Source: an uncultured Acidobacteriota bacterium | Lineage (GTDB): Bacteria > Acidobacteriota > Thermoanaerobaculia > Multivoradales > UBA5704 | NCBI GenBank assembly: GCA_963770895.1 | Contig: CAVYRF010000002.1 | Span: forward strand, 3,264,001 to 3,328,000 | Length of the DNA: 64,000 nt | Direction of reading: 5' to 3' | Shown: in pieces, positions 1-64,000 of the stretch | How the letters are laid out: each line of letters starts with the position of its first letter | Position numbering within the stretch: the stretch's first letter is position 1 | Notes under the pieces: model-generated | The model's input: the letters and a program-made list of their open reading frames with translations, nothing else | What the model was told of the DNA's origin: nothing | The model's database searches: none | Made by a program: the position numbers and the translations under genes

Positions 1-379
1 CCTCCCAGGCATACCCCAGCTGCGGCCGCGCCAGCGCCATCACCATGCAAGCCAGCGCCGCCAGCCGCAGGTAGAACGGCAGGTGCAGGCGCCAAGCGCC
101 GCCCGGCCGCCGCCACCGGCGGCGGCTGCTTGCGGCCGGCGGTTGGGAGGGCCCCGCGGCTTGGGCGGCGACCGGGTTGACAGTCGCCATGTAGGAAGCG
201 GCAGGGCTGGTGGCCGCCGGGCCGGCGGCCACCGCACCGGCGGCGCGGGTGCCGGGCAGCTGGCTGTAGGTCAATGCGCCCAGCGATTGCCGGTGATGGT
301 GATGCCAGGCCAGCAGCGGCAGCGCCAGCAGCGCCATCAGCCACCAGGGATTAGCCAGGTGGGGAAACACCGCCGTCAT
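1..379 (-). CDS. VWA-domain protein, BatA-like (5' part only; continues off window)
   Basis: Hand translation from ATG 379 gives MTAVFPHLANPWWLMALLALPLLAW...ALARPQLGYAWE, a typical BatA N-terminus. It follows the MoxR-DUF58 genes. Confidence 0.8.
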   Translation of the reverse strand, partial: MTAVFPHLANPWWLMALLALPLLAWHHHHRQSLGALTYSQLPGTRAAGAVAAGPAATSPAASYMATVNPVAAQAAGPSQPPAASSRRRWRRPGGAWRLHLPFYLRLAALACMVMALARPQLGYAWE

Positions 380-462
380 CCCGCCGCCTCCCGGCCGCAG
401 GCATGAACGTGAAGCGCAGTCAGGACCAGCGCGATTTCTCCCATTGGTGCCGGCGCAATCAT
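376..462 (-). CDS. putative 28-aa coupled mini-ORF (MIAPAPMGEIALVLTALHVHACGREAAG)
   Basis: ATGA overlaps at both ends. Bounded by a 16-bp direct repeat (376-391, 459-474) containing GGAGG on the - strand. Confidence 0.35.
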   Translation of the reverse strand: MIAPAPMGEIALVLTALHVHACGREAAG

Positions 463-1585
463 CCCGCCGCCTCCAGGGGAGCGGGCGCCGCGGCGGCGGC
501 GCGGTTTTCGGCTTCGATCTGCTCGCCCAGGCGGCGCGCGGCGTCCAGGCGCTCGCGGGAGCGTTCGGGCGCCACCTGCTGGCGGGCGAACTTCACCATG
601 TCGCAGGCGCGCAGCAGCTCTACCAGGGGCCGCACCACCGCGCCGGGCCAGCCGCGCGCCAGCAGCGTGCGCTGGATTTCACTGGTGGTGCTTTCGGGCG
701 CCGGAAAGGCGCAGGCGCGTCCCAGGTAGCGGCGCAGTGCCTGGCTGAGGCCGGTGTGCAGCGCGGCCGGCGAGCCTGCGTCGTCGTGTTCCAGCCGGGT
801 GAGCGCCGCCACCAGCTCGGGCCAGGGGGCCAGCGCGGGCACCGCCACGGTGCCTGCCGCATCCTGGCGCCGCCGGCGCCGCCACAGCATCCACAGGCCC
901 GCGCCCGCCAGGGCGGCCAGCGCCGCCAGGGTGAGGAAGAAGGGCAGCCCCCATGGCAGCGGGCGCAGCGTTGCCGGCGGCCGCAGATGCCGGTCCTTGT
1001 CGCTTGGCGGCAGCACCGACTTGACCGTGATCGCGGCGCCGGCGGGAGTCATCGCCTGCACCGTGCCGCCGGCGAGCGGCACCGCGATCGCCACTGGCGG
1101 CAGCTCCACCTTGCCGGTGCGGAACGCCGCCAACACCAGGCGCTGCGTGTAGGTGATGGCGCCGCCGGCGCCGTCGCGCCGCAGCGGTTCGGCATGCTCG
1201 CGCACCTCCGCTTCGCCCCACGCTTCGCCCCACACCGGAAACCGCGGCTCGCCGGCCAGCCGCGCTCCCGCCGGCACCCGCAACGTGACGATCGCCTCCA
1301 GCCGATCTCCCACTGTCACCGCCGTACCCGGCAGCATTACCGACGCCCGCGGCGTGGGGCCGGCCGGCGTTGCAGCAACCGGCGATGCCGTGGAGGCCGC
1401 CGTTCCCGCAACGGGTATGGGTGCAGCAACCGGTGTAGCCGCAGCCGGCCGCGGACCGGCTGCCAGCGGCGCCGGCAGCACCGGTGCGCCGGCAGTGGGC
1501 GGCGCGCTCGCGGCGACCGCCGGTGTGGCGATCGCGACGGCCGCAAAGGTCGCGACGGCGACGGCAAGGCGCTTTGCGGCGGTGA

Positions 1586-1589
<4 letters not shown>
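459..1589 (-). CDS. membrane-anchored BatD/DUF4381-like protein of the MoxR operon
   Basis: Signal peptide, beta-rich domain, TM helix with RRRRR, and C-terminal LRRYL...STTSE...CDMVKFA. ATG/stop overlaps with neighbours. Confidence 0.7.
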
Positions 1590-3492
<1,903 letters not shown>

Positions 3493-3675
3493 GGCGCTCC
3501 CTCGGACAAAACCCTGGGCTGCAAGCCCAGTGCCACCGACCCCCAAGCCAAGAACACTCGCCCTGCCAAGCAATTAAGCCCAATCAACCGGTCGCCGCGA
3601 CGCCCGATCGGCCAATTCGGCACACGGCCGATCGATCTCGATAGAGGGCTGGCTGGGGTCTGATAGCGTGCGGAG

Positions 3676-4506
3676 GTGTCCGGGCCGCGGCTGAAAAAGG
3701 AGTTGGGGCAGCATCACCTGCGCGATGGGGCGCTGTGCCGGCCGCTGGTGGAGTTCCTGCAGCCGGACGGCCAGCAGGTGGTCGAGGTGGGGCCTGGCGG
3801 CGGGGTGCTGACCGGCGAGCTGGTCGCCGCCGGTGCCCGCGTGCTGGCGTGGGAGGTGGACATGGCCTGGGCGCTGGAGCTGCGGCGCCGCTTCGCGCTC
3901 CTGGATCGGCAGCTGCATGGGCTCCGGGAGCCCCGCGCCGGGTTGGCGATCGTTGTGGGAGACGCCATGGACCTCCCGTGGGGACGCCTGCCGGCCGGCA
4001 CGCTGGCGGCGGGCAACCTGCCGTACAACATCGCGACCGCCCTGATCGCGGCGCTCCTGCCGCACCACCGGCTGGTGCCGCGCGCCGCGTTCCTGGTGCA
4101 GCGCGAAGTGGCCGACCGCCTGCTGGCGGCGCCCGGCGATCCCGCCTATGGCGCGCTCAGCGTGCTGGTGGCGGCCTGCTCCCGCGCCGTGCTGCTGGCG
4201 CGCGTGCGCCGCGGCAGCTTCCGCCCGCCGCCGCGGGTCGAGGGCGCCTTTGTCGGCTTCGATCTGCAGCCGCCGCCGCTGCCCGACGACCAGATGCCGG
4301 CCTTTCTGGCCACCGTCCGAGCGGCCTTTGCCCAGCGCCGCAAGACCCTGCGCAACTCCCTGGCCACCGCTTGGGGACGCGACCGCACGGCCGCCGCGCT
4401 CGCCGCCCTGGGCCTGCCCGACACCCAGCGCGCCGAAACCATGAGCCTGACGGAGCTGCTCGCGCTCCATCGGGAAGGCACTGGCCTGGAGCCGCAAACC
4501 CCATGA
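3676..4506 (+). CDS. rsmA: 16S rRNA adenine dimethyltransferase RsmA/KsgA
   Basis: KKELGQH, VEVGPGGGVLT, GNLPYNI, QREVADR, FAQRRKTLRNSL. Confidence 0.93.
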   Translation: MSGPRLKKELGQHHLRDGALCRPLVEFLQPDGQQVVEVGPGGGVLTGELVAAGARVLAWEVDMAWALELRRRFALLDRQLHGLREPRAGLAIVVGDAMDLPWGRLPAGTLAAGNLPYNIATALIAALLPHHRLVPRAAFLVQREVADRLLAAPGDPAYGALSVLVAACSRAVLLARVRRGSFRPPPRVEGAFVGFDLQPPPLPDDQMPAFLATVRAAFAQRRKTLRNSLATAWGRDRTAAALAALGLPDTQRAETMSLTELLALHREGTGLEPQTP

Positions 4507-4529
4507 CAGGGACCGGAAGAGCGCCGCGG

Positions 4530-4555
4530 CGCCGATCACCTGACGGGGATCGGCG
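4530..4555. terminator. hairpin between convergent rsmA and peptide gene
   Basis: Stem CGCCGATC/GATCGGCG with no U-tract. Confidence 0.3.
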
Positions 4556-4572
4556 GCCGCGGCCGGGGCTGG

Positions 4573-4746
4573 TCAGTAGCAGGCGGCGCAGCTGCCGCAG
4601 CAGGTGCTGACGCAGAGGGGGGAGGTCTCGGGGAGCGGGTTGGTCGGGTAGATCGGATTGATGGCGGCGCCGCCGGTGCGGTTCAGGGTCTGCAGGCACA
4701 GGACGGTTTCTCGGTGGAGCACCAGGGGGCTGCGATGCTTTTTCAT
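4573..4746 (-). CDS. orphan RiPP (lanthipeptide-like) precursor, 57 aa
   Basis: AAGGAG RBS before ATG 4746. MKKHRSPLVLHRETVLCLQTLNRTGG leader, then a core ending TSPLCVSTCCGSCAACY. Confidence 0.7.
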   Translation of the reverse strand: MKKHRSPLVLHRETVLCLQTLNRTGGAAINPIYPTNPLPETSPLCVSTCCGSCAACY

Positions 4747-5006
4747 CGATCTCTCCTTTGCGGCTGGAAGGCCGCCGCGCGACGCGCGCGGGGTGAGGCA
4801 TGAGGCGTGACGCTTCATCTCAAGAGGTGCCGCCGAGACGGATTTTTGGCACGGTGGGGTGCGCCGGACGCGGTTCAAGAAGGCGATGTGCTAGAATTCT
4901 AGGGTATTTAGCGACCAATCCTTAAACCAGTACATAGGCCCTGGATCGACCCACATTTTCCAGCTCTCGGGGAGAGCCAACAGCCGGACACCCACGAGCC
5001 CGCCCA

Positions 5007-8000
5007 ATGTCGGTCGCCGTCACACGCACCAACAAGCGCCCTGAACGCCCGACCCTCTCTCCGGAGAAGGGGAGCGAGCTGCTCGGCATGGCGTTGGTGG
5101 GCCTGTCGCTGCTGCTGGCCCTCAGCTTTGCCAGCTACCAGCCGAGCGATCCCAGCCTGTTTCACGAGCTGCCGGAAGCGGCGCGGTCGCGCAACTGGAT
5201 CGGCCCGCTGGGCGCTCAGGCGGCGGCGGTGGGATTCGGCTTCTTCGGCGTCAGCTGCTTTTTGACCCCGATCTTCCTGCTGGTCGCCGGTTGGCGGCGG
5301 CTGCGCAGCGCCGCGGCGCCGCGGGTGGTGGGGCGCGGTTTCGGCTCGGCGCTGCTGCTGGCGTCGATGCCGGCGCTCTGCCAGGTGGTGTTGGGGCAGA
5401 TCCCCTGGCGCGGCGAGGCGCAGGCGGCAGGCGGCGCCATCGGCTCGGTGGTGGTCGGGCTGCTGGACGAGCGGCTGAACGTCGCCGGGTCGCTGGTGGT
5501 GCTGGCTCTGGCCGCGGCCCTGGGCCTGGCGCTGGTGGTGCAGTCGACCCTGGGCCAGGTGCTGGCCAGCTGGCGGCAGCGGCTGCGCCAGGTGTGGCAG
5601 GACCACACCCTGGCGCGCGAGCGCCGCAAGGAGCGGCGCGAAAAGGAGCGGGCGCGGCGCCGGGTCATCACCAAGCACCTGCAGCGCGTGGTCGAAGAAA
5701 AGCAGCAGAAGCAGCGGCGTGACGAAGACGTCGCCGCCAGGCGCGCGCCAGACCCCTCTCAGTCACCGCGGTCGCCGCGGCTGGCGGTGCGCGGCGCGCC
5801 GATGCAGCCGCTGGACGCGCTCAATCCGATGATCGCGGCCGGCGACCCCGGCGCCGACGACGTCTCGACCATGACCGACGGCCGCCTCGACCTGCCGCTG
5901 CGCGCCGCGCCGCGCCAGGGTCCCGCCGACCTGGGCGTGCGGCGGGTGGTGAGCCGCCCCGCGGCCGCCGCTTTCCTCCTGGACGGCGGCGCGCCCGGCG
6001 CCGGGGGCAACCTGGCGCCGCCCAGGGGCTCCGCGCCGGGCTTCGCACCCGCCCGGGGCGCCGCGCCGGCTGCCGCTGCCGCGGGTGGCGCCAGTGCTGC
6101 CGGCGCCGCTGCGACCTTCGGCTCCGCCGGTGCCGCTGCGACCTTTGGCTCCGCCGGTGCGGCTGATGCCTTCGGTGCAACGGGTGCCTTCGGTGCTGCT
6201 GGTTCCTCGGCTGCCGCCGGTACTGCCGCTGCCTCCGGTGCCGGTGGTGCGGTGGGGGCCGCCGGTGTCTCCGGCCCGCAGCCAGTGCGGGTGGTGGTGC
6301 GGCGCGGCACGCCTCCGGGCCACGTCTCCTCGACGGGGCACGCGCCCGCCTCCGGCCAGGCCTTCACAGGGCAGACCTCACCTGCCGGTCAGGCGTCGAC
6401 CGGCTCTGCCAGCAGCGCCGCCGCCGCTAGCGCCGGATCCTTTGCGGATGAATGGCTCGACCGCCACGACGGCGCCGGGCGACCGCAGGGTGCGGAACCG
6501 TTGCGGCCAAGCCGCCCCGGCACCGCCGCCCCCGCTTCAGCCGCCGGTCCCGCTGCCGGCGGCGGCTCCTCTGCCGGCGCCGGCGCGCTGCCGCGGGCGT
6601 CGGACCGCGCCGCCGCCGCTGGCGTCGGCGTCCCCGCTGCCGCTCTGCCGCAACCCAAGCTGCCGTTTGCCGGCGAGGCCAACGCGGTCCCCGGCGGCGG
6701 CGTGTTGCCGCCCATCAATCTCCTGCAGCTTGGCGACGGCAAGGGGACGATGGACGAAACGGAGCTGATGCGGCTGGGCGAGGTGATCCGCAACCGTTGC
6801 GCTGAGTTCGGCGTCGAAGGGACGATCGAGGCGATCAGCCCCGGGCCGGTGATCACGGTGTACGAGTTCCAGCCCGCTCCCGGCGTCAAGGTGGCCCACA
6901 TCGTCAATTTGCAGGACGACCTGGCGCTGGCGCTCAAGGCTGAATCGGTGCGCATCGACCGGCTTGCCGGGCGCTCCACCCTGGGCCTGGAAGTGCCCAA
7001 CCGCGAACGGGGTGTCATCCGCCTGGGCTCGCTGCTGGCCGACGAGCGCTTCCGCAAGCTGCAGTCGCCGCTCACCATGGCGATCGGCACCACGATCTAC
7101 GGCGAGCCCTACTACGCCGACCTGGCGACCATGCCGCACCTGCTGGTGGCCGGCGCCACCGGTGCCGGCAAGAGCGTCGGCTTGCAGAGCATGATCACTT
7201 CGATCCTCTACCGGGCGACGCGCGACGAGGTGCAGTTCATCTTCATCGACCCCAAGCGCATCGAGCTGGGCGTCTATGCCGACATCCCGCACCTCAAGGC
7301 CGAGGTGGTGGTCGACCCCAAGAAGGCCGCCAACGCGCTGCGCTGGGCGGTGGCCGAGATGGAGCGGCGCTACCGCCTGCTGGCCGAGGTGCACGTGCGG
7401 TCGATCGCCTATTACAACCGCGCCATCTGCGACCCCGAGGTGCGCGAGCGCCTGGCGCTGACGGAGGACGCCGAAAGCAGCCCGTTCACCGCCGCCGATC
7501 TCAAGCCGATGCCGTATTACGTGGTGATCATCGACGAGCTGGCCGACCTGATGATGGTCTCGTCGTCGGAGGTCGAAACCTCGATCGCCCGCCTGGCGCA
7601 GATGGCGCGGGCGGTCGGCATCCACCTGATCGTCGCCACCCAGCGGCCGTCGGTGGACGTGCTGACCGGCACCATCAAGGCCAACTTCCCCTGCCGCATC
7701 TCGTACGCCACGGCCAGCCGCCACGACTCCCGCACCATCCTCGACCAGGTGGGGTCCGAAAAGCTGCTCGGCAAGGGCGACATGCTGATGATGCCGCCCG
7801 GCTCCTCGCGCGTCATCCGCCTGCACGGCGCCTACGTGTCCGAGCAGGAAACCGCCTCGCTGGTGCGTTGGCTCAAGAAGCAGGGCAAGCCCGACCTGGA
7901 CCCCGACGTGCTGCGCGCGCCGGCGGAAAGCGAGGGCCACAGCGGCGAAGCCGGCGACAACGACGACGAGCTCTACGACGAAGCGGCGCGCCTGGTGGTG

Positions 8001-8204
8001 GCCGAGCGCCAGGCGTCCGCCAGCTTCCTGCAACGCCGCATGCGCATCGGCTTTTCGCGCGCGGCGCGCCTGATCGACCTGATGGAGCGCGACGGCCTGC
8101 TCGGTCCCCCCCAGGGCAGCAAGCCGCGCGAGGTGCTGGTCAAGCCCGACTACTTCAACGAGATGGAGATCGAGCAGGGCTACGCGGGCGACGACGACAA
8201 CTGA
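5007..8204 (+). CDS. ftsK: DNA translocase FtsK
   Basis: N-terminal TM domain, Ala/Gly/Pro linker, PHLLVAGATGAGKS, IIDELADLM, ATQRPSVDV, gamma domain LQRRMRIGFSRAARLID. Confidence 0.96.
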   Translation: MSVAVTRTNKRPERPTLSPEKGSELLGMALVGLSLLLALSFASYQPSDPSLFHELPEAARSRNWIGPLGAQAAAVGFGFFGVSCFLTPIFLLVAGWRRLRSAAAPRVVGRGFGSALLLASMPALCQVVLGQIPWRGEAQAAGGAIGSVVVGLLDERLNVAGSLVVLALAAALGLALVVQSTLGQVLASWRQRLRQVWQDHTLARERRKERREKERARRRVITKHLQRVVEEKQQKQRRDEDVAARRAPDPSQSPRSPRLAVRGAPMQPLDALNPMIAAGDPGADDVSTMTDGRLDLPLRAAPRQGPADLGVRRVVSRPAAAAFLLDGGAPGAGGNLAPPRGSAPGFAPARGAAPAAAAAGGASAAGAAATFGSAGAAATFGSAGAADAFGATGAFGAAGSSAAAGTAAASGAGGAVGAAGVSGPQPVRVVVRRGTPPGHVSSTGHAPASGQAFTGQTSPAGQASTGSASSAAAASAGSFADEWLDRHDGAGRPQGAEPLRPSRPGTAAPASAAGPAAGGGSSAGAGALPRASDRAAAAGVGVPAAALPQPKLPFAGEANAVPGGGVLPPINLLQLGDGKGTMDETELMRLGEVIRNRCAEFGVEGTIEAISPGPVITVYEFQPAPGVKVAHIVNLQDDLALALKAESVRIDRLAGRSTLGLEVPNRERGVIRLGSLLADERFRKLQSPLTMAIGTTIYGEPYYADLATMPHLLVAGATGAGKSVGLQSMITSILYRATRDEVQFIFIDPKRIELGVYADIPHLKAEVVVDPKKAANALRWAVAEMERRYRLLAEVHVRSIAYYNRAICDPEVRERLALTEDAESSPFTAADLKPMPYYVVIIDELADLMMVSSSEVETSIARLAQMARAVGIHLIVATQRPSVDVLTGTIKANFPCRISYATASRHDSRTILDQVGSEKLLGKGDMLMMPPGSSRVIRLHGAYVSEQETASLVRWLKKQGKPDLDPDVLRAPAESEGHSGEAGDNDDELYDEAARLVVAERQASASFLQRRMRIGFSRAARLIDLMERDGLLGPPQGSKPREVLVKPDYFNEMEIEQGYAGDDDN
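6099..6176 (+). repeat. 27-bp tandem repeat (2 near-perfect + 1 degenerate) in the ftsK linker
   Basis: GCCGGyGCCGCTGCGACCTTyGGCTCC twice, encoding AGAAATFGS. Confidence 0.75.
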
Positions 8205-8262
8205 CGGCCGCCCCAGCGCCCCCGGCCTTGCGGCCGGAAGGGGCGTCGGGGTGCCGCCGGTG

Positions 8263-9876
8263 CTAGTGGGTTCCCGCGGTGGCGCGCTGCATGGCGGTGC
8301 GGTCGAGCGCGCGGCGCTGGCTGAGCAGGGCGGCGGCGCGATCGAATTCTCCCATGGCGGCGCTCAGCTGCTTGTCGCCCTGTGCCAGGACGCGGTGCAG
8401 GGCTTCCTGGCCGAAGGCGATGTTCATCAGCTCGGCGCGGATCTCCAGCGCCGCGTAGTCACGGCTCTCCTGCGTTTGCAGCGCGTCTTTGGCCTCTTCG
8501 GCGCTGGCGATCGACTGCTGGATCAACCAGTCGTGGAATTCTGAGATCACTTCGGGACCGGGCTTCCAGTCTTCGCTCTTGATCGGGTGGCGATGGCTGT
8601 AGTCGACGGCGAAGTTGGCGAAGGCGTTGCGCGCGCGCAGGAACTGCCCCGCGGCCGACAGCTTGTCGTCTTCGACCACCACGTCGGGGGTGATGCCGCC
8701 GCCGCCGTAGACCTTGCGCCCGAGGTCGGTCTTGAAGATCTCGTCGGCGGGCACGTTCTTGCCGGTGATCTCGGGCGAGCCGGCGTCGGCGTGGGTGTAG
8801 TAGTCGAAATAGGAGGTGTAGTCGCGCTGGATCAGGCGGCCGGACGGCGTGTAGTACTTGGCGGTGGTGAGCGCCAGGCCGGTGCCGTACGACAGGGTGT
8901 ACACGGTCTGCACCAGGCCCTTGCCCCAGCTGGGAGTGCCGACGACCAGGCCGCGGTCGTGGTCCTGCACGGCGCCGGTGACGATCTCGGAGGCCGAGGC
9001 CGTCCCCTCGTTCACCAGCACCACCACCGGCAGGTCGAAGCGGGTCCGCCGGCTGTTCACCTTGTAGGTCTGGAAGGAGTCGCGGGTGCGGCCGCGCGTT
9101 TCCACGATGGTGCTGCCTTCGGGCAGCAGCTCTTCGCACACTTCGATCGCCGGGTCGAGCAGGCCGCCGCCGTTGTTGCGCAGATCGAACAGCAGGCGCG
9201 ACATGCCCTTGGCCTTCAGCTTGTCGATCGCTTCGGCCACTTCGTCGCCGGTGCCGCGGGAAAATTCAGCCACCTGGATGTAGCCGGTCGTCGGCGTCAG
9301 CATGTACGCCACCCGCACCGTGGTCTGCGGGATCTCGGCGCGGGTCACCGCCATTTCAATGGGCTTGCTCAAACCGCGGCGCACGATGCCGATGTGCACC
9401 TGAGTGCCCTTGGGGCCCTTGAGCTTGCCGACCGCTTCGTCCAGCCCCATGGTTTCGGTGGGCTCGCCTTCGATGGTGCTGATGATGTCGCCGGGCTGGA
9501 TGCCGAGCCGCGCGCCGGGGGTGCCTTCGAGCGGCGTGATCACCGTCAGCTGCCCGTCGCGGACGCCGACCATCACGCCCAGCCCGTAGTACGACGTCTG
9601 CTGCCGTTCGCGCATCCCTTCGTAGTCTTCGGCGACCAGGAACGTGGTGTGCGGATCGAGGGTGCGGATCATGCCCTGAATCGAGGCATAGATCAGGTCT
9701 TTGTAAGTCACCTGGGTGCCGTAGCGCTCGTGCGCGATCTTGACCAGGTCGGTATACAGGTGGAGCGAGTCGAGGTTTTGGTCGCTCAGGGCGAGCAGAC
9801 GGTCGCCCAGCAACCCGCCCGTGGCCAGAGCAAGGACGAACAACACGATTGCGGCAATGCGCCAGGAGCGTCTCAT
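8263..9876 (-). CDS. S41 family C-terminal processing protease (PDZ + S41)
   Basis: TLDPHT, PDZ domain, DLRNNGGG, TASASEIV, GKGLVQ, TTAKYYTPSGR. Start ATG 9876 overlaps the upstream stop (ATGA). Confidence 0.93.
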   Translation of the reverse strand: MRRSWRIAAIVLFVLALATGGLLGDRLLALSDQNLDSLHLYTDLVKIAHERYGTQVTYKDLIYASIQGMIRTLDPHTTFLVAEDYEGMRERQQTSYYGLGVMVGVRDGQLTVITPLEGTPGARLGIQPGDIISTIEGEPTETMGLDEAVGKLKGPKGTQVHIGIVRRGLSKPIEMAVTRAEIPQTTVRVAYMLTPTTGYIQVAEFSRGTGDEVAEAIDKLKAKGMSRLLFDLRNNGGGLLDPAIEVCEELLPEGSTIVETRGRTRDSFQTYKVNSRRTRFDLPVVVLVNEGTASASEIVTGAVQDHDRGLVVGTPSWGKGLVQTVYTLSYGTGLALTTAKYYTPSGRLIQRDYTSYFDYYTHADAGSPEITGKNVPADEIFKTDLGRKVYGGGGITPDVVVEDDKLSAAGQFLRARNAFANFAVDYSHRHPIKSEDWKPGPEVISEFHDWLIQQSIASAEEAKDALQTQESRDYAALEIRAELMNIAFGQEALHRVLAQGDKQLSAAMGEFDRAAALLSQRRALDRTAMQRATAGTH

Positions 9877-11915
9877 AATGATCCAGTGTACCACCGGCCC
9901 TGCCGCGGGTCGCGCTGCAAAAGGTAGAAGCCGGTGCGGGCCGGGCTTTCGGCGTCCGGGCAGGTCGTGACGGAAATGCGGTGCGCGCCCGGGGACAGGG
10001 CGACCGGCACCAGCAGGCCGCGTCCCAGGACGGCGTGCAGGGAGGCGGAGGTGGCGGCGATCAGCCGCCCGTCCAGGGTGAGCTGCGAGGGGCCCGACGG
10101 CGCCAGCTCGTAGAGGGTCTGGATGGCCGCGGCCGCCGTCTGGTCGTGCGCCAGCTCGATGCAGGCGCCCTGGGGGGCCAGCCGCCGCGCGTCGACGTAG
10201 CCTTCGACCTCGCCGCCGGCGCCCGGCGCCAGCCGCGGATAGGCGGCGCCGCCGGCCGGCTCCCGCCAATCCAGCACGAAAGCCCGGCCGTCCCGTTGCA
10301 GGCGGAAGGCGGCGTCGCTGCCGCGCCGCAGGACGACCGCTCGCGGATCGCCGTTCAGGCGCGCCAGCAGCCGTGCCGCCGAGGCGGTTTCGGGGAAGGC
10401 GACGATGTCGCTGTCGAGCAGGCGGGTCGCGACCAGCGGCACGTCCGGCTCGTCGCCGGCGAAGACCGCGCGCTGGGCGGCGTAGACCCGCGGATACGGC
10501 ACCGCCATGAATACCGGGTCGAGCACGTTCAGGTAGGCCGCCTGCGGCGCCCAGAACATGTAGATCGGCGTCGCCCACCACGGCGCCGCCACCCGCGCGC
10601 CGGGCGGCAGCGCGCGCGACAGGGCGACGCGCTGCGCCAGCCGCACCGCCCCCGGACCGGGATCGGTTTCGGCCGCCAGGTTGTACGCCAGTCCCAGGGC
10701 GGGCAGCCACCCGGCGGCCAGACAGACGGCCAACACCGCGACCAGCGGCAGCCTGCGGCCACCGGCGACGACGATCCAACGGCCGGGCGCGCGGCCGCGC
10801 CGCCGCAGCTCGAAGAGCGTCCACAGCGTCGCCAGCGGATAGAAGTAGGTGGCGAAGCGCAGCATCAGGAGGTACAGCACGGCAAACACCACGGTGGCGA
10901 TGGCGAAGATGTCGGCCGCCGCCGCCACCGCGCCGGCGTCGGAAGCATCCTGACCGCCGCCGCTTTCTGCGCCGGCATGGACGCCGGCCTGGACCGTCTG
11001 CGCGCCGCCGTCGCGCCGCGGCGAGCACCATAGTGCTGCCATGGCCAGGAACCAGGCGAGGCTTCCCAGCAGCACGTCCCGGGAGGAGGCGGGGAACAGC
11101 TCTGCCGCCATGTCCAGAGCGCCGCCCAGGCGGAACAGCTGGACGTTCTGCACCACCCAGACGTCCAGGTTGTGGGGGAAATTGGGGTGCACCACCAGGC
11201 CCAGCCCGGTGCCCAGCGCGGCATACAGCGGCAGCGCCCATTCCCAGCGCCGGCGCGCCCAGCCGAAGAACAGGAAGCACAGTCCGGCCAGGCCCAGCAG
11301 GGCGTGGAACGCGGTGTAGCTGAGGGCGTACAGGCCGCAGATCCCGCCGGCCAGCCGGTAGCGCCGCCGCGCCATCGCCCAGCAGGCCAGCAGCAGCAAC
11401 GCCAGCGACAGCAGCTCTGGCCGCAGGCGGCCCAGGCGCTCGGCGGTTGCCGGGGAGGCGTAGACCAGCAGGAACGGCAGGGCCAGGCCCCACCAGCCCA
11501 CCGCCCGCGCCCCCAGGTACGCCAGGACGCCGGCGACCAGGGCGACGCACAAGCCCATGGCCAGCGCCCCGGCCAGCCGCGGGTCCTGTGCCCCGGCCAG
11601 GCTGGCGCACGGCGCGATCAGCAGGTGAAACAGCAGCTCCTTGTCGCCGAAGCCCTGATGCATCAGGCTGAAACGCGCCCAGGGAAGGTCGCGCAGGATG
11701 CCGTGCGCCGCCATGGCGCGGGCGATCGCCAGGTGGTAGTACGAATCCGCCCCCGGCAGCAGACGCGCGCGCAACGCCAGAAAGCAGGCCGCGAACGCGG
11801 CCAGCCCGGCAAGCGCGCTGGCCGCCCACAGCCGTGCGCCCCGCGGCCCGTCGGGCCGGCCGGCCGTGCCCGCAGGGCGATCTGGCCCAGCGCCGTCCGC
11901 AGCCGCGCCGCTCAT
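9873..11915 (-). CDS. polytopic membrane protein, GT-C glycosyltransferase-like
   Basis: First loop ADSYYHLA, about 12 hydrophobic segments, RLRPELL motif, soluble C-terminal domain. Confidence 0.55.
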   Translation of the reverse strand: MSGAAADGAGPDRPAGTAGRPDGPRGARLWAASALAGLAAFAACFLALRARLLPGADSYYHLAIARAMAAHGILRDLPWARFSLMHQGFGDKELLFHLLIAPCASLAGAQDPRLAGALAMGLCVALVAGVLAYLGARAVGWWGLALPFLLVYASPATAERLGRLRPELLSLALLLLACWAMARRRYRLAGGICGLYALSYTAFHALLGLAGLCFLFFGWARRRWEWALPLYAALGTGLGLVVHPNFPHNLDVWVVQNVQLFRLGGALDMAAELFPASSRDVLLGSLAWFLAMAALWCSPRRDGGAQTVQAGVHAGAESGGGQDASDAGAVAAAADIFAIATVVFAVLYLLMLRFATYFYPLATLWTLFELRRRGRAPGRWIVVAGGRRLPLVAVLAVCLAAGWLPALGLAYNLAAETDPGPGAVRLAQRVALSRALPPGARVAAPWWATPIYMFWAPQAAYLNVLDPVFMAVPYPRVYAAQRAVFAGDEPDVPLVATRLLDSDIVAFPETASAARLLARLNGDPRAVVLRRGSDAAFRLQRDGRAFVLDWREPAGGAAYPRLAPGAGGEVEGYVDARRLAPQGACIELAHDQTAAAAIQTLYELAPSGPSQLTLDGRLIAATSASLHAVLGRGLLVPVALSPGAHRISVTTCPDAESPARTGFYLLQRDPRQGRWYTGSL

Positions 11916-12040
11916 CGCCGAGATCGTAGTGCAAGTGCGCGGCGCTGTCATGGCTCGCCTGCCCCGGCGCCAGCGGCGGCAGCGGCGGGCGGGGCGCGCT
12001 CGGCTTGACTTCGCCTCCTTGCCGCCGGATGATCGATCGA

Positions 12041-12604
12041 ATGTTCGGCTTCGGCGGACTCAGTGACATTCTGTTTATCGCCTTTCTGGCGATGCTGATC
12101 TTCGGGCCCAAAAAGCTGCCCGAGATCGGCCGCACGCTGGCCAAGGCCATCGCGGAGGTGCGCAAGGCCTCCAACGAGCTGAAACGCACTCTCAACAGCG
12201 AGCTGGCCGTCGTCGAGCAGGAGAACAACGCCCGCCGCATCCAGGAGCTGGATGCCGCCGCCGCCACGGCGCCGCTCGGCTACGTCCCGCCGCCGCCGAT
12301 GATGCCCACGGCGCCGCCGCCCGATACCCAGCCGGTCACCCCGGGCGGTTTCGCCGCCAGCAGCCTGGCGCTCCCCGAAACCGCTGCCCCTGTCGAGCCT
12401 GCCGCGCTCGCAGAGCCCGGCGCGCCTGTCGCGTCCGCGCCTGTCGCGTTCGAGGCAGGCGTTGGTGCAGCGGCCGAATCCGCGTCGATCCCTGCCCACT
12501 CCGCCGTCGCTGCCGAGCCCGCGGCGCAGCACGCGCTGTTCCCGCCGTATGGCGAAGGGCACGCCCCACCTCACGCGCCGCCGGCGGACGGTGAGGCGCC
12601 GTAG
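12041..12604 (+). CDS. tatB: twin-arginine translocase TatA/TatB family subunit
   Basis: LIFGPKKLPEIGRTLAKAIAEVRKASNELK with a long Pro/Ala tail, directly upstream of tatC. Confidence 0.8.
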   Translation: MFGFGGLSDILFIAFLAMLIFGPKKLPEIGRTLAKAIAEVRKASNELKRTLNSELAVVEQENNARRIQELDAAAATAPLGYVPPPPMMPTAPPPDTQPVTPGGFAASSLALPETAAPVEPAALAEPGAPVASAPVAFEAGVGAAAESASIPAHSAVAAEPAAQHALFPPYGEGHAPPHAPPADGEAP

Positions 12605-12631
12605 CCGCGCGCGAGCGGACCGCTGCAAACC

Positions 12632-13432
12632 ATGAGCGACGGACCTGCGAATCCCGGCCAGGGGTTGACCGAAGAGCAGCTGCAGCGCATGTCGCTCATC
12701 CAGCACCTGGAGGAGCTGCGCAAGCGCATCCTGTGGTCGATCGCGTTCGTCGCGCTGATGTTCTTCCCCTGCTGGGCGAAGGTCGAAGTGATCTTTGCCT
12801 TCTTCGAAAAGCCGGTCAAAGCCATCCTGCCGGCCGGCAAGAAGCTGGCGTACATGGGGATCACCGATCCCTTCATCCTGTACTTCAAGGTGGCCGGCCT
12901 GACGGCGCTCTTCCTGTCGTCGCCGTTCATCCTGTACCAGGTATGGAAGTTCATCTCGCCCGGCCTCTACCGGCGCGAGCGGCGCTACGTCCTGCCGTTC
13001 ATCTTCTTTGGCACGTTCTTCTTTCTCGCCGGCGGCACCTTCGCCTACAAGATCGCCTTTCCCTACGCCGCACGCTTCCTGATCGGCGTCGGCTCCGATT
13101 TCGAACCGGTGCTCACCATCGAGCGCTATTTCGGCTTCGAGATGGGGGTGATCCTGGGGCTGGGCCTGATGTTCGAGCTGCCGATCGTGATCTTCACCGT
13201 CTGCGAGATCGGCCTGGTCACGCCAGCCTTCCTGATCAAGCACTTCCGCTACGCGGTGCTGATCATTTTCATCATGGCGGCGATCATCACTCCCACCCCC
13301 GACGTCTTCAACATGTGCGTCTTTGCCGCCCCGACGCTGGCGCTCTACCTGCTCGGCGTCGGCGCCTCGGCCCTGTCACAGCTGCGCCGGCGGCGAAGAA
13401 GTCTCACCCCGCAGGCCGCTACGCGTACCTGA
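12632..13432 (+). CDS. tatC: twin-arginine translocase TatC
   Basis: MSLIQHLEELRKR, YQVWKFISPGLY, FELP, AAIITPTPD. Confidence 0.96.
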   Translation: MSDGPANPGQGLTEEQLQRMSLIQHLEELRKRILWSIAFVALMFFPCWAKVEVIFAFFEKPVKAILPAGKKLAYMGITDPFILYFKVAGLTALFLSSPFILYQVWKFISPGLYRRERRYVLPFIFFGTFFFLAGGTFAYKIAFPYAARFLIGVGSDFEPVLTIERYFGFEMGVILGLGLMFELPIVIFTVCEIGLVTPAFLIKHFRYAVLIIFIMAAIITPTPDVFNMCVFAAPTLALYLLGVGASALSQLRRRRRSLTPQAATRT

Positions 13433-13510
13433 TCAAACGGCTCCGGCTGTCGACGACGGATGTTTCGTCGGTGGTGGGCGGCTGGCAGCGGTGCGCCGCC
13501 GTTGGGGGGC

Positions 13511-15496
13511 TTACTGCGCGGCGTAGCCGAGCGAGCGCAGGCGGGCGGCGTCCTCGCTCGACAGCGTCTGGCGCTGGGCGAGGTCGGCGGGAGCGGCGGC
13601 GGGATTGCGGCGCTGGGCAAGCCAGGCGTCGAGCAGGCCGGCCATCTCTGCTTCCGCGGCGTTGCCCTGGCCCGCCAGGTTGTGGTTCTCGCTCGGGTCG
13701 GCGCGCAGATCGTACAGCGACGGGCCGTCGGGAAAGACCAGCGTGTTGCCGCGGCTGACGATGTACTTGTAATCGCGCGTGCGGACCATGGCGCCGAAGC
13801 CGTTGGAGTGCTCGGCGAACACGGCGCGGCGGCCGGTGGCGGCGGTGCCGGAGCCAGCGCTGCCGGCGGCGCCCGCGCCCGCACCGGCGGACAGGCGGCG
13901 CAGGTCGATGCCGTCTTCTGCCGGCACCGGCAGGCGGGCGGCGGCGAGCAGCGTCGGGAACAGGTCGATCGTCTGCACCATGCCGTCGTAGCGGTGTCCG
14001 GGACGGCTCGGTCCCGGCCAGCGCACCAGCAGCGGCACGTGCGTCGTGGTGTCGAACAGCCCTACGTGGCGATAGCGGATGCCGTGCTCGCCCAGGTTCT
14101 CGCCGTGATCGGCCACCAGCGCCACCAGCGTCGTGTCCAGCAGGCCGCGGCTGTCCATGGCGTCGAGCAGCCGGCCCAGCTGGCGGTCCATGTAGGCGAT
14201 CTCCCCGTCGTACAGGTCGCTGTTGCCGGCCAGGACCGGCTCGTCGAAGCGGCGCGGCCCGAGCGCCCGGAACGGCACCCACGCCACCACCGGCTGCATC
14301 CCCATCGCCGCCGCCGGGCGCAGGCCGTCGGAATAGGGCTGCGGCGGGGTGTGCGGGGTGTGGGCGTCGAACAGGTGCAGCCAGACGAAGAAGGGCTTCG
14401 GCCGGGTGCAATGGTCGGCGAGCCAGTCGATCGTCTGGTCGACACCCATTTCAGCGGCGTAGTGTTCGTCGGCGCGCATCACCTGGTCGAAGCCCTGGCC
14501 CAGCCCGGAGTTGTGGTCCCCCAGGTGGCGCGCCGCAATGATCGCCATCGTCTGGTAGCCGGCGTCGGACAGGCGGTGGGCCAGGGTGACGAAGCTCGCC
14601 GGCAGGCGGGTGTGCAGGTCGTAGACGCCGTGGTTCTTGCCATACAGGCCGGTCATGATCGAAGCGAAGCTGGGGTTGGTGGCGTTGAAGGTCGAATACG
14701 CCGCGGTCCAGACGTCGCTCTGCTCGGCCAGCTTGTCGATCGTCGGGGTGAGGCTGGGACGACGACCCCACGGGCCGAGCCGGTCGGCCCGCAGGGTGTC
14801 AAACCCGACCAACAGGATGTTGGGACGGGAGGGTAGGAAGGCCGACGGCTGAGGCTGCCGGCTGTACAGCGCGGGGCTCCCCCAGAGCACCGTCGGGCCA
14901 GGCTGGCCGGGGGGCATGGGGGTGGGTATCTCGACCTGGAACAGCAGGTCCACGTCGTCGCCGGCGTAGGCCGACAGGTCGATTTCGACCGCCTTGGGCG
15001 CGGTCGGACCCAGGGGCTGGGCGATGGTCTCGAACTTCACGAAGATGCCGTTGTCGCGCAAGCCCATGCGGTACTTGCAGTTGGGACAGGGCTTGTCGAA
15101 GCCGAGGGGGATGAACGAGACGTAGCTGCCCTCGTCGATGTGGGCGCGCCACTTGAGGCGCGAGCCGGCCATCTGCTCGAGCACTTGGATCTCGCCGGGA
15201 GAGGCCTTGGGGAACTGCTTCTGCTGGTCGGGCGGCACCTGCGCCAGGTCGCGCACTTCGCCGGCGCCCAGGCTGGCCGTGCGCTGCTGGTAGGCCTGGG
15301 AATCGGTGAGGCCCGGCGGCGTCAGCTCGACGAAGGGCTTTTCCTTGGTGAGGTCGAGCCTCACCCAGGGCTTGCCGAGGGGCTGCTTGTGGCAGCCGGC
15401 GAGAGCGAGCGCCGCGATCAGGCCGGCGGCGATGGCGACTCCCAGGGCTGCGGTGGCAGCGAGCGCGGCCACAGGTCTTGCGTGTTGTCGGCTCAT
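13511..15496 (-). CDS. sulfatase/alkaline-phosphatase-superfamily lipoprotein
   Basis: AAGGAG RBS, lipobox LALAGC, PNILLVGFDTLRAD, TNPSFASIMTG, ADHGE, LYDLRADPSE, LRSLGY. Confidence 0.85.
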   Translation of the reverse strand: MSRQHARPVAALAATAALGVAIAAGLIAALALAGCHKQPLGKPWVRLDLTKEKPFVELTPPGLTDSQAYQQRTASLGAGEVRDLAQVPPDQQKQFPKASPGEIQVLEQMAGSRLKWRAHIDEGSYVSFIPLGFDKPCPNCKYRMGLRDNGIFVKFETIAQPLGPTAPKAVEIDLSAYAGDDVDLLFQVEIPTPMPPGQPGPTVLWGSPALYSRQPQPSAFLPSRPNILLVGFDTLRADRLGPWGRRPSLTPTIDKLAEQSDVWTAAYSTFNATNPSFASIMTGLYGKNHGVYDLHTRLPASFVTLAHRLSDAGYQTMAIIAARHLGDHNSGLGQGFDQVMRADEHYAAEMGVDQTIDWLADHCTRPKPFFVWLHLFDAHTPHTPPQPYSDGLRPAAAMGMQPVVAWVPFRALGPRRFDEPVLAGNSDLYDGEIAYMDRQLGRLLDAMDSRGLLDTTLVALVADHGENLGEHGIRYRHVGLFDTTTHVPLLVRWPGPSRPGHRYDGMVQTIDLFPTLLAAARLPVPAEDGIDLRRLSAGAGAGAAGSAGSGTAATGRRAVFAEHSNGFGAMVRTRDYKYIVSRGNTLVFPDGPSLYDLRADPSENHNLAGQGNAAEAEMAGLLDAWLAQRRNPAAAPADLAQRQTLSSEDAARLRSLGYAAQ

Positions 15497-15613
15497 GGTC
15501 TCCTTTTCCTGAAAGGTTGTGGTTGGGATCCAGGGCGCATGGCGTCCGGGTGCGGCAGCTGCGCGCGCGGCTCTTTGGTGGGAGCGGCGCGCGGGCGACA
15601 AAATACCACGACG

Positions 15614-16210
15614 TCAGGCGGGCGGCAGGAAGTCGGCGAGCAGGCGGTCCCAGTCGCCGCGCGCGCGCAGCACGATCTCGATCACTTCGCGCGCGGCGCC
15701 GCGGCCGCCGCGCCGCGCCAATACGCTGTGTACGCGGCGACGCACCTCGTCGTCGGCGTCGGCGGGAGCGAACGACAGGCCGCACACCAGCAGCACCGGC
15801 AGATCGACCAGGTCGTCGCCGACGTAGGCCACGCGGTCGGCGGTGGTGCCGTGGTCGGCCAGGAACTGGCGAAAGGCGGCGTGCTTGTCGAGCCGGTGGG
15901 TGAGCACCGCGTCGGCCCCGATCTCCGCCGCCCGCGCGTCCAGGGCGCGGCTGGCGCGCCCGGTGAGCAGGCCGATCTTGAGGCCGGCGCGGCGCGCCAG
16001 CATGAAGCCCAGGCCGTCGCGCACGTCGAACACCTTCCACTGCTCGCCGTCGGCGCCGTAGACCAGGCGGCCGTCGGTCAGCACGCCGTCGACGTCGAAC
16101 AGCACCCATTCGATCGTCGCCGCGCGCGCGGTCATCCGTTCGGCCGCCAGCGTGTCGCCCTCGTCGGGGGAGGCCTGCCGCGGTCCCTGCACCACGCTTT
16201 CGCTGGTCAA
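15614..16210 (-). CDS. kdsC: KDO-8-phosphate phosphatase (HAD)
   Basis: FDVDGVLTDG, RDGLG, AYVGDDLVD, GGRGAAREV. Start is TTG 16210 (overlapping the kdsD stop) or ATG 16135. Confidence 0.92.
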   Translation of the reverse strand: MTSESVVQGPRQASPDEGDTLAAERMTARAATIEWVLFDVDGVLTDGRLVYGADGEQWKVFDVRDGLGFMLARRAGLKIGLLTGRASRALDARAAEIGADAVLTHRLDKHAAFRQFLADHGTTADRVAYVGDDLVDLPVLLVCGLSFAPADADDEVRRRVHSVLARRGGRGAAREVIEIVLRARGDWDRLLADFLPPA

Positions 16211-17303
16211 AACAGCTCCAGTCCCCACAGGTCGTGCACGTGCAGCACGCCGATCAGCTGCTGCTCCGCGTCGCAGATGAACAGCGAGGTGATGCGGTGA
16301 TCCTCCATCAGCTTGAGCGCCGAGGCGGCGAGCGCGTCGCGGGCGATGGTGCGCGGCCGCGGGTTCATGCAGTCGCCGGCGGTGCGCCGCAGCAGCTCTT
16401 CGTCGGTCGAGAACAGCCGCCGCAGGTCGCCGTCCGAGATGCAGCCGGCCAGGCGCAGGTCTGCGTCGGAGCGGGTGACGGCGGTGATGCCCAACCCCTT
16501 GGCCGACATCTCGTAGATGGCGTCGCGCATCGACGTGGCGAGCGCCACGCGCGGCAGGGCCGGGCCGTCGTGCATGAGGTGCTCGACCCGCAGCATGCGC
16601 TTGCCCAGGCTGCCGGCGGGATGGAGCAGCGCAAAATCTTCGGCGGTGAAGCCGCGCGCTTCCGAGGCGGCCATCGCCAGCGCATCGCCCAGCGCCAGCA
16701 TGGCGGTGGTGGAAGCGGTGGGGGCCAGGTTGTGCGGGCACGCCTCGCGGTCGATCGCCACGCCCAGGTGCAGGTCGGCGTGGCGGGCGAGGGGCGATGC
16801 CGGGTTGCCGGTCATGGCGATCAGCGGCACTCCCAGGCGCTTGAGCGTCGCCACCAGGCGCAGCAGCTCTTCGGTGGTGCCCGACGCGGAGGCGGCGAGC
16901 ACGGCGTCGCCGGCCACGATCATCCCCAGGTCGCCGTGCACCGCCTCCGCCGGGTGCAGGAAGAGCGCCGGCGTGCCGGTCGAAGACAGGGTGGCGGCGA
17001 CCTTCTTCATGATCAGGCCGCTCTTGCCCATGCCGGTGCAGACCACGCGGCCCGTCGTCGCCTGCAGCGTCGCCACGGCGCGGTCGAAGGCTTCGTCGAG
17101 CTGCGGCAGCAGGCCCTGGATGGCGGCAGCCTCGGTCGCCAGCACCTGGGCGGCCACTTCGCGCGGCGGCCGATGGCGGCGATGCTCGCGGTGCCGCGAT
17201 TGCGGCGGCTGCGGCTGCTGCTGTGGCGGCGGCGCCGGCGGGGCGACGGCCTGCGGCCGGCGGGGGCCGCCTGGGCGGCGGCGCGGCGGCACGCTGGAGA
17301 GGG

Positions 17304-17307
<4 letters not shown>
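16207..17307 (-). CDS. kdsD: arabinose-5-phosphate isomerase, KpsF/GutQ family (SIS + CBS)
   Basis: TGMGKSG, HPAEAVHGDLG, EACPHNLAPTAST, HPAGSLG, CBS pair. ATGA overlap with kdsA. Confidence 0.93.
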
Positions 17308-19969
<2,662 letters not shown>

Positions 19970-20851
19970 TCAGCTCGCGCTCGCCGCGAGCAGACGTTCG
20001 ACGTGCTCCAGATCCTCCTGCGTATCCACCCCCGGCAGCCCACGGTCGGTGGTCAGCACGCGGATCACCATGCCATGCTCGAGCGCCCGCAGCTGCTCGA
20101 GCGATTCGCTGCGTTCCAATGGGGTCGGCTGCAGATCGGCCAGGTGCAGCAGGGCGGCGCGCTGGTAACCGTAGATTCCCAGGTGCCGCAGCGGTGCGGC
20201 GCCCCCCGTCTGGCGTCGATAGGGTATCGCAGATCGACTGAAGTAGAGGGCCTGCCCGGCGCTGCCGACCACCACCTTGACCACGTTGGGATTGTCCAGC
20301 GCGTCGTCGTCGGCGGGCGCCGCGAGCGTCACCATCGGGTCTTCGGGGTGGGCGGCCAGGTGCGCCGCGAGCGCCGTCACCGCCGCCGGGTCGATCAGCG
20401 GTTCGTCCCCCTGGATGTTGACCACCGCCGCCACGTCCGGCCAGCGGCGCGCCGCGTGCGCGATGCGGTCGGTGCCGCTCGGACAGTCGGCCGGGGTCAT
20501 CTCGCAATCGCCGCCGAACGCCGCCACGGCGTCGGCGATGCGCTGGTCGTCGGTCAGCACCACCACGCGGTCCAGCCCGCGCGCCCGCTGCACCCGCCGG
20601 TACACGTGCTCGATCATCGGCCGGCCGGCGAGCGGCAGCAGCGGCTTGCCCGGCAGCCGCGTCGACGCGAACCGCGCCGGGATCGCGCCCACCACCAGGC
20701 CGGCGCGCCGCTCCACGCGCGGCGGCGGCGCATCCTCGCCGGCGGCAGCGGTGGCGGAGCCAGGTCCAGCAGCGACTTCAGTGCTCAGAGGGGGGGTGGG
20801 ACCCGGGCCGCTCAACGCATGCGGGGGCCTGGGAAGCGAAATGGGGTGCAC
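19970..20851 (-). CDS. kdsB: CMP-KDO synthetase (start uncertain)
   Basis: IPARFASTRLPGKPL, SGTDRIA, NIQGDEP, ALYFSR, ESLEQLRALE. Confidence 0.95.
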   Translation of the reverse strand: MHPISLPRPPHALSGPGPTPPLSTEVAAGPGSATAAAGEDAPPPRVERRAGLVVGAIPARFASTRLPGKPLLPLAGRPMIEHVYRRVQRARGLDRVVVLTDDQRIADAVAAFGGDCEMTPADCPSGTDRIAHAARRWPDVAAVVNIQGDEPLIDPAAVTALAAHLAAHPEDPMVTLAAPADDDALDNPNVVKVVVGSAGQALYFSRSAIPYRRQTGGAAPLRHLGIYGYQRAALLHLADLQPTPLERSESLEQLRALEHGMVIRVLTTDRGLPGVDTQEDLEHVERLLAASAS

Positions 20852-20910
20852 GTCCCAATGTAAGCCATCACGCCCAGGCTGTCAAACGCGCTTCGTAGCG
20901 GTTGGCGGCA

Positions 20911-21702
20911 TCAGCGGCTCGACATCATCGACGCGGCAAGGGGCAGGCTCAAGGCGCGCGGCGACACCCTGCCCGACAGCGCGACCAGCTTGTTGAGCAG
21001 GCCGGTCACCACCACGCGCCGACCGGCGAGCATGCCGCGCACGCCCTGGCGCGCCACCTCGGCCGCCGTCATCACCGGGATGAGGCCGCTGCTGAACAGG
21101 CCGGTGTGGTCGGCGCCCGCGGTTTGCGAGAAGTTGGTGCGGGTGGCGCCCGGGCAGAGGCTGGTCAAGGTGACGCCGGTGCCGCGCAGCTCCCAGGCGA
21201 CGGCCTCGCCGAAGCTCAGCACGTAGGCCTTGGTGGCGCAGTACACGGCCATCTGCGGGCCGGGCTGAAAGGCGGCCGTGGAGGCGACCAGCATCACCCG
21301 CCCGCGCCGCCGCGCCACCATGCCCGGCAGCACCAGGCGGGTCAGCTCGGTGAGCGCCACGACGTTGACCTGCAGCATTTCGTAGACGCGCACCGGGTCC
21401 GACTGGTCGAAACGGCCGTTGGCGCCCAGGCCGGCGTTGGCGACCAGGGCGTCCAGTGTCAGGCCGCGGCTTTCGATGTCGCGCAGCAGATCGGCCGCGG
21501 CGCCCGGCCGGCTGAGGTCGGCGGTGACGACGGTGGCCCTGGCGCCGGTCGGCGCCAGCTCGGCGGCCAGGGCCTCCATCGGCGCCGCCTGCCGCGCCGA
21601 CAGCACCAAGTCGTGGCCGGTCCTGGCCAGCTCGCGGGCAAGGTCGGCGCCGATGCCGCTGGAAGCGCCGGTGACCAGGGCTAGTGGACGGTTTTCGCTC
21701 AT
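20911..21702 (-). CDS. short-chain dehydrogenase/reductase
   Basis: TGASSGIG, ANAG, YCATK. Confidence 0.92.
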   Translation of the reverse strand: MSENRPLALVTGASSGIGADLARELARTGHDLVLSARQAAPMEALAAELAPTGARATVVTADLSRPGAAADLLRDIESRGLTLDALVANAGLGANGRFDQSDPVRVYEMLQVNVVALTELTRLVLPGMVARRRGRVMLVASTAAFQPGPQMAVYCATKAYVLSFGEAVAWELRGTGVTLTSLCPGATRTNFSQTAGADHTGLFSSGLIPVMTAAEVARQGVRGMLAGRRVVVTGLLNKLVALSGRVSPRALSLPLAASMMSSR

Positions 21703-21745
21703 CCGCGAAGACTACCACCGCCCTGGAGCGGCACCCCTGGTGGCG

Positions 21746-23980
21746 CTACTGAACGGGCCTGGCGGTGCCGCTGGCGATTGCCTGGGTGACCAGGGCGCTC
21801 AGCTGGCGCTCCGCGGCATGAGCCAGCCGGCCCTGCTGGCGGCCCAGCTCGCCCTGCTGCTGGCCGAGCTCGCGCTGCTGGTCGCCGAGGCGGCGCTGCT
21901 CGTCGCCCAGCTTTCTCATCTCGTCCCCCAGCCGCTTCTGCTCGTCGCGCGCCTTGGCGCGCTGCGCCGCCGGCTGCGCGGCGTCGTCGCCGGCGGCGGC
22001 GACTTCGTCGGCCGCCAGACGGGTCATGTCGGCCGCCAGGCTCGCCTGCTGCCTGCCCAGCTCGCCCTGGCGCTCGCCCAAAGCCCGCTGGCGTTCGCCG
22101 AGCTCGCTCTGCTTGTGCCCGAGCTCCTCCTGCGGCCGGAAAAGATCGTCGACCTGGCGGATCGTGGCGCCGTCGCGGATCACGTACTCCCTGCCGTCGC
22201 GGCGGACCCAGAGCAGGTCGCCGCCGCCGGCCTGGCGCTGGATCGCCTTGACGCGCGGGATGTCGTCGGTGACGCCGCTCATCCGCACCTGGGTGCTGTT
22301 GGCGCGCAGCAGGATGTAGGAGTCCCGATCTGCCTCCGACCTGGTTTCCATGTCGACATTGGTGACGCCGTCCTCGGCCAGGTCGGCGGTGTCGCGGGAG
22401 TCTTCGTCAAGCCTGGCTGACATCGGCGGCGGCGGCGGTGCCGCCGGCGGTGGGGCCTGTGCGGGCGGCGGGGCTTGCGCGGGGGGTGCCGGCGGCGCTG
22501 GTGGTGGCGGGGGCGCCGCGAATGCCGCCCGGGCGGCGGGAGCCGGCGCCGGAGCCGCCGGGCTTGGCGGGGCGGCGGGAGCGGGTGGCGCCGGCGCGGC
22601 GGCCGGGGCCGGCGGAGCAGGGGGAGCCGGCGGCGCCGGTGGCGTCGCGATCAGCCGCAGCGGCACCAGGGCGCCGGCGGCAAGCAGGGCAAGCAGGCCG
22701 AAGATCAGGAGGCGCAGCCGATCCGGCCGTGCGACAGGGGGGCGGAATTGCTGGAGCATCTGGAGTCTCCTTGTGAGCTGGCGCAGCGACGACGTGGCGC
22801 CGATGGCGGTGAGTGACGGGGACCACGGCTCGGCGGATTCGAGCCGCGCGCCCTGGGCGCGGCGCATCGTGCCCAGGTGGACGAGCAGGCGCCCGTAGGC
22901 AGCCGGAGCCGCGTCCAGGCGCCGCAGAACGGCCGCGTCGCAGGACGCTTCGACGGCCAGGCCGTATTCGCGCGCGGCCAGGCTCGCCAGGGGCAGGAAG
23001 AAGAAGAGCCGCGCCGCGATCGCCGGCACCGCGCCCCACAGCAGGTCGCGGCGCTGGACGTGGATCAGCTCGTGGCAGAGCGTCATCGCCTGCTGTTCCC
23101 GCGACAGGCCGGCGAGCCTGGCGGCCGACAGCAGCACCACCGGCCGCCGCCAGCCGGTGGTGAGCGGCAGCGGCGGCAGCGGCGGGCCGGCGATCGCCGG
23201 CCGGGTGGCAGGGGGCGACGCGGGTGCCGGCGCGACGCAGCGCAGCTCGACCGGTCGCAGGCCAAGCCGGCGGCGGAGATCGTCGCCCAGGAGGGCCAGC
23301 GGGCCGGCGTCGAGCGGCGTCGAGCGGCGCACCAGGATGCGGATGCGGCGCAGGTCCCGCAGCGTCAACAGGGCCTGCGCGACGATGCCCGCAAGCCACA
23401 GAGCGCCAAGGCAGGCCCACAGGAGCGGCCGCAGGGGTGGTGTCGCCGCCCGCTGGCGCGCCTGGCCCGGAGGCGTGCCGCCGGTCGCCGCGGACCAGGT
23501 CAAGGCGGGGCCGCCGGCCACCTGGGCCGGGGCGATGCGGGATTCCGCCAAGGCGCCGGCGGCGCGGCCGGCGGGCCGACCGGGATCACCCGATCGCGGC
23601 GCACGCTCGGGACTGCGCGGATCGGGGCTGGACACGGCAAGCGCGGGCCGGTCGGCGGCGGCGGCGGTGGGGCCAGGCGCAACGATGGCGGCGAGGGCGC
23701 TGATGGCAGGGTTGGCGGCGATCGCAGCGGCGGCGCGCGGCGGCATGGGGAGCCGCAGCGGAGCTGGCCACAGGAGGGTCACCAGCAGCTTCAGGCAGGC
23801 CAGCCACCACAGGGCGCAGCGCAGGCTGGCCGGCAGCCGCGGCGCCAGGCGGCAGATGAGCCAGGCGCCCAGGATGAAGAGCCCGCCCTGCCAGGCCGCC
23901 TGCGCCAGCTGCCGCACCAGCGGCTGGGCGGCGTTGCCCACGGCGACCGTGAGGTGGAGCCAGGCGTCGTAGAGGTGCAT
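21746..23980 (-). CDS. M56 (BlaR1-like) metallopeptidase with C-terminal heptad-repeat coiled coil
   Basis: TM helices, HELIH zinc motif, EASCD, Pro-rich linker, QxxLGxx heptads. No penicillin-binding domain recognised. Confidence 0.85.
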   Translation of the reverse strand: MHLYDAWLHLTVAVGNAAQPLVRQLAQAAWQGGLFILGAWLICRLAPRLPASLRCALWWLACLKLLVTLLWPAPLRLPMPPRAAAAIAANPAISALAAIVAPGPTAAAADRPALAVSSPDPRSPERAPRSGDPGRPAGRAAGALAESRIAPAQVAGGPALTWSAATGGTPPGQARQRAATPPLRPLLWACLGALWLAGIVAQALLTLRDLRRIRILVRRSTPLDAGPLALLGDDLRRRLGLRPVELRCVAPAPASPPATRPAIAGPPLPPLPLTTGWRRPVVLLSAARLAGLSREQQAMTLCHELIHVQRRDLLWGAVPAIAARLFFFLPLASLAAREYGLAVEASCDAAVLRRLDAAPAAYGRLLVHLGTMRRAQGARLESAEPWSPSLTAIGATSSLRQLTRRLQMLQQFRPPVARPDRLRLLIFGLLALLAAGALVPLRLIATPPAPPAPPAPPAPAAAPAPPAPAAPPSPAAPAPAPAARAAFAAPPPPPAPPAPPAQAPPPAQAPPPAAPPPPPMSARLDEDSRDTADLAEDGVTNVDMETRSEADRDSYILLRANSTQVRMSGVTDDIPRVKAIQRQAGGGDLLWVRRDGREYVIRDGATIRQVDDLFRPQEELGHKQSELGERQRALGERQGELGRQQASLAADMTRLAADEVAAAGDDAAQPAAQRAKARDEQKRLGDEMRKLGDEQRRLGDQQRELGQQQGELGRQQGRLAHAAERQLSALVTQAIASGTARPVQ

Positions 23981-23982
23981 GG

Positions 23983-24372
23983 TCAGGGCTCCTTGCGCTG
24001 GGATTGGAGCTTGGCGACCAGCCTTTCCAGCTCGGCAAGCTCGGCATCGCTCACCTCGGCCGTATCCACCAGGTAGCTGACGAAGGGCGACACCGATCCG
24101 TCCAGGGTGCGGGCGACGAACGTCTCGACCGCGCCGCGCAGCAGCTCGCCCGGCGAGGCCGGCGACGAGTAGTGGAACACGCCGTCCACCTGGCGCCGCT
24201 TGAGGCGCCCCTTGGCGCGCAGCCGTTCCATCATGGTCAAGACCGTCGAGCGCGCCAGCTCCCGGCTGGCGCCGAACCCTTCGACCGCCTGCGCCACCGT
24301 CGCCTCCCCCTGCTCGGCGACGTAGCGCAGCAGCGCCATCTCCTGGTCTCCGATCGATCTGGCCCGTCGCAT
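23983..24372 (-). CDS. BlaI/MecI/CopY family repressor
   Basis: IGDQEMALL, LARSTVLTMMERLRAKG, LDGSVSPFVSYL. Directly upstream of the M56 gene. Confidence 0.92.
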   Translation of the reverse strand: MRRARSIGDQEMALLRYVAEQGEATVAQAVEGFGASRELARSTVLTMMERLRAKGRLKRRQVDGVFHYSSPASPGELLRGAVETFVARTLDGSVSPFVSYLVDTAEVSDAELAELERLVAKLQSQRKEP

Positions 24373-24433
24373 CGCCTGGTCTCCTATGTGGCCACCGTCC
24401 GGCTGCCGTTGCCCGGCCGCGGCTGCCGTCTCG

Positions 24434-24479
24434 TGACGACAACTGTAGTCATCGTAACTGTGACTACAGCTGTCGTCAA
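24434..24479 (-). promoter_or_regulatory. sigma70 promoter with two BlaI-type operators
   Basis: - strand TTGACG-N17-TACGAT, overlapped by two 18-bp near-palindromes, TGACGACAACTGTAGTCA (24434-51) and TGACTACAGCTGTCGTCA (24461-78), resembling TACA-NN-TGTA boxes. Confidence 0.85.
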
Positions 24480-24591
24480 GGGGTGTCCGGGCCGGGCGCT
24501 GGCGCGCCGGCGCGCCGCGGGCGCGCATGCCGGTGGGCGGCGGTGGTACCATCCGACGCCGACCGGCGTCGCCTTGCGCCCCGCGGTACCT

Positions 24592-25767
24592 ATGCCCACG
24601 TTCCCGTCCGTGCTCCATCTCCCGCTCCAGCGGCGCGGCTCGCCGGGCCGGCCGGGGCAGGGGAGCGCGCCGCCCGGCAGCCGCGGCGGCTGGCCGCCGC
24701 CGCGCGGCCCCGCCGCCACCGGCTCGCCGCCTGCGCAGCAGCCCCCAGGTCGACGTGGACGGGCGCCGCTGGTGCTCGGCGCGATCGCCGTGCTGGTGGC
24801 GATGATGGCGATCGTCATCGTGTCGAGCCTGGACCGCGCCTCGACCGGCAGCCGCCGGCCGATGGTGCCGCTGCTGGCCGCCTCCGGCGCCGCGCGCGGC
24901 GGCCTGGTCGTGCTGACCGAAAGCCCGCGCTTCGCCCAGGGTCCGCTGGCGAGCGGCGCCCGCTTCGATGCCGGCTGGGTGGCAGGTGCCGCCGGCGGCC
25001 GGCCGGCGCTGATGCCGGCCGGGGGGACGGCGCGCCTGCTGGTGGTCAATCTCGGCGAAGAGCTGCAGCACGTCCTGACCCTGGACCTGGCGCGCGACGG
25101 GCTCCCCGAAGGCGAGCGGCTGAGCATCCGCACCGGCGACCGCGAGCTGGCCCGCGCCACCTTGAATGCCGCGTCCCTGCCGCTGCGCGTGCACCTGCCG
25201 GAAGACCTGCCCATCGGCCTCACCCCGCTCGACCTGGTGTTTTCGCCCGCCGGCCCGCCGGCCGGCGCGGCGCCGGTTGCGGCCGCGGCGGGCGGTGGCC
25301 CGGCAGAACGCACGGCCGCGGGGGCCGGGCCGGGTGCCGGTGCATCCCTGGCCGTGTACGGCGCCGAGTGGTCGCCGGTTCTGCCGCCGGGCACGGCGCG
25401 GGTGGACGGCGACGCCATCGTGCAGGACGGCAACTCCCTGGTGTACCTGGCGTGCGAGCTGGCCGGCAACGAGGCGCTGGTGGGCACCTTCGAGCCGCCG
25501 GCGGACGCGCGGCCGGGGCAGCGCTTCGACCTCAGCATCGAGCGCCTGGACGGCACGCCGATCCGCCGCTTCCACTGGCTGCCGAGCTTTTGGAACCGCC
25601 TGCGCGGCGCCCGCCGCTTCGAGCTGCCGCTGCGCGGCGCGCGCGGGCCGGCGCGGGTGCGGCTGACCGCGCGCGCAGGCGACGCCGGCGGCCCGCCGGG
25701 ACGCTGGCGCGGGCTCGGTCTGGCGAGCGTCACCGGCGAGATCCTCTCTCCGGGTCAGGGCCAGTAG
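24592..25767 (+). CDS. membrane-anchored hypothetical protein
   Basis: GC-typical coding ORF with one TM segment and a beta-rich body. Start uncertain. Confidence 0.55.
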   Translation: MPTFPSVLHLPLQRRGSPGRPGQGSAPPGSRGGWPPPRGPAATGSPPAQQPPGRRGRAPLVLGAIAVLVAMMAIVIVSSLDRASTGSRRPMVPLLAASGAARGGLVVLTESPRFAQGPLASGARFDAGWVAGAAGGRPALMPAGGTARLLVVNLGEELQHVLTLDLARDGLPEGERLSIRTGDRELARATLNAASLPLRVHLPEDLPIGLTPLDLVFSPAGPPAGAAPVAAAAGGGPAERTAAGAGPGAGASLAVYGAEWSPVLPPGTARVDGDAIVQDGNSLVYLACELAGNEALVGTFEPPADARPGQRFDLSIERLDGTPIRRFHWLPSFWNRLRGARRFELPLRGARGPARVRLTARAGDAGGPPGRWRGLGLASVTGEILSPGQGQ

Positions 25768-25771
25768 AGCG

Positions 25772-27016
25772 ATGTGGCGGCGCTGGGTTCTGCCGCTCGG
25801 GGCGGCCTTCCTGCTCGCGGTCGGACTGACCCTGGCGCTGCACGGCGTCCGCTGGGCGGCGCTGCGCTGGCGCGGCGCGATCCGCGGCGCGCAGTGGATC
25901 TGGGTGCCGCACGACCGCCACACCGCCCAGCCGGTGGCGTTTTACGCGGTGCGCGACTTCACGCTGGCGCCGCCGCCGGCGCGCGCCCTGCTGATGGCGC
26001 TGGGCGATGCCGAATACGTGCTCTACCTCAACGGCAAGCGGGTGGGTGCCGGCGGTTGGCGGCCGGGCGCGCGCCTGGACGCCTATGAGGTGGGGCCGCT
26101 GCTGCGGCCCGGCGGCAATCGCCTGCTGGTCGAGCTGCGCAGCGCCGGCGGCGCCGGCGGTTTTCTGGCCAGCCTCGAAGACGAATCCAGCCGGCGCGTG
26201 CTGGTGGCCACCAACGACCAGTGGCTGACGTTTCGCCGTCATCGCGTCGGCCTGGTGCGCGGCTGGCTGCCGGTCTTGCCGTTTGCTCCCGGCGTCCGCG
26301 TCGCCGCCGGCGCTGTCGGCGCGCTGCCGGGCTGGAACCAGCCCAGCGAGGCGGCGGCCAGCTGGGGCAGCCCGCCGATCGGCCGCTGGGGGCGCGTCAC
26401 CCCCGGCTGGCGGCGCCCGCTGTTCGAGGAGCTGACGGCCGGCCGGCCGCCCGTGGCCGCGGTGTCCGAAGCCCTGTACAGCCCGCCGCCGGTGACGGGC
26501 GTGGCGGGCGACGACTCGATGGTGCTCTTCGACTGGGGGCGCGAGGTGACCGGCTACCTGGCCCTGGAGACCGGCTTCGAGCCCGGCATGGACCCCGACC
26601 TGGTGGCGGCGCCGCCCGACCGGCAGCGCACGGCCCTGCTGTGGGTGGGGGATGCGCCGCCGCGCCCGACCGGCGAGGGGGCCGAGCCCGACGGCGCCGT
26701 GATCGTCATGGCCAGCGCCGAGCAGTGGCTGGATGCGCACCCCCGCCGCTTCCGCTATGCGCTGGTGATCGGCATCCGGCGGCCGCTCGCGGCGTCGGTC
26801 TACGCCATCGACCAGCCGCTCGCCGCGCGCTACGGAATCGACGTCGCTGTGGGGGCGGCGGGTGCCAACGGTGCCGCGGCGCCGGGCGAAGGTGCCGGGG
26901 CGGCCGTGCGCGGCGTGTTCGGGCTGGCGCCGCCGCGGCTACGAACGCCGGTGGAGAACGAAATCCGGCGCAAACTCAAGCGCCTCGCGAGCGTCGCCGG
27001 GCGGAAAGAACTGTAG
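25772..27016 (+). CDS. hypothetical protein with alpha-L-rhamnosidase N-terminal-like beta-sandwich domains
   Basis: AQWIW, YVLYLNGKRVG, LLRPGGNRLLV, LFDWGREVTGY, FRYALV. Confidence 0.6.
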   Translation: MWRRWVLPLGAAFLLAVGLTLALHGVRWAALRWRGAIRGAQWIWVPHDRHTAQPVAFYAVRDFTLAPPPARALLMALGDAEYVLYLNGKRVGAGGWRPGARLDAYEVGPLLRPGGNRLLVELRSAGGAGGFLASLEDESSRRVLVATNDQWLTFRRHRVGLVRGWLPVLPFAPGVRVAAGAVGALPGWNQPSEAAASWGSPPIGRWGRVTPGWRRPLFEELTAGRPPVAAVSEALYSPPPVTGVAGDDSMVLFDWGREVTGYLALETGFEPGMDPDLVAAPPDRQRTALLWVGDAPPRPTGEGAEPDGAVIVMASAEQWLDAHPRRFRYALVIGIRRPLAASVYAIDQPLAARYGIDVAVGAAGANGAAAPGEGAGAAVRGVFGLAPPRLRTPVENEIRRKLKRLASVAGRKEL

Positions 27017-27958
27017 CTCCTGCTGGGCGCGCAGGGCGTAGCCTTCGGCGATCTCGGCGGTTTCGGCCAGGGTGCCTTCGCGCGCCACCAGGTCCAGGAT
27101 CTGCTGCGGCGCCACGCGCACGAAATCGCGCTCCTCCAAGACGGTCTGGATCATCCGCCTTTCGGCCGGACCGATGCGCGACAGCATCAGGATCAGGGGC
27201 AGCGTCAGCTTGCCCTCCTTGAGGTCCGACAGCACCGGCTTGCCCAGCTCGCTTTCGCGAGCCGTGAAGTCCAGCAGGTCGTCCACCACCTGGAAGCAGG
27301 TGCCGAGCGCGCGCCCGTAGTGCGCCAGGACCTGGCCCGCCTCGGGGCGTTGCGGCGGGATGAGGCTGGGGATCGAGCAGGCGGCGGCGAACAGGTGCGC
27401 GGTCTTGCGGTCGATCACCTCGAAGTACTCTTCGACCGAGATGTCGATCGCGCCCAGGCGCTCCAGCGCCAGCAGCTCGCCCTCGGTCATCTTGAGGGTG
27501 GCGGCGCAGAGGCGCTGCACCACCTCCAGCTGGCCGTGCGAAAGCGCCATCTGCATGGCCTTGGTGTAGATCCAGTCGCCCAGCAGCACCGTCAGGTTGT
27601 TGCCCCAGAGGTGGTTGAGCGTCGGCTGGCCGCGCCGCAGGTGGGCGTGGTCGATGATGTCGTCGTGGATCAGGGTGGCGTTGTGGATGAACTCCACCAC
27701 CGCGGCGTAGGTGACCTCCTCTTCGGAGTCGTGCCCCAGCAGGCGCGCGGCCAGCAGCAGCAGCGCCGGGCGGATGCGCTTGCCGCCGCCCTGGCGGATG
27801 TAGACCCCCGCCTGGTGGATGAACGGCACGTCCGAATCGAGGTGGCGGCGGAACACCTCCTCGGTCGCCACCAGCTTGGGGGCCACCAGGTCGAGGAAGC
27901 GGCTGGCCTGCACCGAGCGGTCGCCGGCCTGAGAGTCAACTAGGGGAGGGTTGGTCAC
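26939..27958 (-). CDS. polyprenyl diphosphate synthase
   Basis: GGKRIRP, LIHDDIID, RRG, KTA, FQVVDDLLD, DLKEGKLT. GTG start uncertain. Confidence 0.92.
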   Translation of the reverse strand: MTNPPLVDSQAGDRSVQASRFLDLVAPKLVATEEVFRRHLDSDVPFIHQAGVYIRQGGGKRIRPALLLLAARLLGHDSEEEVTYAAVVEFIHNATLIHDDIIDHAHLRRGQPTLNHLWGNNLTVLLGDWIYTKAMQMALSHGQLEVVQRLCAATLKMTEGELLALERLGAIDISVEEYFEVIDRKTAHLFAAACSIPSLIPPQRPEAGQVLAHYGRALGTCFQVVDDLLDFTARESELGKPVLSDLKEGKLTLPLILMLSRIGPAERRMIQTVLEERDFVRVAPQQILDLVAREGTLAETAEIAEGYALRAQQELQFFPPGDAREALEFAPDFVLHRRS

Positions 27959-28008
27959 CCGCGATGGTCCTTTGGGAAGCTGGGCACGGTGGAAGACATG
28001 GGAGGGTA

Positions 28009-28707
28009 TCAGAAGCGCTTCACCGGATCGAACGGATCGACCTGGGCGAGCACGCCGCCGCGGAAGCGGTAGACCTTGCCGGCGTCGAAGTACCACCAGG
28101 TCACTTCGTCCTCCTGCGGCCGGCCGGTGTAGTTGGTGCGCTTCACGTCGTCGGGGGTGCCCATCTCCTGGTAGACCCGTTTCTGGTCGGCACCCTGGAT
28201 CGAGGCGAGGAAATCGCGCAACCGGTCGACGAACGCGCGGTTGTGCACCACGATCGCCGATACCACCGGGCTCCCCGCCTGCACGCTCTTGGAGGCGTCC
28301 TCCCGCTCCAGCACTTCGAGGGTCTCATCCTTGCCCCGCCGCACGTTGACTCCGGCGAGCAGCTCGAAGCGGTTGAAGTAGCTGTCCCAGGGCCAGTCCA
28401 GAGTGTACTCGCCCTGGGCGTTGGTCAGTCCGCTCACCCGGCGCACGTCCTTTTCGGTGCGGCGCAGCTCGCGCAGGCTGATATAGCTGCGGGCCACCTC
28501 CAGCACCACCCGCACGTCCGGCAGCGGCCTGCCGGCGGTATCGGTGACCAGCCCGGTGAACAGCACGTGGTCGCCCTGCTGGTAGGGCGACGCCGTCGCC
28601 GTGCCGGTCAGCACCAGGGATGCCGCCAGCGTCAGGGTCAGAACCAGGGCGATGCCGGAGCCAGGGCGTCGAGCGGCAAATCGGAGGCGGCGCGGCGCAA
28701 TCGGCAT
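28009..28707 (-). CDS. secreted protein with carboxypeptidase-regulatory-like domain
   Basis: Signal peptide, TGLVTDTAGRPLPDVRV...TNAQGEY, C-terminal MGTPD...WWYF. Confidence 0.6.
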   Translation of the reverse strand: MPIAPRRLRFAARRPGSGIALVLTLTLAASLVLTGTATASPYQQGDHVLFTGLVTDTAGRPLPDVRVVLEVARSYISLRELRRTEKDVRRVSGLTNAQGEYTLDWPWDSYFNRFELLAGVNVRRGKDETLEVLEREDASKSVQAGSPVVSAIVVHNRAFVDRLRDFLASIQGADQKRVYQEMGTPDDVKRTNYTGRPQEDEVTWWYFDAGKVYRFRGGVLAQVDPFDPVKRF

Positions 28708-28742
28708 CGGCGAGGGCGGGTCCTGGGGGTGATGGCCGGCGG

Positions 28743-29240
28743 TCAGTTCGAGCGGTAGTTGGTGAAATTCAGCGGCACGTCGAGATCGAGCCCTTTGAGC
28801 AGTGCGATCGCGGCCTGCAGGTCGTCGCGGTTCTTGCCAGAGACGCGCACCGTATCACCCTGGATCGACGCCTGCACCTTCATTTTCTTGGCCTTGATTT
28901 CAGCCACCATGCGCTTGGCGGTCTCCACCGGGATGCCCTGCTGGAGCGAGGTGCGCTGCCGCACCTTGCCGCCGCTTGCCGGCTCCACCTTGCCGGGCCG
29001 CAGCGACTTGAGGTGCACGCCGCGGCGCACCAGCTTGGTCTTGACGACTTCCATCGCCTGATTGAGGGAGAATTCATCGGCGGCACCCAGCACGATGTCT
29101 TCGCCTTCGAGGCTCAGCTCGGCGGCGGCCTTCTTGAGGTCGTAGCGCGTGGCGATCTCTTTTTCGGCCTGCGCGATCGCGTTGCGGACCTCCTGGAAGT
29201 TCACCGTGGATTCGACGTCGAAGGAGTTGTCAGCTGCCAT
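28743..29240 (-). CDS. yajQ: YajQ family nucleotide/c-di-GMP-binding protein
   Basis: SFDVES, EIATRYDLK, KVQASIQGDTVRVSGKNRDDLQ, FTNYR. Confidence 0.95.
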   Translation of the reverse strand: MAADNSFDVESTVNFQEVRNAIAQAEKEIATRYDLKKAAAELSLEGEDIVLGAADEFSLNQAMEVVKTKLVRRGVHLKSLRPGKVEPASGGKVRQRTSLQQGIPVETAKRMVAEIKAKKMKVQASIQGDTVRVSGKNRDDLQAAIALLKGLDLDVPLNFTNYRSN

Positions 29241-29487
29241 GGCCGCGATGAGATGAGGTTGGTTGGTGGGGGCGGGGAAGCCGGGCTGTCACGAACGACA
29301 AACCCTCCAGGCTCCAGGCTTAAGCCTGCCGTACGGGAGCCCATTATACGGAAAGCCGGGCCGCCCGGCCATCTCCGCGGCCGGCGCCGCCGGCGCCGGA
29401 AGCAGGCCGCAACTGCGCAAATGCTGCTGTCAAGAAATCGGGCTGAAAAGCCATATTGCTGGTGCGTCACGTCCGGCGGCGCGGGGG

Positions 29488-30264
29488 TCAGCGCTGGTCC
29501 TCCCACTGGATGCCGGCGGGAGGGGAAAACTGCCCGGCCGGCAGGGCGTGATAGTCGCCGATCTGGAACCGGGTCAGGTTGCCCTCGCGGTCGTGGTACG
29601 AGACCTCGACGACGCGCAGGCTGGCGCCGTCGATGGTCAGGGCCGCGTCGGTCAGCTGCGCCGTCTTGGCCTTGGGAGACAGGCGCACCTGCACCGCAGG
29701 CGGCGCGCCGCCTGAGGCGGTGCTGCCGGCGTGGGCCGAGCTGGGGGCGGCGGCGCCGGCTGGAGCGGGGGAGGCCGTGGCGGTCGCGTCATAGCGCGCC
29801 TTCAGGTCGTCCACCCCCAGCAGCAGCAGGTCCAGGCCCGGCTCGTTCTTGCGATCCACGTGGTACCGGCGGCCGGTGTGGTCCTCCGCGTTCCAGGCGT
29901 GCACCATGTCGCCGCACAGCAGGAAGCTCTTGGGGTACGGGTCGCGGTAGTCCCAGCGCAGGCAGTCCGGCAGGTGCAGCGACAGGCTGCCCGTCTCCTT
30001 TTCGCCCGAGCTGAAGCCCGCCGGGATGTACGTCTGGGTGAAGGCCGCGCCGGATGCCCCGGCCTCCGCCAGGCTCAGCCGCACCCGGGCCAGCCATACC
30101 CAGGGGTCGGTTGCCGTCGCGGCGGCCGCCGCCGGGTGCGCGGGCGCCGCGGCGGCCAGCAGGATTGCGCAGGCCAGTGCCGCCAGGCCGAGGGCCGCGC
30201 CATATGCCGGCTGCAGGTGCGGGCGCCGCGGCGCGAGCGGCGGAGCGGACGTGTGCTTTGCCAT
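29488..30264 (-). CDS. lolA: outer-membrane lipoprotein carrier LolA-like protein
   Basis: Signal peptide, AFTQTY, PDCLRWDY, DREGNLTRF, FSPPAG. Confidence 0.75.
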   Translation of the reverse strand: MAKHTSAPPLAPRRPHLQPAYGAALGLAALACAILLAAAAPAHPAAAAATATDPWVWLARVRLSLAEAGASGAAFTQTYIPAGFSSGEKETGSLSLHLPDCLRWDYRDPYPKSFLLCGDMVHAWNAEDHTGRRYHVDRKNEPGLDLLLLGVDDLKARYDATATASPAPAGAAAPSSAHAGSTASGGAPPAVQVRLSPKAKTAQLTDAALTIDGASLRVVEVSYHDREGNLTRFQIGDYHALPAGQFSPPAGIQWEDQR

Positions 30265-30291
30265 CGTGTTCAGTCCTTCCTACCCCTATCC

Positions 30292-32029
30292 TCAATGACG
30301 GAAATGGCGGGTGCCGGTGAGCAACATCGCCATGTTGTGCTCATCGGCGGCGGCGATCACCTCCGCGTCGTTCTTGCTGCCGCCCGGTTGCACCACGGCG
30401 GTGACCCCTGCCGCGCCCAGCACGTCCAGGCCGTCGCGGAAGGGGAAGAAGGCGTCCGACGCGGCCACCGTGCCGGCGACCGGCAGCTGCGCCTTCGAGA
30501 TCGCGATGCGGCACGAATCGAACGCGGCTCATCTGGCCGGCGCCGATTCCGACGGTCTGGTCGGCGTTCGCCAGCACGATCGCGTTCGACTTGACGTAGC
30601 GGCCCACCCGCCAGGCAAAGTCGAGGGCGCGCCGCTCTTCGGCGGTCGGGGCGCGGCGCGTCGGCGACGTCCAGCTGGCCGGATCGCTATCGGCGGCGGC
30701 ATCCGGCGGCTGGGCCAGAAACCCGCCGGCGATGGCGCGCAGCTCGATCTCGCCCGGCGCGGTGCGGTACAGCGGGCACTCGATCAGGCGCAGGTTCTTT
30801 TTGCGTCCGAACAGCCGGCGCGCCTCGTCGTCGAAGGCCGGCGCCACCAGCACCTCGACGAACAGATTGGCCATCGCGGCCGCCAGCGCGCCGTCTACCG
30901 TGCCAGTCACCGCGATCACCGAGCCGAACGCCGACACCGGGTCGGTCGCCACGGCCAGCTGGTACGCCTCGGCGAGGCTGGCGGCGCGGCCGATGCCGCA
31001 GGGGTTGTTGTGTTTGACGATCACCACCGTCGGCCCGGCAAACAGCCCCGCGATCTTGCGCGCCGCGTCGGCGTCCAGCAGGTTGTTCCACGACAGCTCC
31101 TTGCCCGCCAGCTGGCGGAACCCGCCGAGAGCGCCGCCCGCCGCGGTGAACGCGGCCAGCGCCGGCGACGCCGGTTCCTGGGTCGAGCTACCTGTCGAGG
31201 CCCCCGACGACGCGCCGCGCACCGCGTACACGGCGCCGCCCTGGTGGGGATTCTCGCCGTAGCGCAGCTCCGCCGTGCGCTCCAGCTCCAGGACCAGGCG
31301 CGGTGGGAAGGTCGCCGCGGTGGCGCCGGCGGCCGCGGCGGGCTGGCCGGCGGCGGCGTCGCCACCTCCGGCGGAGGGCTGGCCGGCGCCTGGCTGCGGC
31401 GCGGACGCCGCGGCCGGTGCGCCCGGAGCGTCGGCCGGATGGTGACTGGCCAGCCAGTCGGCCACCGCGGCGTCGTACGCCTGGGTGTGGCGGAACGCCT
31501 TGAGCGCAAACTCCTGGCGCAAGGGTTCTGGCACCACGCCGTCGTTGGCCGAAAGCGCCGCCAGCAGGCGGGTGTAGTCGTCAGGGTCCACCACCACCGC
31601 CACGCCGCCAAAGTTCTTGGCCGCGGCGCGCACCATCGCCGGTCCGCCGATGTCGATCTGCTCGATCACCTCGTCGAAGGTGGCGGACTCGTTGGCGGCC
31701 GTCTCGCGGAATGGATACAGGTTCACGATCACCAGGTCGATGCGGTCGATCCCATGCTCGGCCAGCTGCTCGGTATGCGCCGGCTCCGAGCGGCGCGCCA
31801 GGATGCCGGCGTGGATTCGCGGGTGCAACGTCTTCACCCGCCCGTCCAGGATCTCGGGGAACCCCGTCACGTCGGCCACCGCCAGCGCGGAGATGCCCAG
31901 ACCGCGCAGGTGGGCCAGAGTGCCGCCGGTCGACACCACCTGAATGTGCAGCGTTTCCAGGCCGCGGACCAGCGCCGCAAGCCCTCTCTTGTCGGATACA
32001 GAAACCAGGGCACGGTGGGCCGGCAACAT
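30292..32029 (-). pseudogene. purH: bifunctional AICAR transformylase/IMP cyclohydrolase with a 1-bp frameshift at ~30521
   Basis: ALVSVSDK, GRVKTLHP, IDIGGP, LRYGENPHQ, KHNNPCG, VKSNAI. After GQMSRV the frame shifts, and the alternative frame reads DSCRIA...[10 protein letters not shown]...QPGGS...RHFRH*. Confidence 0.9.
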
Positions 32030-32234
32030 GGCGATGGACTCCCAGCAGGTTGCGGCGACGGACGGCACATCCAAGGCCGCGGAGGGCCGGCGCCCGTCAA
32101 ACCAGGTCAAGATGCGAACCCGGCAAGCGCCGGGACATGGACAGCGACGGCTGAGCGAGCGGGCCGGTCCGCGGATTCCGGGCTCCGGGTCCACCGGCGC
32201 GAATGGCGCGACCGGCAAGCGACCTGACGTGCCG

Positions 32235-33050
32235 CTAACGCCCCGTCAAGGTCGCCGCGGGCCTGCCCGCGCGCGGCAGCCGCAGCAGCTTGGTGCCGTT
32301 TGCAGGCAGGCTGGTGCGCTGGTCGCCGCCGCCCGCCCGCAGCCAAATATAGCGCAGCACCACCGCCTCGTCGGTCACCGCGTGGCTGAAGGACACCGAA
32401 GCCACCCCGAACGCCGTCGAGCGATCGTCGAAGCGGCCGATCCCCGAAGCGAAGTCGATCTTGCGATACTCCAGTCCGATCATGGGGTACAGCTCACGCC
32501 CGCGGCGCAGCGCCGCCGCCACCACCGCCGACACATCCGCGGATCGATCCAACCCGGGCTGCAGGCCGTAGAACACCAGAGGAAACCGCGGCTCCGCCGT
32601 CTCCGCATAGCGCAGGTAGTCGACAAAATACCGCCCCACCTCGGGGTCGTCCGCCGACGCCGCCAGCGGATTGTCCGCGTCCGCCACAAAATGCACCGCC
32701 ACCCCCATGCTCGCCACGATCTCGTCGAACGGACGATGGGTGCGGATCGCCGTCACCGCCTGCGCCACCGCCTCCTCCAGCGCGGCATTCAACCCCCCGC
32801 TGCCGTCGGCACTCTGATGATGGCGGGCCGGGTCGGAATCGGAGAAGGGGCGCACCACCCCGGACAGATACGCCGCCCGGCGCCGCACCAGCTGCCGCGC
32901 CAGGTCCGGCGGCGCCAGCTGCGCCGCCTCCCAGGCCATCGTCTCCTGCATGCGAGGAGTCCACGCCCAAGCCCCAGCCCGCGGGAGAGCCAGGTACATC
33001 GCGGCGAACACCAACATCGAACGCCATGGCCGGTAGCGCAGACTCGCCAT
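32235..33050 (-). CDS. secreted zinc-dependent phospholipase C / S1-P1 nuclease-like protein
   Basis: Signal peptide ending in AW, then HFVADADNPL (H-x-x-x-D-x-x-x-P) in a helical protein. Confidence 0.55.
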   Translation of the reverse strand: MASLRYRPWRSMLVFAAMYLALPRAGAWAWTPRMQETMAWEAAQLAPPDLARQLVRRRAAYLSGVVRPFSDSDPARHHQSADGSGGLNAALEEAVAQAVTAIRTHRPFDEIVASMGVAVHFVADADNPLAASADDPEVGRYFVDYLRYAETAEPRFPLVFYGLQPGLDRSADVSAVVAAALRRGRELYPMIGLEYRKIDFASGIGRFDDRSTAFGVASVSFSHAVTDEAVVLRYIWLRAGGGDQRTSLPANGTKLLRLPRAGRPAATLTGR

Positions 33051-33122
33051 GCGTGCACTATTGTACAGAGGAACCCTGCGCCCCCGCGTCTCACCGCGCC
33101 CCGTCGACCCAAGGAGGAGTCC

Positions 33123-33392
33123 GTGCCCGCCGCGAGTCCCCGCCACCTCGACGTGACCGGCACCTTCTGCCCCCTCCCCATCCTCCTCGCCGCCCGCGAG
33201 ATGCTCCGCCTCGCCACTGGCGACCTGCTGGAAATCGTCGGCGACGACCCCGCCATCCTGGAAGACATGCCCGTCTGGTGCGAACGCGCCGGCCACCGCC
33301 TGGTCCAGATCGAAGACCGCGACGGCCAGATCATCTCTCTGGTCGAAAAAGGCGCCGCCCCCCGCCGCCAACCTAAGCCCCGCCGCACCTGA
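33123..33392 (+). CDS. tusA: sulfurtransferase TusA family protein
   Basis: AAGGAGG RBS, LDVTGTFCPLP, DDPAILEDMPVWC. Confidence 0.9.
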   Translation: MPAASPRHLDVTGTFCPLPILLAAREMLRLATGDLLEIVGDDPAILEDMPVWCERAGHRLVQIEDRDGQIISLVEKGAAPRRQPKPRRT

Positions 33393-33605
33393 TCCCCCGC
33401 GGGCGCCGGCGTCGGCGGCCGCGACGACCGCTCCGGACGGCGCCAGTCGCAGCTTCACCAGGAGCGGCAGCACCGATCCACCAGCCCCAACCGTACCCGT
33501 TTGATCCCAAACCATATCCAGCTGGTCGTCAACCAACCGTACCCAGCAGGTCCCAAACCGCATCCGCCGCCTTCAATCCAGGGGCGCGCCGGCTCCGTCC
33601 GGGGT

Positions 33606-34829
33606 CTACGGCGGTGACGCCGTCACCACTTCCGCCAGCGCTGCCAGCAAAGTGTCGATCTCCTCGCGGGTGTTGTAGTAGTGCGGAGACATCCGCAGCA
33701 CCGACACCGCCCGCTTCGCATCCATGTCCCACACCCCATGCGAGCGGGTCGCGGAGCTCGTATTGATGCCACGCTGGCGCAGCCGCTGTTTCACGTCCGC
33801 CGCGCGCCACCCCTGGATCTCCGCCGTCACGATCGCGCACCGCTCCCCGCCGCGGTCCAGCACCCGCGCCCAAGGCATCGCCGCCAGCCGTTCGCGCAAC
33901 TCCGCCGCCAGCCCCCAGGCGCGAGCGAACCCGCCCTCGCCAACCTGCAGCGCATACCGGGCCGCCGCCCCCATCCCCAGGACCAACGCGTAAGGGAGCT
34001 CCCACTGTTCGAACCGCCGCGCCCCCGCAGCCAGCTCATACCCACCCGTCCCCGTCCACTCCGCCCCCCGCAGATCCGGCAACATCGGCCGCGTCCCGCG
34101 AGCAATCGCCGCCCCAGACACATACAGGAATCCGATCCCCCGCGGCCCGCGCAAGAACTTCCGCGCCGACGCCGCCAGAAAATCACACCCCAGCCGCCCC
34201 ACATCCACCGCCATCTGCCCCACGCACTGGCAAGCATCCACCAGGAACGGCACCCCCGCCGCCGCGCACACCGCGCCCACCTCCGCCGCCGCCTGCACCA
34301 ACCCCGAATTCGTCGGCACCCACGACAAGCAGACCAGCTTGCACCGCCCATCGCTCACCAGCTGCCGCACGCTCGCCGGGTCGATCCCCCCCTCCGGCCG
34401 CTCCGCCGCCACCACCGTCTCCACCCCAAACCGCTCCCCCAGCGCCAGGAACATGATCTGGTGCGAAGGGTAGTCGCACAGACTCGTCACAATCCGATCC
34501 CCCCGCTCCAGCCCCAGCGACCCCAGCACCACCTCCACCCCCCGCGTCGCACTCTCCACCACCGCAATCGCCCCCGCACCCGCCCCAATCAGCTCCCCAA
34601 TCGCCTCATACACCCCCGCCACCCGCTCCCAAGCCTCCTCCGCCGCCTCATACCCCCCAATCTCCGCCTCCCGCCGCCAATGCCCCTCCACCACCTCGAC
34701 CACCCCCCGAGGCATCAACCCCGCCCCCGCATTATTGAAATGCACCCGCCCCGCACACCCCGGCGTCTCCGCCCGCCACTCCGCCACCCGCGCCTCCACC
34801 AAATCCCCGTTCAGGTCCCCGTTCGTCAT
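33606..34829 (-). CDS. class V PLP aminotransferase / cysteine desulfurase-like
   Basis: HFNNAGAG, VDACQCVGQ, SARKFLRGPRG, RMSPHYYN. Confidence 0.88.
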   Translation of the reverse strand: MTNGDLNGDLVEARVAEWRAETPGCAGRVHFNNAGAGLMPRGVVEVVEGHWRREAEIGGYEAAEEAWERVAGVYEAIGELIGAGAGAIAVVESATRGVEVVLGSLGLERGDRIVTSLCDYPSHQIMFLALGERFGVETVVAAERPEGGIDPASVRQLVSDGRCKLVCLSWVPTNSGLVQAAAEVGAVCAAAGVPFLVDACQCVGQMAVDVGRLGCDFLAASARKFLRGPRGIGFLYVSGAAIARGTRPMLPDLRGAEWTGTGGYELAAGARRFEQWELPYALVLGMGAAARYALQVGEGGFARAWGLAAELRERLAAMPWARVLDRGGERCAIVTAEIQGWRAADVKQRLRQRGINTSSATRSHGVWDMDAKRAVSVLRMSPHYYNTREEIDTLLAALAEVVTASPP

Positions 34830-34973
34830 CGCCAGTCCCCTCAAGTCCCCCACCAAGCCCGCCAAGCCAGCGGCTCCCAGGCCCCCCCCGTTCCCTTCCG
34901 GCTGCAATTGCGACCAGCATAGCCGCCCCCACGCCTCCGGCGCCCTCCCCAAGCCCGCACCTCTCCCCGTACC

Positions 34974-35002
34974 TTGACGACCATCCCTGCACCTGCTACA
35001 AA
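34974..35002 (+). promoter_or_regulatory. putative tRNA promoter
   Basis: TTGACG-N17-TACAAA, 33 bp upstream of tRNA-Phe. Confidence 0.45.
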
Positions 35003-35035
35003 CTACCCCCCTCGGAGGCCGCACCAGCCTCCCCT

Positions 35036-35111
35036 GCCCAGGTAGCTCAGTTGGTAGAGCACGTGACTGAAAATCACGGTGTCGGCGGTTCAATTCCGTC
35101 CCTGGGCACCA
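35036..35111 (+). tRNA. tRNA-Phe(GAA)
   Basis: 76-nt cloverleaf from GCCCAGG to CCTGGGC-A-CCA. D-arm GCTC/GAGC, anticodon arm CGTGA-CTGAAAA-TCACG, T-loop TTCAATT. Confidence 0.98.
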
Positions 35112-35268
35112 AATAATACCAATGAAATCAGCGATTTAGTGATAGTCGACGGGCAAGGTGTCTTTGCCTGTTTGGCGCCTGGGCTGCCGCTGGGCTGTCG
35201 CAGATCGGGTTTCGCGACCCCTGCCAATCGGCGGCGACGGGTCTAGAATTGCCGGTGAGGGAGCCTCC

Positions 35269-35586
35269 ATGATCGCCGCGACCCCGACCACCTACGAGCA
35301 CATCGCCCTGGACGACCAGGGTATCCCGTGGATACCGGCAGCCAACACCAAGGTGGTCGAGCTGGTCGCCAGCGTCAGGGCGCACGGCTGGAGCCCCGAA
35401 GAGCTGGTCTTCCAGTATCCCCATCTGACCCTCGGCCAAGTGCACTCCGCTCTCGCCTTCTATTGGGACCACCAAAAAGAGGTCGATGCGGACCTGGCCC
35501 GCCGCGAGGCATATGCGGAGCGTCTGCGCGCCGAGCAGGGCGACTCGCCCGTCATCGCCAAGCTGAGAGCCCGGGGCCTGATCTAA
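35269..35586 (+). CDS. DUF433 domain antitoxin
   Basis: GIPWIPAANTKVVELV...GWSPEELVFQYPHLTLGQVHSALAFYWD. Confidence 0.88.
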   Translation: MIAATPTTYEHIALDDQGIPWIPAANTKVVELVASVRAHGWSPEELVFQYPHLTLGQVHSALAFYWDHQKEVDADLARREAYAERLRAEQGDSPVIAKLRARGLI

Positions 35587-35588
35587 CC

Positions 35589-35790
35589 TTGCCGGTTCGT
35601 CTCTACTTCGACCACAACGTAAACCAGGCAATCGTCCACGGTCTCTCCGCGGTCTGTCCCCTCCGTCTTTGAAGACGGGACGTACCGTTTTCCCGACTCG
35701 GATCTGCTGGACCGGGCAATGGCGATCGGCCGGGTGCTCGTCTCCTGCGACCTGGACCTGGTAGTCGAGGCCCGCTGCCGCCAGCGCGCC
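35589..35790 (+). pseudogene. DUF5615 PIN-like toxin, frameshifted/truncated
   Basis: LPVRLYFDHNVNQAIVHGL, then in another frame EDGTYRFPDSDLLDRAMAIGRVLVSCDLDL. Follows DUF433. Confidence 0.7.
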
Positions 35791-35942
35791 GGTAGCGTCT
35801 CTCAATGGGCGGCTGCACCGGCGCGGCACGGCAGGGACCTGCTTCACCCTTGTGCCTTGCACCCTGCCGCTGAACAGGCGTACGCCCAGGTGTGGGCGCC
35901 GCAGCGCACTAGGCATAGAATGGACCTGGAGGGACGTTGCTT

Positions 35943-36191
35943 ATGGCGCCGCGTGACAATCTCCATCGGCTGGTGGACTCTCTCCCCGAGAGCGAGCTGG
36001 AGCGCGCCGAGCGCGTGCTTGAGGCGTTGCGCCTGGTGGCCGACCCGCCCTATCGGCCGCTGGAGGACGCTCCCCTTGACGACGAAGCCGAGACCCCCGA
36101 GGAGAAGGCGGCGGTGGCCGAGGCGCGGGACGACGTGGCGGTCGGGCGCGTGGTTTCCCATGAAGAGGCAAGGCGGCGCTGGGGCCTTTAG
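35943..36191 (+). CDS. putative antitoxin
   Basis: Acidic small protein (LHRLVDSLPE...APLDDEAETPEE...GRVVSHEEARRRWGL) abutting a RelE-like gene. Confidence 0.75.
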   Translation: MAPRDNLHRLVDSLPESELERAERVLEALRLVADPPYRPLEDAPLDDEAETPEEKAAVAEARDDVAVGRVVSHEEARRRWGL

Positions 36192-36467
36192 GTGGAGCAG
36201 CCTCCTCCGCCACGCCTCCGCCTTGATTGGTCGACTCGGGCGCTGCGAGACGCCGATCGACTCGATCCCAAGACCCGCACGAGGGTTGTCGCGGCGCTCG
36301 ACCGCTACGTCGAGACGCGCCACGGTGACGTGGCGAAGCTGGCCGGCATCGACCCACCGGAATATCGCCTGCGGGTCGGTCCATGGCGCGTGCGCTTCAC
36401 ATGGGACCAAACCGCCGGCGTTGTGACCGTTCTGCACATCTTCGGGCGTGGCCAGGGATACGAATAG
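36192..36467 (+). CDS. RelE/ParE family toxin
   Basis: WSTRALRD, GDVAKLAG, EYRLRVGPWRVRF, VLHIFGRGQGY. Confidence 0.85.
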   Translation: MEQPPPPRLRLDWSTRALRDADRLDPKTRTRVVAALDRYVETRHGDVAKLAGIDPPEYRLRVGPWRVRFTWDQTAGVVTVLHIFGRGQGYE

Positions 36468-37079
36468 GGGAGAGAGCGGAGAGCGTCCCGCTGTTCCGTT
36501 CGCGTGTAGGCCGCCGATTCGTGACCGTGGCAAGGGGGGGCTTCCGCCGCTCACCCCGAGCTGGGTCGGCAGTCGATCGACGCTGGCTCGCCGAGGAAAG
36601 ACCGTAGCTCCAACCACCTCCCGCCCACCGCCCGGGTCCTGCCGCTCCCATCGTCCCGGAGTCCGAGTTTTTCCAGACGGGCATCGACCGGTGGTGCTCC
36701 CGTTAACCGGCGCCGGGACCGTCCATCGATGTCGGCCGCAGGACCACGGCGGCGTCGTCTACCCCCTCCCCTACGGCAGGGGCACCGCAAGGACTCGGCC
36801 GGGTCGCTTCACCCGTCAGATTCGGCAAGGCCCTCCGCCCTGCTGCTTTTTTCACTTAACTTGGTACTTAGTTATCGGGTCTAAATGTTGTGGGTGCAGG
36901 ATTCTAGGCCGTTCAGCGGTGCCCCCAATCGGTCGTGCATGGTGCTCCTCACTCCCGGTGGGGTACTGCATCGCCGATGGACACACTACTTCTCTGCCGT
37001 CCCCTCCCGAGCCGTCACAGCGTCACAAAGCCTGATCCATAAGGGTTTGTGCCCATTCTCGATCCGTCACAGCTCCTCG

Positions 37080-37180
37080 TGCGTATTCCGGCGAAAGTGG
37101 ACAGCCGTTCCGATCCAAAGTGGACAGCAATCGGAGCGAAGCGACGCTCAGGTGATCCTCAGTTGAAGGTGTCCACTTTG
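37080..37180 (+). mobile_element. orphan IS21-family-like end
   Basis: Starts TGCGTATTCCGGCG, carries AAAGTGGACAGC twice and an inverted GTGTCCACTTT, followed by TCGGAGCGAAGCGACG. No istA/istB follows. Confidence 0.6.
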
Positions 37181-37371
37181 AGGTCTCGAGATCTCCTCTC
37201 TTGTTTCTGACCCTGCACGGCACCACGGTCGCACGCCGTGCGCTCGACAGTGCGATCAACGGCCAGGTTCTCGACGTGTGCCAAAGGCCCGTGCCTGCCG
37301 CAAGTTTCCTCGCCTTTTTCGCCGATCGCAACCGAACTGCCGGCGAGTCCCCCGCCTCCGGAGATCTGCCC

Positions 37372-38655
37372 ATGCCCGACATCGAGCCCGTCACCCCGGG
37401 CGCCCACGAGAAGCCGCGAGAAGTGTTCATCTCCTATGCCTGGGGAGACGAATCCCCGGAGGGGAAAGTTCGCGACGAGGCCGTCGAGCGGCTTCAGGCT
37501 GCGCTCACCGCGGATGGACTCCTCCCGGTCCGCGACCGCGATCAGCTGCACTCAGGCGCGCGAATCTCGTCCTTCATGCGCCGCCTCACCCAAGCCGATG
37601 TCGTGGTGACCATCATCAGCGACAAGTACCTGCACTCTCCGTACTGCATGTACGAGATCTACAGGCTCTGGCAGCGCAGCCAAGACGTCCCCGACGACTT
37701 GGCGCGGCATCTCGTTCCGGTCATCCTCCCCGAGGTGACGATCGGCAGCTTCGACGCTCGCGTGCCCTACCTGCAATTTTGGTCGGACCGCGCCGCCAAG
37801 CTCGAAGCGCTGATCCGCGATCCGAACCTCCAGCCCTCCCGCGAGTCTTGGGACGAGGTGCGCCTGGTGTGCGAGTTCGCGCACCACGTGGACAGCATCC
37901 TGGTCTTTCTCCAAGACATCCTCATGCCCCGCAACCTCGACGCTCATTTCGACAATGGGTTCAAGGCCGTGCGGGAAGCCTTGCACAGCCGCCTGAAAGC
38001 CCCGGAACTGGCAAACCATGCCACGGTCTTGCCCCCCGCAAGAGCGGACGCACCTATTCCCGACGTCGACGTCGAACCCCGCCTCCAGACAAAGCTACGC
38101 GTTCTGGTTCTCGCAGCCAACCAGGACTGGGGGGGCATCCAGCTCGATCTGGACGAAGAGATGAGGAGCTTGCAGGTCGAGCTGGGAAGCGTCAGATTCA
38201 GGGACCAAATCTCCCTCAAAGTCATCCACTCGGTGCGCCCGGACGACCTGCTACGGCATGTCCGATCGGAGAAGCCCCATATCGTCCATTTCAGTGGCCA
38301 CGCCTCCAAAACCGGCATTGCGCTTCGTGACGATCGAGGCGGAAGCATCGAGGTGACGGGGTCAGCGCTGCGGCGTTTCCTGAAAGATCGCGGGGTCCAG
38401 CTCTTGGTGCTCAATGCTTGCTACACCCAGGACCTTTGTACTGAAGCCTCCAAGGTGGTCGGAGCCGTTGTGGGAACGACCGAAGGCATCAGCGACGAGC
38501 AGGCACAGCGTTTTTCCACGGCTTTCTATCGCGCCATCGGCGACGGGCTCTCCGTTGGAGAAGCCTTTCGGGATGGCGGCGATGCCGTTGTGCTCCACGG
38601 TCTGCAAGACGCATTCTGGAGCGAGGGCAACCTGGACCAGATCCTGCTCCAGTAA
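37372..38655 (+). CDS. TIR domain-CHAT (caspase-like) protease fusion
   Basis: TIR: VFISYAW, ISDKYLHSPYCMYE. CHAT: VLVLAAN, PHIVHFSGH, LLVLNAC, FSTAFYRAI. The frame is open from 37201. Confidence 0.85.
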   Translation: MPDIEPVTPGAHEKPREVFISYAWGDESPEGKVRDEAVERLQAALTADGLLPVRDRDQLHSGARISSFMRRLTQADVVVTIISDKYLHSPYCMYEIYRLWQRSQDVPDDLARHLVPVILPEVTIGSFDARVPYLQFWSDRAAKLEALIRDPNLQPSRESWDEVRLVCEFAHHVDSILVFLQDILMPRNLDAHFDNGFKAVREALHSRLKAPELANHATVLPPARADAPIPDVDVEPRLQTKLRVLVLAANQDWGGIQLDLDEEMRSLQVELGSVRFRDQISLKVIHSVRPDDLLRHVRSEKPHIVHFSGHASKTGIALRDDRGGSIEVTGSALRRFLKDRGVQLLVLNACYTQDLCTEASKVVGAVVGTTEGISDEQAQRFSTAFYRAIGDGLSVGEAFRDGGDAVVLHGLQDAFWSEGNLDQILLQ

Positions 38656-38853
38656 GCGTGAAGCAATACCGAGACGGCCGCCGGTAAGGCGGTTTCATTC
38701 CTCCCGCGGTCCCAACCTCGAGGTATCTCGCGGAGTGCCACCGCGGAGTTTCTCGCGACATGCGAGCCCGACCGAGGCGCCCGTGTATAGCTCGTAGATC
38801 TTTGGACCTCGGATAATGTAGGGCCCCGAGCAGGGGCCCCCGAGGAGACCGAG

Positions 38854-39156
38854 ATGTCGAGGAAGAGCGAGCGGAAGCCGGAGGAGCGGGTTGAGGCGGT
38901 TCTGGCGTTGCTGAGGCGCGAGGAGCCAGCAGCGGCGCTGGCGCGTCGGTACCAGGTCAGCGAGGCGACGATCTATCGCTGGCGGGACCAGTTCGTGGCG
39001 GCGGGTACGGCAGGGGTGGCCAAGCCGGATGGCGCTGGCGATCAAGCGTCGGCGCGGCGAATCGAGCAGTTGGAGCGCGAGGTGGACAAGCGCGCCCAGA
39101 TCATCGGCGAGCTCTCGATCGCCAACGACATTTTAAAAAAACTGCAACCCCGTTAG
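38854..39156 (+). CDS. transposase OrfA (HTH)
   Basis: LARRYQVSEATIYRWRDQF, coiled coil, ILKK end at TTTAAAAAAAC. Confidence 0.85.
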   Translation: MSRKSERKPEERVEAVLALLRREEPAAALARRYQVSEATIYRWRDQFVAAGTAGVAKPDGAGDQASARRIEQLEREVDKRAQIIGELSIANDILKKLQPR

Positions 39157-39158
39157 CG

Positions 39159-40148
39159 TTGACGGAAGAGCTGAAGATCATGATCCGCGATGCCGTCAAG
39201 GCTCATCCCGAAGCGAGGCTCAAGGCAGTCGTGCGCGCTTTAGGGCTGGCGTGTTCAAGCTTCTTTAGGCAGAGAGTTGCATTACGACGTCGCCCTGGTC
39301 CGCGTCCGCGTCCGCTCGATCCGGAGAGGAGCGCGGTCGTCCGGAGCTTCGCCTTGCAGTATCCGTGGTGGGGTTACAAGCGCCTGGCTGTGGTGCTGAG
39401 GCGGGCCGGCGAAGCGGTCACGAATCGCTTCGTCTACCGAGTTCTGAAGGCAGCGGGCCTGTTGATCCGCAAGCGCAGCCGAGACGCCGAGATCTACCAG
39501 GCGGCTCGGCTTTTCGAGCTACTGCCTCGCGGTCCCAATGAACTCTGGCAGGCTGACGTGACGTACATCCACATCCCTGGTCATGGCTGGCGGTACGCAG
39601 TCACCGTCATCGATTACTACAGCCGCTATTTGCTGGCGATGCACTTGTCGGCGAGTTTCGACGCGTCGGCGCTGATCGTGGGCATCGACCAGGCCCTCGC
39701 CGAAGCGGAACGGCTTCATGGCCCGCTCCTGCGGCGGCCAACGCTGGTCACGGACAACGGCGCGAGCTTCCTGTCGCGGCGCTTCCAAGGGCACATTGCT
39801 GCGAGTCTGGATCACATGCGGACCCGCTACCGGACGCCTGAGCAGCTCGGCCTGCTCGAGCGCTTCCACCGGACGCTCAAAGACGAGGAAGTGCACTGGC
39901 AACTCTACCGCTCGCCGCAGGACGCGAGGGAGAAGCTCGAAGCCTTCCGCCAGCGATACAACGAGATCAGGCCGCATTGGGCGCTGGTGGCGCCTTCGGG
40001 CGGCGATCCCATCACCCCTGCCGAGGTCTACCGGGACGCCAAGGTCGTCCAACTACCGGCGTGGCAGGGTTGGGCAAGGGCTGCCAAGGAAAAGCTGGAA
40101 AAGCTTCAGCTAGGGCAACAGCTGTACGTGGAGGCGATCCCGGCCTGA
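39159..40148 (+). CDS. transposase OrfB (DDE/rve)
   Basis: WWGYKR, WQADVTYI, IDYYSR, TDNG, ERFHRTLKDE, YNEIRPH. Confidence 0.9.
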   Translation: MTEELKIMIRDAVKAHPEARLKAVVRALGLACSSFFRQRVALRRRPGPRPRPLDPERSAVVRSFALQYPWWGYKRLAVVLRRAGEAVTNRFVYRVLKAAGLLIRKRSRDAEIYQAARLFELLPRGPNELWQADVTYIHIPGHGWRYAVTVIDYYSRYLLAMHLSASFDASALIVGIDQALAEAERLHGPLLRRPTLVTDNGASFLSRRFQGHIAASLDHMRTRYRTPEQLGLLERFHRTLKDEEVHWQLYRSPQDAREKLEAFRQRYNEIRPHWALVAPSGGDPITPAEVYRDAKVVQLPAWQGWARAAKEKLEKLQLGQQLYVEAIPA

Positions 40149-40163
40149 CCGCCGGAGACGAGG

Positions 40164-41120
40164 TCACACACAAACCGACCAACCGGGTCCATCTGATCTC
40201 CGAGCCAAGACACCCGGGCCGGAGCTGCGCGTCCAGGCCTTGATGCCGGTACCACAACCTCGCGGTTTTCCCCACCTCGCCGCCGCTTCGTCTACAGTGC
40301 TCGGGACCCGCCGGCATGGGCTTGCCAATCCTCGGGGCACTTCTCGGCCACAAACAACCAAGCGGGTGTCTGCGCTTAGAGAAGGGCCGACCCGGAGCCC
40401 CTGCTTGGACAGGACCAAGAGCTGGTCGGCTTGCGGAACCGTGAGCGGCACGCTGCCGTCCCCGAGCCACTTGTACACAAAAACCGTCACTTGATCGCCC
40501 ACCTGCAGTTCCGCCGGCGCTTGCATATCCTCGCTACAGAAGATGTAGGACCCGATCCGGAAGTGCGCGATAGGCGAAAGCAAATAGATGCTCGAAAGAG
40601 CCTGCGCAGTTGCCGCGCGCAATGTCTTGGTAACTGAGACGGAGGCGATGGTACTGGGCGTTCCAGCTCCAGACAAGAATCCGGGTGTCCTGGCTGTGAC
40701 GGTGCCAACGTAGACTCCGACCGAGTTAGCGGCCAAACTTTCGAGACTTCCCGTCGATGAAGCTGGCGCAGTGATGTGGCCAAATGCAGAGTTGACGGTA
40801 TAGGTGATGCACTCGCTTGCGCTGACCTCAGCCACTGTCGTGTCGTTTGTGGCGCCGGAGCCGAGTTCCTTTGCCAACTCGCGCACGACACTGTGCAAGT
40901 AGCTGTCCTCCGAGGTGTCGCCGATCAGATCGTAGTTGAGGACATGATCTCGGTCGGCAGCCGCTGTCGCCGAGACCCAAACAGGAGGAGCGTTGTCGAT
41001 TCCTTTATCCCGAGGGAACTGAATCACGTCCGGCAGCGCACTCCCAGGCGCCTGCCCCAGCGCAGTGCCTGCCCCACCTAACTGAGACGCCACTACTAGG
41101 AGAACCAGCAAGAATTTCAT
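40164..41120 (-). CDS. secreted hypothetical protein, 3' end running into the IS
   Basis: Clear signal peptide MKFLLVLLVVASQLGGAGTALG and lower GC. The last codons overlap the IS right end. Confidence 0.6.
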   Translation of the reverse strand: MKFLLVLLVVASQLGGAGTALGQAPGSALPDVIQFPRDKGIDNAPPVWVSATAAADRDHVLNYDLIGDTSEDSYLHSVVRELAKELGSGATNDTTVAEVSASECITYTVNSAFGHITAPASSTGSLESLAANSVGVYVGTVTARTPGFLSGAGTPSTIASVSVTKTLRAATAQALSSIYLLSPIAHFRIGSYIFCSEDMQAPAELQVGDQVTVFVYKWLGDGSVPLTVPQADQLLVLSKQGLRVGPSLSADTRLVVCGREVPRGLASPCRRVPSTVDEAAARWGKPRGCGTGIKAWTRSSGPGVLARRSDGPGWSVCV

Positions 41121-41787
41121 GTGTGTGTAGCCCTTTCTTGATGCGCCTCGTTAATCGGGTGAAATCGCTTGGCGGGCGCGACGCCATGCTTCAAGCTAGG
41201 AGCCACAGCGCTTGATGGTACATCCGTATCAAGGATCGACACCGAGAATGACTCCCCAGGAAAAGCGATGACCCCAGTGTCGCCGCGCGGCCTCCCCGAC
41301 GAACCCTTCCGACAGAGTGTAGGTAAGCACGGCTTACCCACTCGCGGCTTCTGCAACTATTTCATATCATGCGTAACTTCTTTGCGGACCTGATTACAGG
41401 AGGGAGCGCGGCCTCGCCGAGTGGCCCCACAGCTACCCCCTGCAGGTATAGTTGCCTAAGCCAGCCATCCAGAGACAAAGCAATCGCGGCTGCTGCGTAA
41501 TTCAGGTTGGGGGGCGCCTGCAGCAGCCTGCAGTCCGGCGATACCCCTTAGGCTCCGACGGCGGCGCCACGGCGCCGGGGATCGGACGGTGGGGCGGCGA
41601 CTGCCGGCGGGCGCTCCAGGCCGCCCGCAGCCGGGGGGTGCGGGCCGAGGACCCGCCGTGCTCGAGCTTGTTTTCGCCGGCCGGTTGTGGCGCGGTGCCG
41701 CAGGTGGAAGGCGTGCCCCGGCCGTTCGGAGGCGTCGCTGTACGAACCGGACATGGCAGACGCCGGCTGAGCCCAACGGCGCACCGA

Positions 41788-44583
41788 TCAGTTCTCTTGC
41801 GTCGACCAGGTGGCGTACAGAGCCTGCCCCATGCTCATTGCGGCGTGGACGTTCTCCTGGTCGTCGCCGGCGGCGCCGGCGCTTTCGAGCGCGCCCTCGA
41901 TTGACAGGCCGTCGACTTGAACCGAGGCGCTGACCTTGCGGGCGACGAGATGAAGGGCCGTCTCCTGGCCTGTCGCCTTGTAGTAGGGGACTTCGATCAG
42001 CACGTCGCGCGTCTGGCCGATGCGGTGGATGCGGCCGTTTGCCTGGCGCACGACGCGGGCATCGTAGTCCACGCCCTCGGCCCAGATGGCGCTCGAGAAA
42101 TGGACCAGGTTGTTGAGGCCGGTCTGGACCGCGCGGGGGTTGGCGATAAGGATGCGGCAGCCGGGCCGGATCACATTGGCGTTGAGCCATGCCTCGCGCT
42201 CGGCCGGAGTGACCCTGGTCACGTCGAGGAAGACCGCCGTTTCGCCGAGATAGAGCCGCAGGAGTTGTTGGTAGCGCTTGGGCAGGCCAGCGTTGCCCGT
42301 ATGGCGGAGAAAGAGGATCACGTTGCGGCCATCCGCCAGGTGCTGGCCGAGCCGGTCGACGATCCATCGCTCCTTGGGCGTGCGCCAGCCGGCGGGTAGA
42401 GCCTTCGCCACGGCGAGAATCTCACCACCATCCGCCTCGGGGTAGCGGATCACGAAAGGTGGCAGGTCCGCCGTGGCGCGGTCGGGATAGGACGGCAGCT
42501 CGGCCATGGCGCCCCAGAGCTTGCCAGTCCGTGGTGTATAGAGGTCCTTTCTGATCTGGCGGCCGAGAAGCTCGATGAGGCGGCGGTACTCGGTGGCGAG
42601 CTCGGCCGCGAAGGGGTCGGCGGTTTCCAGGTCGATCGGAACCGGCAGCTCCTGGCAGGGCGGCAGCTCCTCGTCGAGATCGGCCTTATGCATGACCAGG
42701 CCAATCGGGAGCAGGTGCTTGATGATGAAGTCGGGGAGGATGCCGGGGGCCTCCCCGACCTGACGGGCGGCGGGCGACTCGCGGATCTCTTCGCGGTCGC
42801 TCGTGGTGCCGTAGCCGACGACCCGCGCCTCCGCATCCTCGCCGACGGGCTGGTAGATCTTGCGATAGCCAAAGCGGCTGACGAAGGCCTGGCGCTCGTT
42901 GCGGTGGAACTCGCGGCGGAAGCGCGGGCTGAGCGCCCAGAAGTTGGCGAAGAGCGAGCTGGCGTATCCGCTCATGAGCGACCCCGAGAGTGCGATCGTG
43001 GGCACGCCCGGAAGCGCGACCAGGCGATGGGCAGCCTTCTGCTGCGCCGAGCCCTGGTGGGAGAATTCATGCACCTCGTCAAGGACCAAGAGGTCGAAGC
43101 GGCGGCGGTGGCGCTTGAGGATGAGCCGTGCGAGAGGATACCTGCGAGGCTCGGGGACGGGCTGGAAGAGCGGCTCGCCGCAGGGATCGGTTTCGATCCA
43201 GCTGCCGGCCTTGCCGAGGAGCGCCAGGCAGGCCAGCTCATCGGGAGTGGTGTCGTGGCTGGGGCGGTTCGCGAGGACGCGACCGGCAAGGTCGGTGAGC
43301 CGGCGGTTCAGCTCGTCCTGGTGGTAGACCTCGGTAGTCCATGCCTCGGCGGGTCTGGCGCGGGCGAGCTCCACAGCCTGGCGGCAGCGAGCGGCGGCGG
43401 CATGCAGGCCGTCATGGATCTCCTGCTGCAGGCCGGCCGCGAGGGCGAGCCGGTGAAGAGCCGTTTCGAGGTCGCGGCTCGGGGTGCGCTGCAGGCACCG
43501 GTCGAGGACGATCTCGGCGAGCGCGAGGAGGTCCGAGCGGAGGTCCTCCTGCTCGCGCGGTGACCGCGGCGCAGCGGCGCAGTCGTCGCGGTGGCGCTCG
43601 AGCGCCAGGTGAAGAATGCGGTGGTGCTTGAGGAGATGGCGGACGACCGGATCGGTGGGGTAGGAGGAGAGCAGATGCGACGCGAGACGCTCGGCGAGAC
43701 GGGCGACCGGGTCCTGGGGCAGGCGGGCGACGTGTTCGCAACGCGCTCTCGTGGTAGCGAGCTTGGAGGGTGGGAGCTGGATCTCGCCGCCACACCGGGG
43801 ACAGTACGGCAAGCCGACGCCGCGCACGCCGGGGCCGAGCTTCGCGGTCTCGCGGCTCAGGATGTAGATCTCGGCGTTTCGGGAGAGGTCCGAGAGGGTG
43901 TGGATGACGACGATCCGGGCGTCGGGCAGGACAGCCGCCGCCTGGTCGGCCCAGCTGGTGAGGAGGTGAGGCGGACAGACCACCAGGATGCGGCGGACGG
44001 GGCGCAGCCGGCGCGGGTCGAAGCCTGCGCGACGGAGTTCGGCCGTGGTGGCCTGAAAGTGGCACGGCCGGAGGGCGCCGGCGATCGAAAGGGCGACCGT
44101 GCTCTTGCCGGTGCCGACCTCGGCGGCCGCGACCAGGTTCTCCCCCCGCGTGAGTAGCTTGAGGCCGGCGGTAATGACATCGCGCTGGCAACGGAAGGGC
44201 TGGCGCGCGAGGGCCGGCAGGGCGATGGCGTGCTCGGGGTTGCTCGGATCATGCAGGGCCGGGAACTGCTCGCGCATGTGGCGGCCGAGGCTCACCGCGT
44301 AGCTCGCGACAAGATCGGCGCTGTTGAAGTTGGCGAGGTCCTGGGTGCCGGAGGGCGTTGCACCGGGGGCGATCTCGTGGAACTCGAGGGTGTCGAGCCG
44401 CAGGATGTTGAGAGTCAGGCGCGGCCGCTGCACCAGGATCTCCCCGACCTTCTCGCCTTCCGGGTTGAAGCGCTCCTCGACGGTCACAAAGCGCCGGTGG
44501 AGCGAGCCCTTGACGAGCAGTGGCGGCAGGCCGGGCCGATCGGCGGTGATGTGCTTGCCATTGAGCATGCCGGAGGAGAGCGC
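41788..44583 (-). pseudogene. C-terminal part (SF2 helicase) of an interrupted MTase-helicase gene
   Basis: AAEVGTGKS, LVLDEVH, LSGS, VQTGLNNL, QANGRIHRIGQ. Joins 51592-52490 in frame when 44584-51591 and one TSD copy are removed. Confidence 0.85.
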
Positions 44584-44744
44584 TGAGAGCGGTCGCGGTA
44601 AACGATGGAAGGCGGGCGTTGGTTGATCAAGATAAGCGATGGTCGTGGGGTGGCGACCATCAAGTAGCGTGATCGGCAGGGTAGGTCAGCATCATCGGCG
44701 CCCGCAGGGCGCCATCCGCTCAAAACAAGGAAGCCCTCCAGGGG

Positions 44745-45389
44745 TTGACGCCACCCCCGGAGGGCTTGTCTGCTTTCGTTGTCGACGCGAAAGGAGACGA
44801 TCCCTTGTACCAGACCTTGCTGCGAGATTCCAGCTTGTTCGAGCTACTGCTGCGCTTCGACGCCGATCTGGCGGCAATGGTTCGCGAGGGCGGATGCGCC
44901 GTCTGCGGAGGGGCGCTGCACAGCGCTCGCTACCGGCGCAAGCCACGGGGCGGTCCCCTGGGGCTCGGGGCCGAGTACGCCTTGCGGCAGAGCTTCTGCT
45001 GCGCCACCGAGGGCTGCCGGCGGCGAGCGACGCCACCGTCGGTACGGTTCCTCGGCCGCAAGGTGTTCTTCGGTCTCTGGGTGCTGCTGCTGCCGGTGCT
45101 TCGGGAAGGGCCGACAGCCGAGCGCCTGCACCGTCTGGAGGAGGTTTTTAGAGTGAGCCGGCGGACCCTGTTGCGCTGGCGGCGGTGGTGGCGCGAGGTC
45201 GTGCCACGGAGCCGATTCTGGCAGTCGCGGCGCGGCGACTGGGCTTCGCCAGTGCCGCCGGCGGCGCTACCGAGCTCCCTGCTGGCCGGGTTCGAGCACC
45301 TTGCCGGGATCGCCGAGCAGGCGTTGTCGGCGCTGCGCTGGCTGGCGCCGCTCGGCGCCACCGGCAGCTTCTTGGATCACGCTCGGTGA
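44745..45389 (+). CDS. transposon accessory protein (Zn finger + HTH, DUF6431-like)
   Basis: CAVCGG...FCCATEGCRRRATPPSVRFLGRKVF, VSRRTLLRWRRWW. First ORF inside the IR; start uncertain. Confidence 0.7.
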   Translation: MTPPPEGLSAFVVDAKGDDPLYQTLLRDSSLFELLLRFDADLAAMVREGGCAVCGGALHSARYRRKPRGGPLGLGAEYALRQSFCCATEGCRRRATPPSVRFLGRKVFFGLWVLLLPVLREGPTAERLHRLEEVFRVSRRTLLRWRRWWREVVPRSRFWQSRRGDWASPVPPAALPSSLLAGFEHLAGIAEQALSALRWLAPLGATGSFLDHAR

Positions 45390-46376
45390 GGTCCGACGCC
45401 GACCCGCAGAAGATGCGTCTGGCGGTCGTCGGGCAACCGCCGTAGCCTCGGCTTCGCCGGCGAGAAACCCCAGGACGCCGGTTCCGGGAGGCGCGCGATG
45501 CCGCACGAGCACGAGGTGCGCTCTCACGAGCGCTGGGCGCATCTGCGCTTTGCTGTTGTCGGGCCGCTGCTGGCCTCGCCGCCGGCAGCCGGCGAGCTCC
45601 AGACGGAGCTGTCCCGTCTGGCGTCGAGACTCTGGCAGCATCCGGTCTCCGGTCAGCCGGTGCGCTTTGCCGTCTCGACGATCGAGCGCTGGTACTACCA
45701 GGCCCGACACGGCAACGACCCGGTGGCCGTCTTGCGCCGCAAGATCCGCAGCGACAGCGGCCAGCAGCAGGCCCTCAGCGCTGAGCTCGGAGAGGCGCTG
45801 CGACGCCAGCATGCAGCCCATCCGAGCTGGAGCTACCAGCTGCACCTCGACAATCTGGCCGTCCTGGTCGCCGAGCAGTCGAACTGGGGTCCACTGCCGT
45901 CCTACGCCAGCCTGCGGCGCTACATGGTGGTGCATGGCTGGCTGCGACGCCGGCGAGTGCCGCGTGGCCAGCGCCCGGGAGAGCGCCTGGCCGAAGAGCG
46001 CCGAGAGGCGCGCGAGACGCGCAGCTACGAGGCTGAGTACGTCGGCGGCCTCTGGCATCTGGACTTCCATCACGGATCGCTGAAGATCCTCAATGCGCAG
46101 GGCGAGTGGGTGCAGCCGGTGCTGCTGGCGATCCTCGACGATCGATCGCGACTGCTCTGCCACGCCCAGTGGTATCTGAGCGAAACCGCCGCGAGTCTGG
46201 TGCACGGCCTGGTGCAGGCCTTTCAAAAGCGCGGTCTGCCGCGGGCGCTGCTGACCGACAACGGCGGCCCGATGCTTGCGGCCGAAACCACCCAAGGTCT
46301 ACAACGCCTCGCCGTCGTCCACTCCACCACGCTCTCGTACTCCCCGCATCAGAAAGGCTGCGCTTCATACTGCACC

Positions 46377-48458
46377 TCATCCGTTGGAATCGGTGCGACT
46401 TGCGTGCCGCACCGTGGGCCGCAAGGGCTGCGGCTTGTGTTTGAATTTGATAGGCCGGTCGGCACCTGGAAGCTCAAAAAGGTGCTGGCCCTTGTCGTTG
46501 TATGCATGGGCCTTGAGCAGGCCCGCGCGGCGCCAGAGCTTGATCGTGCAGGGAGTGACGTTGAGCCGCTTGGCGATCTGCGTGATGTCCATCATACCCG
46601 CCGCCCGAAGACGATCGTATCGGCTCCGGAGCTTGTATTCCAAGCGGATTCGATAGACGAATACCGGCTTGAAGTTCTTGCCACTGCCTGACCGGAAAGC
46701 TTGTTGGTTGAGGATGGCTGCGATCTGTTTGTCGGTATGATGGTCGAGCAACCTGTCGATTTCCGCCACCACCTCCTTGCTGGTTTGAGAGATCTCCCAA
46801 ACTCGCAACGCGGGCGGGAGGCCCAGTGTCGTGGTTGCGCCACCGCGGAAGCGAATCTGCGCCGTGATCTGTGTTCCTCTGCTGAGTGTTACATCTTCGA
46901 TGAGAAGCCTGACCATCCGTTTGCGGTCGCGATCCGTCGTCGTTGGCTCGTACCAGAGCTTCGTCAGATCCGTAGCGAGGGCGAGGATGCGCGAGCGTTG
47001 CGCTTCATCGATAACTATTGTCTCGGCTTTCCGCCGTCGCTCATACTCTTCCTGAGCACTGGTGAGCGTCCGCAGCTTCCGGTTCCAGTCAGCCTCGAGT
47101 TCGTCAGCCACCAGACGATTATCGGGATCGACCTGCATGAAACGCCGGCGTGCCAGGTCCGCCTCATAACGAGCGCGCTCGACCTGTCGAGACCATAGCC
47201 GCTCCGCTTCATCGGCGCGCGACTGAAGCTGCTGCTGAACCGTCAGCGTGGCCTCGAGAGCCATCGGCGTCATGGCTTCGACGAGGAGGCGCCCGACCGC
47301 CGCATCGATGTGGGTGCCCGAGATGCTCTGGCATAAGGGTTCGCCGCGCTCGATGCCTTGTCGCTGGCAGGTGTAGACAGTTAGGCGCTTGCCGTAGCTG
47401 TGGTTGTAACGGACCGTCATCCGTTCACCGCAGACACCGCAGATCACCAAACCCTGGAGGAGTGCTGGCCCTTCTCGGGGAGGGCTCTTGCGGCGTTCGC
47501 TGCCTTGGGCTTGCGAGTTCTCGCGCAGGCGTCGCTGGTTTTCCTCGAACTCGTCCCAGGTGATGTAGCCTGGGTGCGAATCGCGGATGAGTGCGGTCCA
47601 CTCCTCCCGCGGCAACCTCTCAAACGTGCCGCTGCGATTCCCATAGTGGCGTTGTCGACTACGGCCAAAGAAGAAGGCTCCGGCAAATCGCGGATTGTGC
47701 AGCACCCAGAGGGCACGGGAATGCTGCAGATCTCCCCAGATCACCTCACCTTTGGCCGGCCCCGTCCGCACGCGGTGAGGAAACCGGAGTCCCTGTGCGC
47801 GGAAGGCCTTCATCGTTCCGGTCGCCGAACCTGTGCGGCGGAAAATCTGGAAGAAGGTGCGGATCGTCTCCTGCACCTGCTTGTCAGGATCGAGAATAAC
47901 GCGCTGTTGAGCGTCGTAACGGAAGCCAATGGGAAGTGGCGACTCAAGCTCGCCGCGGCGCGCCTTGTTGAGGATGCCGCCCCGTAGTCGCGCCCGCAGC
48001 ACGTGCAGCTCCGCCTCGCTCATGGTGCCCTTGAGGCCAAGCAGAAGGCGGTCGTTGAAGTGCGCGGGGTCATAGACGCCATCTTCGTCGAGGATGAGCG
48101 TGTCGCTGAGCGCAGAGATCTCGAGGAGCCGATGCCAGTCGGAGGAGTTCCGCGCCAGCCGCGACACCTCGAGCCCCATCACGATTCCCGCGCGTCCCAT
48201 GCCGACATCGGCGACAAGTCTCTGGAAGCCGTCGCGTCGCTCCGCCGACGCGCCCGACTGCCCCTGGTCGCAGTCAATGATGATGATCTGCTCCTGGGCC
48301 CAACCTAGCGCTACCGCTCGCTGCCTCAGGGCGTACTGGCGATCGGTACTTTCGGTGTTCTCGAAGACCTGTCGCAGCGTGGACTGCCGGATGTAGAGGT
48401 AGGCGTTTCGCTTAAGGTGTCGGGCCGTGACCTTCTGGTGCGCTTCGTTGCCCATCAT
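46377..48458 (-). CDS. large serine recombinase (~693 aa)
   Basis: YIRQST, GLEVSRLARN, LLGLKGTMSEAE, Zn ribbon CGVCG, VDPDNRLVA coiled coil, C-terminal HTH. ATGA-coupled start. Confidence 0.95.
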   Translation of the reverse strand: MMGNEAHQKVTARHLKRNAYLYIRQSTLRQVFENTESTDRQYALRQRAVALGWAQEQIIIIDCDQGQSGASAERRDGFQRLVADVGMGRAGIVMGLEVSRLARNSSDWHRLLEISALSDTLILDEDGVYDPAHFNDRLLLGLKGTMSEAELHVLRARLRGGILNKARRGELESPLPIGFRYDAQQRVILDPDKQVQETIRTFFQIFRRTGSATGTMKAFRAQGLRFPHRVRTGPAKGEVIWGDLQHSRALWVLHNPRFAGAFFFGRSRQRHYGNRSGTFERLPREEWTALIRDSHPGYITWDEFEENQRRLRENSQAQGSERRKSPPREGPALLQGLVICGVCGERMTVRYNHSYGKRLTVYTCQRQGIERGEPLCQSISGTHIDAAVGRLLVEAMTPMALEATLTVQQQLQSRADEAERLWSRQVERARYEADLARRRFMQVDPDNRLVADELEADWNRKLRTLTSAQEEYERRRKAETIVIDEAQRSRILALATDLTKLWYEPTTTDRDRKRMVRLLIEDVTLSRGTQITAQIRFRGGATTTLGLPPALRVWEISQTSKEVVAEIDRLLDHHTDKQIAAILNQQAFRSGSGKNFKPVFVYRIRLEYKLRSRYDRLRAAGMMDITQIAKRLNVTPCTIKLWRRAGLLKAHAYNDKGQHLFELPGADRPIKFKHKPQPLRPTVRHASRTDSNG

Positions 48459-48766
48459 GTCGTCACTCCTCTCGGGGCGTAAGCCGACAGAGCCATTTCG
48501 GCAAGGAGCATGGCCACTTCGACTCGGAAGTCCTGTGGCATGAAAGATGGCTCCGCGGCTGATCGCCGAGCCCCCGCCTCGGACGGCCTGATCAGCGCCG
48601 CGCACCTCTCCATCCAGGCGGCCATGCCACTGCGGATGAACAATCCCCATCCAACCTCACGACTTGACCCGGCAAGACGACCGAGCGCGCTACGCCGGAG
48701 ATCCTCGTAGCCAGCGATCAGGGCATCTTGCGCTCCCGCCATGACAGAGTCGGACACGGAGGTCAC
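48455..48766 (-). CDS. hypothetical protein of the recombinase element
   Basis: YEDLRRSALG...GWGLFIRSGMAAWM. Overlaps both neighbours by 4 bp. Confidence 0.7.
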   Translation of the reverse strand: MTSVSDSVMAGAQDALIAGYEDLRRSALGRLAGSSREVGWGLFIRSGMAAWMERCAALIRPSEAGARRSAAEPSFMPQDFRVEVAMLLAEMALSAYAPRGVTT

Positions 48767-49230
48767 CGTCGTTTTTTTTCCAGCCGACGCAGCGCACGCT
48801 CGATGCTGCGGGGATGAACCTCAACACCGAAGCGTTCCTTGACCAGGGGCACGAGCGCCGCCGCGGTGAGCGAGAGGTCGGCCCCCCGCTGCTCTTCGAT
48901 AAAGGCCATCACGTCCGGGCTGAGCTTATGAGCCTCTCGCGGCCCGCGCCTGCGTGGCAAGAGGCCAGCGAGCCCGCCGTCGGCGAAGGCGTCGCGCGCC
49001 TTGTAGAACGAGGGCCGCGAGAAGCCGAAAGCCTCTGCCGCTTCGGCGACAGGCGCCTCGTCGACCTGCGCACGCCGGATCATCTCGTACTTGACCTGGA
49101 GAAGATCTCTTGGATCGAAGAAGTCCGACCGTGCGAAGAGCTCGTCGGTGACGCGCTCCGGCCGCGGGTTGAGGGTCCGGCGCTCCCGCAAGGCGGCGAG
49201 CTTCGGATCGGAGGGCTTGCGGTCTGGCAT
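48763..49230 (-). CDS. HTH domain protein of the recombinase element
   Basis: FFDPRDLLQVKYEMIRR, AAEAFGFSRPSFY, VHPRSIERAL. Confidence 0.85.
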   Translation of the reverse strand: MPDRKPSDPKLAALRERRTLNPRPERVTDELFARSDFFDPRDLLQVKYEMIRRAQVDEAPVAEAAEAFGFSRPSFYKARDAFADGGLAGLLPRRRGPREAHKLSPDVMAFIEEQRGADLSLTAAALVPLVKERFGVEVHPRSIERALRRLEKKRR

Positions 49231-49250
49231 CAGTGATCTCCAACATGTGT

Positions 49251-49408
49251 AAGAGGAATTATGCCGTCTATCTAGAGCACAGTCAAGCCCCCGCGACGCG
49301 CAACTACGTAATCTACGGAGATTGCTGTGCTTTCTCTGGGCACGCCTATGCGTTTTGAAACCGAGTGCGGCGGCATAGTTCCCTTGACACTAGCGGCATA
49401 ATTTACTT
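49251..49408 (-). promoter_or_regulatory. sigma70 promoter plus three repeated boxes
   Basis: - strand TTGACT(49286-81)-N17-CATAAT(49263-58). AAyTATGCCG motif at 49257-66, with inverted copies at 49371-80 and 49394-403. Confidence 0.7.
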
Positions 49409-49675
49409 TACTCTTGCTTCGTCTTTAAGTTGGGTAATGAGGTTAGCCAGCCGCAGGAGATCCTCCGTCCTGAACCGGCTCTGGCCGGCCGCCATCACCC
49501 GGAATGGGTCCAGCGGCGCAACGTTGGTCCATCCGATGGGCATGTGGTGAAGCCGGCCCTTATCATCGAGGAAGTAGACGCGATCCTCGCCCCACGCCTG
49601 CTTGTACTCCACCAGTTCGAACTCGCAACCAGACAAGGGATGGAACGGGTGTGTCACTCGAACAAGCGGCCGCAC
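49403..49675 (-). CDS. DUF5372/Y4bD-like small protein, lacking its natural start in the integrated state
   Basis: VRVTHPFHPL...WGEDRVYF...PIGWTN...DPF. The frame is open to the element boundary and the GTG at 49675 has no obvious RBS. Confidence 0.75.
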   Translation of the reverse strand: MRPLVRVTHPFHPLSGCEFELVEYKQAWGEDRVYFLDDKGRLHHMPIGWTNVAPLDPFRVMAAGQSRFRTEDLLRLANLITQLKDEARVK

Positions 49676-50306
49676 ATCTGTTGAAGCTGCTGTAGTTGAC
49701 TGCCTTCTCCAACGGCAAGCAAGAGGTGTTCTGGGTGCAGGTCGAAGGCCGGCTGCTGGCCATGCTCGAAGATCAGCCTGACCTGACGCTGGGCCTGCTC
49801 AACGAGGCCACGCTCGCCTGGGTGGAGATGGAGTACCAGCGGACCCGGCACTCCGAGACCGGCCAGGCCCCGCTGACGCGCTGGCTCGATGGCCCCACGG
49901 TGATCCGTCCTTGTCCAGAGACCAACGACCTCCGCTTCGCCTTCACCGCTGCGGCCGAACGCACTCAGCGTCAGAGCGACGGCACCCTCAGCCTCGACGG
50001 CACCCGCTTCGAGGTCCCCGGCCGCTTTCGCCACCTGCGGCGGCTGGCGCTACGGTATGCGAGCTGGGATCTGCGCTCGGTCTGGCTCGTCGACCCACGC
50101 ACCGGCGTCGCTCTCGAGCGGCTCTATCCTCTCGACCGCACCCGAAACTCCGAGGGCGTAAGACGCCCGCTCGCACCGCCGTCGCTACCGACCGCGGAGA
50201 TCACTGCCCAGCCCGGCGGCATCGCGCCGCTGCTGCGCCAGCTCATGGCCGACTACGCCGCCACCGGCCTGCCTCCCGCTTACATCGCCTACGACGAGGA
50301 GCACAC

Positions 50307-51167
50307 ATGATGACCCGCAACCTGCTGGCCCTATTCGGCGTCAAGTGGAATCCGTTCTCACCCGACATTCCGATCGAGGCGCTTTGGCGCACCCCCAAGA
50401 TCGAGCACTTCTGCTGGCGGCTCGAAAACCTGGCGCGCGAGGGCGGCTTCGCCCTGATCACCGGCGATCCCGGAACGGGCAAGTCCGTCGCCCTCCGCGC
50501 TCTCGCCCACCATCTCGCCGCGCTGCCCGACGTCACCATCGGTGTCCTCAGCCGGCCGCAGAGCGCTCTCGGTGACTTCTACCGCGAGATGGGACAGCTC
50601 TTCGGCCTCGCGCTCTCTCCCCACAACCGCTGGGGCGGCTTCAAGATCCTCCGGGAAAGCTGGCTTGCCCACGTCGAAGCCACCCGCTGCCGCCCCGTGC
50701 TGCTCGTCGACGAAGCTCAGGAGATGCCCGCTGCCGTCCTCGCCGAAATCCGCATCCTTGCCGCCACCGAGTTTGATTCGCGCTCGATCCTCACCGTCGT
50801 GCTCTGCGGCGACAGCCGCCTAACGCAACAATTCCGCAGTGATGAGCTGCTGCCCATCGCCAGCCGCATCCGCGCTCGCTTGACGCTCGACTATCTCACT
50901 CCCAAGGAGCTGCTCGATTGGCTCCAGCACGCCCTCGCCCAGGCCGGCAATCCCCAGCTGCTCACCTCCGAGGTCAAGACCACCTTGGCCGAACACGCGG
51001 CCGGCAACCTGCGCGTCCTCACCACCCTGGGCAACGAGCTGCTCGCACTCGCCGCTCACCGACAGCTCGCCCAGATCGATCAAAAACTCTATCTCGAAGT
51101 CTTCGCCTCGCAACCCCGACCCAAACTCAAAGCCCAAACCCCAGGCAGCAAGCACCCTCGCGCCTGA
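50307..51167 (+). CDS. ExeA/TniB-like AAA ATPase (transposition helper)
   Basis: GDPGTGKS, LLVDEAQ, IASRI, AAGNLR. ATGA overlap with the transposase. Confidence 0.9.
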   Translation: MMTRNLLALFGVKWNPFSPDIPIEALWRTPKIEHFCWRLENLAREGGFALITGDPGTGKSVALRALAHHLAALPDVTIGVLSRPQSALGDFYREMGQLFGLALSPHNRWGGFKILRESWLAHVEATRCRPVLLVDEAQEMPAAVLAEIRILAATEFDSRSILTVVLCGDSRLTQQFRSDELLPIASRIRARLTLDYLTPKELLDWLQHALAQAGNPQLLTSEVKTTLAEHAAGNLRVLTTLGNELLALAAHRQLAQIDQKLYLEVFASQPRPKLKAQTPGSKHPRA

Positions 51168-51210
51168 ACCTTGGCCGGCTCTCGGCTCTCCCGCCTTCCC
51201 GAGAACCACC

Positions 51211-51558
51211 ATGCTCGCTGACGCCTATATCCGCTGCATACTCGACCTCTACCGCAGCACTCCCGATACCCCGGGGCGTGCCCGCCCCGCCGACCGCCAA
51301 CTCGCCGCCTCACTCCACCAACTCGAAATCCCTCTCGATCTTGTCGCCGCCGCGCTCGTCCTTGCCACCGCCCGGCGCAGACACCGCCATCCCCAAACTC
51401 CGCCTCTTCGCCCAATACGCTCGCTTCACTACTTTCTGCCCGTCATCGACGAGCTGATCAACGATCCGCCTCCACGCGCATATTGCGACTACCTCCGCCG
51501 AAGGCTCGAAACCTCTGCCCCCAAACTCATCGCCACGATCGACCATCAAATACCATGA
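51211..51558 (+). CDS. transposon-associated hypothetical protein
   Basis: 115-aa ORF (YRSTPDTPGR...IRSLHYFLPVIDE) ending in the right-end repeats. Confidence 0.65.
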   Translation: MLADAYIRCILDLYRSTPDTPGRARPADRQLAASLHQLEIPLDLVAAALVLATARRRHRHPQTPPLRPIRSLHYFLPVIDELINDPPPRAYCDYLRRRLETSAPKLIATIDHQIP

Positions 51559-51591
51559 CCGAACCGCCATCAAATACCGCGACCGCTCTCA

Positions 51592-52490
51592 AGCGCCAGG
51601 GCGATGTGGGCAGGTCGCGGTGGCAGGGCGACAACGGACTTGGCGCCGATCAGCTCGCGCACGGTGCGATCAGTGGCGACGAGCGGGGAGTCGGCCCACG
51701 GGCGGAAACCTGCGAGGAGGTCGGCGAGGTCGAGCGCGGTTTCTGTGAGTTCGAGCTCCGCCGACTCGATCGCGACGCTGTAGAGGGGTGCATGCTGGCG
51801 GCCAAGCTCGGGGAGGAGCGACGGGTCGGCTGCCCAGCGCTCGATGCGCCGCCGGTCGAGCTCGGCCTCCGGGATGGCAAAGGACCGCCGCCGGCCGACG
51901 AGGACGCACTGGCGAAACGCGGCAAAGAGCGGGGCGGGTAGGCGCCAGGCGCGGAGGTTGTCGAATTGGCAGGCGAGGTGGTCGGCACTCGCCTCCAGAG
52001 AAGGATGCGGGACGAGGAGGACGAGGATGCCGGCGCCGGGAGCGAGGCAGGAGGTCCAGCGATCGAGGAAGCGCTGCTCGAGTCGGCGGTGGACCCTGTC
52101 GGTATCGTAGGGTGGGTTGAGGAAGAGCAGGGACGCGCCGCAGCCCTCCTCGTCGGCGCGGGAGATGGTGAACCGGAAGGCGTCGGCATGGAAGTGACGG
52201 CTGTGAGGGATCCTCGACTTGAGCTGACCGTAGCGGCCTGCTTCCATCTCAATGGCGAAGATCGCCCCTGCGGGGGAGGTGCCCGTCGCGGTCTGCGATG
52301 GAGTGCCGGCAAACCAAAGCTTGCAAAGGGTGTCGATGGCCTCGCCGCCGCCGGCGCATGGATCGACGAGGATGTGCCTCGCGCTGTTGCGCTCAAGCGG
52401 ATGGAACGTGACGAGAGAAGCGATGGCGGGCAAGATCTCCGGCGGTGTCGGGAAGTAGCCTGCGAGCGCCTGGGACTCGGGCCTGGCCAT
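51592..52490 (-). pseudogene. N-terminal part (DUF6094-like N6-adenine methyltransferase) of the interrupted MTase-helicase gene
   Basis: MARPESQALAGYFPTPP, DPCAGGG (motif I), LFLNPPY (motif IV), RLEQRFL. Confidence 0.85.
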
Positions 52491-53256
52491 GGATGGGTTC
52501 CTCCTGGAGTCGTAGCAGGTTTCGTGCGGTCTGCTCGGCGAGGAACGCCGAGAAGCTTGCGTGGGTGGTCGAGACGAGGAGCGGCCGCTCGAGACCGAGG
52601 GCATCGTGGCCCTCGGCGAAGAGCTTGGAGACGCGATAGGGAGAGATCTGCGTTTGATGGCACCAGTCGGAGGCAAGGGCGGCGCGGTAGAGCGCGAGGT
52701 GGAAGCGGAGGTCGTCTGCAATCGGCAGCGGCGAGCGGCGATCGAGAAAGGCGACGAAGTACGCCGCTACAGCCGCCTCGCGGGCGTCGGGGCCGAGCTC
52801 GGTGAGGGTCGCCGCCTCGCGCTCGACCCACCAGGTGGGTGGCATACAGAGGAAGCGAAGGGTGCCGTGTTCGGCGGTGGCTGGCAGCTGCGAGAACGCG
52901 CCGGGCAGGTAGGCGAAGGTGAGAGTTCCGCCGTCGCATGAAAACGTCTCGTAGCGAAACCCGGCGGAGCGCGGGATCTCGACGCGGAAGTTGCCGATGC
53001 CGCGTTGGTCGTGGATGGCTGGGCGGCCGGAGCGGAGGTTGGCGGTGAAGGCGCGGGACTGCTCATCGGTCGCGGCGTAGGCGAGGAGGACTGGGCGCAG
53101 GGTGTTGTCGCGGGAGCTTGAGCCAAACTCCCATTGCAGGCCGGGGGCGGCAACGACAGTGATCAGGTCCGCGTGAAAGATTCGGGTTTTTTGGCCCTCG
53201 CGCGTGGGTTTCGCCTCGATCGCCAGGTGTCTCTGGACGGGAAACTGCGCGGCCAT
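52393..53256 (-). CDS. hypothetical protein upstream of the MTase-helicase
   Basis: AAGGAG RBS and a protein-like sequence (RAFTANLRSG, FLDRRSPLPI). Overlaps the next gene. Confidence 0.65.
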   Translation of the reverse strand: MAAQFPVQRHLAIEAKPTREGQKTRIFHADLITVVAAPGLQWEFGSSSRDNTLRPVLLAYAATDEQSRAFTANLRSGRPAIHDQRGIGNFRVEIPRSAGFRYETFSCDGGTLTFAYLPGAFSQLPATAEHGTLRFLCMPPTWWVEREAATLTELGPDAREAAVAAYFVAFLDRRSPLPIADDLRFHLALYRAALASDWCHQTQISPYRVSKLFAEGHDALGLERPLLVSTTHASFSAFLAEQTARNLLRLQEEPIHGQARVPGARRLLPDTAGDLARHRFSRHVPSA

Positions 53257-53478
53257 CTCGAGGTCTCCTTTGGTCGTGGTGCTCGCCGTTGCGGCGAGCG
53301 CTCGACTTGGAGAACCCTCATATTTCTTGCTCTTCATGGGTGGAATGGCGCTCAGAACGCCGCCGCCGCTCCTGTGTGGTCCTGCTCGGTGCGGCGGTAC
53401 TCCCACCTACTCCTATTGAAGCCGATGTTCAGGCGCCCGACGGTCCGGCAACAATGCTGGCAAGAGCCTAGCCGGCAC

Positions 53479-53673
53479 TCATCGCCACTCGTCTGGATCG
53501 TTCGCAGCGGCGTCCAATAGGGTGAGGATTTCCTCAAAATCCTGATCGTAGAGAACTGGGGGTGAGGCCGGACGGCTTTCACGCTCGCGACGTTGATCCG
53601 CAAGAAGCTGGCGAAAGCGCTTCCGGATCGCATTCACAGTTTTGGGCGTCAGTTTGGGGAGCTTGCTGGACAT
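53479..53673 (-). CDS. small hypothetical protein
   Basis: 64 aa with a plausible RBS (AAAGGA), co-oriented with the downstream genes. Confidence 0.4.
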   Translation of the reverse strand: MSSKLPKLTPKTVNAIRKRFRQLLADQRRERESRPASPPVLYDQDFEEILTLLDAAANDPDEWR

Positions 53674-54025
53674 GTCGGGTCCTTTTTCACGGCTTTGGAC
53701 AGCAGCGGAGCTGCGGGTTCGTGAAGCGGCTCCTTGTATCGGTTACTTTGCTGTCTCGGCACCTCCCGCGCCTAGCGGCGTCGGTGCCGGGATCGCGCCT
53801 TGGATGGAAGCAGGAGCAAAGAGAGAGGTTGTGACGGCTGCTGACGTTGGCGTTGGCAGTCGAGGCCGCCGGTCGGCGGTCTTCAAGTCGTCATGCGAGC
53901 GCTCGATGCGGCCTTCGACTGCCCTCCTTCCGAGAGAGACCGGCAAGCCGCGTCGCCGAAGTGGGCGGGGGCCTTGGAGATCGCCAACCTGCATTTCGTT
54001 GCAGATAGCACGTAAGATTGTGCGC

Positions 54026-56479
54026 ATGAAGCGAGCCTGGTGGGAGGAAGGGTCAGGTAGTGTCCGCCACGCCGCCAGGAGGCTGCGGAAGAGCCCTGGC
54101 TTTACGGCGTCGGCCACCCTCACCCTCATGCTCTGCATCGGCGCAAACACGGCGCTTGTAACTGCCGTGGACTCGGTTGTCGTCCGGCCGTTGCCATTCC
54201 CCCAGGTCGATCGCCTAGCCGAGGTGGCCGTCGCAATCGGCGCCGGGGGCCACGAGGTTGAGGGTTCGCAGAGCAGCGGCCTGGCGTACCAGGTGCTCCA
54301 GGCGCACGCCTCGACGCTCCTGTGCGCGGCGATCTCGGACAGCGCGGCGGGCGTCAACGTCGTAGCCGGGGGCGTGCCCGAATTCGCACAGCGGCAACGC
54401 ATCTCGGCGGGGCTTTTCGCGGTCTTGGGAGTCCAACCGCTTTACGGACGCGAGTTCTCGGCTGCCGGAGAACAGGACGGCGCCGCCGCAGTGATTCTGA
54501 GCCACAGCATGTGGCGGCGCGACTTCGCCGGCGACCCCGCCGTGCTGGGCCGGTCGATCCAGGTGGGCGGCGCGCCGCACACGGTCGTCGGCGTCATGCC
54601 GCCCGGGTTGCAAAGCTGGCTTCCGGCCGATCTCTGGACGCCCCTGCGGCCAGACCGAGACGAGGGCAGCTACCAATTGGTGGCTCGCCTGCGCCCTGCG
54701 GTCCGCTGGCGGCGAGCGGAGGCGGAGGTGCAGAGCCTGGCCGGCGCCGCACTCGCAGACTTGCCACGGAGCGGCGGCCCCCTGAGCCTGCGATTGATCC
54801 CGCTGCAGGAGGGCCTCACCCAGGGGATTCGCTTGCCGCTTCTCGTCGTCGCGGCGGCTGGCGGGGTCGTGCTGCTGATCGGATGCCTCAATCTCGCTGG
54901 CCTGATGCTCGCTCGTCAGGGCCGGCGCAGGCGCGAGATCGCTACGCGTCTGGCGCTCGGGGGCGGGCGTGCCATAGTGGTCCGTGAGGTGATGAGCGAG
55001 AGTGCCCTGTTGGCGGTGGCCGGCGGCATCGCCGGCCTGGCCGCCGGCAGCCTGGGCCTGTGGTACCTGCGGCAGCTTGCCAGCAACAGCGCCTATGGCG
55101 TATTGGCGCGGCACCTGGTGGGCCTGGACGGGCGGACCCTGGCTGGGACAGGATGCCTTTCGCTTCTGACCGTAGTCCTTTTTGCGTGGGTCCCGGCCCT
55201 GCGCCTGAGCGCCACCGATCCTCGCCTGGCTTTGCACGCGGTGACCGGCGACACTGGTACTGCCAAGCGGTGGCCTCGGCAGCTGCTGATCGCCACCGAA
55301 GTTGCGCTTGCCGTCATGCTCGTGGTGGCGACGGGCTTGCTGATCCGCAGCATGGCGTACCAGCTGCGCCGGGTGGCGGGCTTCGACCCCACCCACCTCC
55401 TGGTTGTCCGAGCGTCGCTCGCCGATGCCCGTTACGAATCCGGTCCGCGCCGGAACCGGCTGTTCACCGCGAGCCTGGAGGGCATCCGTAGAGTGCCGGG
55501 CGTCCAAGCGGCAGCGGTGAGTCTGGGTCTGCCCTATGAACGCTCCATGCGCCTCGTCTTCTCCCGGCTCGGCGGGCCGGACCGCGCTGGCGATGGGGCG
55601 GGTCAGCGCATCACGGGTGTGGTCTACATCACACCAGACTATTTTTCGACGCTGCGGATTCCGCTGCTGCGCGGCCGCGCCTTCGACGCGCGCGACCGCG
55701 ATGGTGCTGCCACTGTGGCGATCGTGAACCATGCTTTTGCCAGCCGTTACTACCCCGACCAAACTGTGGTGGGCCGCCGGATCAAGATGGCCGGCGTTCG
55801 GCGCGAGATCGTGGGGGTGGTGGGCGACGTCCTGCAACGGCTCGACATCAACCCCTACGGCCCGCTGGTAACCGCGCCCACGGCGTACATCCCGGCAACC
55901 CAGCTGTCCGAGGGTTTGGCCAGGATTGTCCACATGGGGTTTTCGCCCGCCTGGGTGGTGCGCACGGCGGGGCCGTGGAAAGCCGCCGTGCAGGGCGTCG
56001 AGCGGGCGGTGGCGGCCGCCGATTCCGCGCTCCCTCTGCACAGTTTCCAGAGCATGGAGGGGGTACGGGCGAGCTCACTTGGCGCGCAGCGTTTCCAGAC
56101 CATCCTGCTCGCGTCCTTTGCCGGGCTCGCCCTGCTACTCACGGCGATCGGACTCTACGGCCTGATCGCCCAATCCGTGGTCGAGCGCACGCGGGAGCTG
56201 GGCATCCGTATGGCCCTGGGGGCGACGGTCGTGCGGGCCGTCCAGGCGGTGGCGCTGCCGGGAATCGGCCTGACGCTGGCGGGTGCCGCGGCGGGCCTGG
56301 CGGCGGCACGCGCCGCCTCGCAGCTGCTGATGCACATGCTCTTCGGCATCACAGGCGGCGATCCCCTGACCTACGCCGGCGCTGCCGTGCTGCTGGCCGG
56401 CGTCGGCATCTGCGCCACTGTCATCCCCGCCTTGCGTGTCGCAAAGCTCGATCCGGTGGCGCCGCTGCGCAGCGATTAG
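54026..56479 (+). CDS. ADOP-type duplicated ABC permease (MacB/FtsX-like)
   Basis: RRLRKSPGFT, IGANTA, LLIGCLNLAGL, REIATRLALG, RTRELGIRMALGA, LDPVAPLRSD. Confidence 0.9.
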   Translation: MKRAWWEEGSGSVRHAARRLRKSPGFTASATLTLMLCIGANTALVTAVDSVVVRPLPFPQVDRLAEVAVAIGAGGHEVEGSQSSGLAYQVLQAHASTLLCAAISDSAAGVNVVAGGVPEFAQRQRISAGLFAVLGVQPLYGREFSAAGEQDGAAAVILSHSMWRRDFAGDPAVLGRSIQVGGAPHTVVGVMPPGLQSWLPADLWTPLRPDRDEGSYQLVARLRPAVRWRRAEAEVQSLAGAALADLPRSGGPLSLRLIPLQEGLTQGIRLPLLVVAAAGGVVLLIGCLNLAGLMLARQGRRRREIATRLALGGGRAIVVREVMSESALLAVAGGIAGLAAGSLGLWYLRQLASNSAYGVLARHLVGLDGRTLAGTGCLSLLTVVLFAWVPALRLSATDPRLALHAVTGDTGTAKRWPRQLLIATEVALAVMLVVATGLLIRSMAYQLRRVAGFDPTHLLVVRASLADARYESGPRRNRLFTASLEGIRRVPGVQAAAVSLGLPYERSMRLVFSRLGGPDRAGDGAGQRITGVVYITPDYFSTLRIPLLRGRAFDARDRDGAATVAIVNHAFASRYYPDQTVVGRRIKMAGVRREIVGVVGDVLQRLDINPYGPLVTAPTAYIPATQLSEGLARIVHMGFSPAWVVRTAGPWKAAVQGVERAVAAADSALPLHSFQSMEGVRASSLGAQRFQTILLASFAGLALLLTAIGLYGLIAQSVVERTRELGIRMALGATVVRAVQAVALPGIGLTLAGAAAGLAAARAASQLLMHMLFGITGGDPLTYAGAAVLLAGVGICATVIPALRVAKLDPVAPLRSD

Positions 56480-57669
56480 GGCGCGAGCAGGAGCAGGCGG
56501 TCCCATTCCGGGCGGATCGGCGAGCTGGCCGCCAACAGGGCGAGGCCGATGCCTGCCGCACCACCCAGGAAGCCAGGCTGCGAGGCCCATCCGAACGTGC
56601 CATCGGCGCCCCTGGCGCGGCACAAGAAGCCGCCGATCCCCGAACCGGGCCGCCGCTGCGCAAGGGTCCGCCGCAGCCAGTGACGGGCCGCGTTCAGCTG
56701 GCCCGGGTCGCCGGTGGCCAGGTGCATTCGGTGGAAGAGGTGGGACAACCCCGCGGTGCCGTGGCACAAGGCAGGATCGAAGCCGTGCACCACATCGAGA
56801 TAGCGCCCTGCCGCGACCTGGGCAAGGTGCAGTGCCTGCTGCTGCCACGCTGGCCGGGAGCAGGCGCGGCCGGCGCCGAGCAGCGCCACCGAGAGGCCGC
56901 ACGTACCGGCACACCAGGCCAGGTCGCCGTCGGCGCTCTCCCGCTCCAGGACCTCCGACCCGAGGACGCCGTCGACCGCCGCCGAAAGGATCGGCACAGC
57001 GTCGGGGCCGGCGGCACCCAGGATGACGGCCCTGGCGAGCAAGGCGATCACGCCCCCAATCCCATGTGCCATCCCAAGATCCGGCCCAGCAGCGCCGTGT
57101 CGCGGGCCGCGGCCGAGGACGACCCATGCACGCCGCCCGGCACACTCGGCGAGCCGCGCCAGGACCAGCGCAAAGATCGCGGTGGCCGATGGCCGGGGCA
57201 ACCGTTCCAGGGCATAGACGCCCCACCCGACGAGGCCCTGGAGCAGGTCGAAGTCGCCGCGCCACGGCTGCCGCGAAAGGAGCGCGACGAGAGCCTGATC
57301 GACGTCGGAGTTGGGGTCGTCGTCTTCGCTCGGACATTGGCCGCCATCCAGGTGTTCGACCACCCACGCGACGCCGGTAAAGCCGTGATAGAGACTGGCT
57401 TCCGCGCTCGGCAGCGAGGCCAGGCCCGCGATCGCCCGGTCGAGCCAGAGCTCGGCCGGCGGCTCCGCCAGGGTGCCGCCCAGCGCTCGCTCGAGGTATG
57501 CCCAGAACAGGGCGATGCCGGCCATGCCACCGGCCAGCGCGGGTCCCTGCACTCCCTCCAGGTCGGCACGCGAGAGATCGCTGGCGATGGCTTGCACCGC
57601 GGCGAGAGCCTCCTCGGCTTCTGCCCCCGCAACCAGCGGCGTCCAGGCGCACGGAGCGAGCGCGCTCAT
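56476..57669 (-). CDS. LanC-like lanthionine cyclase 2 (~397 aa)
   Basis: DLLQGLVG, GMAHG, WCAG, LCHG, GFLGGAAG. Start overlaps the stop of cyclase 1. Confidence 0.88.
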   Translation of the reverse strand: MSALAPCAWTPLVAGAEAEEALAAVQAIASDLSRADLEGVQGPALAGGMAGIALFWAYLERALGGTLAEPPAELWLDRAIAGLASLPSAEASLYHGFTGVAWVVEHLDGGQCPSEDDDPNSDVDQALVALLSRQPWRGDFDLLQGLVGWGVYALERLPRPSATAIFALVLARLAECAGRRAWVVLGRGPRHGAAGPDLGMAHGIGGVIALLARAVILGAAGPDAVPILSAAVDGVLGSEVLERESADGDLAWCAGTCGLSVALLGAGRACSRPAWQQQALHLAQVAAGRYLDVVHGFDPALCHGTAGLSHLFHRMHLATGDPGQLNAARHWLRRTLAQRRPGSGIGGFLCRARGADGTFGWASQPGFLGGAAGIGLALLAASSPIRPEWDRLLLLAP

Positions 57670-59006
57670 CAGGCGGGCGCCGCAGCGGATCGCCTGGACG
57701 GCGGGAGAGGTGATAACAGCAGGAGGCGGTCCCAGGCCGGCTCGACAGCGCTCGTGGCGGCGAGCAAGGCCATGGCCATGCCGGCCGAACCGATGAGGAA
57801 TCCCGGCGCTTCCTGCCAGGAAAGCTCCTGGTCGTAGTCGTCGCCGGCGACGGTGAAGGCGAGGAAGCCGCCGATCCCACTGCCGGGCTGCCAGTAGTCG
57901 AGCGCGCGGTGGAACCACGCGCACGCCGCGGCCCGCAGCTCGGGCTCGCCGGTCGCCTGGTAGAGACGGTTGAGCAGGTGCCCAAGGCCCGTCGCCCCAT
58001 GACAAAGGCCGGCATCGTCCACGCGGCAATGCTCGACGGGGCGGCGCGCCACGGAGTGTGCCAGCGCCAGAGCTTCGCGCTCCCAGCCGGGCTCCTCCGC
58101 CGCGCGGCCGGCGGCGAGCAGCGCGAGGGCGATGCCCGGATCGCCGTAGCACCATGCGGCTCGCGCCGGATGCATCTTGAGGCCCGTCCCGACGCTGTAC
58201 GGAAACACGGAGCGGCTGCCCGGCGCCATCTTCTGTGCGAGCAGCCAGGTCACGGCGTCGGTGAGCAGCGACCTTGTCTTAGACGTTGCCACTCCCGAGG
58301 CACAGATCCGCGCCAGCACGGCGATCACGCCTGGAGTGCCGTGGGCGACGCCAAGGTAGTCGACGCCTTGCGGATAGTGAGGGCGGTTCGGCGGCGGCAG
58401 GAGGTCGCAGGGGGTGTGCCAGGCCCGCCCCCCTGGACGCACCTGCGAGATCTCCTGCAGGTGTTCGACGATCTGCTCGATACAATCGACCGCCGCGCCT
58501 CGTGGCAGGCGATCGAGCGCATAGACCGCGTAGCCGACCAGGCCTGCGACTAGATCGAAGTGCTGATCCCAGGGTGTCCGCCGCAGGTGCGCAAGGAGGG
58601 CGGCGTCGATGTCGGCGTTGGGGTCCGCTGTGTCGGCCTCGTCGGCCCCACCGGTCGCCGGGACCGGCACTGCGTCGGCCTGCTCCCAGCGATCATAGAG
58701 GTGGTCGGAGGTCCACGCCACGCCGGTAAATCCCGCATACAGGCTGGGGGTCAGATACGACGTGGCCATCGCGTCGATGGCCCCCTCCAGCCAGCGGCAA
58801 GCCTGTTCGCGGAAACCACAGCCAGGGCTCGCCTGATCGAGATAGTCGAAAAACAGCGCCACGCCGGCGTCGCCCGCGGCAAGCGGCGATCGATTGTGCG
58901 CCGGCGACAGAGGTCCATCCCCCAGAGCAGCGGCGACCGCGGCGATCGCAGCAGCGGCCTTTGCGGCGTCCTCGCCTTCGAGGATCGGTTGCCACGAATA
59001 CCCCAT
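57669..59006 (-). CDS. lanC: LanC-like lanthionine cyclase 1 (~445 aa)
   Basis: DLVAGLVG, GVAHG, WCYG, LCHG, GFLIGSAG, WDRLLLLS. Confidence 0.92.
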   Translation of the reverse strand: MGYSWQPILEGEDAAKAAAAIAAVAAALGDGPLSPAHNRSPLAAGDAGVALFFDYLDQASPGCGFREQACRWLEGAIDAMATSYLTPSLYAGFTGVAWTSDHLYDRWEQADAVPVPATGGADEADTADPNADIDAALLAHLRRTPWDQHFDLVAGLVGYAVYALDRLPRGAAVDCIEQIVEHLQEISQVRPGGRAWHTPCDLLPPPNRPHYPQGVDYLGVAHGTPGVIAVLARICASGVATSKTRSLLTDAVTWLLAQKMAPGSRSVFPYSVGTGLKMHPARAAWCYGDPGIALALLAAGRAAEEPGWEREALALAHSVARRPVEHCRVDDAGLCHGATGLGHLLNRLYQATGEPELRAAACAWFHRALDYWQPGSGIGGFLAFTVAGDDYDQELSWQEAPGFLIGSAGMAMALLAATSAVEPAWDRLLLLSPLPPSRRSAAAPA

Positions 59007-59046
59007 CCGAACCCGGCAATCCTGGCGCCGCGTCAGCGGGTCGCGG

Positions 59047-59265
59047 CTAGCACGAAACCCCACATGCGGTACAGCCCCTGGTGCAGCCAGAGCAAACATT
59101 CGTGCACGCTGTGCAAGCCACCGTGCAGTCCGTGCAGGCGTTCGTGCAGTTGGAGGCGACTCCCGAGATGCCGCCCCCGGTCCCTCCAGCGGCACCCATC
59201 AAGTCGGCCACGCCCAGGACCATCAACGTCTCATGGTTGAGGACGAGCTTCTTGCGCTTGCGCAT
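59047..59265 (-). CDS. lanthipeptide-like precursor, 72 aa
   Basis: AGGGAG RBS, leader MRKRKKLVLNHETLMVL...AAGG, core with 10 Cys and many Thr/Ser. Lies 40 bp upstream of lanC. Confidence 0.88.
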   Translation of the reverse strand: MRKRKKLVLNHETLMVLGVADLMGAAGGTGGGISGVASNCTNACTDCTVACTACTNVCSGCTRGCTACGVSC

Positions 59266-59621
59266 GGCGATCTCCCTTTGGTTGCCATCTTTTGAATGCG
59301 TCGGGCTTCTTGGTGCCGCCCGCGAGTACCCCCATCTGGTAACTTTGTTGCCAATGACCACACTTCAGAGACATCGATTTTTTTCGGCCTACAAACATCG
59401 GCCCCTTAATTTAACCGCCATGAAGCCTCTGCTGCTGCTCCGCCGTGCGGCCGTCCGTGTAGACTCGAGGAGAGCCTCGGGAACGCTCACAGTCACACGC
59501 CCGACCGGCCCGTTGGATGCGGCCTGTTCAGAGAGAGGTTTTCTTGCCGGAGGAGGATCGGCTGGAGGGCCGTCCTCGGCCGCGCCCAAGATCCGGTCGA
59601 GCATGGAGGACGGCGCCTGTC

Positions 59622-59942
59622 TTAGGCCGAGATGGCGGCATTGCGGATCTCCTGACGATCGATCTCCACTGCAAGGGCGTGGTAGTCCCTGGCGCCGGAG
59701 CTGGTGGGTGAGTAGATATTGATCGGTGCGGTTGCGCCCCATGCCTCGCGAAGGCGTACGGACTCACGGATGACGGTGTCGAGAGCGGCCAAAGGGAACC
59801 GCCGATGCAAGCTGGCTACGACATCCCGCGCCAGGATGGTGCGAGCATCGACCCGGCAGGCGAAAATACCGCAGAGCTTGAGGTCAGGGTGGAGGAGCTT
59901 CTGCACGCGATTGATCGTCAGGAGCAGATTGGCAAGACCCGC
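59622..59942 (-). pseudogene. ParA/Soj C-terminal fragment
   Basis: GLANLLLTI...RVDART...TVIRESVRLREA...GARDYHALA. The 5' part is replaced by an IS remnant. Confidence 0.75.
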
Positions 59943-59943
59943 G

Positions 59944-60400
59944 GCCGATATCACCTACATCCCGACCTGGATGGGATTCTTGTACTTGGCGGTCGTGCTT
60001 GATGCCTGGAGCCGGCGGATCGTGGGTTGGTCGATGGCGACGCACCTGCGAACGGAGTTGGTGCTTGAGGCGCTGGCGATGGCGGTGGGTCAGCGGCACC
60101 CGAAGGGCGTGATCCACCATTCGGACCAGGGGACGCAGTACACGTCGATCGCGTTTGGTCAGCGGTGTCGGGAAATGGGGTACGGCCGTCGATGGGATCG
60201 GTCGGCGACTGCTTCGACAACGCGATGTGCGAGAGCTTCTTTGCGACCCTGGAATGTGAGCTCTTGGATCGTCGCAAATTCAAGACGCAGATCGAGGCGC
60301 GGCTGGCGGTCTTTGAGTTCCTGGAAGGTTGGTACAACTCGCGCCGCCGGCATTCGGCGCTCGGCTATCTGAGCCCCGTTGAATGCGAGCGGCAAGCGGA
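59944..60400 (+). pseudogene. IS3-family transposase fragment (frameshift at ~60177)
   Basis: ADITYIPT...LDAWSRRIVGW...HSDQGTQY, then GDCFDNAMCESFF...YNSRRRHSALGY. Confidence 0.85.
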
Positions 60401-60578
60401 AGGACAACCGCTGCGGAAAACGCCCCCTCTTCCTCCGGACCCCCATCACCCCGGCCGGCGGTCCGCCGGGCTATGGAAGGCTGCCGCCCCCGCCCCACCT
60501 CCCGGCACCCTCCCACAGCCCTTGGAAAACGCTCCGCGTTTTCCACAGCCCGCAACAGGGACCAGGCGCCGCGGAACC

Positions 60579-60842
60579 CTACTCGCCGCTGCAGTCGAAG
60601 AACATGTCCACCTCGTACTGCGTCATCTCGCCGGTGCAGGTCCAGAGCTCGCAGCAGTTGTGGTGGCACAACCCCACCTGGGTCGTGTAGGTGGCGTCGC
60701 TGAAGTACCGGGCAAAGGCGCCGGGGACGCAGCTGGCGGATGCGAACCGTTGGTGCGGTCCGATCAGCGCGACGGCGACCATGACGGCCATGATCAGCAG
60801 CAGGCTCAGGCGATGGCGAACGGGGTTTTTTGATGCGGTCAT
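60579..60842 (-). CDS. small secreted Cys-rich protein (DUF6289-like), 87 aa
   Basis: GAGG RBS, signal peptide, YFSDATYTTQVG...C motif, 6 Cys. Confidence 0.65.
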   Translation of the reverse strand: MTASKNPVRHRLSLLLIMAVMVAVALIGPHQRFASASCVPGAFARYFSDATYTTQVGLCHHNCCELWTCTGEMTQYEVDMFFDCSGE

Positions 60843-61065
60843 GTTCCTCTCCTCTCCAAGGTACAGCCGGGCTGTATGCAGCCTGGCTGATTTACGCAAC
60901 GTGGAATACGCGAACTTCCGGTCGAGCTTATATGTGCTCGACCGGGCGAAGGCAATACCGCCCCGGGGCTGGCAGCCCTGCATTCACACTTTTGATCCCG
61001 CGGCCGGCGCTTGCGCAGCTCAGGTGCAGGGCCTCACGCCGTTTTGGGCCTTCGGTTGCCCCGAC

Positions 61066-61170
61066 TGCGGATTCCGGCGAAGGCGACCACCCATTCCGAC
61101 GGAAGGCGACCACCCATCGGAGCGAGGCGGTGAGCGGAGGCTCATGGTTGGTTGAGGTGGTCGGCTTGGG
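61066..61170 (+). mobile_element. second orphan IS21-family-like end
   Basis: TGCGGATTCCGGCG, GAAGGCGACCACCCAT twice, TCGGAGCGA. Same layout as the end at 37080. Confidence 0.6.
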
Positions 61171-61339
61171 ACGGGCCGGGCTGTCGGGCGGCGGCCGGCC
61201 GCTGTCGAGGCCTCGCCAGACGCCATAGGCGGGGGGGCGCTGAGGCTCGCGGGGGGGTGGGGGGCACCCACGCAACGCCGAGCTGGATCGCGGTGATCTG
61301 AAAGCCGTCCTCCGAGCCCTGCATATCCACGCAGCGAGG

Positions 61340-61649
61340 GAGCCCGAAGCTGCCCGCTGCATCGGCTACGTCTTCCGCAACCGACAGCGGATGCACTACC
61401 CCGACTTCCATCGCCAAGGACTCTGCACATCTACTGGCGTCCTGGAGGCCGGCTGCAAGGTCGTCGCGGCCACCCGACTCAAGCGCGCAGGCATGCACTG
61501 GACCCTACGCGGTGCCAATGCCATCCTGGCCCTGCGCTGCGCCAAGCTCAACTACCGCCTCGACGATTTCTGGCAACAACGGGCAGCTTATTGTAAGGGG
61601 GCGCCGGCGCATCGAGCTCACCCGATCTCACAAATTTGTCGTGCATCCC
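61340..61649 (+). pseudogene. ISKra4-family transposase 3' fragment with right end
   Basis: NRQRMHYPDF...STGVLEAGCK...RLKRAGMHW...AILALR, ending ACAAATTTGTCGTGCATCCC. Confidence 0.75.
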
Positions 61650-61731
61650 CGCTGGGGGACTGGTTGTTTCAAATACAGGAAAATGCGTGTATCATGCAGC
61701 TTGTTTCTAACGCATAAATGTGGAGAGAGCC

Positions 61732-62061
61732 ATGGCACAGAAAGGCAAGATGATCCACAAGGCGGCATTCCTGGTCCTGTTGGTCGGTGCGCTAGCGATG
61801 TTCGGAATGACAGGAGAGCCCGCTGCTCTGCTGGCGGCCACGCCGTCCACTCCGGCCGTCGCCGCGCCCGCGGCGCAATCGCCGGCCGGCTCGCTCCTCC
61901 AAGGGGCGCCGAAAGGCTCTGGCAACAACCTGCTCCCACCGACCCCTCAACCCCTGTGTCGCGCAGGCGCGTGCTTCGGCGACGGCACGCCCTGTGGGGA
62001 TTACGGCCAGGGCGTTTGCTCGCAACCCCCGGGGCAGGGGTGCGGTATCTGCGTCTTCTGA
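61732..62061 (+). CDS. small secreted protein with a C-terminal 6-Cys domain
   Basis: GGAG RBS, signal peptide, Ala/Pro pro-region, CRAGACFGDGTPCGDYGQGVCSQPPGQGCGICVF. Confidence 0.65.
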   Translation: MAQKGKMIHKAAFLVLLVGALAMFGMTGEPAALLAATPSTPAVAAPAAQSPAGSLLQGAPKGSGNNLLPPTPQPLCRAGACFGDGTPCGDYGQGVCSQPPGQGCGICVF

Positions 62062-62236
62062 TTCCCGCCCCTCTTCTGGAGCGGGCGTTGTCATGGTCGG
62101 CGTGCGCCAGGGATGGGAACACGGGCGTCGCAGAAGTCTTCGAGCTCGGCGCCGTGGGCTTAGCGCGCCCTCTCGCCGGTAGCCGCACCGAGAAGGAGGA
62201 TAGTGGTCCTCCTCGGATCAAAGGCCTAGAGCACGC

Positions 62237-62371
62237 GCCGAGTCGCGGCGTCAGCTCCGCCTCGAGAAGGTCGACCGCCAGCATCGCGCCCGCGGGGAGG
62301 CGCTGAATGAGCTCGCCGCGTAGGGCTACCAGATCGAGCGCGTCTTCGCGGCTGAGCACGCCGGCGATGCA
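62237..62371 (-). pseudogene. type I PKS acyltransferase-domain fragment
   Basis: CIAGVLSREDALDLVALRGELIQRLPAGAMLAVDL matches the conserved AT segment. Confidence 0.7.
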
Positions 62372-62405
62372 GGTTCGAGGCGAGCCGAGGAGCGGTTTCC
62401 AGCTC

Positions 62406-63689
62406 TCACTCTCCAGCGGAGACCACGCCAGCCACTAGCTCGGGAGACGACGCTGCCTCTTCCGAGGAGATGCGTGTCAACTCTTCCGCCCAAGTGGCCA
62501 AGGCTTGCCTCTTCTCCTTGTCGAACCGATAGCGGTTATAGATGCTGGTCACGCCTCGAGGCTTGTGGTTCAAGATCTCAGGCACCAAGTCGCTGAAGCC
62601 GAGGCGCGCGATATGGGTGGCACAGGTCCGGCGCAGATCGTGGGGAGTAAAGTTAATGCCCGTAGCTTGCCGGACCTCTAGCAACGGCTTGCGGATCGAG
62701 GCGAGCGGCCGGCCAGGCGACCCGGAGAAGACGTAGGGCGAGCCATCTTTGCGCAGCCGCCGCTCGGCGATGACCGCTCTCGCAGGCTCCGAGAGATAGA
62801 CGCGCGACGCGACTCCGTTCTTCGAATGCGCAGCGCGCAGGTTGTACCACTCGTCGCCATCGAAGTCAGCCCAAGCCATGTGCATGGCCTCGCCCGGCCG
62901 CATGCCGGTCAACAGAATGAGCTTGGCAACCTGATAAGCGGCGTCGCCACCGTCGCCGTGGAGCTTCTGCAGGAGGGTCCGCAGCTCCCGCTCGTTCAGA
63001 TAGCGGTCCTTCGGCGTCTCCTTATTTTTCGAGATGCCCACGACGGGGTTGAAGCTCACTAGGTCCCGTTGCAGGCCGAAGTTGAACATCTTCGACAGCA
63101 GCGCCTGTAGGCGGTTCGCGGCAACCGGACCGGCGGTTACGCGGGCTTCATCGAGATAGGCGATGACCGTGCGGCGGTCAATCTCGGCAAGCGGCACGTC
63201 GCTCCATCGTGGCAGGAGCTTGTAGCGCATCGCCCGCTCGTCGGGCACAGGGTCCTTCTTCCGAATCCAGGCATGGTGCTGTAAGTACTCGGCGACGAGC
63301 TGGCCAAAGCTCGCCGGCAGGAAGCCGTCCGGCAGGAACGCCACGAGGCGACCCGCAACAGCGGTCCTGTCCGAGGCCTGGGGGCGCTCGGTCGCCGGCC
63401 CCGGGTCCACCCCCTTTGCCAGATCACCGAGAGCCGCTCGGGCTCGCTGGCGGGCCCTTGCAAGACTGATTGCCGGTGCTTCGAGCCCATAGTGACCGAG
63501 ATCCAGCCGCCGAACCTTCCGGTCCCTGGCCTTACCGGCGCTCGGTGTGCGGTACATCAGGAAGAAGCTCTTCTTGCCAGTCCGGCCCCAAACCCGAACC
63601 CCGAACCCCGCGATTCCGCCCTCGCCGTCAAAGACGTCCTCTCGCTCCTGCTGCGTCCTCAGTGCTCGCACCTGCTTATCGGTCAGCAT
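62406..63689 (-). CDS. P4-like tyrosine integrase
   Basis: Arm-binding N-terminus (MLTDKQVRAL...GFGVRV...KSFFLMYR), TGMRPGE, SKNG, HDLRRT, LNH, YNRY. GGAGG RBS. Confidence 0.95.
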   Translation of the reverse strand: MLTDKQVRALRTQQEREDVFDGEGGIAGFGVRVWGRTGKKSFFLMYRTPSAGKARDRKVRRLDLGHYGLEAPAISLARARQRARAALGDLAKGVDPGPATERPQASDRTAVAGRLVAFLPDGFLPASFGQLVAEYLQHHAWIRKKDPVPDERAMRYKLLPRWSDVPLAEIDRRTVIAYLDEARVTAGPVAANRLQALLSKMFNFGLQRDLVSFNPVVGISKNKETPKDRYLNERELRTLLQKLHGDGGDAAYQVAKLILLTGMRPGEAMHMAWADFDGDEWYNLRAAHSKNGVASRVYLSEPARAVIAERRLRKDGSPYVFSGSPGRPLASIRKPLLEVRQATGINFTPHDLRRTCATHIARLGFSDLVPEILNHKPRGVTSIYNRYRFDKEKRQALATWAEELTRISSEEAASSPELVAGVVSAGE

Positions 63690-63884
63690 GACCCCCTCCT
63701 GGCCTGATTGCCGTGCTGGTGTTAGGCTGTGTTACCCGTATGCCTGGCGGGTAACACACAGCCGGAGACAACAGGCGACACGTAACGCCAGCCAAAGACA
63801 TGTAACCTATTATACTACAGCATGATAAGTGCAGAAATGTGCAGGTGTAGTCAGCTAGAGACAAGCGCATAACGTCATGAAACA

Positions 63885-63900
63885 TGACTGAAAATCACGG
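63885..63900 (+). repeat. att site (copy of the tRNA-Phe anticodon arm)
   Basis: TGACTGAAAATCACGG, identical to 35064-35079. Confidence 0.88.
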
Positions 63901-64000
63901 GTCGAGTGGCGCGGGGGAATTTCACCCCCGCGCTCTCACGGAACCGGACGTGAGGCTCTCGCCTCATCCGGCTCTTACGATCCAGCCTCCGGTTGCGCCC
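63901..64000 (-). ncRNA. group II intron 3' end (domains V and VI; rest outside window)
   Basis: Reverse complement gives a 34-nt DV, GAGCCGGATGAGGCGAGAGCCTCACGTCCGGTTC (63974-63941, AGC triad, GAGA loop), and DVI GAGAGCGCGGGGG-TGAAATT-CCCCCGCGCC-A-CTC with a bulged A at -7 and an ...AC 3' end. Confidence 0.92.

What the first reader, a model, noticed from the sequence alone, without database searches (positions are those of the whole stretch)
46353..49712. Gene completed only by excision: the circle junction supplies RBS and ATG to the element's first ORF
Seen: joining the element ends at the AA core gives, on the - strand, recombinase stop TGA-GGTGCAGT-ATG(46368) AAG CGC AGC CTT TGG AGA AGG CAG TCA ACT ACA GCA GCT TCA ACA GAT GTG(49675). 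This reads MKRSLWRRQSTTAASTDVRPLVRVTHPFHP, in frame with the DUF5372-like ORF (107 aa), behind a GAGG RBS overlapping the recombinase stop. When integrated, the start and the gene body lie 3.3 kb apart at opposite ends. Knowledge: circle junctions form promoters in Tn4451 and IS3/IS21/IS30 elements, and some phages place attP within a repressor gene. Inference: a state-sensing switch in which a protein made only from the circle controls directionality, targeting or circle fate. Excision would also repair the host transposase.
Basis: partly seen in the sequence, partly recalled or inferred. Interest (0 to 1): 0.82.

Follow-up and report, generated by a model that had tools for sequence, protein, structure and literature searches.

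The report
Recombinase cofactor gene completed by excision
A small jumping element keeps the start signal and the body of one of its genes at opposite ends, so the gene is whole only when the element is cut out as a circle, and the same arrangement is kept in dozens of related elements from many bacterial phyla.

Summary
Window 46353..49712 is a 3360-bp large-serine-recombinase element. It has 3 copies in this genome in different transposase genes, and an empty site is seen in a metagenome contig.

Joining its ends at the AA/TT core puts GAGG plus ATG (46368), next to the recombinase stop, in frame with the DUF5372 ORF.

- I located both ends in 53 homologous elements (47 distinct, many phyla). 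52 of 53 keep this join in frame.
- The start codon sits at one fixed place (ATG 40, GTG 12) with GAGG upstream in 46 of 53.
- There are no stops in that frame (0 of 53), against 42 and 47 of 53 in the other two frames.
- Length changes are multiples of three in at least 6 clades, with one exception.
- 32 of 80 elements have no ATG/GTG/TTG of their own ahead of the invariant HPFHP motif.
- Two metagenome contigs carry recombinase, junction and DUF5372 contiguously.

A complex model places DUF5372 on the recombinase's zinc-ribbon/coiled-coil base (0.74, best control 0.00), where directionality factors bind.

No expression data exist, and which reaction the protein favours is unknown. I rate this a new variant of state-dependent gene expression by mobile elements.

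The parts
46353..46354 (.). Left copy of the AA (TT on the - strand) crossover dinucleotide
   Evidence: Three copies share exactly 1-3360 with different flanks. The empty-site contig joins 46352 to 49711 with 2 shared letters.
46355..46380 (-). Recombinase-side arm of the joined (attP-like) site. It carries GAGG (46378..46375) and ATG (46368..46366).
   Evidence: This motif is conserved in 53 elements at a fixed distance from the core: start codon, 11 bases, then TT. GAGG and the start codon are not mirrored in the other arm.
46366..46368 (-). Start codon of the junction-spanning DUF5372 cistron
   Evidence: At this place 40 of 53 elements have ATG, 12 have GTG and 1 has CAC followed by TTG. 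It overlaps or abuts the recombinase stop in most.
46377..48458 (-). Large serine recombinase gene (693 aa counted from ATG 48458)
   Evidence: Pfam hits: Resolvase 1.1e-18, Recombinase 3.6e-13, Zn_ribbon_recom 1.2e-9, and a C-terminal MerR-like HTH. The ATGA overlap with the ORF3 stop is read.
48455..48766 (-). ORF3, 103 aa, no Pfam family. Its start overlaps the HTH gene's stop (GTGA).
   Evidence: It is conserved at 27-49% identity in part of the homologous elements.
48763..49230 (-). Helix-turn-helix protein gene, 155 aa, first cistron of the operon
   Evidence: HTH_32, HTH_28 and HTH_29 at E about 1e-11. It is conserved in the same position in homologues.
49258..49286 (-). Promoter-like site TTGACT-17-CATAAT ahead of the HTH gene
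   Evidence: It matches 10 of 12 positions. 2 sites were found against 0.4 expected in shuffles. This is a consensus match only.
49403..49657 (-). DUF5372 domain body (Val codon 49657..49655 to stop 49405..49403)
   Evidence: PF17342 at E 3.7e-24. The model shows a small four-strand barrel plus a C-terminal helix, pLDDT 78.7.
49658..49710 (-). Leader of the DUF5372 frame inside the element (DUF-side arm of the site plus spacer). It is open, and it holds the arm motif at 49689-49699 and the in-frame GTG at 49675.
   Evidence: In the in-frame reading, 1441 codons from 80 elements hold 0 stops and 0 ATG. Length changes are multiples of 3 in at least 6 clades. The region is predicted disordered.
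49711..49712 (.). Right copy of the AA crossover dinucleotide
45498..46352 (+). 5' part of the interrupted host DDE (rve) transposase gene
   Evidence: rve at E 5.8e-9. The frame continues across the rejoined flanks.
49713..50310 (+). 3' part of the interrupted host transposase gene, beginning just before the catalytic Glu codon
   Evidence: plus the empty-site contig.

Best explanation
The 3.36-kb element encodes one four-cistron operon, HTH, ORF3, large serine recombinase and DUF5372. The element's own recombination site cuts this operon open.

In the chromosome the first three cistrons sit behind an internal promoter and run out of one end. The DUF5372 body sits at the other end with no promoter, no ribosome-binding site and no conserved start codon.

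Recombination at the 2-bp core excises a circle and restores the host transposase gene. In the circle the GAGG and ATG that overlap or abut the recombinase stop are fused in frame to a short unstructured leader and the DUF5372 domain. The crossover falls between codons 5 and 6. DUF5372 is therefore made, coupled to the recombinase, only from the excised or joined form.

DUF5372 then binds the recombinase where the coiled coil leaves the zinc-ribbon domain. Directionality factors act at that place, so it would change which pair of sites the enzyme will join.

I think it most likely licenses the circle's insertion or blocks re-excision. The integrated element must be able to excise without it, and integration destroys the gene again, which resets the switch.

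Shown: the anatomy, its conservation, the empty site, and junction DNA in two metagenomes.

Inferred: transcription through the junction, translation from that ATG, binding, and the direction of the effect.
For: 1. The element ends are exact.

2. I examined 85 elements: 80 loci, the window copy, and 4 families. Both arms were located in 53, and 52 are in frame (46 of 47 distinct at under 90% junction identity).
- The start codon is ATG in 40, GTG in 12 and CAC in 1.
- Stops between start and domain occur in 0 of 53 elements in frame, against 42 and 47 of 53 in the other frames.

3. GAGG lies at -10..-7 in 46 of 53. The start overlaps the recombinase stop as ATGA/GTGA in 19, lies 8 nt before the stop in 13, and lies 11 nt after it in 7.

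4. GAGG and the start are strongly conserved in the recombinase-side arm only, at about 1.2-1.8 bits against 0.2-0.6 bits at the mirrored places.

5. The distance from core to domain is 55 nt in most elements. It is 52, 58, 61 or 67 nt in at least 6 separate clades, and 56 nt in one.

6. Among 80 left arms, 32 have no in-frame ATG/GTG/TTG up to and including the Val codon, and none has an ATG. Of those 32, 22 have none in the flanking open frame either. The Val codon varies synonymously (GTG 38, GTC 18, GTA 9, ATC 8, GTT 4, ATA 3), so it is not kept as a start.

7. Metagenome contigs L141 and L137 carry recombinase, junction and DUF5372 contiguously and in frame.

8. There is a promoter-like site before the HTH gene and no terminator-like site on the - strand.

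9. The complex model scores ipSAE 0.74 in 3 runs, with the best of 3 controls at 0.00.
- The mark was reached by 58 of 80 solved complexes and 2 of 110 mismatched pairs.
- Contacts agree at 77% or more, and partner pLDDT is 76 or more.
- The interface is recombinase residues 339-344, 395-414, 478-519 and 534-542 against DUF5372 HPFHP and its helices.
- Directionality factors bind the DBD2/coiled-coil junction (PMC12286644, passages read).
Against: There is no RNA, ribosome or peptide evidence, and no RNA run was listed.

No circle-junction contig of this copy was seen in 4 runs. Those were contigs, which cannot show absence.

The leader shows almost no codon-position signature: 68/72/86 mismatches at positions 1/2/3, against 315/275/682 in the domain. 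Its translation therefore rests on openness, frame-keeping indels and the lack of other starts.

Part of the recombinase-side motif is also a recombinase-binding repeat. Its conservation alone does not prove a start codon.

The window's own copy has in-frame GTGs at 49675 and 49657, as do 48 of 80 elements at one or another place. These copies could make some protein when integrated.

One element (L076) is out of frame, and L106 lacks ATG/GTG at the fixed place.

The right arm was found with a matrix that includes the start codon, which mildly favours finding it.

A factor made only after excision is the opposite of what a classical excision factor needs. The two junction contigs could be tandem copies rather than circles.
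Confidence: 0.68

Rival explanations
1. DUF5372 is a classical excision factor. It is made at a low level from the integrated element, from internal GTG/TTG or non-canonical starts on read-through transcripts. The junction start only boosts it after the first excision. That gives positive feedback, pulling out the other copies or holding the circle out.
For: The predicted binding place is that of known excision factors. 48 of 80 elements have some in-frame GTG or TTG in the left arm or at the Val codon. The genome holds 3 copies, and G279 holds 11, on which a factor made from a circle could act in trans.
Against: 32 of 80 elements have no canonical start, and 22 of those have none in the flank either. 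The internal GTG/TTG codons are at no conserved place, and the Val codon varies synonymously. The 55-nt arm has no room for a promoter. A non-replicating circle that blocks its own insertion would be lost.
Confidence: 0.17
2. The in-frame join is a by-product of a rigid recombination site. GAGGTGCAGTATG is kept only because the recombinase binds it, the spacing is fixed by site geometry, and DUF5372 is translated from within the element in both states.
For: The two arms are imperfect inverted repeats sharing CTGCAC at the same distance from the core. 63 of 79 left arms in the first tally have the same 55-nt length. The leader sequence is barely constrained at the protein level.
Against: GAGG and the ATG are conserved in one arm only. 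Site geometry does not explain four results:
- the absence of stops in frame (0, against 53 and 70 in the other frames);
- indels in multiples of three beyond the binding motif in at least 6 clades;
- the absence of any own start in 32 of 80;
- A/G-only variation at the first base of the start codon.

The recombinase stop overlapping the start as ATGA in 19 of 53 is what coupled cistrons look like.
Confidence: 0.08
3. The joined form that matters is not a free circle. It is a head-to-tail tandem or a replicating episome, in which the junction ORF is permanently intact.
For: Contigs L141 and L137 show the junction but are shorter than an element, so they cannot tell a circle from a tandem.
Against: No junction pattern was found in 5 assembled genomes that hold 1 to 11 copies. 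The element has no replication gene among its four ORFs. Serine recombinase excision gives circles, which is established knowledge of the family.
Confidence: 0.07

Closest known systems
Tn4451/Tn4453 (TnpX) and the IS circle-junction promoters; ICEclc Pcir and ICEKp1 P3'end
   Same: A gene needed by the excised form is switched on because excision joins the two ends. Tn4451 also uses a large serine recombinase and a 2-bp core. ICEclc and ICEKp1 are described in the PMC13023037 discussion passage. For Lyras and Rood 2000 I saw only the title in that paper's reference list.
   Different: In those systems the junction assembles or delivers a promoter for the recombinase itself. Here no sigma-70-like hybrid promoter forms. 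The junction delivers the ribosome-binding site, the start codon and five codons, and the gene completed is an accessory protein, not the recombinase.
Attachment site inside a gene: split integrase genes of SSV-type archaeal viruses, and integration-dependent immunity of mycobacteriophages (recalled, not read here)
   Same: The crossover lies inside a coding sequence, so the protein encoded differs between the integrated and the free state.
   Different: Those systems use tyrosine integrases and cut off a large part or the C-terminal tail of the integrase or repressor. Here a serine recombinase element separates only the translation start from an otherwise whole cofactor gene.
Recombination directionality factors of large serine integrases (SPbeta SprB, Bxb1 gp47, phiC31 gp3 and others)
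   Same: It is a small protein encoded by the same element and predicted to bind at the zinc-ribbon (DBD2)/coiled-coil junction (PMC12286644 passages). Known factors share no common fold, so a new fold is no objection.
   Different: Known factors are expressed from the integrated prophage to trigger excision. This one is built so that it cannot be made properly until excision has happened, so it may act with the opposite polarity. No activity has been measured.
Multi-targeting large serine recombinases, as in the recombinase discovery screens (10.1101/2021.11.05.467528; I saw only the listing and abstract)
   Same: The recombinase inserts at many sites that share a short motif rather than at one site.
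   Different: Here the motif is the coding sequence just before the catalytic Glu of DDE transposases, so the element lives inside other mobile elements. Whether that screen covers this family I could not check, because supplements are closed.

Membership tests
Large serine recombinase elements | Recombinase with an N-terminal resolvase catalytic domain, a recombinase domain and a zinc ribbon domain | tested here: met
   PF00239 1.1e-18, PF07508 3.6e-13, PF13408 1.2e-9. The catalytic-domain and Cys columns are invariant in 39 homologues.
Large serine recombinase elements | Exchange at a 2-bp core present once at each end, with no longer target duplication | tested here: met
   AA lies at both ends in 3 copies. 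TT/TT is seen in 52 of 53 elements and TG/TG in 1. The empty-site joint shares 2 letters.
Large serine recombinase elements | The joined site has two imperfectly inverted arms with inner and outer binding motifs | tested here: met
   Both arms show GG next to the core and CTGCAC at positions 16-21 outward.
Large serine recombinase elements | Catalyses excision to a circle and insertion | not testable with these tools
   The evidence is indirect only: identical copies at different sites, an empty site, and junction contigs of homologues.
DUF5372 (PF17342) | Score above the curated cut-off over the whole profile | tested here: met
   85 bits against a cut-off of 25, covering profile positions 1-77 of 78.
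Recombination directionality factor | Binds its recombinase at the DBD2/coiled-coil junction | tested here: inconclusive
   This is a model only: ipSAE 0.74 against a best control of 0.00, with the interface at the zinc ribbon and the base of the coiled coil.
Recombination directionality factor | Reverses or sets the direction of recombination | not testable with these tools
   This needs recombination assays with and without the protein.
Junction-promoter systems (Tn4451, IS3/IS21/IS30 circles) | The -35 and -10 boxes are brought together, or a promoter is placed before the gene, by joining the ends | tested here: not met
   No site with at least 9 of 12 matches was found on either strand within 120 nt of the window element's junction. 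The nearest promoter-like site is internal.
Attachment site within a gene | The crossover lies inside an open reading frame of the element | tested here: met
   The core lies between the 5th and 6th codon of the junction frame in the window and in 52 of 53 elements.

The most novel reading that the evidence does not exclude
DUF5372 is a directionality factor of reversed polarity. The recombinase alone excises. The circle, and only the circle, makes the cofactor that lets the enzyme insert into a transposase gene. Insertion then breaks the cofactor gene again. The result is a self-resetting two-state switch written into the position of the recombination site. It is used by a widespread family of elements that parasitise other transposons.
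Probability: 0.35. Interest if true: 0.9.

Novelty: new variant of a known kind. Interest (0 to 1): 0.8.

Why it matters
Mobile elements must behave differently when integrated and when free. The known solutions are junction promoters and attachment sites inside integrase or repressor genes.

Here the state is sensed at the level of translation initiation of a recombinase cofactor. The design is kept across at least 47 distinct elements in many phyla, in a family that no searched paper names.

If the cofactor sets direction, it explains how a serine-recombinase transposon achieves one-way steps without host signals. It would also offer a compact, self-limiting integrase/cofactor pair for genome engineering.

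The family's habit of inserting just before the catalytic Glu codon of DDE transposases makes it a natural disabler of other transposons that can be removed again.

Tried and rejected
- **Fold search.** The DUF5372 model gave no PDB match at E <= 0.001. The best matches were SH3/KOW-like barrels at 7e-3 to 5e-2, so no function can be read from the fold.
- **Sequencing runs.** All 20 listed runs are contigs and no RNA holder is listed. Laying 4 runs gave no circle-junction contig for this copy, which contigs cannot exclude.
- **Junction pattern searches.** In metagenome contigs 7 of 9 hits were chance matches with neither gene. In viral contigs the single hit is that same kind of chance match, the same contig as L135. 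In 5 genomes there were 0 hits.
- **First automatic placement of the left arm.** It misplaced L058 and L111, so I replaced it with a matrix scan.
- **Codon-position test of the leader.** It gave no clear signal, 68/72/86.
- **Literature.** 'DUF5372' occurs in 0 papers. Searches on serine recombinase elements in transposase genes, on junction-dependent ORFs and on nested elements found no description of this family. These searches cover only the held library, and supplements were closed. In particular, the supplementary tables of the recombinase screens could list such elements.
- **Hybrid promoter at the junction.** None was found.

Rows dropped or added before counts:
- L099, L104, L113 and L120 were dropped. 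Their arms were not found because the contig is cut or the copy is degenerate.
- L069, L088 and L092 have a left arm but no recognisable right arm (decayed or interrupted copies), so they count only among the 80 left arms.
- L076 is left out of the internal-start count because it is out of frame.
- B_L042, C_L046 and L087 were kept despite low left-arm matrix scores. Their ends were known from multi-copy comparison (B, C) or from likeness to L079 (L087).
- L107 counts among the 22 without a flank start, although its contig holds no flank.

Full report
**What is at the coordinates.**

Window 46353..49712 is a compact mobile element whose four ORFs all lie on the - strand:
- DUF5372, called as 49675..49403 (PF17342, E 3.7e-24).
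- A helix-turn-helix protein, 49230..48763.
- A 103-aa ORF with no family, 48766..48455.
- A large serine recombinase with Resolvase, Recombinase and Zn_ribbon_recom domains and a C-terminal MerR-like HTH. It runs from ATG 48458 to stop 46379..46377.

The cistrons overlap as GTGA and ATGA. A promoter-like site (TTGACT-17-CATAAT, 49286..49258) precedes the HTH gene. No terminator-like site lies on the - strand.

The element interrupts an rve-type transposase gene on the + strand. An AAA_22 ATPase ORF follows that gene.

**The ends are exact.**

The own genome holds three copies that match over exactly 1-3360. They differ by one base, and their flanks differ. The window copy sits in an rve transposase gene. 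The other two sit in two diverged IS21-like transposase genes.

Each copy has AA at both ends, as expected for the 2-bp crossover of a serine recombinase. In run X1 a contig joins 46352 to 49711, skipping 3358 bases with two shared letters. That is the empty site with the transposase gene restored.

**The observation.**

On the - strand the recombinase stop TGA is followed by GGTGCAGT and then ATG 46368..46366. GAGG overlaps the stop. Joining the ends at one core copy gives an open frame from that ATG through 17 added codons into the DUF5372 ORF.

**Is it more than chance?**

I collected homologous elements in two ways. A scan of 401 genomes of the same phylum for PF17342 gave matches in 16. 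Four further families came from these, and I set their ends by comparing copies: 8, 3 and 2 copies, and a pair of species. A scan of one genome per species gave 478 or more loci, of which 80 were served. They come from Gemmatimonadota, Actinomycetota, Acidobacteriota, Planctomycetota, Chloroflexota, Proteobacteria and others. About 60 of the 80 keep the order DUF5372, HTH, (ORF3), recombinase.

The recombinase-side end carries a conserved word: GAGG, six bases, ATG or GTG, 11 bases, then the TT core. The DUF-side end starts with the TT core, has a conserved arm motif, and then runs to the Val codon that opens the domain.

Of 85 elements examined, both arms were found in 53, the left arm only in 28, and neither in 4.

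*Results for the 53:*
- 52 are in frame (46 of 47 distinct).
- The start codon is ATG in 40, GTG in 12 and CAC in 1.
- GAGG is present in 46.
- 0 elements have a stop between start and domain in frame, against 42 and 47 of 53 in the other two frames.
- The start overlaps the recombinase stop as ATGA/GTGA in 19, lies 8 nt before it in 13, and lies 11 nt after it in 7, as in the window. This is the look of coupled cistrons.

*Results for the left arm:*
- The distance from core to Val codon is 55 nt in most. It is 52, 58, 61 or 67 nt in at least six separate clades of a tree, and 56 nt once (L076, a long-read MAG).
- In 80 left arms the frame holds 1441 codons with 0 stops and 0 ATG. The other frames hold 16 and 86 stops, and 60 and 2 ATG.
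- 32 of 80 have no ATG, GTG or TTG up to and including the Val codon. 26 have only a GTG at the Val codon. 22 have a GTG or TTG at some unconserved place.
- The Val codon varies synonymously (GTG 38, GTC 18, GTA 9, ATC 8, GTT 4, ATA 3), so it is not maintained as a start.
- Of the 32 without an internal start, 22 have none in the flanking open frame either.

**Is the conserved word just a recombinase-binding site?**

Partly. Read outward from the core, both arms share GG next to the core and CTGCAC at positions 16-21.

The complement of GAGG and of the start codon is strongly conserved only in the recombinase-side arm, at roughly 1.2-1.8 bits. The mirrored positions of the other arm show 0.2-0.6 bits. 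The first base of the start codon varies only between A and G. Binding alone also does not explain the missing stops, the frame-keeping indels or the missing internal starts.

**Results against.**

- The leader shows almost no third-position excess (68/72/86 mismatches in 23 sister pairs). The domain shows 315/275/682. The leader is therefore kept open and in frame, but its sequence hardly matters. This agrees with its predicted disorder.
- The window's own copy has in-frame GTGs at 49675 and 49657.
- No RNA run is listed.
- No junction contig of this very copy was seen.

**Does the joined form exist in nature?**

A degenerate pattern spanning both arms hit nine metagenome contigs. Seven are chance matches with neither gene. 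Two, L141 and L137, carry a recombinase gene running into the junction and then DUF5372, in frame from ATG and GTG respectively. They are shorter than an element, so a circle cannot be told from a tandem. The pattern is absent from five assembled genomes that hold the elements.

**What the protein may do.**

The model of DUF5372 (pLDDT 78.7) is a small four-strand barrel plus a long C-terminal helix. No solved relative matches at E <= 0.001.

Folded together with the recombinase, it scored ipSAE 0.74 in three runs, and the best of three controls scored 0.00.
- The mark was reached by 58 of 80 solved complexes and by 2 of 110 mismatched pairs. These counts hold only roughly here, because my own alignments were used.
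- Contacts agree at 77% or more, and partner pLDDT is 76 or more.
- The interface takes in the zinc-ribbon Cys stretch (339-344), residues 395-414 and 478-519 on either side of an untouched stretch that I take to be the coiled-coil arm, and 534-542.
- On DUF5372 it takes in the invariant HPFHP motif and the helices.

Published work places directionality factors of large serine integrases at exactly this junction, and finds no common fold among them (PMC12286644, passages read). The model supports binding but does not show it.

**Mechanism proposed.**

Integrated state: the internal promoter drives HTH, ORF3 and the recombinase, and the DUF5372 body is silent.

After excision: the same transcript runs through the junction. 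Ribosomes that finish the recombinase start again at the adjoining ATG, and DUF5372 is made with the recombinase.

The element has clearly moved. Its copies are identical at different sites, and one genome holds 11 copies. The integrated form is built not to make the protein, so excision must be possible without it. I therefore favour a role at the circle stage: licensing insertion, or preventing reversal. Insertion would then break the gene again. The rival is a classical excision factor with leaky expression and positive feedback. It remains open, and only assays can decide.

**Comparison with what is known.**

Junction-dependent expression is known at the promoter level:
- Tn4451/TnpX (only the reference title was seen).
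- ICEclc Pcir and ICEKp1 (discussion passage of PMC13023037).
- IS circles (recalled).

Attachment sites inside genes are known for SSV-type integrases and for integration-dependent phage immunity (recalled).

Here no hybrid promoter forms. What crosses the junction is the ribosome-binding site, the start and five codons of a recombinase cofactor. I found no paper that names DUF5372 or describes this family.

**Verdict.**

It is a new variant of a known principle, it is widespread, and it can be tested directly.

Noticed in passing
window 46340-46360 and 49705-49730; loci L053-L132 flanks: The element family inserts into DDE transposase genes of many IS families. In 40 of 48 rejoined flanks the AA core is the first two bases of the Lys/Asn codon four codons before the catalytic Glu codon. 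The flank logo is .GG....g..GAg. It is a parasite of transposons that disables them in a way excision can undo.
   Followed up: partly
L056:7700-10960, L061 (same), L049:7200-10920: In several homologous elements the serine recombinase gene is itself split near residue 145. The insert is about 3.3-3.7 kb and carries three tyrosine-recombinase ORFs in a row (Phage_integrase three times), like recombinase-in-trio elements. That makes three levels of nesting.
   Followed up: partly
window 49259-49405: The words GGCATAAT/AATTATGCC are repeated in the spacer between DUF5372 and the HTH gene. One copy overlaps the -10 of the promoter-like site. The same DNA word appears as a falsely conserved V-K-x-x-M-P tail in over-long ORF calls of homologues. 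It may be an operator of the HTH protein.
   Followed up: no
window 49911-51167: The ORF after the interrupted transposase gene is an AAA_22 ATPase (E 7.9e-20). The host element is therefore a two-gene transposase plus ATPase transposon.
   Followed up: partly
window 46353 and 49712 (loose ends in runs X1-X4): Contigs of four runs leave the element ends into further IS21-like flanks not present in this window. The element therefore sits at additional sites in related populations (table 7).
   Followed up: no
proteins P0001, P0005 and others: Public gene calls for DUF5372 start at the Val codon, read as Met, or somewhere in host flank. Current annotation of this family's N-terminus is therefore probably wrong. 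P0087 starts with a junction-like M-K-R leader.
   Followed up: no

What the first reader, a model, noticed from the sequence alone, without database searches (positions are those of the whole stretch)
63885..64000. Group II intron inserted antisense exactly at the tRNA-derived att site
Seen: identity to tRNA-Phe stops at 63900, and base 63901 is the last nucleotide of a group II intron on the - strand. Knowledge: IIC-attC introns target integron attC sites, but this DV is the full 34-nt AGC type, not the short IIC type. Inference: the intron recognises the antisense tRNA-Phe sequence and survives in the dispensable att copy, since antisense insertion in the real tRNA could not be spliced out. 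Sitting 6 bp from the anticodon loop, it could impair excision or alter the tRNA/att products. Caveat: the far flank is outside the window.
Basis: partly seen in the sequence, partly recalled or inferred. Interest (0 to 1): 0.7.

Follow-up and report, generated by a model that had tools for sequence, protein, structure and literature searches.

The report
Broken intron in tRNA-derived att site
The window ends in the dead 3' stump of a group II intron whose lineage has re-aimed itself at the antisense strand of tRNA fragments left at the ends of genomic islands, a homing target my literature searches did not find described.

Summary
Window 63885-63900 repeats tRNA-Phe positions 29-44 exactly. 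It lies next to a P4-type integrase gene. Base 63901 is the last base of a group II intron on the minus strand, with a 34-nt domain V.

The copy is a wreck. Outside the window it carries an IS21-family insertion and is 5'-truncated. The predicted far flank (the rest of tRNA-Phe) is missing, and the genome holds no complete copy.

A full 1881-nt copy in a same-genus genome sits between the two halves of the tRNA-Phe fragment, and an empty site shows the insertion is precise. In 15 of 15 readable 5' junctions (4 same-genus, 11 metagenomic) the flank is an antisense tRNA-Phe or tRNA-Thr(CGT) 3' half. The exon-binding loops EBS1 and EBS2 co-vary with these targets. All 4 complete tRNA-Phe genes examined are uninterrupted.

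The wider family (55-82% identical proteins) homes instead into the YADD codons of other reverse-transcriptase genes (45 of 57). The tRNA site resembles that target, so this lineage was probably retargeted.

By inference, excising the island would leave the cell's only tRNA-Phe gene broken.

I rate it a new variant of a known kind, of moderately high interest.

The parts
35036..35111 (+). tRNA-Phe(GAA) gene. It is the attL side of the island and the only tRNA-Phe gene found in the genome.
   Evidence: ARAGORN and Rfam tRNA at 73 bits. It is the only tRNA-Phe among 69 tRNAs in G000. Synteny with 9 same-genus genomes runs up to this gene and stops at its 3' end.
35064..35079 (+). The copy of the 16-nt direct repeat inside the tRNA (positions 29-44: most of the anticodon stem-loop plus G44).
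   Evidence: Exact repeat of 63885-63900.
62406..63689 (-). Tyrosine integrase gene (427 aa, P4 type). It is transcribed away from the att remnant, on the same strand as the intron.
   Evidence: Pfam Phage_integrase 2.6e-16 and Arm-DNA-bind_3 4.3e-16.
63874..63888 (.). Perfect inverted repeat gtcatg-aaa-catgac overlapping the start of the att remnant. Role unknown.
   Evidence: Read directly from the sequence. Not tested further.
63885..63900 (+). attR remnant: tRNA-Phe positions 29-44. On the minus strand it is the intron's 3' exon (CCGTGATTTTCAGTCA).
   Evidence: The same 15-16 nt follow the intron 3' end in 9 of 16 same-genus intron 3' ends.
63901..63938 (-). Intron domain VI and 3' end (...CCACUCGAC), with the presumed branch A 7 nt from the end.
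   Evidence: cmscan alignment of the identical L006 copy. Boundary fixed from the filled and empty sites.
63941..63974 (-). Intron domain V, 34 nt, AGC triad.
63975..64000 (-). Last codons and stop (63975-63977) of the intron-encoded reverse transcriptase/maturase ORF. The intron continues beyond the window to G000:C2:3331611, with an IS21-family element at 3328597-3331213.
   Evidence: The intact paralogue L006:3444-4697(-) has RVT_1 5.5e-41 and GIIM 9.4e-16.

Best explanation
Window 63901-64000 is the 3' end of a dead copy of an endonuclease-less, IIB-like group II intron. The intron inserted by retrohoming, on the antisense strand, between positions 44 and 45 of the tRNA-Phe 3'-half fragment that marks the right end (attR) of a 28.8-kb island integrated at tRNA-Phe.

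Its lineage finds this site by base pairing. EBS2 (GUUCAG) pairs with the antisense of the near-universal T-loop (UUGAAC, exon positions -14 to -9). A long EBS1 pairs with the antisense of the T-stem and variable loop (-9 to -1). Changing EBS1 moves the intron between tRNA variants and species (Phe, Thr-CGT).

The lineage descends from a widespread family that homes into the YADD-coding stretch of other reverse-transcriptase genes. The tRNA site resembles that stretch (13 of 16 bases identical from -9 to +7, counted by eye from the exon strings).

An antisense insertion in the real, single-copy tRNA gene cannot be spliced out. I infer that such insertions are removed by selection, so only the dispensable att fragments stay occupied.

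At this locus the intron was later hit by an IS21-family element and lost its 5' part together with the remaining tRNA 3' half.

Consequence, by inference: integrase-mediated excision of the island would join the tRNA 5' part to this broken arm and destroy the only tRNA-Phe gene. The island would then be locked in place.
For: Shown here:
- Intron 3' end, att repeat and integrase.
- Synteny with 9 same-genus genomes ends exactly at the tRNA 3' end.
- A full-length 1881-nt copy in G003 (GTGCG...CTCGAC, intact 417-aa protein with YADD, Rfam D1D4-2 at 93.8 bits) lies between ...GAATTGAACCGTCGACC and CCGTGATTTTCAGTC. An empty site in G001 joins the same two halves.
- 5' junctions: 4 of 4 in the genus (G003 twice and G001 in Phe; G005 in Thr-CGT) and 11 of 11 in metagenome contigs (7 Phe-like, 4 Thr-like) are antisense tRNA 3' halves.
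- EBS1 co-varies with the target. GGUCAACGG faces CCGUCGACC (G003, 8 of 9 pairs). GGUCAUUGG faces CCGAUGACC (Thr, 9 of 9). UGUUGGCGG in G000 faces G000's own tRNA-Phe antisense CCGCCGACA (9 of 9).
- The loop assignment is validated in 56 relatives. EBS2 GCGUAG and EBS1 AGUCGUU pair with CUACGC and GACGACU: at least 5 of 6 pairs in 46 of 56, and at least 6 of 7 in 55 of 56. Both loops cap hairpins, one of them with compensatory changes.
- 4 of 4 complete tRNA-Phe genes in the genus are uninterrupted, and there are 11 intron-free fragments.
- The proteins of the two tRNA-type copies form a clade (SH-aLRT 99) nested among YADD-type relatives.
- IS21 insertion with a 6-bp duplication, and 5' truncation.
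- One tRNA-Phe among 69 tRNAs in G000.
Against: - In this genome the far flank is not tRNA. All three larger copies are 5'-truncated (plus two short remnants), and the first 200 nt of the intron are absent from the assembly. Homing at this very locus is therefore inferred from relatives.
- Some copies pair imperfectly with their exon: 7 of 9 in L159, L166 and L171 (pairs counted by eye from the strings).
- The metagenome set was selected by the EBS2 motif, which is itself part of the hypothesis.
- Only two tRNA species are seen, and the genome-level evidence comes from one genus. A pattern scan of 401 genomes of the phylum gave 30 intron 5' ends preceded by GAACC, none of them tRNA-like.
- An integrase lies beside the fragment only in G000 and at one G001 site.
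- No EBS3 covariation was found.
- There is no evidence of transcription, splicing, mobility or excision. The contig-level read laying was uninformative.
- The tree is a quick search rooted on a very long outgroup branch.
Confidence: 0.85

Rival explanations
1. Hitch-hiking rather than repeated homing. One old insertion into a tRNA-Phe att fragment was then carried to new contexts by island duplication and by integrase crossovers in the anticodon loop, 9 nt from the intron. On this view the window copy never homed here itself.
For: L006 and L007 share 1.5 kb of flank, including a 98% identical integrase, so at least that pair is a duplication. The intron lies just outside the anticodon stem-loop, which is the presumed core site of this integrase type (recalled knowledge). 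A new island integrating into an occupied fragment would therefore inherit the intron arm. Intron-free complete 3' halves, as this model predicts, exist at G000:C2:5219984 and 5254124.
Against: EBS1 has tracked three different target variants, including G000's own tRNA allele and tRNA-Thr. That requires real homing events. The window integrase is only 32% identical to that of L006. Many unrelated flanks occur across genomes. The two models are not exclusive.
Confidence: 0.25
2. Structure-directed insertion like IIC introns. The intron would recognise a DNA hairpin (the antisense T-arm, 4 nt upstream of the insertion point, or the anticodon arm) rather than sequence.
For: A 5-bp hairpin (the T-arm antisense) ends 4 nt before the insertion site, which loosely resembles the geometry of IIC targets (sequence).
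Against: Domain V is 34 nt. Both EBS2 and a long EBS1 are present and co-vary with the exon. Relatives use the same loops to home into YADD codons, which form no hairpin.
Confidence: 0.05
3. Chance adjacency. The 16-nt tRNA match next to the intron end is coincidental and the intron is an ordinary intergenic insertion.
For: None beyond the shortness of the repeat.
Against: 0 matches expected by chance. The same junction recurs in 9 of 16 same-genus intron 3' ends. The other tRNA half is present at the far flank in relatives.
Confidence: 0.01

Closest known systems
IIC-attC group II introns (for example S.ma.I2) at integron attC sites
   Same: A group II intron lineage specialised for the recombination sites of an integrase-driven mobile system. 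The review PMC4424553 (passages read) names attC sites as one of three known bacterial target specificities.
   Different: Here domain V is 34 nt and EBS2 plus a long EBS1 are used. The target is a tRNA-derived att fragment of a tyrosine-integrase island, recognised by sequence, not an attC hairpin.
Endonuclease-less IIB introns that home by EBS-IBS pairing into mobile elements (RmInt1 in ISRm2011-2)
   Same: The intron protein has RT and maturase domains only (417 aa, no endonuclease domain hit). Size is similar (1881 nt). The homing site lies in dispensable mobile DNA. RmInt1 properties are taken from the abstract of PMC1802570 (search listing).
   Different: The target is the antisense of a tRNA 3' half. 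Class membership (D, E or other) was not determined here.
Group II introns that home into other group II intron ORFs (Methanosarcina nested introns)
   Same: The wider family of this intron homes into reverse-transcriptase genes: 45 of 57 right after the YADD codons. Homing into other introns is described in PMC4424553 (passage read).
   Different: The window's lineage has left that target for tRNA fragments. Whether YADD-codon homing of this bacterial family is already in print I could not establish.
[quoted passage not shown]
   Same: A monophyletic lineage tied to one highly conserved sequence context (PMC12584367, introduction read).
   Different: Those introns are in sense orientation and spliced from an essential mRNA. 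This one is antisense to its host RNA gene and is tolerated only in non-functional copies.
Eukaryotic retrotransposons that target tRNA genes (Ty3, TRE5-A); recalled, not from a call
   Same: tRNA genes serve as conserved landmarks or safe havens for a retroelement.
   Different: Those elements recognise Pol III transcription factors and insert beside the gene. Here RNA-DNA base pairing places the element inside a tRNA fragment.

Membership tests
Group II intron (mobile, RT-encoding) | Domains V and VI with catalytic AGC and a bulged branch A | tested here: met
   Rfam Intron_gpII at 57.7 bits against a gathering score of 40, full model. Alignment.
Group II intron (mobile, RT-encoding) | 5' end GUGYG and domains I-IV | tested here: not met
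   Absent in this copy and in all G000 copies. Present in the G003 orthologue: GTGCG, and D1D4-2 at 93.8 bits.
Group II intron (mobile, RT-encoding) | Intron-encoded protein with RT and maturase (X) domains | tested here: met
   Window copy: RVT_1 and GIIM fragments split by IS21. Paralogue L006: intact 417 aa with RVT_1 5.5e-41 and GIIM 9.4e-16.
Group II intron (mobile, RT-encoding) | EBS1/EBS2 complementary to the 5' exon | tested here: met
   in relatives. For G000 the pairing is to its own tRNA-Phe sequence, because the 5' exon is lost.
Group II intron (mobile, RT-encoding) | Splicing and retromobility activity | not testable with these tools
   No raw RNA reads were available. Contig laying was uninformative.
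IIC / IIC-attC introns | Shortened domain V, no EBS2, short IBS1, insertion after a terminator or attC hairpin | tested here: not met
   Domain V is 34 nt. EBS2 and a 7-9 nt EBS1 are present.
attR of a tRNA-integrated genomic island | Direct repeat of the tRNA 3' part at the far end of the inserted DNA | tested here: inconclusive
   Only positions 29-44 remain. Positions 45-76 are missing at this locus. Intron-free fragments covering positions 26-31 to 76 exist elsewhere.
attR of a tRNA-integrated genomic island | Tyrosine integrase next to the repeat | tested here: met
   (window 62406-63689).
attR of a tRNA-integrated genomic island | Synteny with relatives breaks at the tRNA gene | tested here: met
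   The point where synteny resumes could not be found.
attR of a tRNA-integrated genomic island | Excision or integration activity | not testable with these tools
   No attB or attP junction evidence.

The most novel reading that the evidence does not exclude
This would be a fourth kind of bacterial group II intron targeting. The lineage uses the antisense of the universal tRNA T-loop as a fixed EBS2 anchor and a re-writable EBS1. That lets it hop between the tRNA-derived att fragments of different islands. By occupying the chromosomal arm of attR it makes precise island excision rebuild a broken essential tRNA gene. A retroelement would thus fix genomic islands in the chromosome.
Probability: 0.3. 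Interest if true: 0.8.

Novelty: new variant of a known kind. Interest (0 to 1): 0.66.

Why it matters
Bacterial group II introns are said to have three target specificities: sequence homing sites, terminators and attC sites (PMC4424553, passage read).

This case is sequence homing, but with an unusual kind of site: the antisense strand of tRNA 3' halves that island integration leaves behind. It comes with a natural record of retargeting, in which EBS1 and EBS2 changed from a YADD-codon target to a look-alike tRNA target. That is useful for understanding how targetrons and natural introns shift specificity.

It also links two mobile systems. An intron in attR removes the spare tRNA 3' half that excision needs. 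This predicts that occupied islands become non-excisable, or lethal to excise. If so, this is a simple and testable route to island fixation.

Tried and rejected
- Looked for the predicted far flank in G000. BLAST of the tRNA against the genome finds positions 45-76 only in the gene itself and in two intron-free fragments 1.9 Mb away. The copy is truncated.
- Rfam domain I-IV models on L006 at a relaxed threshold: no hit.
- Tried to find where synteny resumes after the island array, using the flanks downstream of tRNA-Phe in G003, G006 and G001. There was no colinear match.
- Pattern scan of 401 genomes of the phylum for GAACC plus the intron 5' end: 30 hits in 27 genomes, against about 8 control hits. 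Four had a GTTCRA motif with 1-4 of 5 stem pairs, and none looked like a tRNA 3' half. Two of the 30 hits (L118, L138) are from the unpublished genome G189. Only this negative count rests on them.
- Sequencing runs and contig laying. A joint skipping L005 1590-4214 is seen in X1 and X2, but at about 96-97% identity, so it fits the IS-free paralogue (L006 type) rather than an IS-free allele. One contig from an RNA library (X7) bridges integrase, att and 73 nt of intron in a 95% relative and then diverges. Contigs cannot show strand or transcription. No conclusion was drawn, and no habitat is claimed.
- EBS3/IBS3 covariation between Phe-type and Thr-type copies: none found.
- Promoter and terminator scan of 63600-64000: nothing.
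- Intron class (D, E, F or other) could not be assigned. PMC3552965 (passages) gave no usable marker.
- Literature. Six searches and passages of PMC4424553, PMC7306698, PMC12584367 and PMC3552965 gave no description of group II introns homing into tRNA-derived att sites. Supplements were not opened, and subscription papers are not covered.
- Careful tree search did not finish. The quick IQ-TREE tree was used.

Full report
**What is in the window.**
- ARAGORN finds one tRNA, tRNA-Phe(GAA) at 35036-35111 on the plus strand.
- Rfam at gathering thresholds gives two matches: that tRNA, and Intron_gpII (domains V-VI) at 63901-63976 on the minus strand. The intron match scores 57.7 bits against a cut-off of 40 and covers the full model.
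- The 16 bases 63885-63900 are identical to 35064-35079, which is tRNA positions 29-44. There are two matches in the window and none in 100 shuffles.
- Directly to the left lies a 427-aa tyrosine integrase with an Arm-DNA-bind_3 domain (62406-63689, minus strand).
- Domain V is 34 nt with the AGC triad (63941-63974).
- Nine same-genus genomes are colinear with the window up to the 3' end of the tRNA and not beyond. So 35112-63884 is inserted DNA and 63885-63900 is its attR remnant.

**The copy is a wreck.** The window is G000:C2:3264001-3328000.
- Reading on (L005), the intron's RT/maturase frame is cut by a 2617-bp IS21-family element. It has istA-like and IstB ORFs (IstB_IS21 8.8e-56), lies at G000:C2:3328597-3331213, and has a 6-bp target duplication.
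- Similarity to the intron stops at 3331611, inside the RT domain, and unrelated DNA follows.
- The expected rest of tRNA-Phe is not there. Positions 45-76 occur only in the gene and in two intron-free fragments at C2:5219984 and C2:5254124.
- G000 has two more copies at the same junction. L006 is 5'-truncated by about 200 nt but has an intact 417-aa protein with RVT_1 and GIIM and no endonuclease domain. L007 keeps only about 150 nt.
- There are also two small remnants. The first 200 nt of the intron are absent from the assembly.

**What relatives show.**
- All 10 genomes of the genus have matches.
- In G003 a full 1881-nt copy (GTGCG...CTCGAC) has Rfam D1D4-2 at 93.8 bits and an intact YADD-containing protein 84% identical to that of L006.
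- It lies between ...TGGTGCCCAGGGGCGGAATTGAACCGTCGACC and CCGTGATTTTCAGTC. An intron-free fragment in G001, next to an integrase 88% identical to that of L006, joins exactly these halves.
- This fixes the boundary at 63900|63901 and shows a clean insertion between tRNA positions 44 and 45 on the antisense strand.
- All 4 readable 5' junctions in the genus are antisense tRNA 3' halves: G003 twice and G001 in Phe, and G005 in tRNA-Thr(CGT).
- Of 16 intron 3' ends in the genus loci, 9 are followed by the Phe anticodon-arm remnant. Three are followed by degenerate versions of it, 2 by the Thr(CGT) anticodon arm, 1 by an RT gene, and 1 is unclear.
- In every case identity to the tRNA ends in the anticodon stem, as it does in 11 intron-free fragments.
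- The 4 complete tRNA-Phe genes (G000, G001, G003, G006) are uninterrupted, although those of G001 and G003 carry the perfect target.
- A metagenome scan with the lineage's EBS2 signature gave 15 contigs. In all 11 with a recognisable 5' end, that end abuts an antisense tRNA half (7 Phe-like, 4 Thr-like). All 4 with tRNA-type 3' exons are fragments, not genes.

**How the target is read.**
- Two hairpin loops of domain I carry the exon-binding sites (alignment A1). The second stem shows compensatory changes in 6, 4 and 2 of 19 sequences.
- In 56 family members, EBS2 GCGUAG and EBS1 AGUCGUU pair with the 5' exon CUACGC..GACGACU. EBS2 forms at least 5 of 6 pairs in 46 of 56. EBS1 forms 7 of 7 in 39 and 6 of 7 in 16.
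- In the tRNA lineage the same loops read GUUCAG and GGUCAACGG. GUUCAG is complementary to UUGAAC, the antisense T-loop.
- EBS1 follows the target: GGUCAACGG with CCGUCGACC (G003), GGUCAUUGG with CCGAUGACC (Thr), and UGUUGGCGG in G000 with G000's own tRNA-Phe antisense CCGCCGACA.
- Some copies fit less well, at 7 of 9 pairs (counted by eye from the strings).
- No EBS3 partner was identified.

**Where the lineage came from.**
- A protein-based survey returned 80 loci from many phyla, 55-82% identical.
- Of the 57 with both boundaries, 45 lie one base after the YADD codons of another RT gene. Two are tandem to another copy, and none is in a tRNA.
- The tRNA site (CCGUCGACC|CCGUGAU) is identical to the YADD site (CCGACGACU|UCGUGAU) at 13 of 16 positions from -9 to +7, counted by eye from the exon strings. 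Ancestral EBS loops would already form 5-6 of 7 and mostly 4 of 6 pairs with it.
- In a quick maximum-likelihood tree the two tRNA-type proteins form a clade (SH-aLRT 99) nested among YADD-type relatives. The tree used a quick search and a long outgroup branch.
- I conclude that a look-alike site was captured and the EBS loops then adapted.
- A scan of 401 genomes of the phylum found no further tRNA-type junctions.

**Consequence (inference).**
- In the standard model of integration into tRNA genes, which I recall rather than take from a call, excision joins the tRNA 5' part at attL to the chromosomal arm at attR.
- Here that arm is an intron stump without positions 45-76, and G000 has a single tRNA-Phe among 69 tRNAs.
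- Precise excision should therefore be lethal, and the island is effectively fixed.
- The intron lies just outside the anticodon stem-loop, so occupied fragments might still serve as integration sites. That would let the intron arm be inherited by newly arriving islands, which is the rival hitch-hiking model. The window integrase is only 32% identical to that of L006.

**Limits.**
- No expression, splicing, mobility or excision data were available. Contig-level laying of four runs was uninformative.
- Intron class was not assigned.
- An integrase lies beside the fragment only in G000 and at one G001 site.
- Six literature searches and four papers read in part gave no prior description of this target. 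Supplements and subscription journals were not seen.

Noticed in passing
L030-L109 (genome-contig loci): A widespread endonuclease-less group II intron family, found across many phyla, homes one base after the YADD codons of other reverse-transcriptase genes (45 of 57 with defined boundaries). Members retargeted elsewhere (for example L045/L046, L038, L082) have matching EBS1 changes.
   Followed up: partly
G000:C2:5219984-5220033, 5254124-5254170, 5269083-5269229 (L152, L153, L007): A second cluster of three tRNA-Phe 3' fragments lies 1.9 Mb from the only tRNA-Phe gene. The DNA after the first fragment resembles the left end of the window's island (77-87% identity). This suggests a related island array moved by rearrangement or integrated at a secondary site.
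   Followed up: partly
L007:371-2144 (+) = G000:C2:5265371-5267144: A different, apparently complete group II intron (Rfam D1D4-3 at 100.9 bits, D1D4-1, and Intron_gpII at 41.3 bits) lies about 2 kb from the truncated copy.
   Followed up: no
L005:1597-4213 and L005:5569-7083 (outside the window): An IS21-family element with a 6-bp duplication sits inside the intron ORF; two 83% identical copies lie elsewhere on C2. A 1.5-kb DDE_5 insertion sequence has 99.9% identical copies on contig C1.
   Followed up: partly
L164 (metagenome contig): One intron copy has a tRNA-Thr antisense 5' exon but a YADD-type (RT gene) 3' exon. This suggests recombination between copies at the two kinds of site.
   Followed up: no
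window 63874-63888: A perfect inverted repeat gtcatg-aaa-catgac overlaps the first bases of the att remnant. It could be an integrase core or arm site.
   Followed up: no
L006:835-1845 (-) and 1992-3191 (-): A RadC-like JAB domain gene sits directly behind the integrase of the second occupied att site.
   Followed up: no
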